Shown here in pieces: positions 1 to 64,000 of a DNA stretch of 64,000 bases. The DNA is taken from NCBI GenBank assembly GCA_010405405.1, contig MU004237.1:1561345-1625344 (forward strand). Direction: 5' to 3'. Below the pieces are notes generated by a model, which had not been told where the DNA came from, did not search any database, and saw only the letters and a list, made by a program, of their open reading frames with translations. The stretch's first letter is position 1; each line of letters opens with the position of its first letter. The translations under genes and the position numbers were made by a program. This stretch comes from Microthyrium microscopicum (Eukaryota).

Positions 1-1539
1 TCTCAATTCTGCATGTGGAGCAAGAGGTATGGGATCATGATCACTTTGATGGTATGAAACTGATTTCTTCAGATTATGGGCGACGATACTCCGGCTATAC
101 AGGCTGTGCTTGATGCAGATGTCTGGCTAAAGCATCTACTCCGCGAACAAGAGAAGATCACCCAGGAGTTGAATGCGCTTGAGAAGCAGCGAGCGACTCT
201 CGCTGATACTTCTGGTGATGCTGTCCGGCTCGATCAACAGAGAGAAGGTCTCGATACTACACTCAGCGATATTCAAGGAAAGCTTGCCGAAATGGACTCG
301 GACAAGGCCGAATCAAGAGCAGCTAGCATATTGTTTGGTTTAGGTTTCTCGCAAGAAACTCAGCAGAACCCTACCAAGAGCTTCTCTGGTGGTTGGCGTA
401 TGAGATTGGCCCTTGCTAGAGCGCTATTCTGTGAGCCAGATCTACTACTGCTCGATGAACCTTCCAACAATCTCGATTTGCCTAGTGTAGGCTGGCTAGG
501 AAACTATCTCCAAACATACCCAAACACCTTACTCGTAGTTTCTCACGACCGAGCTTTCTTGAACGAAGTGGCCACCGACATCATCCACCAACACTCAGAA
601 CGTCTCGACTACTACAAAGGAGCAAACTTCGACTCTTTCTATGCCACTCGAGAAGAGCGCCGCAAAGTCGCCAAACGCGAATACGAGAAACAAATGGGCG
701 AGCGAGCCCATCTCCAAGCCTTCATCGACAAATTCCGCTACAACGCCGCCAAATCCTCCGAAGCTCAATCCCGCATCAAAAAGCTAGAAAAGATGCCCGT
801 CCTCCAAGCCCCAGAAGCCGAGTACAGTGTCAAATTCCGTTTCCCTGAAGTCGAAAAACTATCACCACCTATCATCCAAATGAGCAATGTAACATTCGGC
901 TACACCAAAGATAAACTCCTCCTCAACCACGTCGATTTAGACGTTCAACTCGACTCCCGTATCGGCATCGTCGGTCCCAACGGTGCAGGTAAAACCACCG
1001 CTCTTAAACTCCTCATCCAGCAACTCTCACCCTCCTCTGGCCTGATATCACAGCACTCCCGTCTAAGAGTCGGCTACTTCACACAGCACCACATCGACGG
1101 TCTCGACCTAAACATGTCCGCCGTATCCTTCATGGCCCAAAGGTTCCCCGGCAAAACAGACGAAGAATATCGCCGCCATCTCGGCGCTTTCGGCATCACC
1201 GGTATGACTGGCCTTCAAAAGATGGAACTCCTATCCGGTGGTCAAAAGTCTCGTGTAGCATTCGCCTGTCTGTCAAGTACGAATCCCCATATTCTAGTGC
1301 TAGACGAACCGTCTAATCATTTGGATATCGAGGCACTGGATGCGCTAAGTGAGGCACTTAATCTGTTTGAGGGAGGCGTGTTGATGGTTAGTCACGATGT
1401 TACTGTGCTGCAGAAAGTGTGTACTAGTTTGTGGGTTTGTGATAATGGGACGATTGAGCATTTTGATGGAACGGTCAATGATTATAAGAAGAGGATTTTG
1501 GCGCAGGCCGGGGATAGTGGTGTTGTGCAGAAACATTAG
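1..1539 (+). CDS. GCN20: ABC-F family translation regulator Gcn20-like, 5'-truncated by window edge; intron 27-72
   Basis: Two ABC domains without TM segments (FSGGWRMR...LLLLDEPSNNLD; GPNGAGKT...LSGGQKSR...LDEPSNHLD). Removing GT-AG intron 27-72 joins SILHVEQE to IMGDDT. Confidence 0.9.
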
Positions 1540-4500
1540 ACACGAAGATAGCATTGAACATGATGTCTGGCACGACAATTCTTTGATTTTAAAGGCTCTA
1601 GTTCTTGGATGTAGAGTGACTTGAACGCTTGTGGGGTTGAAGAATATGAGGGAAACAGAGCAGCCACTCTTGAAGAGTTGTTATGGTAGTCATTGTATTC
1701 AATGGGAATATATTCGTCCACACAGTTCTCTTACTTTGATACCAGAGAGGCTCTCAAGGCTGTGGATTTTGGCAAAAACATAAAAGAAGTGCCAAAAAAA
1801 AGCAAAAACCGGCCTCGGATACTCTCAACTTACTTCTCAGTCATTATCTGTCCAAAAACTCAAGATAGAAAATCTAAAATCTCCCAATTGAGCATGTGAC
1901 CTTTCGATGTGGTGGTCATCCAAAAGAGGAAATTCACGATAATTAATTCAACAAAAAATACAACCTTAGCTCCGACGAGCTAAGATTGTAATAAAAGCGT
2001 ATTACCGCTTTTTGCTATCTAAGAAGAGTGCGACTGATTAGTCATCCACAATTAAGTGTGGTGGTAGTTAATCAGGTAATGTTTTTGCCACTCTGTAATT
2101 TAAGCCACTTGCTGACAAAGAGAGTCGAAGAAATCGACTCAATCAATCTGTCAACTGGGCCAGAACCTGCTTTTGTTAGTAACGAAAAATGATTGCACTG
2201 TTTGAGTATATATTGTGCTTTTCAGCCCCTCGCAAAAACAATTCATGATTCCGTCCGTATGTCTTTCTCACGAGATAATTCAACATGCACATAATTCCCT
2301 CATGAGCCAATCGACTCAATGACATTTCCTTCGTGCCATGACATATAATTCAGGTTCACAGTACTATGAGCCACTAAAGCTTACTTTCAAGCTCTGCATA
2401 AAGTCAAAAACTCCAGCTGATCAAACCTGTACACGGTAGGCTTAACCCATAATTCCAGACGAAGTCAACACGATCCACCATAAGCTTCACTCAACCACTA
2501 AGACACCAAAGCCTAGGATGTGTACATCTCAACAGCTCTTTGCCACTATGTGCCCTTACAGCATGCATAAACTCTATATAGCGGCTGAAGAATCTCCACT
2601 GTCTACTCTGCGAACCATATATGCGAACTACGTAAGCGGAGATATATCAGCAACAGTTATTAGTTCCCCCAGCTTTTTGGTCCACTGTTTTCACGAAGTC
2701 GATTGTTTGCCTCCACCACTCGGAAGCTTCTCCAGCTTGTTGACAGCTCTGATATCAAACACACGCCCAAGCTGATGCCCTTTTCCCCGCACAGACAAGG
2801 TTTGCCAGTCTTGCCAGTTTGACGAGTAATCGCCTCAACAGGCGGGGACCAAGGCCATGCGAGATCAGATCAGAGTGTGCATAAAGCTCCGACACATGGG
2901 AAAAAAGTCTCCGCATGGTCCTTGATTCGTTCAGTCAAATTCACGCGAGCAGTCGAGTTGTGTATGTTTCTCGACTGGATTTGTTATGACTTTCGGAATC
3001 ACGCGAGAACTTACCCCTGGCGTGTTCCCTACGGCGAGGGCAGTAAGTTTGGTACCGAACTGCGAATCACTGACTAGGCTCGAACCAACAGAACTTCACG
3101 CGAAGCATGCTGAGCAAGACTGAGTCGAAGAAAGGAATACGATGTCGTACTCCCCACAAGAGTTGTGGGTGCAATTGCTTGATTTGTATATCCCGTGGAA
3201 ATGCCATGACGCCTACGTACCAGACAAAAAGGTCTCGGAGGTGGACGGGCAAGAAAGACGGGGCCTTAAGGATATAAATACGAGAATTTCTGCTATAATA
3301 CTGCCATAGGCAAGAGTTGCCGGTTGTAAATCAATATAGGATTTTTTTGGTATTCGCACCTCCCGTGAAGGGACTAGGGGAATCTGCACATCTATTTGAA
3401 TGCTGGTCTATAAGATGTGCATTAATGTTTGTTCTTCTGATACTAGCAGACATGCATCTAAGCCAGAAAGTGCTGTTTGCGTAGCACAGAATGAGATATT
3501 TCGTTACCGGCGTCAACCCAGTGGTAGGTCTGTCCCGTGGCAATTCATTGTGTCTTCCAATATGCACGTTGCGGGCATTGAAGGACGCCTATGTGCCTGG
3601 CATGGTTTCAATTGGCTGTGGTGCCTGGTGTGCATCAGTAACGGTTCGGCGGTCACGACAATTGAGAATGGGCTGAGGGAGTGTGTAAGAGAGAATGGTT
3701 TGATCGGACTGCGTTTCTCATGATGGGTTCATGCTGGTTGTGGTGGTTGGGAAGGTTGACGTTCTCCACGATCAGCAATGTGTTTTTTTTGGGTTCAATG
3801 CCAGAAGGCCAGCATTCCCCGCTGGCCAGGAACCAGATGCTGCTCCCTAGGAGTGGGATCACAGTACCAAGAAGAACTAAGAAGGCTGTAGGTTGGTGAC
3901 TGGTGTTTCATGATCTGCTGGTGCCGGGTTAGTATGGCCGTTGCGGGCTGCAGTGCGCGAGCTTTCTCTCGGAAAACTTGAATGGGCGCGCTTTGTAATG
4001 TTTTATTCAATACAGGTACTAGTAGCTTGTGAGAAGCATTTAGGAATCTCCGTAAGTATCTTGTTCCACGAGGCCGTGGTGACCCGTGGGCTTCATCAGT
4101 TGTCCTCGTGCATAAGTGGAGCGGATAAAGAACAAGGTCGTCGTTGGACAATTGGAAAAGGGGTCCAAGGACGGAGGTTTTCAATGTGGTGCTTGATTCA
4201 AGCAAGGCTGAAGTGGAGCTTTGCTCAGTCCACTCCACCACCTTCTCATATCTTTAACGACTTATTGAATGCATAGGAAAAAATCTTGTTTACAGTTGAG
4301 AGGGATGCTCGTAGACATCGCCGTTGAGGAGTGATGCCGTTTAATCTTGTCCATCCCGAGGCCTACCGTATTGAAGAGCTTAAGAATGATGAAGTATAAA
4401 AAGTTGAAGACCCACAACTTCAAACAAGCGGCTCAAATTCTGGTGCTAGTAATACTGGAGCCGAGTTCTATCCAAGTTGGTGCTAGTTCAAAGGTAAGAC

Positions 4501-7500
4501 ATGCATTTCCTTCGAGAAACAAGTTCGCAGCACGTTTGTCAGCAGATAAATCGGCAGTCAATGATAGATTTAGAATAGAAATATATGCAGCCTTTGATGC
4601 CACCAGCACAAGCTGCATGAGTATACAGACTACTACTATGTACACAAAACAACAGATATCACGTCTTGTAAGACGCGTCGCGTCATCACGAGCTGATTGA
4701 GATGAGATGTATCAAATTACCCCATCCGTATCCGCAGCCACAGATCAATTTTGACTGTTTTGACGTCCTCCAGGAAATCTCCACCGATGTTCTGTCAAAG
4801 AACCCTGGAATAATTTTTCATTTCTAAAGATTGATAGACACACCCTGGAGAATCGAGATAAAAATGTCAAACAACCTGGTCCGGCCCGATTGGAAATATA
4901 CGGCTTGCTAGACTGTATTCCACGACATACTTATTTAGTTAGCCGCTTGTTCTCATGCCAGTCGTTGCACTGTGTGCTTTTGCTTCGATCAGTACCAGTT
5001 CAATGCGGCGCCTCTTGTGGTCACAGCAAGTAGAGCGGCCCACTCATTAAGCACGAAGATCATCCTGCCTTGAGGACTAGCGAAGACCTGACTTGAATTG
5101 ACAAAAGCCGAGCGAAAACGTGATTATAAAAGTAAAAGGCATGCACCGGACAACCGGCGAAATGTGGTTACTGCTAAATATGCAGCTTGAATATACACAT
5201 GGTCAGGGTCTGTTGGATGTGGTTGAAGAACGAGGTGGGAGTCTGTTACTTTAAACGATTTCATAATTGATATTCTTTTACCTTCCTCGACTGTCAGATT
5301 GTGGCTAACTGCCCTGTACGCTTAAAGGATTCAGCCAACAGGGCAGAGAAAAACAGGCGATGTGAAACACCTTTTTCGCCTCAATATCGTGGGGAGAGCA
5401 AGTGAGATATCAAAAAAATGCGTGCGCGATGGCGCCGCCAGGTCCGAGCTGACGGAATGTGGATTAGAGTCTTGCATCTTGATGGGTGGTTCACAGCCTA
5501 TGGCGCTTATGCTTCCACGGCTGCGTTGGCATTGCTGGTGTGGCTTCAGCTGGACATGCCGAAGGATGAGCGGAAAGGAAATCAAGATATTTACTCCGTA
5601 GTTAAGCGAAGTTGCCTAACTTATTTCCCTGATTTTCTGGTTTCCAAATTCCAATGGACCAAGCAGTAGATACGAAAGCGATCAGACACGCGGGAAGCTG
5701 CAGGACAATCAAGACAATTAAATCGCACCACGGCACTGAGCAGGTGGCGCTGTATAGCGCCTGTGTTGGTCATAGAGGAGTACAGAATTGGTGTGTGAAG
5801 AGTATTTGGTAGTGGTACTATCCGGATTGTTTATTTGGGTGAGTTGTCAAAGTTGTCCCACTGTCGCAACATGGATAGACGCGGTTTGGCGATTAAAACC
5901 CAGGGACCATCGCGAAGGTAAGTCTCGACGATTGGTCTGCAATGCATGGTTTGGAGCCCATGTGCTGGGTACAGAATACCGGTTTGGGACTTACGCCAGC
6001 ATGCTGTCATGACTGTAAATAGTTTCGTCTACCAGTAGCAAGGCCAGATCATCCCAGATGCAGCAGTGGAGCACGCCTCTGCGTTTGTGCTGCCAGGCAA
6101 GTCCTGGGCTGGTGGATTTGGTGGTGTTGGGCAGATCCTCGCACAAGGTGCATTTGTTGCCTTTTTTCCTTGCCATTTGCACTCTAGATGCTCGTGTTTG
6201 GTCACTTTGGTGGCCATATCGCCGGTATTGTTTGTCAAGAGTCTGGAAATGCAGCAAGGAGGCTGTCAAGAGTCGAGTGGTCGTTGGAATCTTTGAGCAG
6301 TGACAAGACCCTTATCCCACATGCTACGCCAAACCAGTGACTGCTTGCAGCAAAAGATACAAGTGCTCAAGGCTAAATGATGTGGTGCTGCTAGCGCACG
6401 AGAAAGGCCAAGCTATCCAGGCTTGTCAGAGCGGCTTAGCGGACTGAAGGGTAGTAAAGAATGGAGAAGAGAGTAAAGGGAGAGGTATGATTGGGGCCAG
6501 GCCATGTGGGAGTTATGAAGGGCGAGGTCCGTTTGGAGAGTTAATGGCGGTGGATAGAGACAGCAGAGCCAATCGACGTGGTTTTGTGCCTGTCTAGAGC
6601 TCGTTAGATAGCGTCGTCTGTTTTCCGGTAACTTTAATTTGTAAATAATGAATGATAGCGTGTAGAATCTGCTAGTAGTAGTATGGATCGTCATCGTCTT
6701 TTCCATAATGCATATTGCTGCAATGCTGTCAAGACTCAAAGTACTCTGTAGAGCAAGATACCTAGTTGGCTCGGTTGGTTTCGCGACCAGTTGCCTGCAT
6801 TCTCCCAGAACCAGTCGATCTGGTTTCCGTCTATCAAGGTCCCCACGCCCTGTATATGTTAGACGTAGTCTGACTTCCCTTTTAGCTATGGTATTGTGTG
6901 GTAGTAGATGGTAATCATGGTCTTATGGGGGAATAATTACAGATCGTAACGCCTTGCCAAGTTGCATGCGTGTCTCCCAGCTTAATGCTTGGAACCGCCC
7001 GCACAGTATCTTCTGTTGAATGTTCATACATGATGCAGACAACTGACTGGTGTTTTTGGTGCTTCTTATCCGTGATTCCGTGTTCCTGCCCGGATTATGT
7101 AGAGTAACGGGTACATACCACACTTTGTACAGACCGCACAGCAATGACGGGCCCATGAAAACGCCTCTTGTAGGACGATAAAATACATTTCAACCAACCT
7201 GGCCTAGTTCCGAGTTTTGGTCGTAACCTTCAAGGCTGGCGTCGTACGCCATCTCTGCCCATTGCTTCCTTTCGCTTTCTAGCTTTCTAGCTTTCTAAGC
7301 CAAGCAATTTTGATTTTCTACCGGTAGGCTGTAGCTGACTGTAAACTCGCACTACTCTACTCAGTACTGACTACTGAGCTTTGAAAGTCTGAGAGCTGCG
7401 AGCGACTAGTCCATGTCCAAAAGCCAACTTCTTGTCTTTTCTATCTCGATCCAACTACTCCTCCAACTTCTTTGACTTTTTGCTTGTCTTTCTTTTATCC

Positions 7501-8540
7501 ATCTCCATCTTGTCTCATTATTTCCTATCCCACTCATTGACCATCTTTGGTCTGCACGGCTGCCTTTACTGTCACTGCTGTTTGCTGAGTGTATCATACA
7601 TTTCCAGCACCAGTAGATTCAATTGCAGCGCTGAACGCACACGCCGTGATCTGTCAATCCATTGATTCCTTTCATCCAGAATCAATCCATTCCTCGATTC
7701 TCCATCCTTTCCCGCAGGCATGCAATGACCGACCTTCTCTACTTCTCCGCCCTCCCACCCATCTCCTCCTCCGCAAGCGCTGGCGTGTTCCGGGGCAATG
7801 AAGACAGTCCCTACGGTAAGTTCTTGATCTTTGCCTTTGCCTTGTTTGCTGCTCCGCTGCTCCGCTATACTACTGCATCTGGTGTGCATGCGTCTTCTGT
7901 CATGCAGCCCTGGTGCAGATTTGCACGCGTCCTACCCGTTGGTCGTGTTTAAGATCAGCCTTTGGCGTGCCTGGCACCACTGCCAAACGCTTTGCTCGCA
8001 TCCGCTCCCCACCGACATCAGACGCGCGACTTTGTTTTCCAGACTCTCAATCCGGCATCATCGTTCATCTTTTGCTCTCCAACCATTCCTCATTCCTCTC
8101 TTTGTTCCTCTATCATCCACTCGCTCAAGCTCTGCCTGCTGACCACTGCTCCGGCAATCCAGATTGTGGCCACAGCGAGCATTGTGGGCATTAGCGGCAT
8201 TGGCTGTGTTCTTGGGCGGCCTGACGACCGCACTCCAGTTTTGCCCCGGAAGAGAAAACAATCACAATCCTTTGACCGGCACACTACCGACCTGGCCGTG
8301 GTGCCAGGAGTCGCTGCTGAAAATCATCCAGGGGCAGGCGCTGTGACAGGGCCCTCTTCAAGTCTTCGTGCTCTGGCCTCGTCAGGGCAGCCAGAGTCCA
8401 GCGCTACTTCTCAAGGTTTCTGGACAGGGCCTTCAAGGCCAAATCCAAGCTCAAGCGCAGGACAGGCGCGCCAAACTGTTCAGGCTGCTCAGCAACCACC
8501 CCTGGATCAACAACGACCCCACGACGACCCTGGAGCAGAT

Positions 8541-11500
8541 ATGGATGTGACCGTTTCACCTCCCGTATTATCCCATATGATGACAATGACGACCAGCATT
8601 CATCCGTCCTTAAGACCTTCCCACGCTGTCCTTCCCACTTCACATCCTCGAGCCTCGCCCTTTCCTCCTTCGACCGCCTCGTCGTCTCACAAATCTCGCC
8701 AAAGCTATGATGGGAGGACTGCCTCTGGCAAAGTAAGAAGATTGACTTTACAAGTCGATGATGCAGCACAGCAACGTCGTGAAGATCACGACCGTGCCGC
8801 CTCGCCGGGTGTTGCAACTTCAGAGGAGGCTTTTGTACAGCCAAGGCCCAGAACAAGAGGTTCAACCTCTCGAAATTCGTGGATGAAACGGCTTTCGTCA
8901 GCCATGTCATCGAGAAGTGCAAGCCCAGCTCCAAGTGAAGGTGGTCATTCTCCGGATTTATCATTCTCCAACGAGTCCAAGGCATTCTCTCATAACAGCT
9001 CTATTACACCAATGCTCGGCTCTCGACCGTCTACTGCCCATCCTGGTCCAAATAAGCTCGTCAAGAGATCATCATCTCAAAGACTGGACGATTTCTCAGC
9101 TCCGACGCCCAAACGATTGACCCTTCGCCGACCAGCCACAAGCCACCAACGCACCGCAGCGTTGCAGTATCACGCAGCTCTCCGCAATTCGCCAGATTTA
9201 TCCAAGCCGTCTGAAGCTTCACCTGAAGACGAGATCAAGTGGCGGCACTTTTTTTCCGTCAAGGTGCCCCAATCCACAAAAGGTCAAAAACGACATTCTT
9301 CGTACGACAGTCAAGCAATCAGACGGATACTGCCCGATAGCAGATATACTCCCTCTCTTATATCTGCCAAAACGATTCTGACCTCTTCTTTCGACGTTGA
9401 TGATATATCGGTACAAGATGATGACCTAGATTACGCGAGTAGGCCTGCCTCAGCATTGGGACTTGAAAATCATATCCTTGCACCTGAAATGGAACAGGAT
9501 ATTGCGTATGCTACCAATACCAATTCGAAACGAAACTCGCAAATGCTAGATTCTAGAGAGTCGATGGATGTGGGATCAAGTGGCAGATTTTCGTTATCTG
9601 GTCTTCTTCGGAGACGGCCCTCTCGCAATTCAGCTGAAAAGAGACCTCTCAAACTGATCAAACGCAACTCGAGACGAATATCCTCAGATCCAATGGGCAT
9701 AAGAAGAATAAATGATGAAGACTCGACGAATGAGCGTCCAGCAAAACGAAGGCAATCAACAAATCTAGGTGTATCTAACAATGATATGGACGCACAGCAG
9801 AGAGCACAACAGGTTGAGGCCAATGCTAACCTTACCAACCCAGGAATCACATTAACCTCCACCCCGATCACCTCCACCTCGCGGCAGTCTTCTCCATACC
9901 TACCCTCTGAAACAAACTCTCCTGACCTCCCACAAACTAATTTCAACAGTGGAAAAACAAATCACATGCTGTCTAATAATCAAACATCAACACAATCACC
10001 ACCTCTTCCCCACGCTCATTTTAGAGCATCAAACATTTCTGCTACTGCTTCAGAGCATACATCAACTCTTGTTGGCTCCGACATTGAAGCCAGTCGAGGA
10101 GTAAATCTGGTGGATGACGAGGACACGGACCATTCAACCCTCTTTGACTCCCTTAGGACGCGGGGAACGAGAAGTACTTCGGGAGCACATCGTGGCCGGA
10201 TAGAAACAATATTTGACGAATCTCCATCCCCGCCTTCCTCCAATTCACCCAAGCTACGCGACATTCTCCCTGCTGGTATGCTTGGCCACGCAGAACTTCT
10301 TCGGAAAGATCATCACTCGGTTATAGATGAGGAGGAAATGATGGCCACGCCGGTCCGGACGATTCGATCTGATCGGGCTGACGATGGCTCTCCCCTTGCC
10401 CCAAGGCTCAGGTCTCGTGCCGTGGCTCCTTTACATCTTTCCTCGCCCGCCGATATGCAAAAAGTCCTTAGCCTAGGAACCCTCGAGTATGATGATCAAA
10501 TGGAGGAGGATGATGACGAGTCACGTTGGTCGGCTTTTGACGAGGATTCAAGGTTGTCGACTATTGACGATTGGGATGGGCAAAGTGTTGCTGAGCCAAC
10601 ATTGTCAAGTGAGGCTAATCACCCAAGCAGCAAACGACCATCAATCACCTCAACCAACTCTTCAACAACTCATCGATTTTTAGATGGAATGACTGGTCGC
10701 AGTGACACTCGAAGTAAAATTTTCGATTTTTCTGAACAACCAACCGAAAAACCTTCTGGCAGCCATTCGCCTCCTCGTCCACGCACAGTACATGGCAAAA
10801 AAGACACCGACCGTGGAAGTCGTACGACCGGCAGACGTGTTCCAAGTGGCTTACACGCTCGTAGTCAAAGTGTTCCTGTTGTGCCCGCTTTGGCAGGCAG
10901 AAAAGAGACGCTCATGACTAATAAATTTGGGACATGGGGCGTGGGAAGCAAGGGAGTCAGCGAGGACTGGGATGATGACTTTGATTTTGAAGACGAAAGC
11001 TTAAAGGTGGACAAGTCAACTGGTGGAGCACAAGACAAGCGCATCGATAGTGGTATGAGCGGTATGAGGATTCCACAAACGATTCGCGAGTCTCAGATCA
11101 ATGTTGTAAACAACATTGGTCTTGTACGCGAGTTTGGCCTCATAATCGAGGAATTAAAGGTCCTACGCAATCGCGCCTTGAAAAGTGGCCGGCTTGCTTC
11201 GCCCAAGCCACCAGTTTGGGTAGAGATTGATGCCATGATTGACTTGGCTGATCAGGAAGTGGACGACCCTCTGTTTCCACCACAATCTTCATTACCTTCA
11301 TCGCCCGCCAATGAGGTGGATCCTTTTGAGGACAACTCTGAATTACCTGTCCCACCGACATGGCCCAAATCAACACCAGATCCAAGAAGAAGTCGCTCAC
11401 GCCGTCGCTCCGTCCTTCCCAATGCCGAAAATGATGTTTTTAGCACACCGACATCACAAGCCGCATCATCCTTCGTCCTCAACTCATCTCCACCAACCTC

Positions 11501-11912
11501 GACGCCAGCGAATCGCCCTAGAAAGGACTCGGAAGCAATGGCCAGGTCTGTCATTGAAGCTCTACAAAAGAAGAAGGATACCGAAGCTGGATTGGCTCTC
11601 CATCCAGTCCCGGCCAACAAGAAGGTTCCTTTCGACACCAACACTCTTCGCCATATCGTTCCCTACGTCCACGGTCTCGTCCGCCGAGTGAAACTCTCCA
11701 TGGACGACCTCACCACATCCGAGGGTAACAGTCTTCCTACTACGCCGCAGCCAAACACCGAGCAGAACCGTCTTGCTCAACTCTTCAGCAATCCACCAAC
11801 CACTCCGCAACCTCATAGCAGATCTCGACGTCCGGCTGTCAAAACTGGCAAGGGCAAAGAAAACGAACATGACGACGAAATCAGCAAGCGTATGAACGAC
11901 ATGAATCTCTAA
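8541..11912 (+). CDS. Large Ser/Pro/Arg-rich, largely disordered fungal protein of unknown function
   Basis: Uninterrupted ORF 7962-11912; first in-frame ATG at 8541. Ordered-looking islands: RSQSVP, KFGTWGVGSKGVSEDWDDDFDF, and a helical IPQTIRESQ...IEELKVLR segment. Confidence 0.75.
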   Translation: MDVTVSPPVLSHMMTMTTSIHPSLRPSHAVLPTSHPRASPFPPSTASSSHKSRQSYDGRTASGKVRRLTLQVDDAAQQRREDHDRAASPGVATSEEAFVQPRPRTRGSTSRNSWMKRLSSAMSSRSASPAPSEGGHSPDLSFSNESKAFSHNSSITPMLGSRPSTAHPGPNKLVKRSSSQRLDDFSAPTPKRLTLRRPATSHQRTAALQYHAALRNSPDLSKPSEASPEDEIKWRHFFSVKVPQSTKGQKRHSSYDSQAIRRILPDSRYTPSLISAKTILTSSFDVDDISVQDDDLDYASRPASALGLENHILAPEMEQDIAYATNTNSKRNSQMLDSRESMDVGSSGRFSLSGLLRRRPSRNSAEKRPLKLIKRNSRRISSDPMGIRRINDEDSTNERPAKRRQSTNLGVSNNDMDAQQRAQQVEANANLTNPGITLTSTPITSTSRQSSPYLPSETNSPDLPQTNFNSGKTNHMLSNNQTSTQSPPLPHAHFRASNISATASEHTSTLVGSDIEASRGVNLVDDEDTDHSTLFDSLRTRGTRSTSGAHRGRIETIFDESPSPPSSNSPKLRDILPAGMLGHAELLRKDHHSVIDEEEMMATPVRTIRSDRADDGSPLAPRLRSRAVAPLHLSSPADMQKVLSLGTLEYDDQMEEDDDESRWSAFDEDSRLSTIDDWDGQSVAEPTLSSEANHPSSKRPSITSTNSSTTHRFLDGMTGRSDTRSKIFDFSEQPTEKPSGSHSPPRPRTVHGKKDTDRGSRTTGRRVPSGLHARSQSVPVVPALAGRKETLMTNKFGTWGVGSKGVSEDWDDDFDFEDESLKVDKSTGGAQDKRIDSGMSGMRIPQTIRESQINVVNNIGLVREFGLIIEELKVLRNRALKSGRLASPKPPVWVEIDAMIDLADQEVDDPLFPPQSSLPSSPANEVDPFEDNSELPVPPTWPKSTPDPRRSRSRRRSVLPNAENDVFSTPTSQAASSFVLNSSPPTSTPANRPRKDSEAMARSVIEALQKKKDTEAGLALHPVPANKKVPFDTNTLRHIVPYVHGLVRRVKLSMDDLTTSEGNSLPTTPQPNTEQNRLAQLFSNPPTTPQPHSRSRRPAVKTGKGKENEHDDEISKRMNDMNL

Positions 11913-13922
11913 TGCGACTATGCTCATGATGCACGGTCTTCTATGGCCATTTTGTACTATACTTTCCCTCGTCTCCAACGGTCTCTCAGCCTCCCGTTGA
12001 GTGGTCTACGAGGCGAACCCCAGTTCTACCTGCTGGTTACGCAGCACACGAAAACCTTCGGAGATAACACATCAATCCTGTTGCCTCTCGTATATTCAAT
12101 CCGGTTCAAAGAATTATGCGCCTTTGCATATGGAACACTAAACCTAATACATCCACCTCGACCGCTCTGCCCCGACCGCTCTTCCCGAGTCACATCCGCG
12201 CGGTCTCTTCTCCTGTCATTCATCATTCTTGCTCAAACAACAAACTATCCACTACCATTGTACTATTAGCGCAAAAACGCCCTTTCTATCATAACGGACG
12301 CAGCATTTTATAGCAATCTGCATAGCATTGCATCACACTCTTTCCAACACAACTTGTATTTTGTATCACTTACTTGTTCTGCAAGCATTAGCATTGTTTT
12401 TTCAATTGGCCGCGATCTTTCATTGGAATACCGCTTTTTTGACCCTTTTTTCCCTCGAGCTATTGTTTCTGCTGGGCGCACTGGAAATCTTTGGGGAACA
12501 GACTTGATATTTGCAAGCATAAGCATTGGGAACAAACATTATCTTCTTGATGCAAAACGGGATTTCTTCTGAAGGAGGGAAGGCAGGGAACATAAAAATC
12601 ACTTATTGCTAGGTTTTGATTGGGCACAAACATCTTTTTGAGGGAAGTAGGCTGTATGCTAGGACTATTCTTTATTGTTGAATGTTTGTACGCTGATTGT
12701 CTTCGTGTACATCTCCAAGGCGGTGGTGAAGGACATGTGCTATGCTGCTGGGGAATTGGATGGGACCTGTCGGTGTGCATGGAATAGGTCATCAGGTTCT
12801 ATGGCTATAAAGAGTTGTCGCTTGGTTGACTAACTGAAAGTACGATTGGAGTGGAGATTGGAAATGTAAATGGCCTTTGCGTGGAAAAAGGTGTTGTAGA
12901 ATGAGGATCTTGTTGAAGCGAATTACATGATCTTCCAGTATACTTTTGCTCATACTCGCGCTGTCCAGATGTCTTGTTATATTTCACGGAGGGATTGGTA
13001 AAGAATATACCGTCTTTGACGTCTGGGTGTTGGAGTCTGTTTATGGTATCATGGAAACAGCCCCCATCTCCTCGTATCGCAGCGTGTGTGGTAACAAACA
13101 CAGCATCTACCTACCACCAGGGCCAAATGGTAGTAACATGGCTGCTGTCAGAATATGCCAAACAGTGGTTTGCGTGCTTAAAACGGTTATGGTGAGCCGA
13201 CCAGATCTTGGAATGATTATCAGTTGTCACACACTCTCAAATCCATTGTTTCACACTCGCCACTTCAATCAGACTTTTGTGAATATTGTTCGCCCCTCCT
13301 AAGACCATCACCAATAAGTTTACGAAGTATATTTTTCTCCAGTACAGGATGTTTCGATGTGTAACCAATAGGACATTTTTCTTAGACATGATAGCTGCAG
13401 GGAAAGCTGCAAGAATTGTGGCTGACTCGTCTTGGTTCGCGGGCTCACAGGCTCAAGGGCTCGCATTCGTCATGCATGGCTCTAAAGAAGGTTGATCGAC
13501 TTTGGAGCTTATCCTAACAAGTAGCCCAGTTTATGCAAGTACTAATGCCATTTACCTCTTTCCCATTGAACCTCATATCGTGTCTCTTTTCCCCACCTAC
13601 ATCGTGTTTGCAACTTCACGCCTTGCTTTGTCTCGTATCATACATCGGTACGAGTTGTAACTGACCGCAGCAGCTGTGCAACACGTCATGCTTTGAAATT
13701 GATCACGAATTACTTGAAAGAGCGAGGAATTTCAGTCTACAATTGCTGGTATTGAGAAGAGGCGTTTTTGTACTCGGGTCTCACAGTTTCGAGATCCGCG
13801 AACGGCTTGATATTATAGTACAACAAACCTTAGCTTTGAGAGCTATCGTGTTTTCAGGCAAATCGGCATTTCTGGCTTTAATACAACGCTTGAACTATAA
13901 CTTCTTGTATCAAGTATTCAAG

Positions 13923-15425
13923 ATGCTCGGAACTCACGATAAGAGCTCGTTTACTCTTATCAGCCTTTTGATCACCAAAGCATTGGCCCAATCTTCTTGC
14001 AGCATTCCAACTTCAACTGCCAAATACCCTGCACCTTCCCTGGCATCTGGATATACTGCTCGAATAATCGCCAATGGCTTCCAACGACCGCGGAGCATCA
14101 TCTTTGATTCCGAAGGTCATCTCCTAGTCGTCGAGGCTGGTAAAGGCATCACAGCCTTAACACTGAACGACGCTGGTGGCTCATGCATCGGTATATCCAG
14201 CAAAGCCACTGTTATAGCCGACACTTCTCTCAATCATGGCATCGAAATGTCTCCAGACGGCACAACGCTATATGCCAGCAACTCAGACAAAGCCATGCGC
14301 TGGGCATATGACCCCAAAGCCACAAAAACAAATGGCAATGCCACCATTCTCGTCCAAGGCATGGACAACTCCGACCATACAACACGAACAATCCTACTAA
14401 GCAAAAAGGTCAACAACACCCTGCTCATCAGCCGCGGCTCCAACGAAAACATCGACGCCATTGCCGCCGATATCAATTCTGGCCATTCCCAAATCCGCTC
14501 CTTTGACATTGGAGGCGACACGAACTCACTCAACTATGCCACCGAAGGTACCCGTCTCGGCTGGGGTCTCCGCAACAGCGTCGGTGTCGCCGAACATCCC
14601 GCCAGTGGCGGCATTTACTCTGTCGAGAACAGCGCTGATAATGTGGACCGCGACAAGGAGGACATTCATAACAACAACCCTGGCGAGGAGATGAACTTTC
14701 ACGGTTACCTCAATGGCACTAAAGCCAATCCTGATGTGCAAGGCGGCAACTACGGCTATCCAAACTGCTACGCGGCATGGAATGTCAGCGAGATACCGCA
14801 AGCAGGCACTCTCCAAACCGGCTCACAATTCGAAATCGGTGATACCATCAATGACAAAAACTGTTCCTCTCCCATCATTTCACCAACACTTACGTTTCCT
14901 GCTCATTGGGCGCCGCTGGACATGAAGTTCAACAAAGCAGGCAGCGTCGCCTGGATAACAAGTCATGGAAGCTGGCAAGTTTATTCCCATCTAGACTACC
15001 CTTGAAGCTAATTGACACTCCTTAGGAATCGCCAACCACCATCCGGCTATCTTCTCTACGCCGTCCCCTTCACCACCAGCGGAGAACCAATCGCCTCCTC
15101 AAACTCAACAAACTCCTGGCAAACCATCATGTCCAACCCCGACAACACCAAATGCCCCGGCAGTTGTTTCCGGCCCGTCGGACTAGCTTTTGATTCTAAA
15201 GGCCGACTATTCATGACGAGCGATGCGACGGGCGAGATTTACGTGATTACGGCAACTAATGGCACAGGCGTAGATACTGCGTCGATTGCTGTGGATGGCA
15301 GTGATGCTGGTGGACATTCAGGATCTGGATCTGGAGCGAAGACGGGCGAGGCAAGCACCGGAGGTGTCAATCTTGCGCTGGTGTGCGGTATTTGGGCACT
15401 CATGATGTTTTTTGAGACGGGATAG
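13923..15425 (+). CDS. Secreted, probably GPI-anchored PQQ-dependent sugar/sorbosone dehydrogenase (AA12-like beta-propeller); GC-AG intron 14975-15025
   Basis: Signal-like N-terminus. Motifs HTTRTILL, GLRNSVG, ENSAD, NNPGEEMNF, NYGYPNC, HWAPLD, spliced HGSWNR..PSGY and FRPVGLAFDSKGRLFMTSD. Gly/Ser linker plus hydrophobic C-terminus. Confidence 0.85.
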
Positions 15426-16746
15426 GATCGGTATCTTGGGAAGGGGTAATGATGTTATGGTAATATTTTGTCGATAATGTAATCAAAATTGCCTTTAGGG
15501 GCTATGGCAACGAATATGTATTGTATCAGTTTCTTCGGCAATTGAAGACTACCATAAGCGATATTCATATCAGTTGAGGAAAGCGTTACTTTGAGATAAT
15601 GTGCTCTGGCCATATTGCGTAATATGCTTGCGCTGGTCTTCAAGAGACCTTCTAAACCTGTTCACCTCGAAGCGCGCAGCGAATTCGATTCGGTATGATA
15701 TATGTAGACTTGCAGCGTTCTTCGCTCTGTCTATAAAGCGTAATGCTCGGAATGAAAATGTTCAGTTTCGAATATGCTTTGTTCTTGCTCGAGAGGCAAG
15801 TACCTGTGTTGATGACTACCGCCTGCTAAGCTTGTTCATCTCGAACCGCATATGGAATGCGATTCGATCTGATTTACATCGCGTGAAAGCCGCATATTTT
15901 CTGTTCATAAGACGTTATGCTTGTTGGTGAATATGTCTACCATCGAATACGCTTTGTCCTTGCTCCGATAGATGATATTGGTTACCGGGTATGGATATAT
16001 GATTCACTGTTACGCGGTTTCCTGAATGCGCAGCGTTACCTGCTGTTCAGGGCTCTTGATGACTCGTATGGCCGTCGATATACTGGCTCCGGTAACTCAG
16101 AAGTATCGGAGTCTGAGAAGCACCAGATTACGAGAGGTAGGGTAGAGTAGAATTTGAGAGGCACTAGAAAAGACAGACCAGAACTTCAACACCACCAGAA
16201 ATTTGAACCTACACCAGAATCTCCCAGGCACGCTAGGAGAGGCACTCTAGAATCTCGGGAGCATTATCAGATGGGAGCATGCGAAAATTAGGAGCCCAAC
16301 AAAACTTTAGAGGCGCCACGCCCAGAATTTTGAGCAATACACTAGAACATGAGAGTCACAGCAGATTATCTAAGCACGGCAGAATCTTGAAGGCACCACG
16401 CCTAGAGTTTGAGCAGTACACCAGACATGAGAGGCACGCTGAAAGCCCAGGAGCACTATCTTAGAAGCCAGCGCTATAATCTTTGAAGCTGGAAATACTT
16501 AGGAGCTCTCAGAGGTTAAGAGCACATCAGAAGATGAACACCAGGGTAGAATTTGGGCAGCTCACCAGAATTTGAAGACCACACCAGAACACGAACACCA
16601 GGGTAGGATTTGAACTCCACCACAGAATTTGAACACCATATTAGAATCTTAGAAGCATGTCAGAAGCACACTAGAATCTCAGGGGCATACCCGAGTCTTA
16701 GGAGTACTAGATTTCTAAGAGCACTATGTAGAATTCGAGCTGAAGA

Positions 16747-16877
16747 CCCACAGCAGAACATTGCACCCACAGCAGAACATTGCACCCACAGCAGAACATT
16801 GCACCCACAGCAGAACATTGCACCCACAGCAGAACATTGCACCCACAGCAGAACATTGCTCCCACAGCAGAACATTG
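16747..16877. repeat. 19-bp minisatellite (CCCACAGCAGAACATTGCA) x ~7
   Basis: Units start at 16747, 16766, 16785, 16804, 16823, 16842 and 16861; the sixth has one substitution and the last is truncated. Confidence 0.95.
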
Positions 16878-17918
16878 AACTTACACCAGAGGCTCAGAGG
16901 CATACTGGAAGTATCAGACCATTTGAGCACTACAGCCTTGGAGGCCAGAATCCTAGCAGCAAGGATATAATCATATGAGAGCAGCAGAAGTTCACATCCA
17001 CTATAGTACCTGGAATCTGGGCAGCACTAGATTTCAAGAAGAGGCTAGAATTTGGACACCCCGTTGTGAAAAGACTTTCTCCCAAGCTGTATAGCTCCCA
17101 ATCACAAACTCTCGAAGTCCTAGTCTGTGGTGGCTGCTCCTCCAAATAACTCAATGGCGAGCGTCCTATTCATAATCTGAAGCCTTAGCTCCATAACCAC
17201 GTCAATCTTCAATGCTGCCTATCCCATTGACTCCGCCATTCAGAATCTAAAGCCTGCTCAGAAAGCTAACACTACATATATTCACAGCAGAATGGGTAAC
17301 CTTCAACCTGTTGATTCACTGAGCCCATTGTCAACACCCAACACTCTTCCCAATATGGCAATGAGAACACAGCACAATTACGCAGATGAGAAAGAACTGG
17401 ACCTATGGAAAAGTGTGCTCTATCCGAAAGTCGTAATAACGACTGTAATCCCATTATACAAACACCTTTTCATTTCTAAAAACCTCCCAGGCTAGAATAT
17501 CTCCGCTCCACAACCCAAGAGCTTCGTTTTCCAACTTGCTGCGTCTGATTTGGAGGTCGTAACATCAGTATTGCAAAATCATTCTTATCTTACATTTTTC
17601 CCAACTGCCAGACAGACTAATGGCCTAAGTCCCGGGCAGCTTCCATCCAGCATATCAATCAACATTCATCGTTAACTCTGAATACTGAATAGCTGACAGA
17701 CCCTCGAACCATCCTTCCATCTTTAGCTCTCCAGGGTTTTGGTGCTGGTATAAAGCATTTTGGATTTCTCCTCCAGAATGTCTTCATCGTCGCATCACAA
17801 CCATTTCCCAGCTTTGACAAAGTACTTGACTTCTCGTCCAGAAACCAAAAGCTTGCCCATTCCCTTCCCTCTAAAGAGCGAAAACATCTCGCTCAGATCC
17901 AATCTCTACATCTCCACC

Positions 17919-19448
17919 ATGTCTCCATCCAACACCAATGCGGTAACTCGTTACCGTTCCCGACGAGCTTCTAATACAGGAGTGGCGTTCAATAAACTGC
18001 CTGCGGAAGTAAGTCTTTCCACATGTTTTCTCATGTATTCCTACTAATAGAAATAGCTGACTCAAATGATTGCGGACAACTTGGGTGACGAAGACCTGCG
18101 AGCCTTCAATGCCACCTGCGTAGCTACATACGGTCCTCTTCAGGATCCTACATTCTGGCGCGTTCGCTTTCTGGGAACCTTCGATGATCCACGTCAGACT
18201 GGCCAGTTACTTCCTCGAGCGGGCTGGCAGAAGGCGTACCAAGTTCGTCAAGCGTATCTGAGCCCACCTACCCGATTCAACGCCAATGCTGCTGCCGACA
18301 ACAACCAGACTATGCTCATCCATGCTCTGCGCGCAGTCATCACCCAAGCCACTCCTAAGTCCTCCAATGGAGGCTCCAAGAACTTGCAACGTTTGGCAGA
18401 GTTTGCGCAGACTTCTCCTACGATGGCTGAGTTGTACATGATGCCTTCGGAGCGTCAGATGTCCAGCCACCCTGCTGTCAATTCTTCCGCTGTACGCAAT
18501 GTCAAGCGAGACTACTACGCTGTGATCCTTTGCTTGGCCTCACATCTCCTCAGCCTCAATTGGTTCACCGGTTGCTCCATCTACGGATTTCCGGAGTCCC
18601 AAAAGTTCGTCTATGCCTCAGTTGCCCAAGCGCCAGTCTTTGATGCCAATGGTTCCGTGAATCTTGAATGGTGTGCTCATGTGCTGAATTTCTTTCGCAT
18701 GCACATCACCGACAACAAGCACCAGACTCTCTACAACAGCTACTCTCATCTCAATGATGATGAGATCCCACAGATGACCAACCAGAAGTTGACCAATGAT
18801 ATGCCGCTGGCCAAAGTCTGGAAAGGCAGCTACGCCTTCATCGACCGCGACGAATGTGATCGTAGCCGTCAACTCAAACCTCGCACCGAAGACTACGCCG
18901 ATCAGAACTTGGACAACGAAGAGCCCATTCAAACCATGAAGCTCTTCAGACCATCATCCCAGCGTTGCAACGATTTCAATCACGCCATCTTTGAGCACGT
19001 TTTGAACTCTTTCGGAACATCCTCTGCGATCCTACCACCACAATCTCAGCCTCAGCATTTCGGTCCAGGCCCAGCACGCCAACAGCCTCAGCATTTTGGT
19101 CCTCCACGCGCCAAGAAGATGCACCACGCTGGTAGCTATCCCATTGAGGGCCTCGGCTGGGACGACGAAGAGTTCTACTGTACTGGCTACGTCAATCCAC
19201 TGCCACCACAGCGTGGTATACCAGGATGGAAACGCATGACTATGATGAAGTACTTCATTGACCAATGGGGCCAGATTAACACTGGGGCCCTATGGGCGTA
19301 CGAAGGCGTCGTATTGCCAGGTTCTCAAATGGTTCTGGGCCGCTGGTGGTCTCATGAGGGTGTTCCGCTTGATCAACAGTATTCTGGCCCTTTCATTCTG
19401 TGGGGTGTGGATGCTTCTTGGGATCCTACAGAGGCTGCTGTAAGTTGA
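17919..19448 (+). CDS. Fungal F-box domain protein; intron 18009-18056
   Basis: Splicing (GTAAGT...TACTAAT...TAG) gives FNKLPAE-LTQMIADNLGDEDLRAFNATC, an F-box pattern. C-terminal domain has GWKRMTMMKY...WAYEGVVLPG...GRWW. Confidence 0.8.
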
Positions 19449-20065
19449 TATGCTTTCCTGTTTTGTTCTCGTTCTGACTTTCTTGTTTCAGTGGTGTGGT
19501 GATCACCGTGGTCTTGCTCCTGCTTAACCTACTGACAACTTCCTGTTCAAGCGACTGTCTTCCTCGGATGCGGCGATTCTGGCTCCTTTGCCATTGGTCC
19601 AACTTCGCTCTGTTCTTGCGACCTGACGGTCAAATTCTAGCCTGCGCGTCTCTTTTCCACTGTCTTGTTGTTCGATGACCTTGTGTTTGGCATCATTCGT
19701 TCAAGTCTTTGGTTCTGCTCTATATGCCACCACCACGACTTCTCAGTCAGGTACCGGCTCATGTTATTTTCTGATTTTGTTTAAAATGTTTCGAAGGTAA
19801 CGGTCATGAACCTTTTGTTCCATCTTGGTCTCTGGAAAGGCTTTTTCACTGCCTGGCGATGGATCTTGATGGGCTCATTGTTGTTACCTTATTGTTGGCT
19901 GCGGCTGAAAAGTTTAGTTATACGAAATAGAGAATGGATCACTCCACCAAAACTTGCTGCGTCAATTGTGATACTGCTGCGATGTCGTTGGTGTTGAAGG
20001 CATGGAGTTAGACGTGGTTGGGAGTGTTAAAATGCCGTCTGCTGTCACTGGTGTTGGCGTACTGA

Positions 20066-22563
<2,498 letters not shown>

Positions 22564-23216
22564 TTAGTGGACGAAGCAATAAGCCATTGGTAGGCTTGTC
22601 ACATAATGTTAATGAGAGTATGAAATAGAGGAATTGATCACATGGCCTATATCTTGATGGCATATCGCCAATTGATCATTGCTGGTAGCACGACGATTGA
22701 ACTCTTCTCTTCAGTGGGGCATTTTCATGTATTTGCTATCTGATGATCATGTTACTCTGATATAGTGTTGGTTGTGTGACTAGTTGCGTAACAGCTACGA
22801 TTGTGATACCTTAATCCAACTTCAGTCTACCAGTGAACATCGTATGATTATATTGACATCACGTACGAAGGCAGTAAGATGTAAGTAGAGCATTCACAAG
22901 TCTAGTATATTCGCTAAGCGCGCCTTGTAGAGTTTCAATTTTGTTGGAGCGTCGGTGGGAGCTAAACAGACTGATCGGGTTGTGTATTCACTATTTCCAT
23001 CATCATTGGTGGTAATGGTCTGCATACTTGCCAGTACTCATCAACCGAAGATTTACTAGCTTAGAGAGAGTACGACAATACCCTTGCGGTTTGATTCTAA
23101 TGCCAGACTTGCTTATATACTTAAACCATTCCCATCACACCACTTTGGCTCAATCACCACTTAGGACTTCAACTAGTCCTACAAACCTATCGTTGAGACA
23201 CTTTATTAGAAAGAAC

Positions 23217-25353
23217 ATGATTCCATCTACTCTCATCCTTCCTCTGCTAGTGGGTTTCTTGAACGCCGTCGCGATTCCAGGTGAGTGGCCCATTGTTTAG
23301 CTGCCATTTCCAAGTACTAAGCATACTATAGATGGAGCCGGTGAACTTACTTCTCCTATTTCGTCTCTAGTCGAAGCACTCGAGCCTCCTGCCTGTGGGA
23401 TCAAGAATGCTCGTGCGTTCTTCAGTAGATATTTGGTTGAGGAATACTGATGTATGTCAGAGTGCTTAGAGCCACCGGATTACGTGTCATGCTGCGAAGA
23501 ATTCTTTTGTGCGGGCACACGCTGTCGAGATCCGCGTGATTTTGAGTTTAGTAAGTCAAGGCTGCTCGAGGGTTTGAATTTCCCCCTTATGATATGGCCA
23601 GAAAACGGTGTTCTCACCGCTCGCGATACATCGGATATTTCTCTCAAGGTCGTTGATAGCAAGGACGCTGAAACTGGTGGTAAGTTTCTGCGTTGATTAG
23701 CTCAATATTTGATATGAAGAATACTATGTGTGCACTGGCTTTTCTATAAAGGAAGCCTGTGTACGGCCAGTAGCTTTACTACTCTGCTGTTTATGAATCA
23801 AAAATGTTCACATGGTCCAAATCTCTCCTGTTTCTCTATCTCCCGGTAAGTGACCTATATGCTACTCACTTCAATACTACCTATCTCCCATGTCATATTC
23901 TCGAGCTACGAAGAATCACGTATGGCTAACTCATTTCAGATCATCCATAGCGACTTTGAAAATGCTGATTTGTCTCCAGTTATAGGTCGGATTGGGAAAC
24001 GAGATGATCAATCTGAAGCCCGCTGTGCTGCCGTGGGCGGTGAGTAGTATTACCACGACTATTCATTGTTCACTGTCTCATAGATTGCTAGATAGCTGCG
24101 CCGAAAAGTCTTGTTGCGGAGATTTGGTTTCCGCCACATGTCATTCGGAAAAGTCCGTATGTTTTCCTTCCGCTGATAGTACGAATGGTAAGATCTCCAC
24201 CAAGCGATAATCAGTATCTGGGGACTATTGCTTACCAGCTGACCTATAGCCGAAGGAGGAAGTCAAAGCATCGAGGCTCTTGTCGATCCTCCATCACCGA
24301 CGGAGCTGAGACCGACTATAACAAACGTAAAGCGAGACTGCGCACCACAGGGCCGTAGGTCACAACTTGCGAGCATTTGATCAAGCTGCTAAAAGTATCT
24401 GACTAGAGGACTGTCGAACATCAGCTTGTTGCAACCCAGCCAACATATGTGTACCGCGGATAAATGTTCGTAAAAGTCCATATGCTGTTCTATCAAGTAC
24501 TGACAGAGCTTAGGTGTGTCTGCCTCCGACTGATCCTGGTAGGTTGGCAAACTATACTACGGTTCGCATCGACTAATTATTCTCTTCCCAGGTCCCATGC
24601 TAGGAGAGCGAAGCGATGAGAGCTTCCGTGGCATGGAAGATGTAAGGTCGGAGACACGTCTCGTAGACCTCCCCTCAACCGATCCAAGTTAGTGGCCGTG
24701 TCGTTTTGAACAACATAATACTGAAAAGACCGTAGAGATTCCACCAGGCTGTAAGAAGAAGTGTCTACCCAGGTATCACTGCCTTCGTAAGTCTCCTCTC
24801 ATGCCAACATTTCCGAAGCTCTTCTCACGAAATTAGATGGTAAATGTATACCACCGCGTGCGATGCCCATGCAGAAGGATCTTTTGGCTTCAGATACCGG
24901 TGGTAAGTCAGACTTTTCTACGAGGGACAATTTTTGCTTAACAAGTCGAAGCAACCCAATGCAGCCCCTTCGTAACTTGTCCCCAAAATCAAATCTGGTG
25001 AGTTTGTCTCTCCACCCAAATGGTGGAAATCCATGACTCGAATACTTGTCCCAATGCCCCTCCACTTGTTCTCCTGAAAATGAGTAACCTTTGAATTCGT
25101 ACTAATGGTCTTCCAGCAGTCGAGGAAAGTGCATATATCTCCTAAAGAACAAAATCGATACCGGAGGTATGACACCCAATCGACAATGTTTTATCATCAA
25201 ATATCACACGCTCACTAACATTTCACAGAGATATCAAAGAGTCAACTTCTGGGTTGCTGGAGGAGTGGTGCACCATGTAATTTGAACCCTCAGGACTACT
25301 GTTGCTCTGGAATGTGCTATGGATTTACTGGGCAGCAGGCACACTGTGCATAG
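23217..25353 (+). CDS. Multi-exon secreted Cys-rich polyprotein: tandem knottin (ICK) and 4-Cys modules
   Basis: Hand-spliced exons 23217-23280, 23332-23412, 23461-23550, 23602-23679, 23752-23845, 23951-24039, 24092-24187, 24250-24354, 24407-24465, 24514-24538, 24592-24687, 24736-24786, 24837-24902, 24952-24997, 25117-25166, 25229-25353. All introns are GT-AG with compatible phases, and the model gives a signal peptide and repeated C-C-CC-C-C motifs. The junctions around exon 5 are the weakest. Confidence 0.8.
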
Positions 25354-25428
25354 GTTCCTTAAAAGTATTGAAATTTCACGATATTACTATTGAATATTGA
25401 GTATTGAGTACCGGTTTGACGGGTCTAT

Positions 25429-26445
25429 CTAACCTTGCGGATTCAGCACCATTTTGACACCGCTTAGTCCGCCGAAGCCTTTAGTTAGAGCGGCATCCAC
25501 ACCTGCCAAACCTCCGTTCACCTTTTCAATCGGGATGGGCTTCAATTTGTCTTCCGCAAGTGCTTTAGGTAGATAATCATTAGCCAGGTACTCCAGAAGG
25601 CTTTTATGCTCAGGCTCAGCAAGGATGGATGTATAAGGAGCAAAGTGTCTTGTGACACCCTCAGGTAGAGTCTCAGGACCAAATGGTGGCTGCAGTGTGT
25701 AGAGTGTACCACCTCCCTGAGCCTTGAGGACATCGGCTGTGATGTAAACAGTGCGACCGAGTGAGATAGTATCGACAACGAGCTGATATGGCCCTTCGGC
25801 AATGAGAGCTTCTCGAAGAGCATCTTCTGTTTGGGTGTGGTCGATCAGTTTCGCTGCCCCCAGTGTTGAGACGAAAGCTTCATGTTTGGGTGATGTGGTG
25901 CTGATGACTGTATATCCGGCCTGAGTTGCATATTGGATTGCTAGGCTGCCTACACTTGATGTGCCTCCATATATAAGCACTTTCTTCCCTTTGGCAGGCA
26001 CTTGCTCCAGTTTCGGTGAGTCTAGTCCAGCAGTCGCCGTAAGAATAGCTGCAACGGTCTTGAAGTTAATCATGACACTGGATGCAGCATCCATGCTGAC
26101 ATTATCTGGTAGTTTGATCGTGCTTTCGGCTTTGCTTAGTGCGTATAACTGATAGGCGCCATATTTGTTGCCTGGGCCACTACCGCTGGTGGCTACACGT
26201 TCTCCAACATGAAAGTTTGTCACATCAGAGCCAATGGCTTCGACTGTTCCGCCGAAAGAGAAGCCAAGGATGGCTGGATATTCGATTGGAAGGATGGCTA
26301 GGCGGGCGACTTTCCATTCTATAGGATTGAAGGCGATGGATGTGTTCTTGATGAGTAGCTCTTGAGGGCCGGGTGTGTATTTCTCGACTTCTTCTATCAC
26401 AAGTGGTGCTTTGGGTGTATGAATGATAGCTGCGCGATTAGACAT
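25429..26445 (-). CDS. Medium-chain dehydrogenase/reductase (enoyl-reductase-like, zinc-binding ADH superfamily)
   Basis: Intronless 338 aa. GroES-like AFNPIEWK...YPAILGFSFGGTVEAIG and Rossmann VLIYGGTSSVGSLAIQYA. Confidence 0.9.
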   Translation of the reverse strand: MSNRAAIIHTPKAPLVIEEVEKYTPGPQELLIKNTSIAFNPIEWKVARLAILPIEYPAILGFSFGGTVEAIGSDVTNFHVGERVATSGSGPGNKYGAYQLYALSKAESTIKLPDNVSMDAASSVMINFKTVAAILTATAGLDSPKLEQVPAKGKKVLIYGGTSSVGSLAIQYATQAGYTVISTTSPKHEAFVSTLGAAKLIDHTQTEDALREALIAEGPYQLVVDTISLGRTVYITADVLKAQGGGTLYTLQPPFGPETLPEGVTRHFAPYTSILAEPEHKSLLEYLANDYLPKALAEDKLKPIPIEKVNGGLAGVDAALTKGFGGLSGVKMVLNPQG

Positions 26446-27298
26446 GGCTGTTGGGAAGATGAGTACTGGAAGGTATATGAGATCTGAAGGTTAAATGACG
26501 AATTTACTGTGCAATGCAGGTACGGTGGGCAGTTCAGTGTATGAGAGGATTGTGATAAAAGAATTTCTCCTCAGCCTGACAGTACTTATATTCTCTTCGC
26601 GATGCTCACGATTGCTAATGGCTTGGGCGATAGCTGCTCGGCACTTGTGTCCACTTCCCGAATAGTCCCACGATCGGAAGGAGATAGATCCGTCTCACTG
26701 CTGGGTTTACTGGGTAAAACCGTAAGGCACTTTATTGTAAATGACAATATGATTCGTAATACGGCAGATATTGCAATCATGCTGCATACTTGGTGTTGAC
26801 GACGTGCCAGCCCCTAACTTTGAGGGCATCATGATGACAAATGTATCCTTTGGACACCCAAGGTGTTGTCAACTGCCTCGAAGCTGAGCTCATCATAGGA
26901 CGGCGGACTACAATGACAGTCACGCAAGTGTTTACCTTCAGTACGACTTCATTCAGCGGTTGTTGATCGTGACCACGCATGCAAAGGAGGACAGCACGAT
27001 GAAAAGGGGAGAGAACAATGAGCGCTAGTACAAATTAGGCAGCCAATTGCGAGCTGAATTGACAAACAACTCCATTCCATCATCGTCGCCCTTCAACTAT
27101 TTCGCGTTCATACTCCATCAAATTTTATTCATGCTGGTCAATCCTGCAGAATCTGGAAATCGCATACAAACTAGCAATTGCTTATCGCGTTTTTCAAGAA
27201 AGTTCGCCATTCACAGAAGCAACACGTGCACTGATCAAGGCACGTCTTCTCGTCTACATTCGCACTGCTTGAGCGTGGGATTACCACAAGACCTCTTC

Positions 27299-28075
27299 AT
27301 GATGTCGACTGGAGCACTGCAAGAAATTGAGGGCAGTACAGCAACTGGACCCTCGCGGCTAGGGTGCCAGTCGTCTGGCAACCGTGACCCTCTCAAACCA
27401 TTAACGACATTCTTCAGCTTACCACCAGAGCTCCGAGATATAATATATGAAGACGCTCTCTACAACCCAAATGGAATCAAATGCCCTCGTGTCCCCAAAG
27501 GCAGGAGACACGACACAGTCCCAGCAAAACTATACGAATGCTCATTATTCCCCAAACAAATGCTCCCTAACCTTCTATACGCAACACTTCAAGTTCGCCG
27601 AGAAGCCCTCCCTTTACTTTTCAAAGTCAACACTATTCTTCTCGTGGATCAACGGCCGAACTATGTGGACCTGATTACCCAGATGAGCTCAATCCTGGAC
27701 AAAGCCCAAGCTTGGAACATGGTTCAATCTCTCAAATACTGGTTTACCCGGAGTGAAGGGACAGTTGATGCCATGGTCGAATTTTTGTCGGCACTACCGA
27801 ATTTAAAGGAGGTTACTGTCGTCTTCAGTGCCTTTTCTTGTGGCCCTTTGATGGCTCCGGAGCGGTTTGTGAGCTGTAAATGTATCGATACGCTGATTGA
27901 GCTGCCCAATCTGAGACATATTGTTCTCGATAAGCTTGATAAAAACTCTTGCTACATGGACTTTACGGAAAGGGTGATGAGAGCTTTTAAATCGACTGCG
28001 GAACGAAGATCGAAAGGCAGAATTACAGTAGACATTATTGTGGGTGAAGGCCCATCGTATAGCTACCTCCTCTAG
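27299..28075 (+). CDS. Hypothetical protein with F-box-like N-terminal motif
   Basis: FFSLPPELRDIIYEDAL...LLYATLQVRREALPLLFKVN pattern typical of fungal F-box-like hypotheticals. The start ATG is chosen from the ORF 27047-28075. Confidence 0.65.
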   Translation: MMSTGALQEIEGSTATGPSRLGCQSSGNRDPLKPLTTFFSLPPELRDIIYEDALYNPNGIKCPRVPKGRRHDTVPAKLYECSLFPKQMLPNLLYATLQVRREALPLLFKVNTILLVDQRPNYVDLITQMSSILDKAQAWNMVQSLKYWFTRSEGTVDAMVEFLSALPNLKEVTVVFSAFSCGPLMAPERFVSCKCIDTLIELPNLRHIVLDKLDKNSCYMDFTERVMRAFKSTAERRSKGRITVDIIVGEGPSYSYLL

Positions 28076-28214
28076 TGTCTGCCATTGGTATTGTTTACGG
28101 AAGAATTCTTCTTCTTACGTTTTCGTTGCCTCATTCCACGCATTGCGAACCCTCCATTCAAGCGCCCTATACTCATCTTCGCGAGAGCACGGCTGCCGTA
28201 TGTTCATTCAAACT

Positions 28215-29896
28215 CTATTCCTCGGGAATTACGTGATCCTCGGCAGCAACACCGGTCTTCCAACGATAACTTGCCGCTGGATGTTCTTGTCGAGGACCGC
28301 TTTCGCCAGGTGTCTGATACACATTCTCTCGATACGTCCCGCCTTCTACAGCGTATTCATCCCAGAACAGGCCTCTCTTTTTAAGCTCGGGCATCAAAAG
28401 CTCAATAACATCAACAAACGTCCCTGGCTTTAGAGCATAAGCTATGTTGAAGCCGTCGACATCAGCTTCCTCGACCCATCGTTCAAATTCGTCAGCTACT
28501 TGTTCCGGCGTGCCGACGACTGTAGCTCCAAGACCGCCGATCGTGATGTGTTTCGCGACTGTATGTTTAGTCCATTTTGCGACCCCGGGAGAGGATTTGG
28601 ACCACGCTTCGACTGCGGACCTAAAACACGACACGTAAGCCATGATTCGCTGCTACTTAAGGCCCTTCTTACCGAATTGCGTTGCTTTCAACACTTCTCA
28701 ATTCTTCATCATCCTCATATTTCGCCAAATCAATCCCGGTCCAACCACCAAACAACGCTAAAGCTCCCTCGATGGACCCGTATTGGCTATAATCATCAAA
28801 TTTCGCTTTCGCCTCCTCTTCTGTCTTTCCAACAACCGGGCATATAAGCGCGAGGAACTTCAAATCCTCCCTCTTCCGTCCATATTGAGTGAAAGCCAAG
28901 TCCCTGATCTCCTTCACGTTCTTCGCCACGACTGATGGGCTATGTCCAGCAACGAATATTGCTTCAGCATGCTGTGCCGCAAAATTCTTCCCAGCTTTGG
29001 ATGTGCCTGCTTGGAGCAGCAATGGAGTACGTTGCGGGGACGGTTGGCAGATATGAGGTCCTGGAACTTCATAGTATTTGCCAACGTGGTTGATCTCTCG
29101 AATGAGCTTTGGGTCGGTGTATATGCCCTTTTTCCGATCCAGACGGACGGCATCGTCGCGCCAGGAGGATTCCCAGAGTTTGTACATGACTTTTACATAT
29201 TCTTCTGCGATGAGGTAGCGCTCGTCGTGCTATGATCGTCAGCGATGAGCTTGTGGCCTTTGGTTTGGCAGGACCTACAGCTGTCTGCTCCGTGAAGCCG
29301 AGATTTCTCGCCGCCGAGTCCAGATATCCTGTTACAATCTAAATCATCAACACTCACTCTCCATACTGGAGCCTTAAATAACAACTCACATTCCACCCAA
29401 GGCGGCCTTTTGATAAATGATCAACAGTGCTCAACCGTCTCGCCAAATGATAAGGCTGCTCGTACGTAGTTGCGACCGTAACTCCAAAGCCAATACTCTT
29501 TGTTGCCGCTGCCATAGCTGAGATCATCGCCAACGGCTCATTGACTGGCCACTGCGCTCCAGATCGAATTGCAGCCTCGAGATTTCTAGGTCCATTGTAT
29601 ACGTCGTAGCCTCCAAGCACGTCCGCAATGAAGATGCCATGGAAGTTCGCATCCTCCAGGAGCTTTGCTAGCTTGACCCAATGATCTATGTCGTTGAATT
29701 TGTGGCTCTCATCGTCTGGATGCTGCCATAGACCTGGGGACTGATGACCGCTGCATGTTTCGACGAAGGCATTGAGAATGAGCTGTTTCTTGCTCTTTGA
29801 GTGGCCGTTGGTCGGAGCTGTCTTTCTTCTTTTGTTGGGAGATTCATTGGCTTTGCTTGCTTCGGCATTGCTGGCGGCTTTTCTTCTTGGAGGCAT
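28215..29896 (-). CDS. FMN-dependent luciferase-like monooxygenase, NtaA/SnaA/DszA family; 4 exons (29896-29390, 29338-29279, 29229-28673, 28620-28215)
   Basis: LILNAF...GHQSPGLW, FHGIFIADVLGGYDVY, PYHLARRLSTVDHLSKGRLGWN-IVTGYLDSAARN, HDERY, PSPQRTPLLLQAGTS and DVDGFN. Confidence 0.92.
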
Positions 29897-30727
29897 TATA
29901 ATTCAACAATATGTTCAAATTTTGGAAAACTAGGAACACCACAATGAAGAAAACTACACTGAGAAAAGCTCAAGCTCCTAGAATGGAAAGAGCTATGACA
30001 TCTCTGACGTAGTTTTGCAAAGATGTATGCGCTCCGGGATCTATTGGCCGCTACATGGGATTTGGTGGTATTGGGTCGAAATACCTTGTGGTTGCGTGCT
30101 TTTAGCTTGCATTTCATGTCAACACCAAGCAGATCTCCAAAGCACACCTTCACCAATCTCAATCACCAATACCCATCAACAACAATTTTACACATTTTCA
30201 TTGGTTCGATGGATATAGAAAATGTGCTACGAGTAATGTCGGAACTTGTTCTTGAAGAAAAATGACAGGTTGAGCACGTAATATAGAATTCAAAGGCGTA
30301 ATGGCATCCCCAAAGTCGGGTATTTTCTTTGCCGGTGCTATTTTGGCTATGAACCATACCGATAGTCGGAATCAAATCCTTGATCATCGTGGGGTTGTTC
30401 TGAAAATTTTCCCGCGAGGCTGGCACGGCTAGAAACCGTGGTTTTGGGCCTTTCGTCAGGGAACCGCATACCTGAAGATATCAGTTCGCATGGTGTAGTC
30501 TTGTAGTGTCATGGGCCTAGAACTCTTTCCGCGACTACTGGATGCTATGACTTGAGAAAACATGTTTTGAAATCGCTGTCTCTTTGTCACTTGTTGATCG
30601 TCGAGCTGTACTCAACAAGACGGTGCTCTACATTTTATACTCGCCTCATACAACAACGCCTTTCATTTTGGCTCCTTCTCAGCACCTGGCGTGTCATAAC
30701 TCAATTCTACATTCAAATTTGGCAGCA

Positions 30728-33220
30728 ATGTTGGACCAGCGGGCGGCGGATGCCACAGCTGTGGCTCCTCCATTGTCCCAAGCCGTTGGATATATCATTG
30801 TGGTCGTATTTGGGCTCGTGATTGCGTTCAGTCAGTGATCTTGGGTTCAAATATGTTTCACCGTTAACGAGGATAATAGCAATGATATTCGTGACAAGAA
30901 TATTGAAAAAGACCATCGGTGAAGATAACGAAAAGACTGAAATGTAAGTCATGCCTCTTCTTCTTATCGTGTTGAATCAATTGACATTTGGCGCAGGTTT
31001 ATCACGGCGAACAGAACTGTGAACACGGGACTAACAGCCTCTGCCGTCGTATCGGTAAGTTCATATACATCTTACCCATGCGCCTTGAAGCCTGATAGAC
31101 AATTCTAGGGATGGTTATGGAGTACTGCCATGCTCGGTTCCTCCTTTGTCGGGTACTCCAATGGCCTCGCAGGACCGTTCTGGTTTGCCGCTGGGTGCTC
31201 GCCGATGATTGTGTTTTTTGCTGTATTAGGCATATCTTGCAAGAGAAAGATACCTCAAGCGCATACTCTGCTTGAAATCATCCGTATCCGTTATGGTAGG
31301 TCTTATCCTACCACAATAAATACTTGAAAATGTTAATGGATTGAGTTAGGCACTACGGCACATATTGTGTACATCGTACTATGCCTCATCAACAATATTA
31401 TTGCAGTAGCCAACATGCTATTGGGAGCTTCGGCGGCAATCTCAGCTATGTAAGTCAAGCGATACCTAGAGGACCCTCGATTAACCATTGTTAGGACGGG
31501 AATCAATATCATTGCAGCGACGTTTTTACTACCTGTTGGTGTGGCTCTTTATACATTTGTAGGAGGAATCAAAGCGACGTGAGTAATGGGTTATCCCCAA
31601 GTTCGCACAGTGCTAACATTTAAAGCTTTTTGACCGATTACGTACATACCTTTACTATCCTAATTATCCTTTGCTATTTCTCCGTCAAGGTCTGGGCGCT
31701 TGATGAGGTGCAATCCGTCAGTCATCTCTATGAGCTGGTTACAGCTGCCACCAACAGAAATCCGATCGCAGGAAATCAGGATGGATCATATTTCACGATG
31801 ACTTCAAAGAATGTATGTATAGTTTCATCTAGGACATTGCGATAAACTGACATCACAAGGGAATTTTTTTCGGGATACTTCACATTTGCGCGAACTTTGG
31901 TCTAGTCATCGTAAGTCAATTCACCTTTTGCTAATGGATTCCATCTAACATCGTCTAGATGGACACAAGTTTCTTTGTCAAAGCATTCGCTGCATCTCCA
32001 AAAGCCGTTGTACCAGGCTATATAATAGGAGGACTTGCATACTTTGCCATTCCCTGGGCAATGGGAACCTTAGCTAGCTCTGTCGTTCTTGGGCTTGAAG
32101 ATAACCCTATATTTCCAACATATCCTCGAGTAAGTCCTCGCTGCAAATTTTGAATACGATCCAAGTCCTAATCTCAATCCAGAGAATGACACCAACAGAA
32201 GTCAGCAATGGCCTAGTCCTCCCCTACTTCGCTCTAACAATAGCTGGAAAGGGCGGAGCAGCGGCCATAACACTTATAACATTCATGGCTGTAACCAGCA
32301 CACTAAGCGCACAAGTCATCGCTGTGAGCTCCATCATCAGCTTCGACATCTACCGCACCTACTTCAATCGTACTGCGACAGATAGAGACGTGATTCGCTG
32401 GTCTCACTACGGCGTCATATTTTTCGCAGTCTTTGCTGCCGCATTTAGCACCATGCTACACTACGTAGGAGTTGATCTCGGATGGACCCTATATATGCTT
32501 GGAGTTCTTACATGTCCCGGAATTTTCCCCACGGCATTTACAATCCTCTGGAAACGGCAAAGCCGAGTCGCAGCCATTGTGAGCCCACTGCTCGGTATGG
32601 CGACCGGCCTTGGTGTCTGGTTAGGCTCAGCATCAGCTCTATACGGCGGTGTTTCTGTAGCCACAACCGGACAAACCCTGCCATGCGTATATGGAACTGT
32701 GGCATCTTGTTTTTCACCGTTGATATACTCGCCCCTGATCACGCTTTTCAAGCCGCAGAACTTTCTCTGGTCCGAATTTCGCAAGGAATCTTTGGCCTTC
32801 GAAGTCCAGCATTTATCAAACAGTGGTGTCGAAACCAAATTTGATGAGCAGGCGCAAGATGATAATCAGCTTAAGCGATGGGGTCGTATTGCTGCTATAT
32901 GGGCAGTGGCAACGTTTTTGGGCCATTGGGTGCTGTGGCCTTTGCCCATGTATGCCAGTCACTACGTTTTTAGCGAAAAGGTAAGCGCTTGGCTGAGCCT
33001 GTTGAATTTTGACAGTATGACTGACGGAACCTAGTTCTACGCTGCTTGGCTTATAATTGCTATAATATGGCTATGGGGAACGCTATTCATGGTTGGATTT
33101 TATCCGTTAATAGATGGAAGAGCGCAGATTCTTGCTGTCTTCAAGGCTCTGAGAGGAGTCAAGAAACAGGCGGATAGTGGTAGTAGTTCTATCTCTGTAG
33201 ACGCTCCTGTCAAAGAATGA
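30728..33220 (+). CDS. Dur3-like urea/polyamine active transporter (sodium:solute symporter family), many introns
   Basis: PPLSQAVGY start, FITANRTVNTGLTASAVVS, GLAGPFWFAAG, AHTLLEIIRIRYG, GGIKAT-FLTDYVHT, GGLAYFAIPW, FMAVTST..SSIISFDIYRTY. The last exon 33035-33220 ends with TGA. Confidence 0.88.
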
Positions 33221-33845
33221 GACTTTGCGCATGCGGTTGTGATAGCAGATTTTAGATATATATACGACGAACCACACACCTTAGCCTAGCCTACCATCGC
33301 GGAACAGAAACTGTTTGAATATGTGTCGATGCCTATCAAAATATTCGATAGAACAAAACAATAATAATGATTCAGCGCCTACAAACCCAGCTTGTACCTG
33401 TGTATGAATCCGAGACCGCAAAGCTGTAAGACATGGTAACATTCTCCTTATCGACATTCACAAGAAATGACTATATGCAAGGCTCAAATTCAGTAGACCA
33501 AATTCGTAAATCGCAGGCGAAATTCAACTGTTAGATACCCCACACGAATGGGTACCGCTACTTTGTCATAGTATCCTGCAGTTAATTGGTGTAATAACGC
33601 TGTTGTATGGCGACATTTGTACCAGGTCCCTGGCACGCATTTCAAATCATTACCCGAAATCGCCGGGCTTAGGAGGACAGGATTAGATGTAATTGTACTT
33701 TATCTCTAAATTCCGCACTGAAGTAGAAATAGGAGTATATGTCAGGGATTGTTATATGGCTCACACCCTAGGAGTTTGATTCCTAGCCCAAATTAACCAC
33801 TGCTATCTTGCGGCCTATCGACAGCAGCTGGAAGATCCTTTCAAT

Positions 33846-35371
33846 ATGGAGACTTTGGTTGAAAGCAGTACGCTCCAGTGGGAGTTACACGATGAACCTT
33901 TGGAAGAGCGAATTATGAGCATATTTTCAGAGCAATGGGCTTTGCCACCTTCGCTTCATGAAAAGGAGCCACCAAGAAAACGGCGGCGCAGTGACAGCGT
34001 TCAGTCTCCCTTGATCGCACCACAACATGAACCAAAGAGGGTAAAGATTGAGAAGATCTTTCAGCATTCTACTGGACAGCTTGCATTGCCAGAAACGCAA
34101 CGAGTGCTCCTTTTACATGCTATGAAAGAGAAGTATAGGTTGGAGGAGAAGTATGAGATGCCAAAGATATTACATCCTGAAGAGATCATCGTACGGACAG
34201 ACGCAATTGGTTTGAATCCAATTGACTGGAAAGCTCCGTTAGTCTTTTACTCCCAAGTACAGAAGTGGTTCAGTGATTCATGTCTTCGCAGGGATTTTGG
34301 TTTCGGCATTCCACAACTACCATGCATATCGGGACGAGACTTTGCTGGCACTGTTGTATTGGATGCCAAAAAGGCTTCAAGAATAAATACGGGCGATGTG
34401 GTAAGTTAGTCGTGTCACTGCTTGAGCGCAATTACTAACAGCAAACTACAGGTCATTGGAATCTCGACAGATTATCGAGACTTGCGAAAATCTGCCTTCC
34501 AGGAGTATGTCGTCGTCAACGAGTTTAACTCTTGTAGGATCCCCAAAAACATATCTCAGACCAAGGCAGCATCACTAGGCGTTGCATTTGTAGCTGCCGC
34601 ACTCTCGTTAGGAATTTGTTGTGGCGTGGATTTCTCTTCTCTCATGGAAAAGAATAAAGGGCCGGATCTATTACAGATCGTCAGATCACTATCAGATGGG
34701 GTTCTACCCAAGGACATTGCGGCTGAGTGCTTGAGCGGGATCAATAGTTCAGAGAGACCCAAACGAGGTGATTGGATCGCGTTCTGGGGAGGTAAGTAGA
34801 TCTTTTTTTTTGACAAGAACAGAGCTGATGCTGATTAGGCTCTTCTACCACCGCAATTATTGCTGCTCAGCTAGCGAAGCTCTGCGGGCTCAAAGTCATA
34901 TCAATTGTTGATGTAGAAAAGCATGGCTCCAAGCAGTTCGGCCGGGTGGTCGACTTACTTGTGGATAGTCATAACCCAGAGCGTGCCATCAACATTGTAC
35001 GCTCGGTCACTGGCGGGAAACTGCGCTTCGGTATAGACACAATTGGAAAAATCACAGCATCCAGCCTCTCTGAGACTTTACAAACCACATCAGACGATAC
35101 AATTACTAGAAGTCACCTCATCGGACTATCAGGCGTGCCAAAGGAGAATAAAGAGGGTCTTGCCTACCATACTGTGCCAATCAAGCTTTTCCACGAAGTT
35201 CAATCAGTTGGCGAAAGTTTAATGGTTTGGTTGGAGAAGCTTTTGAAGGATAGCGAAATTTCACTTCCAGACACCTTAGTACTGCCTGGTGGTCTTGGGG
35301 CCATAAATGATGGACTGGATATGATGAGGAGAGGCGAGATCTCCGGAAAAAGACTTGTGATAAAGTCCTAG
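33846..35371 (+). CDS. MDR/GroES-like oxidoreductase with basic N-terminal extension; introns 34238-34291, 34401-34451, 34792-34838
   Basis: AIGLNPIDWKAP-DFGFGIP..GRDFAGTV, STDYRDLRKSAFQEY, spliced IAFWGGSSTTA and GEISGKRLV. Confidence 0.85.
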
Positions 35372-36025
35372 ATATTGGAAGCTATAATTGCACCTATGAG
35401 CTATGTCTTTTTTACAGAGACAATACATTTCTAGATCATGAATTGCAAAAATGATTCAGTTGCTATACAAGTAATGACCTCAAATCCTCTCCGGGAACCA
35501 AAATTCTTTAGTCTTTGCAACTTCGATCCAAGAGTACTACAATGTTCTAGACTCGCGGAACTAGAAAATCTCGCCGGGAATTTTTTTAATTGATCAATTT
35601 TCTTCAGAGCTATAGCTCTCTATTATAAGCACAATGACACTGCCAACAACTCCAGAATATTAAAAAGAACTGGAACCTCAGGAAAGGGAAAGTTTGCCAG
35701 GAAACTAGATCTGAATGGGGGAATAGAATACAAGTAGACGAATTCAGCCCTGCGATGGTGTTATATGCACCGACCAAATTTGATGCCATGGGCGAAGATC
35801 TTGCGACATGCACTTTCACCACGAACTAAGATCCAACATTAGGTAAGAGGCTGTACCACGGGCGAAGCGCGTCGTACAAAAGCCTTATTTGCCTGTAGAG
35901 ATTCCAATATACGCTCCGGTCGTGAGTAACAGCTAATTCGCTATATATCTTTGGGCTTCATCCCACGAATTTGGTGATTTTACAGCCCTAGAGATATTCG
36001 ATATCAACTTTTTCCCTTTGAAAGG

Positions 36026-36919
36026 ATGTCGTCCGACTTGGCTCCAGCCAGCTATAATAACAATGGCAAACATCTTGAACATAGTCAACAGAGAGATCTA
36101 GAGAATCAACATACTCGGGAATCTATCAATGAAAAGCCTTCACCAAAAACTTTGGGTGCTGGAGTGAGTCCATCATTTTTACGCTAAAATCCCTATGCTA
36201 ACAATTGAAAACAGACTGCTTTGGCCATCGGCGCTTTTGGAACAACACTTACTACACTTTCTTTGAGTTTGATGGAATGGCGTGGAGTAACAACAACCAA
36301 CGTCTACGTTGCCAATTTCTTCTTCATTGCAGCTTTTGGCCTGGTGGTTACTGCACAATGGGAGCTGGCCGTTGGAAATGGATTTGCTTACACTGTGTTC
36401 AGTGCATTTGGTAAGGATCATTTCAACAAAGCTGAAGGTTATGAGCCTAACACTCTACAGGTCTTTTCTACGCTGGATATGCTGCGATCTTAACTCCATC
36501 ATTTGGTATTGCTGCAGCTTACGGAACAGACACCGCTCAGTACAACAATGCTCTTGGATTCTTCATGATATGTAAGTCATTAAATGGAGGTTTCGAAGTC
36601 AAGCTGACATAATTCAGTATGGACCGTCTTCGTCCTAATGTTTTTCATTGCATCACTACCCACGAATTTGGTGTACATTCTCGTATTCTTCTTTGTAGAC
36701 GTGGGATTCCTCACAGTTGCCGCTTCTTATTTTGCTGCCGCCGATGGAAACGCAGCTTCTGCCACAGGATTGAAGAAAGCTGGAGGAGCTTTCTGTTTTA
36801 TTGCAGGTTTAATTGGCTGGTATCTAACCCTCCATTTATTGATCAAAGACTCTATCGTGGAATTGCCACTAGGGGACACTTCGAGATTTTTCGGAAGAAA
36901 GAAGAAGAACGTGGAGTAA
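36026..36919 (+). CDS. GPR1/FUN34/YaaH family (acetate/ammonium-related) membrane transporter, 4 exons
   Basis: ALAIGAFGTTLTTLSL, AQWELAVGNGFAYTVFSAFG-LFYAGY, YNNALGFF, KAGGAFCFIAGLIGWY and LPLGD; about six hydrophobic segments. Confidence 0.85.
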
Positions 36920-37733
36920 ACGACGTGGTGGGCACGAATATCAATTCCATAGCTTAGTAGAAATACACTAGTTCTGAGGTGCCGTTTCAACGTACTCTTT
37001 TCAATCAAGAAACTCAAGCGACTGACAGATTTGTCGTTATATTACCAACAGCCTCGCTCCCACCCGCGCTATTAATGAAAGGATACTGTAATTCCCATCG
37101 CTTTTGACACAGGAGTAAACCGAAATGTAAAGCAGACGCGGCAATTGAAAAACTGTGTATTATGAATTCTATTTGCCAATATGCTGTTGCATTGTCAAGT
37201 GTTCCTCTAGACCGATGCTGTATTACGCGATATGCAGATCAGATTCGATTGAATTAACCTGACCAATACAACAATTTCTCATGCACCCGCATTCCAGGTA
37301 AAAGCAAGACTTTTCATCGAGGTTGTTTACAGGCTACCCGTAGCGTATATGCAATGATGATCCTCCATCAATTTACAAGTTGAACCAAGATTGTCACAAC
37401 ATCAACGCACCCCCATGGCGTATGATAGAGGGTTTTAGGTGCTCATGCAAGCTCTGTCTCCAAGAAATCGCCATTTTGACCAGCTTTGACGATTGAGTAT
37501 CACTGTAGGCTGGAAGTTGTCATTCATGCGAGTCGTATACGGCTGTCAAAACCAAGACAAAAAAAGAGCTCATGGCGGTTGCATAAAGACGGAAGAGAAG
37601 ATGAAGATGACGACATGGAGGTATACATATTCTAAATGAATCTTCCAGTATATCATACCTGATGTACATTATGATTCCTTCGTTATGATTTCTACCTAGC
37701 TCACACAAACGAAGTCCAGCCAAAGCACCCAAG

Positions 37734-39147
37734 ATGGGAGAAAACGGACTCAACGTCAAAGCTGTGCGCTATACAGATCCTTCGACATATGACAGTTACA
37801 AGAGTCAATGGGAAAGTCTTCCTGAAAACCATGAGCAATGGGTTGCCAGAGCTCGCGAAGTTGCACATATTCTTCTTGTCGATGCTGTCAAGAGAGATCA
37901 GGAAAACAAGTCTCCCTTGGCCGAGATCGCTCTTCTAAAGCATGCTGGTCTTCTGAAAGTATTGGGGCCAAAGAAATACGGCGGAGGAGGGCAACCATGG
38001 AGCGCAGGATATGCAGTTATTCGTGAAGTGGCCAAGGCAGATGGGTATGTTCCTCTCGACCTTGACTTCACTTTTGAGTAGAGAACATGTACTGACTGCG
38101 ACTAAGCTCACTCGGAATGCTGTTGGGTTATCATTTGCTTTGGTCGACAACAGCGAATGTCGTTGGCACGCGAGAGCAGGCTGAGCGCGTCCAAGAGCTC
38201 ATCATTTCCAAAAATTACTTCGTGGGCGGCGCTGTGAACCCACGGGACGCAGATCTCAAGATCACCAATGATGGAGAAGGCCTCGTCTTCAACGGCTTCA
38301 AACACTTCAATACTGGAGGTGTTGTCAGTGACCTTACAGTGCTTGAAGGCGTGTACGAGGACACGGATAACCATATCTTTGCTATTGTAGAGACCAATCA
38401 ATCTGGAATTCAATTCCTGCACAATTGGGACAACGTGGGCCTGCGATTGACAGAAAGCGGCAGCGTTAAAATCGCCAACGTACGAGTTCCATGGTCTGAT
38501 GCCTTGGGGTGGGATGCTTCAGCAAAGGCGCCTATTGCAGAGATATTGACGATCCCATTTGGAAGTCTGCTATTGCCAACGTAAGTCGCCATGTATTTGG
38601 GAGTCAAAGTAGTAAGACGCTGATCAAGTATAGTATCCAGCTAGTCTTCAGCAATTTCTACCTTGGTATCGCTATCGGAGCACTTGAGTATGGTGCAAAA
38701 TACACCCAAAGCTCAACTCGAGCTTGGCCATACGGTGGTGATAACAAGGAGAAGGCTACGGATGAGTTCTATATCCTCGAGCGTTATGGCAATTATTTCG
38801 CTCATCTCAGGGCCGCTGAAGCCTTGGCCGACCGCGCTGGAGAGAGAGTATCCTCTATTTACGCAGCTCATTCTGAAACTCGGAGCTCATTGACAGCGGA
38901 ACTACGGGGTGAGCTGGCTGAATGGGTGGCCAGTGTCAAGGTAGTTACCACAGATGTTGGCCTTCAAGTCACATCTGGTGTCTTCGAGGTCACTGGGGCC
39001 AAAGCTACGGCCTCAAAAGTAGGATTGGACAGGTTTTGGCGAGATATCCGCACGCACACTTTGCATGACCCGGTGGCCTACAAGAACAGGGAGCTTGGGA
39101 AATATGTTCTGTTGCAGGAAGCCCCCGAGCCAACCTGGTATACTTGA
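37734..39147 (+). CDS. Acyl-CoA-dehydrogenase-fold flavin monooxygenase, DszC/SfnB-like; introns ~38045-38107 and 38581-38633
   Basis: YGGGGQPW..REVAKADG-SLGMLLGYH, GGAVNPRD, NGFKHFNTGGVVSD, WDNVGLRLTESGSV and GLDRFWRDIRTHTLHDPVAYK. Confidence 0.9.
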
Positions 39148-39370
39148 TGAGAAGCTCGAAATTTCGTTTCTACAACCTCGCAGACCGTAATATCGAATTT
39201 CAATGTAGCGAGACCTTGTTGCAAGAAACTAATTCGTAGCCAGCTTCCCCTTTTTGAAGCCCATAACTCTTGGTAAAGTGATGTGTTGTAAATTCTGCCA
39301 CAAGCCTCGTTAGTTGCTAAACTCGCTGGACTGATACACAACGAGCATTCAAGCAGTACCCCCAGTCTCA

Positions 39371-41610
39371 TTAAACACTAATCCACCTCGCCATCCACGT
39401 ATCCAAAATATCCTTCGCCTCATCTACCAACCCCATCTCAACAAGCAACTGCACCGTCCCCCTGACTCCACTCTCCAGCGCACTCCAAATCCACGCATGC
39501 GTGTAACTCGTATGCTCACCAATAAATACCGTCCCCATCTCCGTCTGAAAATAGGCTGGCAAATACAACTCCTGCTGCCCTACACTTGGGCTTGCCCATG
39601 CGCCCGCTTGAAAACTGCTCTGATCCCAGCACACGCGGTCATACACGCCTGTAAATTCCTTCGCTGCAATGGGACCATGGATCTCCACCATGGCGCGCTG
39701 GACGTAGGATACGTGGTCTGATTCAGACATGCTGGTGAAGGTGCGCGCATCGGTTCCTTCGGCGTAGCTGGCGAGTAGCACGCCTGGGCCAGTTGCGTTG
39801 AGTGTGTAGCTTGGGTAACACACGGAACCTAGAAGGGGGATGTCGGTGGCTCCGCAGCCACCGAGGATGGGATAGGGAAGATGTTCCCAGAAGCGAGTCT
39901 TATAATGTAGTGCGATTTTGCAGCTTGGATCGTAGTCGAATGAGTCGATGGCGCGAGATATTAGGGAGGAGAATGGTGGGTTCATGCGCCATGCGCGCAC
40001 GATAGAGAAAGGCACGGCGACGAAAACGTAGTCGTATATGCTACTCTCTGCATCCGGTGCGGTGGTGAATGGGTCGGCCGTAGTGTTGCGATACTTTACG
40101 GTCATTTTGCTGGTGGTGTTGTCATAGGAGAGGGCAGAGACGCGGGTGTTGAGTTTGGTGCGGTTGAGTGTGAATGGCTCCATGCCGCGCCAGAGAGATG
40201 AGAGGCCTTTGTCGATGGTGCGCCAGTCTGAGGCGGAGAAGTAGACCCCTTCGTAGGTATTTCCCCAGACGGGTGCATCGTCGCCAGTGGAGTCGATCTG
40301 GTCGGTGATGTTGAGGTCGTTGTTTAGGACATGGCGAATGTACTGAGACTCGGACCAGTCGAAGAGGCCGTTTTCAACTGCCATTTTATGTGCTTTGAAT
40401 ATATTCTCGGTATAGCTCTTGAAGTATTCGCTAGTTGAGCCTTTGTCAAGTCCTGCCCACTTGTTGAACGCTGCAGTCGCAACATCTATCGCCGTCTCAT
40501 TGACAACACCAACCTCAGCGGTAGTCGCGAGACTGGAATTTGCAAGAACTTCCGCCATTCCCGGTATCGTTCCATCCGGCCTCCTTTTATCAGTATCGAC
40601 TGGAGCGTTAGGACTCATTTGAATCCACTTGATGAAATTGATCATCAAATCCGACTTATTACCATTCCTCTCGTTCACCGCATCAGCCAACTGGAATACC
40701 AACTGATGATCCTTAATTGGCAGCGTCTCATTCGAATTTGGATCCTTCACACTGACCGGAAATCGCATAGGCCCCATCTCCTGATACTGATACTGGTCCG
40801 GCCGTGTCCCATTGAGATAGCTCGTATGAATGCGGCCGCCGATCCGCGTTGATGCCTCTAGAATTTCCCAGTTATGCATTCCGATTGAATCAAGCAAGAA
40901 CTGTTTCTAGATCAGTATGGGCGTCCGGTAGAGAGAGATAAGGCTCATACCGCAGTCATCAACCCACTCATACCACCACCAACAATCCCAATCCTCTTCT
41001 CCTTAACATGCGCCACAAACACATCATCCGGTTCCTTCTGACTCAAATACTCGACACCATCGAACCAGGGGCCCAACGAATCCGTAATATCCGCAAACTC
41101 GGCGCCATACGCCCGTGTCTTAAAGTTAGCTTTTCCAGAAGCTGTTGATTTGGCTGCTGTTTTGTGTGGCCTCGTCCTCCCACGCTTTTCCAATCTTTTC
41201 TTGACATCAATTGGTTTCGAACTTCCAACCAACACTTGCTCTGCATTCCCTTCGGATGTCAGATACGCAGAGATACAGCCACCAGTAACAGCTTCATCCT
41301 TCACCAACCAAACAAATCTCGTCGGTCTCCTATCCTCATAGCTGTTTTCATGGCGTTTGGCGAGCGGATGAGAGCCAATATGCGTAGATCCGAGAATGTG
41401 ATGTGATTTCCCCAGCTCTTGAAATCCACAACTCCCATATGCAATGGTTAGATTGCCATCCAGAGGAGCAGTGTATGTAATATGTACATTATGGGCGCCG
41501 CCCGGCTCAGCAATTATCGGAGAACTGAATCGGACGCTTTGCTTACTTGGAGTGGCATAGACGGCAACGCCAAGGAAAGTGTGGATTGCCACAAGCTGTA
41601 GGAATATCAT
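39371..41610 (-). CDS. Secreted flavin amine oxidase / L-amino-acid oxidase-like protein; intron 40901-40950
   Basis: Signal peptide MIFLQLVAIHTFLGVAVYA. FAD-binding IGIVGGGMSGLMTA-FLLDS..ILEASTRIGGRI, EMGPMRFP and FIGEHTSYTHAWIWSALESGVRG. Confidence 0.9.
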
Positions 41611-42848
41611 TGTGTGTCCATGAGCCCTAGAGTTGATAGAATGTGTTTGAATCCCAAGATCGTGAGCGCAGCGAGTACACAATGAGCAGAGAGCTATACC
41701 CCAGATATTGCGGCTTTAAAGATACCTCAGATGAATCGCCAAGGAATTGTCGACATTAGTATTGATAGCAGCGTTGCATTCTTCTGATCAGGCTGCCCGC
41801 AGCAACAACGAGTTTGGTGGGATACTGGTAAAAGGTAGTGATATCCGATCCGCTGTGCATAATGATCGACGACCAAGAGATACCAGTACCTGCGCGATAA
41901 GAGGCTCGTTCCGCTTACCGAGGGGTTTTTGTCATTGAAAGTACCTGTGCAACTCAGGCCACTGCTATAAAAAATTTAAGTGAGTGTACAGGATTCAGTA
42001 GTTGGATTTGAAAAGCCGATATTAAAGTTGATTTGATAGCTTTACCTGAAAAGCTTATAGTGCGCAAGCTTCTACATTCTCAGCCTGATGAACGGGCCCT
42101 TGTTATACGTTAGTAGATACTAGTCTGTAGCGGACCACTATATATGCAATAACTGAGAAATAGGGGTTCAGTCATTTGTTTGTTGTCCTGAACACATGCA
42201 TTGTACAATGTAAGGGGAGACTCGAGTCTAAAGAATCAATCATAGTGCACAACGACAGACAAAATTGATGACGCGCTTCCAACAGCCTCTTCGACTTTAT
42301 TCCTTACTATTTATTCTCAACCACTACATCCTCTCTTCATCAAATGCGGTGATAGACATCGCGTTTGATGAGTGCGTTTTTGTCAACCAGTTGCGAGCCT
42401 CGAGGCTAGATGCTAGATCTTTCACCGCCTTCATCACAGATCAGACCACGAAAGACAAGTTCTCGACAAATGACTCGGATATCATTATACTAACTACACA
42501 CATCAATGAACAACCTAAATACCAAAAACAAACGAAACTTGGGGTATCTGTATGCACTGTCCTTATCCAGACAACATCTCTTCCAGACTCGAATGCAAAA
42601 ATCCTCGCAGCAATAAGAGCTAAAATAAATAAATACAAGATGGGTATCTATTTCGCACATAAAATGAACAGCGAAAATAAAGTCGAAAAAGTCCCCAAAT
42701 ATTGCAATGTGCTAAAAAAGAACGCCGCGCTATAACGATCGGATTTGCGTGAAGAATTTTGCAAATCAACATGGCAAAAAACAAGGCTTGTTCCATCATC
42801 ATCAGCGTTCATTTCGTGTCTGGCTCAATTCGCTGCTCAAGTGGCCGC

Positions 42849-45800
42849 TCAACGGCTCACGAGCTTCTTCAACCAGCTCTTCTTTGCGCCAGCGGCTGGT
42901 TCTTGATAGTAGTCATCAGCGGGCGGCACACGGCGTGATCCACGGCGCCGCGCTTGTAGTTCTTCGGAGCTTTCTTGATCTCCTTGCGCACGTGCTTCAC
43001 GCTCGCGCTCTCTTCGTCTCCTTCTCCGGTCTTCGCGGCGGCGTTCGTCGCTACCAGATCCAAGAGGGTCTGTTGGGGGATGGTCGGCGATGGGACCGAG
43101 ATCTTCGGGTGGTGCGGGAGGGTCCGAGGTGAGGCTATCAACCCAGGACGATGTTTTGAGTTTGGCGGGATATGGAGTTGGGGAGGTTTTCTCGTCGGCT
43201 AGGTATGGGGAGGGTTTGGATGAGGTGGTGGGTTCTTCGACAAGATTAGATGCACGGCGGGCTTTGCGGTCGTCATCGCGTGGTTTCTCGCGGATGGGGA
43301 TAGTTGTGGAATCGCGTTTGGAGCGGCGTCGTTCGCGATCCCGGTCTTTGTCGCTGTCCATGTAGGAAGAACGGCGACGGTCGCCACGTGGACGGTCGGT
43401 TGCTTCGGCATCCGTAGTATCACGGTATGATGACTTGCGACGTTCGGCGCGAGGAGGAGAAACAGGGTCGTCGTCTCGATAGCTTGACTTGCGTCTCTCA
43501 GTCTTCGGTCGCTCATCACGATCGGTCTCTGGGAAGTATGAAGATCTGCGTTTCTCTTCGCGAGGTTTGGGCGAGTCGCGGTAGGTCGCATCGCGAGTTG
43601 TTTCGCGTTCGCGCTCCTTGCGACGTTGTCTCCGCTCTTCGCGTTCAGCTTCACGGGTAGCGTCAGCTTTACGCGCGGCCTCTTCATCATCCTTGCGACG
43701 ACGGTCTTCGCGCGCAGCACGGCGAGCTTTGCGATCTTCATCTTCTTGTCGAGCGCGCTCTTCTTCGCGGTCGCGGCGGTCTTTGTCGGCAGTGGCAGAC
43801 TCCTTTTCGCGACGCTTGGCGCGCTTCTCACGGCGTGCATCGTCTTCGTAATCGGTAGCACCGGCAGGCGCAGCGTCGGTGGTGAGTCCATCATCCTCAA
43901 CTGCACGTCTGGAACGTCTCTTTCGTCGGCGGTCTTCATCTGCAGCATCAATGCCCTTGGATTTGCTGCTGCGCGGTGTTGGATCAAGAACTGGATCAGA
44001 ACGACGAGGAGTAGCGTCCTTGGTGGACTTGCTCCGGCCTAGACCAAACAGACCCATGACGCCGCCTGCTCCTGACTTTTTCGGTGTTTGTGAGAGGGTA
44101 GCGGAGCGCTTGAGTTGTCCAGGGCGACGAGGAGAGTCGTCAATGGGAGCGGAACGAGGCAAACTCCGAGGAGGATCACTACCGTCAGGCTGGGTATCTT
44201 GAGTGGATGCGTCCTCGGTAGGAGCAGTAGATTTACGGCGGGTCGATTTGGGAGAGGATTTTATAGGAGTATCGTTGACAAGGTCATCGTCGAGGTCGTC
44301 TTCATCACTGTCGTGATCGCTGAGGGCATATGGATCCAGAGGAAGGGGAGCTGCGGGGAGGTTGGGGTCAGCATGATTTCCAGACCGTAAGATTGGAACG
44401 GGGAAGGCGCGCCCCGGGGAGTACCGGGGTTTAGCCGAGCGTGGCAGGAACAACTTACCAGACGTTGATTTGCTCCTGCCGCGTTGGGGCGCAGCTCCTG
44501 CAGAGCGAGCGGTCAGACCCATGACTTTGGCCGCCTTTGCAGGCATCTTCATGTCCTTGTCCTTTGATGGCAGATCGCCGCCCTCCTGCACGTCGCCCGT
44601 TGCTTTACTTGATTGACGCTTTGACTTGGTTCGCGTTGGCAAAGCCGTTGGTCCGAAAAGTCCAAAAGTCGATGCTCGCTTCGGTGCTGCTGGTTTTGAC
44701 GACTTCTTCTCTGTCTCGGATTTCTTGCCTTCAGTATCTGATGCTGCTGTCGCTGTCGGCTTGCGTGCTCGTCGAGCTGCAGTTGGCGAAGTGCTTTTGG
44801 CTGGCGTCGGCTTGTCTTCAGTCTCCTTGTCTTTTGTCTTGGATTTGGACTTTGTAGGTCGCGGTGTAGCAGGGAAGAAACTGCCCCAGCCACCAGTTGA
44901 ACCGCGTACAACCTTTGGCCGCTCTTTCTTGCTCGATGAGACCTTCGCTGCGGGTGCAGGAGGAGGAGTAGGGGCTTTCGCTGCGTCTGCGTCGACTGCA
45001 GTTGTGCTTCCGGAGCCCAGAGTAGCTGGAGCGTCCTTGTCTTCTGTCCCCTTTTCAGTATCACTGCCGCTGCTGTCGTCGTCGCTGTCTTCTTTCTTGA
45101 CGTCTTTCTTGGGAGTTGTCTTTGCTTTGACTTTGACAGGTTCGGCAGCTTTTGAAGATTTCTTGACGGCGGCTTTTGGAGTGGCTTTCTTGGATTTGAG
45201 GGCACTTTTCATCTTAACAGGTTCAGCAACAGGAGGTGCAGGTTCGTCTTCGGCTTCAGAGGGCAAGGGAGATATTTTATCGTCGTTTAAATCAATGAGG
45301 AGGTTGTCTTCTTCGTCCGACTCTGGGAAACTACCTGGAACAGGCGAAGAAGCTTTGGCCTTTGATGTGGATGGCTCGAGCTTGGAGGCGTTTTTAGACT
45401 TGGTTTTGGAGTCTTTCTTGCCAGCTGTCTTCTTGTCGGCGGCAGGCGTCGACTTTTTACTACTCTTGGAGATTACACGAACCAGCGACTCGGCCTCTGA
45501 CTCCTCTGCGGCGGGTTCATCGGGTTCTGACTCTTCCTTGACCTGATCAGCCTCCTTTTTGGACTTTGATTTGGACTTGGACTTGGATGGGGTGGCGTCG
45601 GCATCGTTGGCATCTTGCAGTGCTTTTATACGGTCTGCAACGCTCGTCTTTGTAATATTGGCAGCTTTTGCCTTTGCTGACGAGGCTGTTGCCTTTGAGT
45701 TTACGGGTGGCTCGGGCAGGGGATCCTGGTCGTTGTCACTCGTTGTTTCCAGCATCTTCTGCGCGCCATTCTTGCTTCCAGCCTTCCCACTGGCTACCTT

Positions 45801-48800
45801 GCCAGCCTTGACCGCTTTAGGCTTAAGCCCAAATTTGGACCAGGCTTTGGTGGCTTGGTCGTCCTCCTCCAATTCAGCCAACAGATCTATTGCCTTCTTG
45901 GACGTGTCGGCGGCCTCATCTTCCTCCTCGTCCATGTCCCAGAGTGACTTCTTCTTGGTCTTTTTCTTGCTGGCCTTCTTGGCCGCTTCCTCTTCGGCCT
46001 CTTTGAGAGCTCGTTCGCGCTCCTCTTCCTCCTCTTTTTCTTTGGCAAGGAGATCTGCTTCCGCTTTCTCGCGTTCCAGGCGTTCCTGTTCATCACGTTC
46101 TTCCTGCTCTTTGCGATCTTTGGCTTCTTTCTCCTTGCGTTCTTTTTCTTTCTTGAGACGTGAAGCAGAGGTGGAAGTTGGAGTGGAACTGCGACCAAGC
46201 ATGCCCCAGATAGAAGTGGCCTTGACCTTTTCCTTGCTCTTGGAGGACGGAGTAGTTGACTTTGGTGGTGGAGGCGGCGGAGGAGGTGGTGGGATATCAT
46301 CAGCATCAGGTTCATCTTTCTTGTCATCGTCGTCCTTGTCGCTAGCAGGTTGCTCATCTTCAGGTATCGGTTCATCCAGAATGCTAATCAATGTGTCCTT
46401 GCTCTTCTTCTCTTCCGTGGCCGATTTTTTACTTTTCTTCAACTTCTTGGGCTCCTCAACAATTTCAACAACCGGATCATCTTCCTCCACAGCCTTCTTC
46501 TTGCTCTTTTTGAGCTTCTTGGGCTCCTCCACAATCTCAACAATCGGGTCATCTTCGTCTTCCACAGCAGCAATAGCTCTGGATTTTGATTTGGACTTTG
46601 ATGCCTTCTCCTCCTTTTCCTTCTCCTTCATCTTTTGTTTACGCAATTTGGCTCTAGTACTGCCATATAACTCCGCATCATTCTCCTCCTCAGACTTGTG
46701 CTCTGACACATCCTCAACCTCGTGTACTGGTAAGTTGTCATCGTCATCTTTGACTTCCTCAACCGTAGATTTAGACTTCTTTTGACTTTTCTTGGACTTC
46801 ATGCCAAATTCGGCCCATTCGTCTTCATCTGTAGCTTTGGCCTCGTCAACATCCTCAGGAATCATGACTTTGGCATCTTCCTCGCCCTTTTTCTTTTTCT
46901 TGTCCTTGGACTTTGAGCCAGTGATGGTGAGTGCCCAGTCATCGTCCTTCTTATCGGAACTGGCTTCAGACGCGATGGAGTTGCGTTTCTTCTTCTTGTC
47001 GGATTTGGATGGGAATGGATCACCCCATGCGTCGTCAGGATTGTCAACAGAATCCAGAAAGTCCTTGACATCTTTATCACCCGTGTCGGCATCGGCTTTC
47101 GCCGCCTCTGCCTCCTCTTTGGCCTTGGCTTCCTCAGCTTTGCGATCATCATACTTGCGCTGGGCCTTTGTTTTCTTGAGACCCTTGAGCTTTTTGATTT
47201 CATCAAGCTCTGCTTCGTCACGCCGCTGCATCTCCTCTTCCTCTTCTTTAGCTTTGGCCTCCGCTTCAGCTTCCGCGGCAGCTTTGGCAGCCTCTTCCTC
47301 CTCCTTGGCCTTGGCATCTGCTTCCTCCTTGGCTTTAGCTTCTGCCTCCTCTTTGGCCTTGGCTTCTTCAGCCTTGCGCTCATCATATTTGCGTTGAGCC
47401 TTGGTTTTCTTGAGACCTTTGAGTTTCTTGATTTCGACGAGTTCAGCTTCATCGCGAAGTCGAGCTTCCTCTTCTTCAGCAGCTTTTGCAGTGGCCTCAG
47501 CATCTTCATCATCCTCTTTCTTGGACTCGGCTTCTGCGTCAGCTTCAGGCTTAGGTTCGGGATTATCTTCCTTTGGATCCGCATCGGCTTCGACATCTTT
47601 ATCTTTCGAATCGGCTTTGGCGGCAGCTTCTTCCGCTTCCTTGGCCTCCTTGTCTGCGGCTTCTTGAGCTTTGCGTTCTTCATACGCCTTCTGAGCCTTC
47701 TTGCGTTTAGCGCCAGAGAGGACCTTGATGGCCGCAAGTTCTTCCTCATCGCGCTCTTTCGATTCCTGTTCGGCTTTGGCAGCAGCAGCGTCAGCTTCGG
47801 CTTTAGCTTCCTCAGCTGCTTTCTCAGCTGCAGTATCTGCTTCTGCGGCTGCGTCGGCGTCTGTTTTGGCCTTTTCTTCCGCTTCAGCCTCCTTGCGCTC
47901 ATCGTATTTCTTTTGCGCGCGCTTCTTCTTGGAGCCGGTGAGAAGTTCAATAGCCGCGAGCTCTTCTTCGTCGCGTTGTTTAGCTTCATCCGCTTCGACG
48001 TCTTTTGTGGGTTCGGGCTCGGGCTCAGCTTTCTCCGCCTCTTCAGCCTTGTCTGCAGCTTCAGCTTCCTTGCGATCATCGTATTTCTTCTGCGCACGCT
48101 TCTTCTTAGAACCAGTGAGAAGCTCGATAGCCGCGAGCTCGTCTTCGTCGCGTTGTTTAGCTTCGTCCGCTTCAGCGTCCTTCTCGGGCTCAGGCTCGGG
48201 CTCTGCTTTGTCTGCCACCGCAGCTGCTTCAGCCTCTTTATCTTCAGCTTCCTGAGCTTTGCGATCGTCGAATTTCTTCTGTGCGCGCTTCTTCTTGGAA
48301 CCAGTGAGAACTTCAATAGCCGCGAGCTCCTCTTCGTCCCGTTTTTTAGCCTCGTCGTCCACGTCGGCATCTTTCTCGGGTTCAGCTTCAGGAACGGCTT
48401 TGGCGTTCTCTGCCTCTTCAGCTTCCTTGTCTGCGGCTTCTTGGGCTTTACGGTCGTCGTATTTGGCCTGTGCACGGCGTTTTTTGGATCCATTGAGAAG
48501 TTCGATGGCAGCAAGCTCGTCCTCATCGCGCTTTTTAGCTTCATCATCCGCATCTGCCGTAGCGTCTTTCTCGGGTTCAGGCTCAGGCTCAGGGGCAGCT
48601 TTTTCCTTTTCCGCTCCTTCGGGCTCTCTGTCTGCTGCTTCCAGGGCTTTGCGGTCGTCGTACTTAGCCTGAGCGCGGCGTTTCTTAGATCCAGAAAGGA
48701 GTTCAATGGCGGCAAGCTCGTCTTCATCGCGTTTTTGGGCTTCCTCATCAGCTTCCGCTCTGGCGTCATTTTCGGGCTCAGCTTTAGCAGTAGCTTCGGC

Positions 48801-51800
48801 CTTTTCCGCTTCTTCAGCTTCTTTATCAGCAGCTTCTTGGGCCTTGCGATCATCGTACTTGGCTTGCGCGCGCTTCTTCTTAGAGCCTGTCAGCTTGCTG
48901 ATAGCCGCGAGTTCTTCTTCATCGCGCTTTTTGGCCTCGTCTTCTGCTTCAGCATTGGCGTCTTTGTCGGCATCAGCTTCTGGCTCGGCTGATTTGTCGT
49001 CCGATTTGGATTCAGGCTCGGCATCGGCGTCAGCTTTGGATTCGGCTTCTTCCATTTCCTTGTCGAGAGCTTCTTGCGCTTTACGGTCGTCGTATTTCTT
49101 TTGAGCCTTCTTCTTTTTGGATCCAGATAAGAGTGAAATAAGAGCGAGCTCTTCGTCGTCGCGATCCTGGGCATCCTGCTCGGCCTGAGCTTTCGCATCA
49201 GCATCGATCTCTGGTTCCTTTGATTCAATCTCTGCTTCAGCAGCTGCATCACCATCAGCTTTGGCTTTGGCTTCTTCCTCTTCCTTATCAAGAGCCTCTT
49301 GTGCTTTGCGGTCGTCGAACTTCTTTTGGGCACGTTTCTTCTTGGATCCAATCAGGGTGGCAATGACTGTAAGCTCGTCCTCATCTCGCTGTTTAGCTTC
49401 CATTTCGGCCTGAGCTTTAGCGTCCTTTCCAGAAGAATCGTCAACGGCGGCGCCGTGCTCAGCATCATCTTTGGCGTCTTCATCAGGTAGAGCCGCATCT
49501 TTCGCTTTCGCTTCTTCCTCTTCCTTGTCGAGTGCCTCTTGAGCTTTACGATCGTCGAACTTCTTCTGGGCTTTTTTCTTCTTGCTACCAGTCAAAGAAG
49601 CAATGACTTCAAGCTCAGCTTCATCCCGCAATTTTGCCTCCTCCTTAGCCTGTGCTTTTGCATCATTGTCTGCATCGGCTTGGGTATCGGCAACAGCAGC
49701 ATCAGCTTCAGCCTTTGTATCAGCCTCCTCTTTTGCCTTGGCCTCGGCCTCCTCTTTCTCTGCCAATTCCTCTGCTTTCCGATCGTCAAATTTCTTTTGA
49801 GCGCGCTTTTTCTTCGCGCCAGTCAACTTGGCAATCGCCGCTAATTCATCTTCATCTTTCTGGCGTGCCTCTTCCTCAGCTTGAGCCTTCGCTTCATCGT
49901 CGGCGGTGGTATCAGGTTTGACGTCGTCCTCGTCCTTCTTCTTTGATTTCTTGTCAGATGAAAACGAGTCCCAGAAATCATCGTCAGCCTTCTTGTCCTC
50001 CTTGCCCTTCTTTTTCGATCCTGAGAAGCCGCCCCAGATATCGTCGTCTTCTTTCTTATTGTCGACTTCTTTGGCTGCTTCAAGCTCAGGCTCATCCCAA
50101 GCAAATGCAGACTTCTTTTTCTTCTTGTCTTTGGTGCTCTTTTTGGATGACGAAGTGGCAGTGGTCATGGCGTCCCAGTTGTCATCGTCAGCTTTCTCGG
50201 ATTTGGCAGTGTCGGCTTCGGTGTCGAGAGATTTCTTCTTCTTTTTTTTGCTGGCAGATGAAGCGACGGTCATGGCATCGTCGTCCTTCTCAGGATCCTC
50301 AGAGGCCGTGTCCTTCTTGCTTTTCTTTTTCTTGCCAGAAGATGTGAAGCTAGCCCACATGTCGTCCTCTTCCTTCTTGTCTTCGGGCTCTTTCTTCGTC
50401 TTTTTGGTTGTTTTGGAAAAGCCGCCCCAGGCGTCATCTTCGGCGTTGTCTTTCGTCTCATCTTTCGTCGCATCGTCGTCGTCAAAAGACCAGGAGGACT
50501 TCTTCTTCTTGTCGGCCTTTGGAGATTCTGCCTCAGGCTCTTTCTCCTCCTCAAGTGAATCGATGCCCCAGATGCTTTTCTTCTTCTTTTTCTTCTCCTC
50601 CTTAGGTGACTCGGCTTTGGTGTCGGCATCTGGCTTGTCGTCGTCAAAACTACCAAGACCATATAGACCACCATATTTCTTTGTCTTTTCGGATTTTGGC
50701 TCTTCTTCCACAGGATCCCAGAAAGACTTCTTCTTGGGCTTTGTAGTATCTTCAGTGGAGCCGCCCCAGCCGCCCCAAGTGTTGAGCGGTTTGATGTCCC
50801 CGACTTTGTCTTCTTCTTCATCCATGTCAGCCCAGGATTTCTTCTCGTCTTTTTTGTCAGAAGAACCCCAAGAGAAGCCAGTCGATTTCTTTTCGTCTTT
50901 GGATTTGAGACCTTCAGAAAGCAGCGAGGTGTTCTTCTTTGGCTTGGAACCACCCCAGCCGCCCCAAGAGTCATCCTCTTTGGACTCTTCCTTCTCGTCG
51001 TCTTCGTCAAGATTGTCTAGAGAAGAGAGACCCTTCTTCTTCGTAGTGGTTTTCTTTTTGGCCATACCCCAACTCGTCCACTCCATGTCATCCTCTTTTT
51101 TATCCTTGGTGCCGCCTGAGATTGGAGGCGGATCGTCAATTTCCGTGATGCCAATAAAGCTCTTGTTTTTCTTGTCTTTGCCCCAGATGCTGTCGGTCTT
51201 GTCGGTCGCTCCGAGGTCGAAGCTGAGCGAAGACTCATCCTTTAGCCCAAAGTCGAAAGAGCTGTAGTCAGCAGAAGATTTCTTCTTCTCTGCCTCCTTT
51301 TCTTTCTCCTTCTCCTTTTCCTTGTCTTTGGAGCCAAAGCCAAATCCCAGGCTAGACCCAAGAGATTCGAAGCCCCAGCCACCGCCTCCTCCGATTCCAA
51401 GGTTCCCAAGGAAATTCTTGCTGTCGTCTTTCTTCTTGTCGGTATCCAGGTCGAGGTTGAGCATGTCGTCATCTTTTGAGGCCTCGTTGTCGAGAGAAAC
51501 ATCTTGAAAGCCATCATCGTCCTTGGTAGAAGCCTTGATAGCGCGTTAGACAATTGCAAATCTTCATAAGATGTAAAGATAAACACACCTTTTGCTTTTT
51601 GCCTTTCTTGGTCTTCTTTGCCCCAAAGCCCGACCATTCATCACCATCATCGTCGGCGCCAATACCAGCATCAGCCCAGACATTAGTGAGATCTTCATCC
51701 TTCTTGCTCTCTTCTTCCTTCTTCTTGTCTTCTTCTTCCTTCGACTTCTTCTTCTTCTTCTTTCCAAAGCCTGGTACACCCCAACCATCATCGTCGCCAG

Positions 51801-52641
51801 CGTCCGTCTTCTTCTCGGCTTCATCAGCTTCTTTTTGCTTGGCCTCTTCATCCGCCTTCTTGTCTTCCTCTTCTTGTGCTTTCTTGTTCTTCTTACCTTT
51901 CTTCGTCTTCGTCGTCGCAAATGCACCCCACGCATCGTCTTCTTCTTCTTTCGTTTCGGGTTCGGGCTCCGGTTCGACGTCCTTCTTTTTCTCATTACCT
52001 TTCTTGCTACCAGACCAGCCCCAAGCATCATCTTCATCTTTCTCCTCGGCTGGCGGGTCTTCTTCCTCTTCTTCCTTCTTAGCAGCAGCTTCAGCTTCAG
52101 CATCAGCCTTCTTCTTTGCTTCCTTCTCCTTGGCACGCTTCTTCTTCTCCTTCGCGGTTAATCCAAAGCCCCAATCCTCTTCCTCCTCCTCTTCCGGTGG
52201 ATCGGCAGCAGCGGCTTCTTCTGCTTCTTTTTTCTTTCGTTCTTCCTCGTCTTCTTCTTCCTGCTGCTTCTTACTCTTCTTCTTACCTTTCTTCTTACTG
52301 CCGCTCCAATCGTCATCCCAATCATCATCTCCACCTTTGTCGCCATCGTCCCCTCCACCGGCACCAGCAGCATCTCCACTGTCACCGCCGCCATTGCCTT
52401 CATCGGCGGGAGCATCATCTTCCTTCTTCTCCTCATCGTCATCTCCGAATTTGGATTGCAGTGCTTTTTTTTGAGCTGCTTTGGCCTTCTTCTTGGCGTG
52501 TTGGCGTGCACCGGGCACATCCTCTGACTCGGAAGACGAGGTGAGTGGTAGTAGGAAAGACAAGGATATCTCCTCGCTCAAAGAAAGATTTGCTGTGGCC
52601 ATATTACCGGTTCCGCTGTAGTCGGTTGGCAAGTAGTCCAT
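42849..52641 (-). CDS. Giant (~3,200 aa) low-complexity Lys/Glu/Asp/Ala-rich protein with Trp-Gly motifs and 13 internal repeats; introns 51534-51588 and probably 44351-44458; true 5' end may lie further upstream
   Basis: ORFs 51514-52641 and 42849-51464 join in frame through a GT-AG intron (KKQK-ASTKDDDGFQDVSL). The frame then stays open for more than 8.6 kb. Confidence 0.8.
47130..49900 (-). repeat. 13 copies of a ~31-aa coding repeat, consensus AKxRDE(D/E)ELAAIxxL(T/S)GSKKKRAQKK(F/Y)DDRKA, with variable acidic spacers
   Basis: Counted directly in the 42849-51464 translation. Confidence 0.9.
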
Positions 52642-55600
52642 GGCGTCTTCATGACGCGGAGGCTTCGGTAAGGCGGGGTCGGAGGGTGTTCTGGGTAGTA
52701 ATAGTTCCTTGAGATGAATAGGTAAGATAGGTATATGATGCTGTAAAGCTCGTTAGGTATGACTATCGTGGAATGAAGTTGGAGGTGTAGCACAACAAGA
52801 CGCCACTGTTGGCAGCAAGCTAATGGTCGTCGGGTCGGATCTGGTCAATTGACTCGCGACCACTCAATGATGGTCAGGCTATGATCCACTATCACGGACC
52901 ACCACACATGCAAAATAACCCATTCTCAACAAGTGGCAACCATTTTATGCATGGTATACCGTGAGACGGTACCAAGAATCGAAACAGTAGAATAACTAAG
53001 GGAACTAACATGCAACATACCTCAAATTGCTTTGGACGCATGCATTTTCTTGTCGTCGTTAAGGACGCTGAATTCTTCCTCTGCTCACGCAGACCGCCCA
53101 AGAGCAGTTGCGCTGCGGCCACAATGCTTTGCAGTCGTTCATCATCCCACTGGGTCTTCTCTCCAGTATTTCCACAAACGGCATCGCTCGCGCTGCGCTG
53201 CGCGACCGCTGCTGCCATGTCTATCTTTCGTCCCTGATTGTGATGGTATACGGGGCAACAAATCGGTAAGGGAGGACGAGCGCATTGGATTTTGGCGACC
53301 GGTAAAAGGGCGAGAATTGACCGCGATTGAACTGGGTAATAACAGCTTTGAGTAGATCTGACAGGCTTGTGCAAACAAGCGTAGTGGTGGTAATCGAAGA
53401 GGAGGGGTGGATGAGTCGGAGGTCTTTCGGCGCTGAATGTGGTATTGTGCGACGAATCCTCTCCTAGCCTTTCAGACTGCTAGAGAGAATATGAGGGCGG
53501 TGAAATCTGGATCGCAATGGGTACCAGTAGGAAACGTTGTTCTGGCGTACAGATCAAGAGAGGAGAAAAATGTAGAGCCCACAACACGCAGAGATGGAGT
53601 AGAGCGCTGTGTGCAGTTGAGTGGTGGATCCCTGGGAAAATGTTGCTTTTGCTGGCCAGTATCAACACCAGTCAGTCGCAAAGGATCCCCCTGCTTAGCC
53701 AGGACTCTTTCAAGCGTAAAAGGCTAGGGCTTCCCGCGAGCTCGGTGTGCATACGCTGGCATACAATCTGCATCGATAAATGCTTAAAGCAAGCTGGCCA
53801 GCTTTAGACCAGTTCACGCGAAACACTTGATGTCGTATGCCGGGACGATCACCCCTTCAGAGGAATTTTGGTGTGCCTCCGTGCCAAATGCGCCCACTGA
53901 TGTCAATTGCGCAAAGATATCGAGCCGAATGACCCTGGCGGTGGAGGGATTGAGGGAGCACTGGGCACCTGCTGTCGATAAGCGGATTGGCACGACTGGA
54001 TAGGCGCAACAGAAAGCCTGAGCAAGGGTGTTTAACCCAAGCCACCACAGAAATCCTCGAATTTCGTCCTCGTGGTGCTCGTTGGACGAGGGTGGTGTGG
54101 CACTATGATGCAAGGCTCGCTTTAAACCGGTTGTGTGGATTCAATTGATTCATGAGGCGACCACTTATTATATCGAAGTGTGCAAAGTACTTGGCTTTCT
54201 GCCAATGTCGGGGTAGAAAAGGAGCCTCTGCTGCAGCGAACGACTTGCCTCTTTGGAGCGATCATTCAATGTTCCTTTTTTTCTCAGCCTGATTGTCGCG
54301 TTCGCGTCTTCTCCCGACGACCTGCATATCGGCGTCCCATTTCACTCAATGTGTCTTCCGCCTCTGCAGCTTGACGTGCGCATTGGGAACTTTCCCCTGG
54401 CAGTTGTCAAGCCAACGTAGAACGGATTCACGTGTCTCAAACCCAACTCCAGCGGCTTACTTTGGCTTGTCAAAATTTCATAAAAGCTCGCAGAATCCGA
54501 AACAGTTCTGTGTCAAAACTTCGCCGCTACCAAAAATTGCAAAGCAAATATCTCCGTAGACCCGACTGGTTCCCTCAGGTTCCGAATAGCCAAATCAGAA
54601 CCCTAGTTTCCTCGTGCTAACTAGGCAAACCAGCGGGAGCAGCGGGCCCATCCGTCGCAATGCCGATTCTGCCATGGTCACGATTGCAGAATGAGCGCCT
54701 AAAGCGGATACAACACCACGCGCTGCCCAAGAATAGATAGCGCGACAGTATAATCAGCCTTGTTTACGCGATCGAGTTGCGGCATCGCACAGCAAAGCCG
54801 GAGCAAGTGGTGCAAGCCTAACGTCGACTGCGCAGACGACTAGACAGCGCGCGTTTGATTTGGTGTGTTGTACCTGTGAAGCACCCAGTACGATGCAGTG
54901 GTGAATGCATTCGTTGTCCTGTGTTACGCTGGCCCGCAGCGTCGTGCTGTATTACTGCCCAACGAGGCCCAACTTGATTTCAAAAGCAGCAATGACTTTC
55001 CAGAAACAACAATATCTTGTGTTTCTCTTTGTCGAGCAAAGGTTGTCGAGGCATCCAGCAGGTCTCACCGCTTCTCTGGAGTCCTGGATCGCACCAGAAC
55101 ACATAGCCAATCAGACAACAGCCAATTTCAAGCTGCAGCAATCCAACAGCTTGGACCGGTTAGGTTAAATCAAAATATATTAAAAAGGCCCTTGCTTGAT
55201 GCAGCCTTTCGTTAGCCGTCTCGCTCAAAGCTGCAAAGTTTTCTCCCTGGTCGACAATCATTCCGAGGATGGTGGGAACGATGATGGGCGTGCTCCTTGT
55301 GTTCCTCTCAAGGCCTTGACTTTGCAGCCCAGAGGTTGATAAAATGATAGATCAGGGTCTGGTCGTTGGCAGAAGATGTCGACATCAACGACTTCCAGGG
55401 CCAAAAACCTTGTATTTTTCATGCGTGCCAAGGACCAGGGACAGCTTCGAATGCTGATGCTGGAGTAATGACAGCATGAGAGCATGCTGTGAAGTCTCCA
55501 CTGGACTTTGTCGGGCTGCGGGCGCCTTCGGAATCAACAGCATATTGATGCAGAGCATACTGCCGAGGTGGATGTTGAAATGTCGCTGCAAAGGGTCACG

Positions 55601-56579
55601 TTTAAGCAGTATTGAGTGTACGGACGTATGGATAGTCGTGATAGTGCTCAAAGATAGGTCTAATGTCGTGGAGTTGGAATTCGCCGAACGTCGTTGAAGT
55701 AAGGTTTGACCAGATTGGCAAGCACCACCGACATTAACCCAAAAACGGAAGGAACGGTTCGAAATCTAGAGTCGCACCTGCCTTTTATGACTTGGTAGCA
55801 ATATGTCTCTATCCGGTTTTCTAGTACGTCGAGATACATACACGCTTGCATCACTAAAGCATGTAGAGCAACCATCTATATGCCCAAGGTTATAGAACCC
55901 CTTCGCAAGGCTTCCATCAGACGTGCCTTAGGAGCGTGCAAGAAAACCTCGTTTCTCGTTAGCAGCGAAGATGGCTCGTGTTCTTTGGCATCTTCGCTGA
56001 CTGTTGGGGCGAACGACAAGAGGCTGATGGATGATCTGACAGAAGCCGTTGAACTGGCTGTCGTTCTTACCAGTATTGGTTAGATGACCAGATTCGATTA
56101 CTCTGCTCATCCGCAAGCACCACTCAACCATGAACAGGTTTTCAACTTCTTCCGGAAGATTGCTGCTAGTCAGGCAATGTTCTGTACCACCAACGACTCA
56201 AGGCGATATCACCATCTCCATGCTACGCATTCTGGGCTTTTTTCGGTCCACAGCTACTCATGATACGCCAAGAGATACCTGATAAGTCGAAAGAGAAGTC
56301 TCACGATCAAAAGATGACTGTTGGTATATGGATCTCGAAGTTACACATCACTGCAGTCACTGCTTGTGAGTAAACACAATATGGCTCGATTCGATTTTGT
56401 TTAGAAGCCATTGTGCCATTGGTTTGCATGATGATTACAAAATGCTTTCTCAATGGGCAAGTAAGATAACATGTTTTTCTGAAAGTGAACAGCAAACAAT
56501 CAACAGCGCAACTAACAATATTACTGACAATCTCATCCCGGGCAGAATTTCCAAGCAGCAACATTTCAGTCTTCACATA

Positions 56580-57500
56580 CTACGCTCCTTTTGCCGCCTG
56601 CGGTTGTGTTACAGGCGCATCGTACTTCCTCAAGATAGGAGTCAGCGTCTTGTCAACCTCAGCAAGCATCAACTCCTTCAACTTAGGCAAACTCTCCGGT
56701 CGCTCCTTATACATCTTCTGATACTTCGCCGCAATCGGCTCCAATGCATTCAGGAGCTCCGTATCTTCTGCCTGCACCTCTCTGTGATTCCCACGGTTGG
56801 TCCCAAAGATGCCTTCGATTATATCCAGTGGCTTGCCTCCTAGGATGGTTGTCTCAATGCCGCCTATGATATCTCCGATGCCACCAGCAATCGTACCGAG
56901 TCCTTGAGTGACGTGGTTGCCGCCACTGGTGGTATATCTGGGTGGGCCTCTATCGTCATATGGGCGAGGTCGATCATCGTAGGGGCGCGGTGGTGGTCTA
57001 TCATCATAGGGCCGTGGCGGTGGCCTGTCGTCGTACGGCCGTGGCGGTGGTCGATTGTCCCGGCCGCAGTCTCTGTCGCGGGAGTCTCTGCAGTTGTAGC
57101 CTGAATCTCTAGAATCGCGATATCCACCATCTCTCGAGTCGCGGTAGTCAGAGTCGCGGGAGTCACGATAGCCACCGTCTCTCGAGTCGCGGTTCCCTCC
57201 GTCTCTTCCGTCTCTTCCGTCTCTCGAGTCACGATAGCCAGGCCCGTTGTTATTTCCAGGTCTGTTGTCATTCCAGGGACCACCATTTTGTGCCCATGGA
57301 GGGCCATTCCAGCCGCCGCCGTTTTGCGCCCATGGTGGTCCATTGTTGCCTCGCTGCCAGGGGGGACCACCGGACCAACCGTTACCATTCGTGGGATCAT
57401 GGGCTGTCATGTCGGGCGCTGCCTCGACAGAGGTTGATGTTGGGAGCGCCATGCCTAGGGTTAGGAAAGGGGCGGCGAAAAGGAGAGATTTGAACGCCAT
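56580..57500 (-). CDS. Secreted repeat-rich protein (GPPW, RDSRDGGY and RPPPRPYDD repeats)
   Basis: 306-aa ORF with signal peptide MAFKSLLFAAPFLTLGMA; TATA-like TATAAA upstream at ~57645-57650 on the minus strand. Confidence 0.8.
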   Translation of the reverse strand: MAFKSLLFAAPFLTLGMALPTSTSVEAAPDMTAHDPTNGNGWSGGPPWQRGNNGPPWAQNGGGWNGPPWAQNGGPWNDNRPGNNNGPGYRDSRDGRDGRDGGNRDSRDGGYRDSRDSDYRDSRDGGYRDSRDSGYNCRDSRDRDCGRDNRPPPRPYDDRPPPRPYDDRPPPRPYDDRPRPYDDRGPPRYTTSGGNHVTQGLGTIAGGIGDIIGGIETTILGGKPLDIIEGIFGTNRGNHREVQAEDTELLNALEPIAAKYQKMYKERPESLPKLKELMLAEVDKTLTPILRKYDAPVTQPQAAKGA

Positions 57501-58113
57501 CGTAAGTTATATGCGTCAAGCTGGCTGTTGATTCAATGGGCACAAGAGTGAGATATAGCAAAGAATTGGAAGCCGCTTTGGTTTCAAGAGGCTTGAGGAG
57601 CAACCAACAGTGAATTATTAGGAGACTAATCAATCCGCCCTGGCTTTATACAAGATGCCGGAGACCAAATGACCACTTCATCACTCAGCCTTATCATCTA
57701 TTTCTAGGGGGCGATTTCGATCAAAATATATTGATGCTCATCGAGATTCGGCGGTATAATTAGGGTCGAGTGACCATTTGAGAATGGTAAATTTTCCTCA
57801 TCTGGACGGGATAGAAGGTTCAATGTAGTATTTGGCTGATATAGAGCTACTACTATGCGTGATTCGCCATTACCATCGATCACAAGGAAATAGGTCTTGC
57901 TTGTTGAGCAGTGGGGCGGATATTTGTATGAAGTAACCCAATGCCAAAGTAGATTATCAAAGTGTTCTTGAAATAGAGCTAGGTAATTATCTTTGGGCCT
58001 GCCACAAGTTCATCGTCAGAGATAGAAGAAATACTTGCCAGAGGTGCTTCTCTGATGTTATGCATTAGTTCTCAAATGAATACGTCGACCGTTAAGTCTC
58101 CAATCAGGACTTG

Positions 58114-58586
58114 TTACTCAGTGACCAGCAAAATATAGAGTTTGACCCTAGGGACTACGATTTTTGCCCTTATGGAGTTGACATGTTCTTGGCTCAATGA
58201 GGCGGGTTTTGAAGACGAAGTTCTAAGTTGGAGCTCTTGTAATACATAACTGAGTATTGCCATGATGGTTTCAGCAGGAATATCAACGGAATACTGGGAG
58301 ACGATTGCATCCTGGTTTCTCATCGCCAACAGATCGGAAGTCTGGTAAAGTCCTAGTATATCTGTATCGTTCAAAGCATGTAGTTGCGATATTCAGTGAA
58401 CTTGGCCCTACTTACCTGCATGAAGAACTACTTCCAGTGGCGTTGAGCCCAGAAGCGAAATAAACTTTTGGATAGAACTATGATCGTTTCAGGGTTTCTG
58501 CGATGGTCGCAAGGGTGGGGCTTGTTCCATATTCATAATTACCTTCTAGTGACTCCAAGACTTTGAAGTGAACTATCATTGACCAT
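58114..58586 (-). CDS. Candidate small orphan gene, 3 exons (58586-58543, 58477-58416, 58361-58114), ~117 aa
   Basis: Two GT-AG introns of 65 and 54 nt join in phase to give MVNDSSLQSLGVTRSSIQKFISLLGSTPLEVVLHADILGLYQ...; no recognised domain. Confidence 0.4.
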
Positions 58587-58969
58587 TGCTTTTAGATAGG
58601 GTCGGAGTCTTGGAGGACAGGAGGGCGCCAACCTCTAAGTGCACCATGAGATATAGTTAAAGATGAATTTATTGGCTCACATCTAAAGTATTTACCCCGA
58701 ATTGACACCAATTCATGTTATTCTTGACTCATTGTTGAGTACTGATTAAGGAAAATGTCAAATTCACCAACATATCGTGACGAGGGGCTTCGCCTCCAGA
58801 GTCAATATTTGGCCCCCACTGGGTTTTCTTGCATCACCTCAAATTTCCAGGCAGCAGTTGTCTACATAAATATTAACATGAACTAAGAGGCAGACGAGAA
58901 CCATCTAAGAATGGCTGAGATACAGAACTAACAGCTCAATCGATAGGAGGGGTGGATCAGCAAAACGCC

Positions 58970-60369
58970 ATGGACACCCAACCTCATCTGAAAATCTTCA
59001 ATACTCCCCAGAAGCATGACGCCAGGTTTCCTCTCTTCACCAAGTTGCCCCCAGAGATCCGCTTCATGATATGGCAATGTGCTCTCCAGCGAAATCGAAT
59101 CATCAAACTGTCCCTGAGACCCCTGTCTGTCGCAGATGGCGCAGACACTGGCTCCTACATCGATGGCACTGAGCGATACCATCTCATCGTCAACGGGATC
59201 CAGCTCCAGAGTAAGATCTTTCAGGTCAATCGCGAATCGAGAGAAGCTGCCCTTGTCTTTTATCGAGTTCATCTACCTTGCCAATTCCCCTTTAAGCCAC
59301 GTGAAAAGGATATCATGAAGTGGGCGCAAGGGGTTTTCCACTATAATCCTGAATGGGACTTTCTTAGTATATACTCCCGAGGCGGTAAGCACCACGACAT
59401 CCGAAGTTTCGCGAATTTCCTCCACCGCCTGAAGAACGATGATCCAAAACACGTTGGGCTATTGCATCTTGCTGTTAACAGATTTGATACCTTTTATAAT
59501 CTTACTCGATACAAGGTTGCCAGTGAAGGGAATCGGGATAGGGACCCCCACGATGTGAGTTTCGTTTATCATGTTATACCTGTTCGATCAGAACCGAGGA
59601 CTACGAAAAGTCCTACAACTGAACGATTCAGACGACTGAAGAGTCCAGATATCCACAACACCTATCAATTCTCAAAGCTGTACCCTTGCACTAACATCGC
59701 CAGGATCCTCCAGTCCTGGAAGCAAACCATCTCAAGGCCATATACGATACACTGGATCAACTACAAGAAGTCTTTTTCATTTGCACACCACAAACCTCCG
59801 GCCGACGGAAAATGGCCGCAAAACCTGATGGTACTGGAGGTCACATCATGGGCACTGCTTTCTTCAATCGCGCTCATCCAATCTGGAACAGCACGCTGGC
59901 CACATTCGACCGATTGGAGCGAGATCCTCGCCTCATACCCAAAGACTTGGAAAAGGTTTCTGTTCGCCACCAGTGGGGCGAAATACAGTCGCGAGACATG
60001 CTTCAAAGTTGGCAAAGGATGCTGAAACACTGCGGTATCAATGAGCCATTACAGGCGAAATACACATTCCTGTTAGCCACAGTACCTCAAGCTGCATTTG
60101 CAAACCATGTATTTGGACAGAAGACCGCTAGAGAAATGCTCAAACATGAAGATAGTCGGGTCATTGCGATGCCATATGATGAAGCGTCGACCAAGCGATA
60201 CGAGGAGCAGAGTTCGAGAGGAATTGAGAATGTTTTTGGTTTCTGGCTGTTTTCATTGGATTCCCCGAGTGCACTACTTGAAAAGACTGATGGAGACGAT
60301 GGCGATTTATGCAAATTCTTGGATTTGTCGAATAATTGGCCTGGACTTGGGGTATTTGACTTGCCATAA
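58970..60369 (+). CDS. 2EXR-domain-like fungal protein; intron 59555-59703
   Basis: FPLFTKLPPEIRFMIWQCAL...RIIKL...VNRESREAALVFYRVHLPC...YNPEWDFL. The intron GTGAGT...CTAAC...CAG joins this in frame to ORF 59812-60369. Confidence 0.75.
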
Positions 60370-60590
60370 CTGGTCGTAAAAGGTTAATATCACATACAAG
60401 TTAACCCTTTGAAGTGGTTTGAATTCTTGTCGAGGCCTGATCAAAATATAATTCATTGATGCTATATCGTATTCGGTTGCATAACCCATACCGCATCCAT
60501 TTTATCCAAACATGAAACGCTAATCCATCAATGCATATCCTCCAACACGCTCATTTCTTCAGAACCCGTCACTTTGTTCCAGTCCGTCCA

Positions 60591-61952
60591 TCAGAACTTT
60601 CCGCCTTCTATATCCCCGTTCACTATATACAGCGGCGACACCTGCGGCATAGCAGGCAGATAGCTGTCTCTATCACCGAACGGATCTACGGTAGTATCTC
60701 TCCGTGAATAGCTGTGTTCATAGTACCCCGACACATAGCTCTGCACACTTGGACTCTGCCGATGTGTTGGCGTGCGCGGCATGGGCGGTAGCTGTGGTAC
60801 TGGTGGCACCTCCTCGAAAGACATTGTTGGTGGGCGATTCGCAGGCCTCACTGGCGCAGTGCTCGCGTTGCTGTTACTTCTACTACGCAACGTCGATGTG
60901 GCCAGTGTGTTCTGGCTGCTCGCCGTGTTACTGCGGGAGCGCAGTGGCGCGGGGACGAGTGTTTCGTTGCCAGAGACCGCGGAGTGGGCGGAGTGGGTAG
61001 TGCGTGCGGTCGCGCCGGACCCGGTACGGGATATCCGGCCGGGTACAGTGTTGGTTGCTCGGCGGGAGTAATAGTCCGAGGTAGATGTGTTGAGGGACCA
61101 GTTCTGACTGTCGTCTTGGAAGTTGGGTTGTTCGTACCATGGGGATTGTCGCCAGTGTTTGTCATCAGGGAAGAGGTCGAGACGTGTAGCGGTCTTGCGG
61201 GCCTCCTTGGCCGAGATGAGCTTAGGTGCTGGCCCCGTTGGAAGAGGTGGTTGGATGGGTGTTAGCTGGGGTCGAGTGGGTTCGCTTTGGTAGGCCGGGA
61301 TGGTGGATTTGAGTGGGTAGTTAGAGACTGTCGATTTGCGGTCCGGCGCGGCATTGTGATATTGGGGCATTTGAGGCTGGATGGGTTGGGAAGCTTGTCG
61401 TACTTCGCGGTGCAATTGGGGCATTTGTTGCGTTTCGTTAAATTGCGGCAGCTTTGGCTGTCGAAGTTGCTGTGGTTGATATTGAAGTATCGTCTGTTGT
61501 TGAAGTTGCTGCTGTTTTTGATATTGCGACATGACTTGTTGCTGATGTTGCGGTTTTTCATTATATGATGGCATCTGTTGTTGATAGTGACCATGCTTCT
61601 CTTGATACTGCACAGGTTCTCTGGTTGTAGCGGTAGTTGAAGGTGGAGTGCTCATTGGAGATATTCCTTTTGGCACCATGACCACCTTTGGAGGTTTCCG
61701 ACCACCACAGCATGATATACATTGTCGTATTAGAAAGTTAAGAATTATGATTAGGAAGACCAGACCAAAGAAACCAGCAATTGAGAACGCGACGATATAA
61801 GATGTCTGATTCGCCTTTGGTGACAAGCTGTTGGTATTGTTTGTCGTTCCGTTTGAGGCTGATGTTGCTGATGGATCGAGGCCTGTTGCAACTGCGACCG
61901 TCACAGTGGCCATGGTAGTTGGACTACTACTCATCGTGGTAGGGTCGCTCAT
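60591..61952 (-). CDS. Single-pass membrane protein with Ser/Thr-rich N-terminus and Gln/Pro-rich disordered tail
   Basis: ATG at 61952 (MSDPTT); TM segment IVAFSIAGFFGLVFLIIILNFLI followed by RQCISCCGGRK. Confidence 0.7.
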   Translation of the reverse strand: MSDPTTMSSSPTTMATVTVAVATGLDPSATSASNGTTNNTNSLSPKANQTSYIVAFSIAGFFGLVFLIIILNFLIRQCISCCGGRKPPKVVMVPKGISPMSTPPSTTATTREPVQYQEKHGHYQQQMPSYNEKPQHQQQVMSQYQKQQQLQQQTILQYQPQQLRQPKLPQFNETQQMPQLHREVRQASQPIQPQMPQYHNAAPDRKSTVSNYPLKSTIPAYQSEPTRPQLTPIQPPLPTGPAPKLISAKEARKTATRLDLFPDDKHWRQSPWYEQPNFQDDSQNWSLNTSTSDYYSRRATNTVPGRISRTGSGATARTTHSAHSAVSGNETLVPAPLRSRSNTASSQNTLATSTLRSRSNSNASTAPVRPANRPPTMSFEEVPPVPQLPPMPRTPTHRQSPSVQSYVSGYYEHSYSRRDTTVDPFGDRDSYLPAMPQVSPLYIVNGDIEGGKF

Positions 61953-63512
61953 TGCCCCGAATTTAAACGAAATTACAGGCGATCCAATAGAATCCTTGAG
62001 GCACTGTTTCAGCCAATGGCGCAATAGATGGCATAAAGAAATCTCCGATATTTGACGAACGAATGAATGAATGTAGTTAATATAAAGAGCGATTGTTATA
62101 TGATGAATGAATGCATAATGTAAAAAGGAATACAGAAACAGCAACGAAGGAGACGCATCAGGAGAAAAAATCAGCAGCCAGTGGAGTAACTGTGGACGCG
62201 ATCGCCTTAAAGTCCAATTCCGGAGAGAAAGCACTCATCGCGTTGAAGGCTTGAAATGGGTGCAAGATTCATGGTTCAAATCTTCTGGCTTCTAGACGGT
62301 AGCTAGCCGCAAAGTACAATACGAGTTAGCCTGGGGCAGAATTGGGTGAAGTTGAACGCCATGGCGAGAATAATCACGTTGGGTTTGCTGAATCTAGATG
62401 GCTGACGGTGGAGGAACAATACGCTAAGCGTACAAGGCGACGCCCCCTAAAGAGTGGAGCGCTGAAGAACATTCTTGAGAACGTGGTATAGAAGAATTGT
62501 AGTACCCCAATTTGGTTGTAAATTCCCGAGTGATTATTCGGGAAACGTTGTAAGAAGATCCAAACTTGCTGCGATTATGCGATAGGAGATGTTGTCCTTC
62601 GAATCCACTAGTGTTGAGGTCAAAGTAGGGAATGAAGAGCAAATCTTGGCAGCCTTGAAGGTTAGAGGCTCTTAAAGTACGGAGCTGTGATTTGTGGGGT
62701 CTCCATAATGATCGGAGACACGAAAACACGCACGACACGCGTGAGATATTTTTATGCTTTGATTCTCAAGACGCTAGAATCAATCCACGCGTTTGTCAAG
62801 AAGGCTAATTCGTGGGGTTAGTATGATCTCGACTGCTTGTCCTTCCAACATCTTCTTGATGTTCAGGAGTCAGGAGTTCAGGTCGTTTCTGGAGTTCGGA
62901 CAGAAGGAAGCTCGCAAGAAGGTGGCTTTGAAGTTGTCAACGTTCGAGCTCCACTTCAATTGTCACAATGGGGTCCAAAATACAAAATGTCCAACCATCG
63001 CAGCAGGCGTAGGACCAGATTGTGAATTGACTCTCAGGCGATAAACCCAAGCAAACCGGGGGTACAGAACCAGAAGAGATATTGGTGAAGCTGCAAAGAC
63101 ATGTAAATGATCAAGGTAACAAGCTGATGTGTGAGGAGAGCTGCGAGAGTAGGGAGCATCTTGATCTGTATGACGTCGACTTGCCCACATCTGACTACTC
63201 TTGAGTGGTGACACGACAGCTTCTTATTCTCTGTAATCCGAGTATATACTTATGATCTTTCCATAGGAGATGAAGCACTCGATGATACATCATCATGAAA
63301 GACAGACATAACTGGTAGCATTGAAGTTGAACATTGAAGAGCAGGAACCACGTGCGACATCTGGATACCCCTTATCGGCCCGATCACGGCAATCTACCCG
63401 CACATCTGCGTTCCGGAGGCACGTGCAGTCCTCCACAGGCAGCCGCAGCTCCATCTCTAACATCGTCCTTCATTTATCCTGCTTGCTGGTTTATTCTTTT
63501 AACCATGGCATT

Positions 63513-63788
63513 ATGGCTACGCGCATACCCTTCCCTCGCGATCCCGAACAGTTCGATAAAGACGACCGAGTCTCGTTCGACAAAATTGAAAACAAATGGA
63601 TTCTGGAAGATGATTTCGATCAATCAGAGTGGGAATTCAACGAACTCGTAGGGAAATGGGTTGCCGTCCAACAGATAGATGCGACCGTACTTGAACGTTA
63701 TAATCAGGCGTATGCGGTTCCTGGTGTATCCGATGAGGCGGAGACTGCGGCAACGAAGCGCAAGCGTGAACAACTGGCAAATGGAGAG
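63513..63788 (+). CDS. First exon of a probable U2 snRNP-associated splicing factor Cus2/Tat-SF1 homolog; gene continues beyond the window
   Basis: FPRDPEQFDKDDRVSFDKIENKWILEDD..EWEF...KWV...QAYAVPGVSDE..KRKR matches the recalled fungal Cus2/HTATSF1 N-terminus. Donor GTAAGA at 63789; the RRMs are not in the window. Confidence 0.65.
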
Positions 63789-64000
63789 GTAAGAATCCAT
63801 GGCGCAAAACCATCTTGGTGTTTCCCCATTAGCAGAGCATGTTATCGCGACCATTGAGTGGTATAGGAACTACATGGCGGCAGCCAGAGCCAAGATCATG
63901 GGGCTTTCAGCAAGGATCTATATAGCATGTATAACAGACACCCGTAGCACTCAGTGGCCATCATAACATGTTCTCCTCAACTTAATTGATCGCTATTAGG

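Follow-up and report, generated by a model that had tools for sequence, protein, structure and literature searches.

The window, by which we mean the whole 64-kb stretch of DNA that was analysed, carries on its forward strand a 15-exon gene that encodes a protein of 363 residues, 32 of which are Cys, in an open coding sequence of 1092 nt. The open reading frame fragments in this region are joined in phase by GT–AG introns into one protein, as had been predicted from the DNA, and every element listed in that prediction was found where it had been placed. The multi-exon structure also stands, but the count of about 16 exons and 15 junctions was one too many: the spliced model has 15 exons and 14 introns. 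The features are as follows.

23172..23216, + strand: 5′ untranslated region, minimum extent (a metatranscriptome contig begins at 23172).
23217..25353, + strand: whole gene, putative secreted multi-knottin precursor (traced gene model with partial RNA and GenBank support).
23217, + strand: start codon ATG (gene model).
23217..23273, + strand: signal-peptide-like N-terminus, 19 amino acids with an A-x-A end (hydropathy).
23217-23280, 23332-23412, 23461-23550, 23602-23679, + strand: exons 1–4.
23394..23525, + strand: module M1, six Cys, loops 6/8/0/4/4, acidic with a pI of 4.4 (Cys framework).
23680-23979, + strand: 300-nt phase-1 intron, the sole long one (same junction in GenBank KAF2667818.1).
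23980-24039, 24092-24187, 24250-24354, 24407-24465, + strand: exons 5–8.
23997..24002, + strand: KR site 1, residues 111–112, Ile at P4, seven residues ahead of Cys I of M2.
24024..24162, + strand: module M2, six Cys, loops 6/4/0/7/6, acidic with a pI of 4.8 (Cys framework).
24330..24335, + strand: KR site 2, residues 184–185, one residue ahead of Cys I of M3.
24339..24519, + strand: module M3, six Cys, loops 6/4/0/5/6 (Cys framework, AF2 model).
24514-24538, 24592-24687, 24736-24786, 24837-24902, + strand: exons 9–12.
24750..24847, + strand: module M4, four Cys, loops 3/5/4, strongly basic with a net charge of +5 (Cys framework).
24903-24951, + strand: 49-nt intron retained in the GenBank model, donor GTAAGT, acceptor AAG (internal logic, not RNA).
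24952-24997, 25117-25166, 25229-25353, + strand: exons 13–15.
24960..25132, + strand: module M5, four Cys, loops 5/5/4 (Cys framework).
25255..25347, + strand: module M6, C-terminal and knottin-like, six Cys, loops 6/7/0/3/9, in a single exon (Cys framework, AF2 model).
25351-25353, + strand: stop codon (gene model).

All 14 introns have GT..AG borders and a G at position +5 of the donor; 12 of them are 48–62 nt long and the other two measure 119 and 300 nt. The GC content is 50.5% in the exons and 41.5% in the introns, compared with 48% for the whole window. The gene stands out sharply in its structure: it packs 14 introns into 2.1 kb, and 12 of these are of phase 1 (binomial P = 8e-5 at p = 1/3). 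We looked for an additional exon within 23680-23979, but hand tracing gave no candidate acceptor and donor pair that keeps the phase, and the deposited protein KAF2667818.1 is spliced likewise. The DNA sequence of the 5′ untranslated region contains no ATG between 23172 and 23217. The neighbouring genes in the window are uninterrupted open reading frames of 793, 353 and 2898 codons.

Transcription of the 5′ part of the gene was seen in a soil metatranscriptome contig of 244 nt that matches without a mismatch (100% identity) and joins 23172-23278, 23330-23412 and 23461-23508, exactly confirming introns 1 and 2. The RNA depth over the gene is 2.3, from a single environmental run, and the RNA support is limited to this 5′ part, with exons 4–15 free of coverage. 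A further run, labelled as the same species but of uncertain kind, covers only 25409-25500, which belongs to the neighbouring gene, and nothing of the knottin gene.

The original prediction had called the gene hidden. This was overstated because the locus is annotated in GenBank, where KAF2667818.1 (Microthyrium microscopicum, hypothetical protein) is identical to our 15-exon model over residues 1–290, a stretch that spans 11 of the 14 introns; what had been hidden is, on our model, the correct C-terminus. Reading the tail of KAF2667818.1 against the DNA showed that introns 24998-25116 and 25167-25228 are also used, so that 13 of the 14 introns are common to both models. The difference is the 49-nt intron at 24903-24951, which the deposited model retains, resulting in a frame shift and the loss of the last two modules, M5 and M6. 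Excising it restores the frame that carries both, as would an alternative AAG acceptor at 24945 (a 43-nt intron), which preserves the identical frame. The C-terminal tail has ten Cys in two familiar frameworks in the 15-exon model and two in the deposited one; KAF2667818.1 appears to be wrong after residue 290. The excised intron is specific to the original prediction and the present model; its basis is the Cys frameworks, and its AAG acceptor is of a rare kind. UniRef names the deposited protein after the WAP four-disulfide core domain, from a PROSITE profile. Abundant Cys and a CC doublet are indeed common to both, but a WAP domain has eight Cys, whereas no module of the present protein has more than six (M4 and M5 have four), and no Pfam family, WAP included, was found in KAF2667818.1 at E ≤ 10; the name is misleading.

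The spliced protein begins with a hydrophobic segment whose mean Kyte–Doolittle hydropathy is +1.9 over 19 residues, the remainder of the sequence averaging −0.39, which agrees with the single signal-peptide-bearing protein that had been proposed and suggests that it is secreted. Six modules follow, four with a six-Cys C-C-CC-C-C pattern and two with four Cys, separated by acidic or Pro-rich linkers of 20–49 residues that are predicted to be disordered (AF2 pLDDT < 50). Cys makes up 9.3% of the mature protein. The inhibitor cystine knot (ICK) framework is C-x6-C-x4-8-CC-x3-7-C-x4-9-C, and the corresponding C-x6-C-xn-CC-xn-C-xn-C arrangement is found four times (M1, M2, M3 and M6); the two four-Cys modules and the acidic or Pro-rich spacers of the original prediction are likewise present. 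The modules are as divergent as it had described, with no significant BLAST similarity beyond the Cys residues. M4 and M5, which have the four-residue motif G-K-C-I in common, are the sole pair below an E value of 0.1; the matches between neighbours (M2–M3, E = 1.6; M4–M5, E = 0.021; M5–M6, E = 1.0) involve only 2–6 residues in a six-sequence database.

Single-sequence AlphaFold (AF2) gave a pLDDT of about 90 for M3 (81–92 over residues 190–220), about 77–80 for M6 (mean 76.7) and 57–73 for M4, which is modelled as a short helix and a β-hairpin; M1 and M2 fall below 50 and are not confidently modelled. The M3 model superposes on solved knottins with an r.m.s.d. of 1.4–2.5 Å over 29–34 residues, for example on purotoxin-1 (1.4 Å over 31 residues in VIA-align). 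Small venom or sponge knot peptides account for ten of the 48 Foldseek rows listed for M3, including the top three (TM by target 0.34–0.68), and of the 37 VIA-align rows with Z ≥ 2, 30 lie on residues 176–235, about 23 of those 30 being knottins by title. For M6, small disulfide-knot peptides make up all 20 Foldseek rows and 28 of the 30 VIA-align rows, the best being spinach trypsin inhibitor III (Z = 3.8, 2.5 Å over 32 residues, 34% identity), with bidentatide at Z = 3.5. A PDB sequence search with M6 returned Cys-rich peptides of at most 38 amino acids as six of its ten matches, the best being the antifungal knottin PAFP-S (E = 0.039). The individual fold-search scores for M3 and M6 are non-significant (Foldseek E ≥ 1.2; Z ≤ 3.8), as is expected because the domains are about 30 residues long, and the Pfam scores of M6 for Omega-toxin (PF06357; 14.1 bits, threshold 22) and for Conotoxin (PF02950; 13.2, threshold 25.1) both lie below threshold. 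As single-sequence AlphaFold may reproduce a learnt fold for a given Cys spacing, the support from the fold is not independent of that from the framework. [quoted passage not shown]

Searches for relatives returned the protein itself or nothing. Only self was matched in a word-indexed search with residues 1–290 and by phmmer against 1.84 billion representatives, and the last exon gave no candidate among proteins of 22–70 amino acids. A scan of metagenome contigs produced 95 pattern matches, none of which was confirmed, and tblastn of the six modules against the window found only the gene itself among the matches listed, which cover M1 to M4. The ESM Atlas yielded no usable lead (feature scores up to 0.80, structural TM at most 0.35); Pfam searches with KAF2667818.1 and with single exons gave no family above threshold, and a PDB sequence search with KAF2667818.1 gave chance-level matches only (E ≥ 1.6). 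The gene looks native to a Dothideomycete, with fungal-typical introns of 48–62 nt and an exon GC content near that of the window. Horizontal transfer from animals or plants was considered and set aside, as no relative supports such an event and both intron sizes and GC content look native. Introner-like elements were likewise discarded: the 14 introns share words of at most 8–9 nt, and none of them recurs elsewhere in the window.

The phase-1 intron 23413-23460 separates Cys I from Cys II in M1; M2 is interrupted after residue 4 of loop 1 by the phase-1 intron 24040-24091 and M3 at the same position by the phase-1 intron 24355-24406, M3 also being split by the phase-0 intron 24466-24513; the loop-1 position is thus identical in M2 and M3 and one residue later in M1. 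M4 is interrupted ahead of its last Cys by the phase-1 intron 24787-24836 and M5 within its third Cys codon by the 119-nt phase-2 intron 24998-25116, so that in both the intron lies just before or in the Cys preceding the shared G-K-C-I. Three exon ends are near-identical over the 10 nt ahead of the donor, and among the 13 internal exons nine are 1-1 symmetric. Tandem duplication of exon units, with strong divergence afterwards, is the probable origin of the architecture; as there is no significant similarity between modules beyond the Cys residues, the case for duplication rests on the intron positions. A more ambitious, speculative proposal is of a lineage-specific hetero-array of knots built in the manner of animal venom and matrix genes from duplicated and diverged symmetric phase-1 exons. 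Intron 23551-23601 can be read through in frame without a stop, and with the symmetric exons this means that exon skipping or intron retention could yield varied knot arrays. We hold the proposal to be quite unlikely; were it true, a single fungal locus would supply a combinatorial arsenal of peptides and tandem knottins would have been invented independently, with no relative detected.

How the protein might be processed can be judged from its basic sites. KR is a Kex2 cleavage site. Two KR dipeptides lie outside the modules, compared with 0.94 expected by chance (P of at least two = 0.26), and both are at most nine residues upstream of the first Cys of a module (P of about 0.014 in 20,000 shuffles, a post hoc calculation). 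At KR site 1 the P4 residue is aliphatic, as preferred by Kex2 under the motif definition of 10.1101/2020.05.27.120113. There are also two LxxR sites (residues 83–86 and 223–226; 1.4 expected by chance), and together the four sites occupy three of the five linkers between modules. LxxR 83–86 and KR 111–112 come after an acidic stretch of low pLDDT, but as the Cys module M1 lies upstream of both this segment is not a plain pro-domain. A sequence scan found no KR or other dibasic site and no LxxR site in the M4–M5 and M5–M6 linkers or between the signal peptide and M1.

The explanation that we tentatively prefer, while stopping short of calling it probable, is that of a native, transcribed gene for a secreted array of four ICK-type modules (M1, M2, M3 and M6) and two four-Cys hairpin modules (M4 and M5), which would be cut into about three pieces with an antimicrobial or inhibitor type of binding. 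The modules would fold and oxidise in the endoplasmic reticulum, and a Golgi kexin would cut at the two KR sites and, with lower likelihood, at the two LxxR sites, releasing acidic M1, acidic M2 and a larger M3-M4-M5-M6 piece. Outside the cell, the protease-resistant knots may bind or block the proteins or membranes of other organisms. M. microscopicum is a leaf-litter saprobe and not a known pathogen; the litter or soil setting of the detected transcript fits a binding or blocking role. Counting against an antimicrobial role is the acidity of M1 and M2, unlike most antimicrobial peptides. The gene is also an orphan without a relative to show purifying selection, and genes of this kind may do little or nothing.

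The number of KR sites, which matches chance, and the site-free M4–M5 and M5–M6 linkers would also suit a chain that stays intact, in which the six modules act with avidity on neighbouring sites of one target, or on several targets, as in an uncleaved, multivalent secreted cysteine-rich repeat protein (SCREP), the KR dipeptides either having no role or lying buried. Pro and small or polar residues are abundant in the linkers, a composition that PMC9885460 describes for SCREP linkers. This is unlikely, although far from negligible: both KR sites stand right ahead of a module and one has the preferred P4 residue, most two-domain SCREPs have shorter linkers (under 20 residues in 85.6% of them, PMC9885460), and the linkers here, being predicted to be disordered, should be accessible to kexin. 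Cleavage at every linker is the opposite extreme, and it is what the original prediction had proposed, namely that each module is freed to give a cocktail of six different knotted peptides, envisaged as effectors, antimicrobials or toxins. The KR and LxxR sites in three of the five linkers favour it, and Kex2-processed fungal polyproteins with non-identical peptides do exist, a Candida case being mentioned in PMC6339444. With nothing recognisable to cut at M4–M5, M5–M6 or between the signal peptide and M1, a second protease would be needed and the sequence does not predict the full six-peptide cocktail; two KR sites just ahead of modules survive from this proposal, which as a whole we regard as improbable.

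The absence of a relative among 1.84 billion representatives, in the word-indexed search and in metagenome contigs, the low RNA depth in one environmental run and a 300-nt intron that may contain decayed exon material would fit a young orphan or decaying gene of little or no function, the Cys frameworks being remnants and the transcript noise. The frame, however, is open across 14 in-phase junctions, all 32 Cys fall in regular frameworks and the predicted fold of M3 is confident, making decay rather improbable. An anchored structural protein of the cell wall or an adhesion protein, secreted uncleaved, would share the modular, Cys-rich build and the Pro-rich linkers, but the whole sequence has no hydrophobic C-terminal tail (GPI signal), no N-glycosylation site and no Ser/Thr-rich tract, and no Pfam wall-protein family was found; this is very improbable.

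Single-domain knottins are known as fungal effectors (PMC9632046) and tandem knots from animal venoms (PMC9885460); no description of a six-module mixed knot array in one fungal protein was found in the literature searched. Should the modules prove to be stable binders that fold independently, they would provide six new disulfide scaffolds. The locus also lends itself to testing the extent of kexin processing in folded polyproteins, and its outlier intron structure bears on the origin of modular secreted genes in fungi. In practical terms, the deposited tail after residue 290 appears to be wrong and the UniRef name misleads.

Among known systems, the Cys spacing of M2 and M3 resembles that of the first six Cys of hevein; there is no Pfam match to the hevein/CBM18 chitin-binding domain at E ≤ 10, and neither module has an aromatic residue after the CC doublet, where that domain carries aromatic sugar-binding residues. 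Like the Kex2-processed repeat proteins (KEPs; PMC6339444) and the Kex2-processed pro-domain effectors (10.1101/2020.05.27.120113), the protein is predicted to have a signal peptide, and its KR sites lie in disordered acidic stretches ahead of the putative mature parts. KEPs are made of identical or near-identical short repeats, each flanked by KR or RR sites, whereas here there are two KR sites outside the modules, which are Cys-rich, putatively folded and unlike one another, so we do not place the protein among the KEPs. The Fulvia fulva effector Avr9, the poplar rust effector MLP124266 and the candidate knottin-like families from Venturia inaequalis (PMC9632046) are secreted fungal cystine-knot proteins, as is predicted here, but small and single-domain rather than of six modules; the word-indexed search and phmmer found no sequence relation to them. 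Venturia is another Dothideomycete.

The plant knottins PAFP-S (PDB entry 1dkc), bidentatide (8hjc/8hjd) and spinach trypsin inhibitor III (4aor/4aoq) have the same C-x6-C...CC-S-x-x-C as M6, with 31–38% identity over about 32 residues and superpositions of 2.1–2.5 Å; the E values of 0.039–0.43, against the PDB alone, are not significant for homology. They are single-domain plant peptides, whereas M6 is the last of six modules in a fungal protein, and the likeness may be convergent. Venom ICK toxins, including the tandem double-knot toxin DkTx and the remipede double-ICK toxin, likewise resemble M3 and M6 in their six-Cys framework and in the fold predicted for these modules. The SCREP definition of ScrepYard (PMC9885460) calls for a signal peptide, by default more than four Cys and more than 10% Cys (at least 5% in the analysis set) and neighbouring domains with BLAST E < 10; here the Cys share is 9.3% and the neighbouring modules M2–M3, M4–M5 and M5–M6 give E values of 0.021–1.6 over 2–6 residues. 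The tandem venom knots of this class are, by the same text, secreted proteins with several knots on Pro-rich linkers, as is predicted here; the present protein differs in having no measurable similarity between its modules, in being fungal and in setting six modules of two kinds on linkers of 20–49 residues.

The region 22800–25800 was read, and exons were traced by hand from candidate splice sites and then checked by script. The coding sequence of the knottin gene runs from the ATG at 23217 to a TAG at 25351–25353 on the plus strand; its 15 exons and 14 GT..AG introns give an open frame of 1092 nt (363 codons). All of the peptides quoted in the original prediction are present in the spliced product, but its estimate of about 16 exons was one too many: 23680–23979 is a single intron, because hand tracing of the candidate splice sites found no internal acceptor/donor pair that preserves phase. 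Each of the 14 donors has G at +5, and GC content is 41.5% in the introns versus 50.5% in the exons. Twelve introns measure 48–62 nt, with one of 119 nt (24998–25116) and one of 300 nt (23680–23979). Nested within the 300-nt intron is a further unit that itself looks like an intron, with GTAAGT at 23846, a branch site of the CTAAC type and a CAG ending at 23939, and there are short open frames with Cys residues, including a CC doublet; this content may derive from an exon or module in decay, or serve as an alternative exon, and no phase-compatible use of it was found.

A hydrophobic stretch of 19 residues with an A-x-A ending opens the protein (mean hydropathy +1.9). Six disulfide-rich modules follow:

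M1, residues 43–70: six Cys, C-C-CC-C-C
M2, residues 120–148: six Cys, C-C-CC-C-C
M3, residues 187–213: six Cys, C-C-CC-C-C
M4, residues 257–272: four Cys, net charge +5
M5, residues 294–311: four Cys
M6, residues 332–362: six Cys, C-C-CC-C-C

The first loop has six residues in all four six-Cys modules, and the linkers (20–49 residues) are acidic and/or proline-rich. The whole protein has no N-glycosylation site and no hydrophobic C-terminal tail. Intron 3 (23551–23601; 51 nt) lacks an in-frame stop and is read through by the ORF 23451–23696; its retention would add 17 residues to the M1–M2 linker with the frame intact. The 119-nt intron has a tandem CAGCAG acceptor (25111–25119); splicing at the second AG would remove, in frame, a single Ser that follows the third Cys of M5.

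A 244 nt soil metatranscriptome contig matches the DNA with no mismatches in three blocks (23172–23278, 23330–23412 and 23461–23508), with introns 1 and 2 precisely absent; transcription and splicing of the gene therefore do occur in nature, for the 5' end at least. RNA thus bears out the predicted junctions at introns 1 and 2, the 12 other introns lying outside the contig.

A word search with an 81-residue exon-level frame recovered the annotators' version of the product, a protein of 355 residues (KAF2667818.1, 'hypothetical protein BT63DRAFT_457118 [Microthyrium microscopicum]'; UniRef100_A0A6A6U9M4, 'WAP domain-containing protein'). It is identical to our model over residues 1–290, so the 300-nt intron and ten others were also the annotators' choice, and it departs thereafter because the 49-nt stretch 24903–24951 is kept. 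Read against the DNA, its tail shares the final two introns with our model, but in another frame, and meets an early stop; it has two Cys in 65 residues versus ten in 73 in the originally predicted frame, which forms one four-Cys and one six-Cys module resembling those upstream. In the 49-nt intron, a perfect GTAAGT donor is paired with an AAG acceptor, and TTAAC resembles a branch site; an alternative AAG six bases upstream would give a 43-nt intron with the frame unchanged. Purely on this internal logic, we judge the predicted C-terminus to be right and the deposited one wrong. Pfam found no family in the deposited protein at E ≤ 10, and hence does not support its automatic UniRef name; the modules carry six or four Cys and not the eight of a WAP domain. 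The spliced multi-module gene first noticed at 23217–25353 is confirmed.

The single-sequence AlphaFold model of the deposited protein was poor overall (mean pLDDT 46.5); within it M3 was confident (blocks of 92, 90 and 81), M4 middling (57–73) and M1 and M2 without confidence. Foldseek searches of the PDB with M3 gave no significant E-value; the top three of the 48 listed rows, and ten in all, were venom or sponge knot peptides (target-normalised TM 0.34–0.68). In a VIA-align search against representatives, 30 of the 37 rows with Z of at least 2 fell on residues 176–235 (M3), about 23 of them knottins by title, and the M3 model superposed on purotoxin-1 with an r.m.s.d. of 1.4 Å over 31 residues and on asteropsin G with 2.0 Å over 30. 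Modelled by itself from the one exon that encodes it, M6 had a mean pLDDT of 76.7. Knot peptides filled 20 of 20 Foldseek rows for M6 and 28 of 30 VIA-align rows, the best being spinach trypsin inhibitor III (Z 3.8) and bidentatide (Z 3.5); for M3 and M6 alike, 30-residue domains cannot attain high Z. A PDB sequence search with M6 (E ≤ 10) gave knot peptides in six of ten matches, with PAFP-S, an antifungal knottin, at the top (E 0.039), and the Pfam families Omega-toxin and Conotoxin both scored under threshold. The proposed knot fold is consistent with the M3 and M6 models, which resemble solved knottins with weak scores, and M1 and M2 have no confident model; a single-sequence model may echo Cys spacing instead of testing the fold.

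Two KR dipeptides lie outside the modules (residues 111–112 and 184–185), with 0.94 expected from composition [P(≥2) = 0.26]. Both precede the first Cys of a module by no more than nine residues, an arrangement seen in 1.4% of 20,000 shuffles in a post hoc test. Position P4 of KR 111–112 is Ile; an aliphatic P4 is the preferred Kex2 context according to the SnTox3 preprint (10.1101/2020.05.27.120113). The linkers also contain two LxxR motifs (83–86 and 223–226; 1.4 expected), and neither KR nor LxxR occurs in the M4–M5 and M5–M6 linkers. At most about three to five pieces are thus predicted from the sequence, M4, M5 and M6 remaining joined, and not the cocktail of six free peptides first envisaged. 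Judged from its sequence, the protein is probably cut at two sites.

A word-indexed search of 5.8 billion proteins and phmmer over 1.84 billion representatives each returned the protein itself only. JGI metagenome contigs gave 95 pattern matches, none confirmed; no relative was found in the ESM Atlas, or among the matches listed inside the 64-kb window. The modules are as divergent as had been claimed, with no measurable mutual similarity and, as sole link, a four-residue G-K-C-I match between M4 and M5. The introns are in phase 1 in 12 of 14 cases (P = 8e-5); loop 1 is split at an identical position in M2 and M3 and one residue later in M1, M4 and M5 are each split adjoining the common G-K-C-I motif, and three exon ends are near-identical over the 10 nt preceding the donor. 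This gene structure, rather than module sequence similarity, suggests that the modules arose by duplication. Introner-like elements were rejected as the intron source, since the 14 introns are not copies of one another.

The neighbours are ordinary and intron-poor, among them a DEAH helicase (one 793-codon ORF), an AA12-like gene and a zinc-type alcohol dehydrogenase-like gene (25409–26490, minus strand; a single 353-codon ORF). They show no cluster logic with the knottin gene, whose intron-rich structure is an outlier among them. One run bearing the same species label has a contig of 1111 nt whose end lies at 25409, roughly 20 nt beyond the dehydrogenase-like stop codon; should the run be RNA, the contig may show where that transcript has its 3' end, only some 55 nt from the opposite-strand knottin-gene stop. 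Also on the minus strand, adjacent ORFs of 186 and 182 residues (28669–29902) align with consecutive parts of the luciferase-like monooxygenase profile; presumably an intron divides a single gene here. A very long uninterrupted ORF of 2898 codons occupies 42849–51545 (minus strand), where numerous long ORFs that overlap on the two strands suggest a compositionally biased or repetitive coding region.

The original interpretation is partly supported: this is a real, expressed orphan gene, and its predicted secreted product is an array in which four modules are of knottin type and two are smaller disulfide modules, whereas six free peptides are not predicted. The favoured role, with about an even chance of being correct, is an extracellular one directed at competing organisms, by binding or inhibition. 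The gene merits modest follow-up and a correction of its annotation.

Plant multi-knottin precursors exist, of the cyclotide and TIPTOP types. Among the matches listed in the literature on fungal knottins and Kex2 or on fungal tandem inhibitor cystine knot precursors, there was no fungal multi-knottin protein. Knottin effectors with a single domain are recognised in fungi, as in Avr9, MLP124266 and Venturia candidate families (PMC9632046), fungal 'bubble protein' knottin folds are single-domain with LxxR processing (PMC13525654), and tandem secreted Cys-rich repeat proteins are defined, with Pro-rich linkers and some cut at KR (PMC9885460). Kex2-processed repeat proteins are defined by near-identical repeats (PMC6339444), which the knottin-gene protein lacks. 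It is a variant on known kinds, namely fungal knottins, tandem Cys-rich repeat proteins and kexin-processed precursors, and is not a new category.
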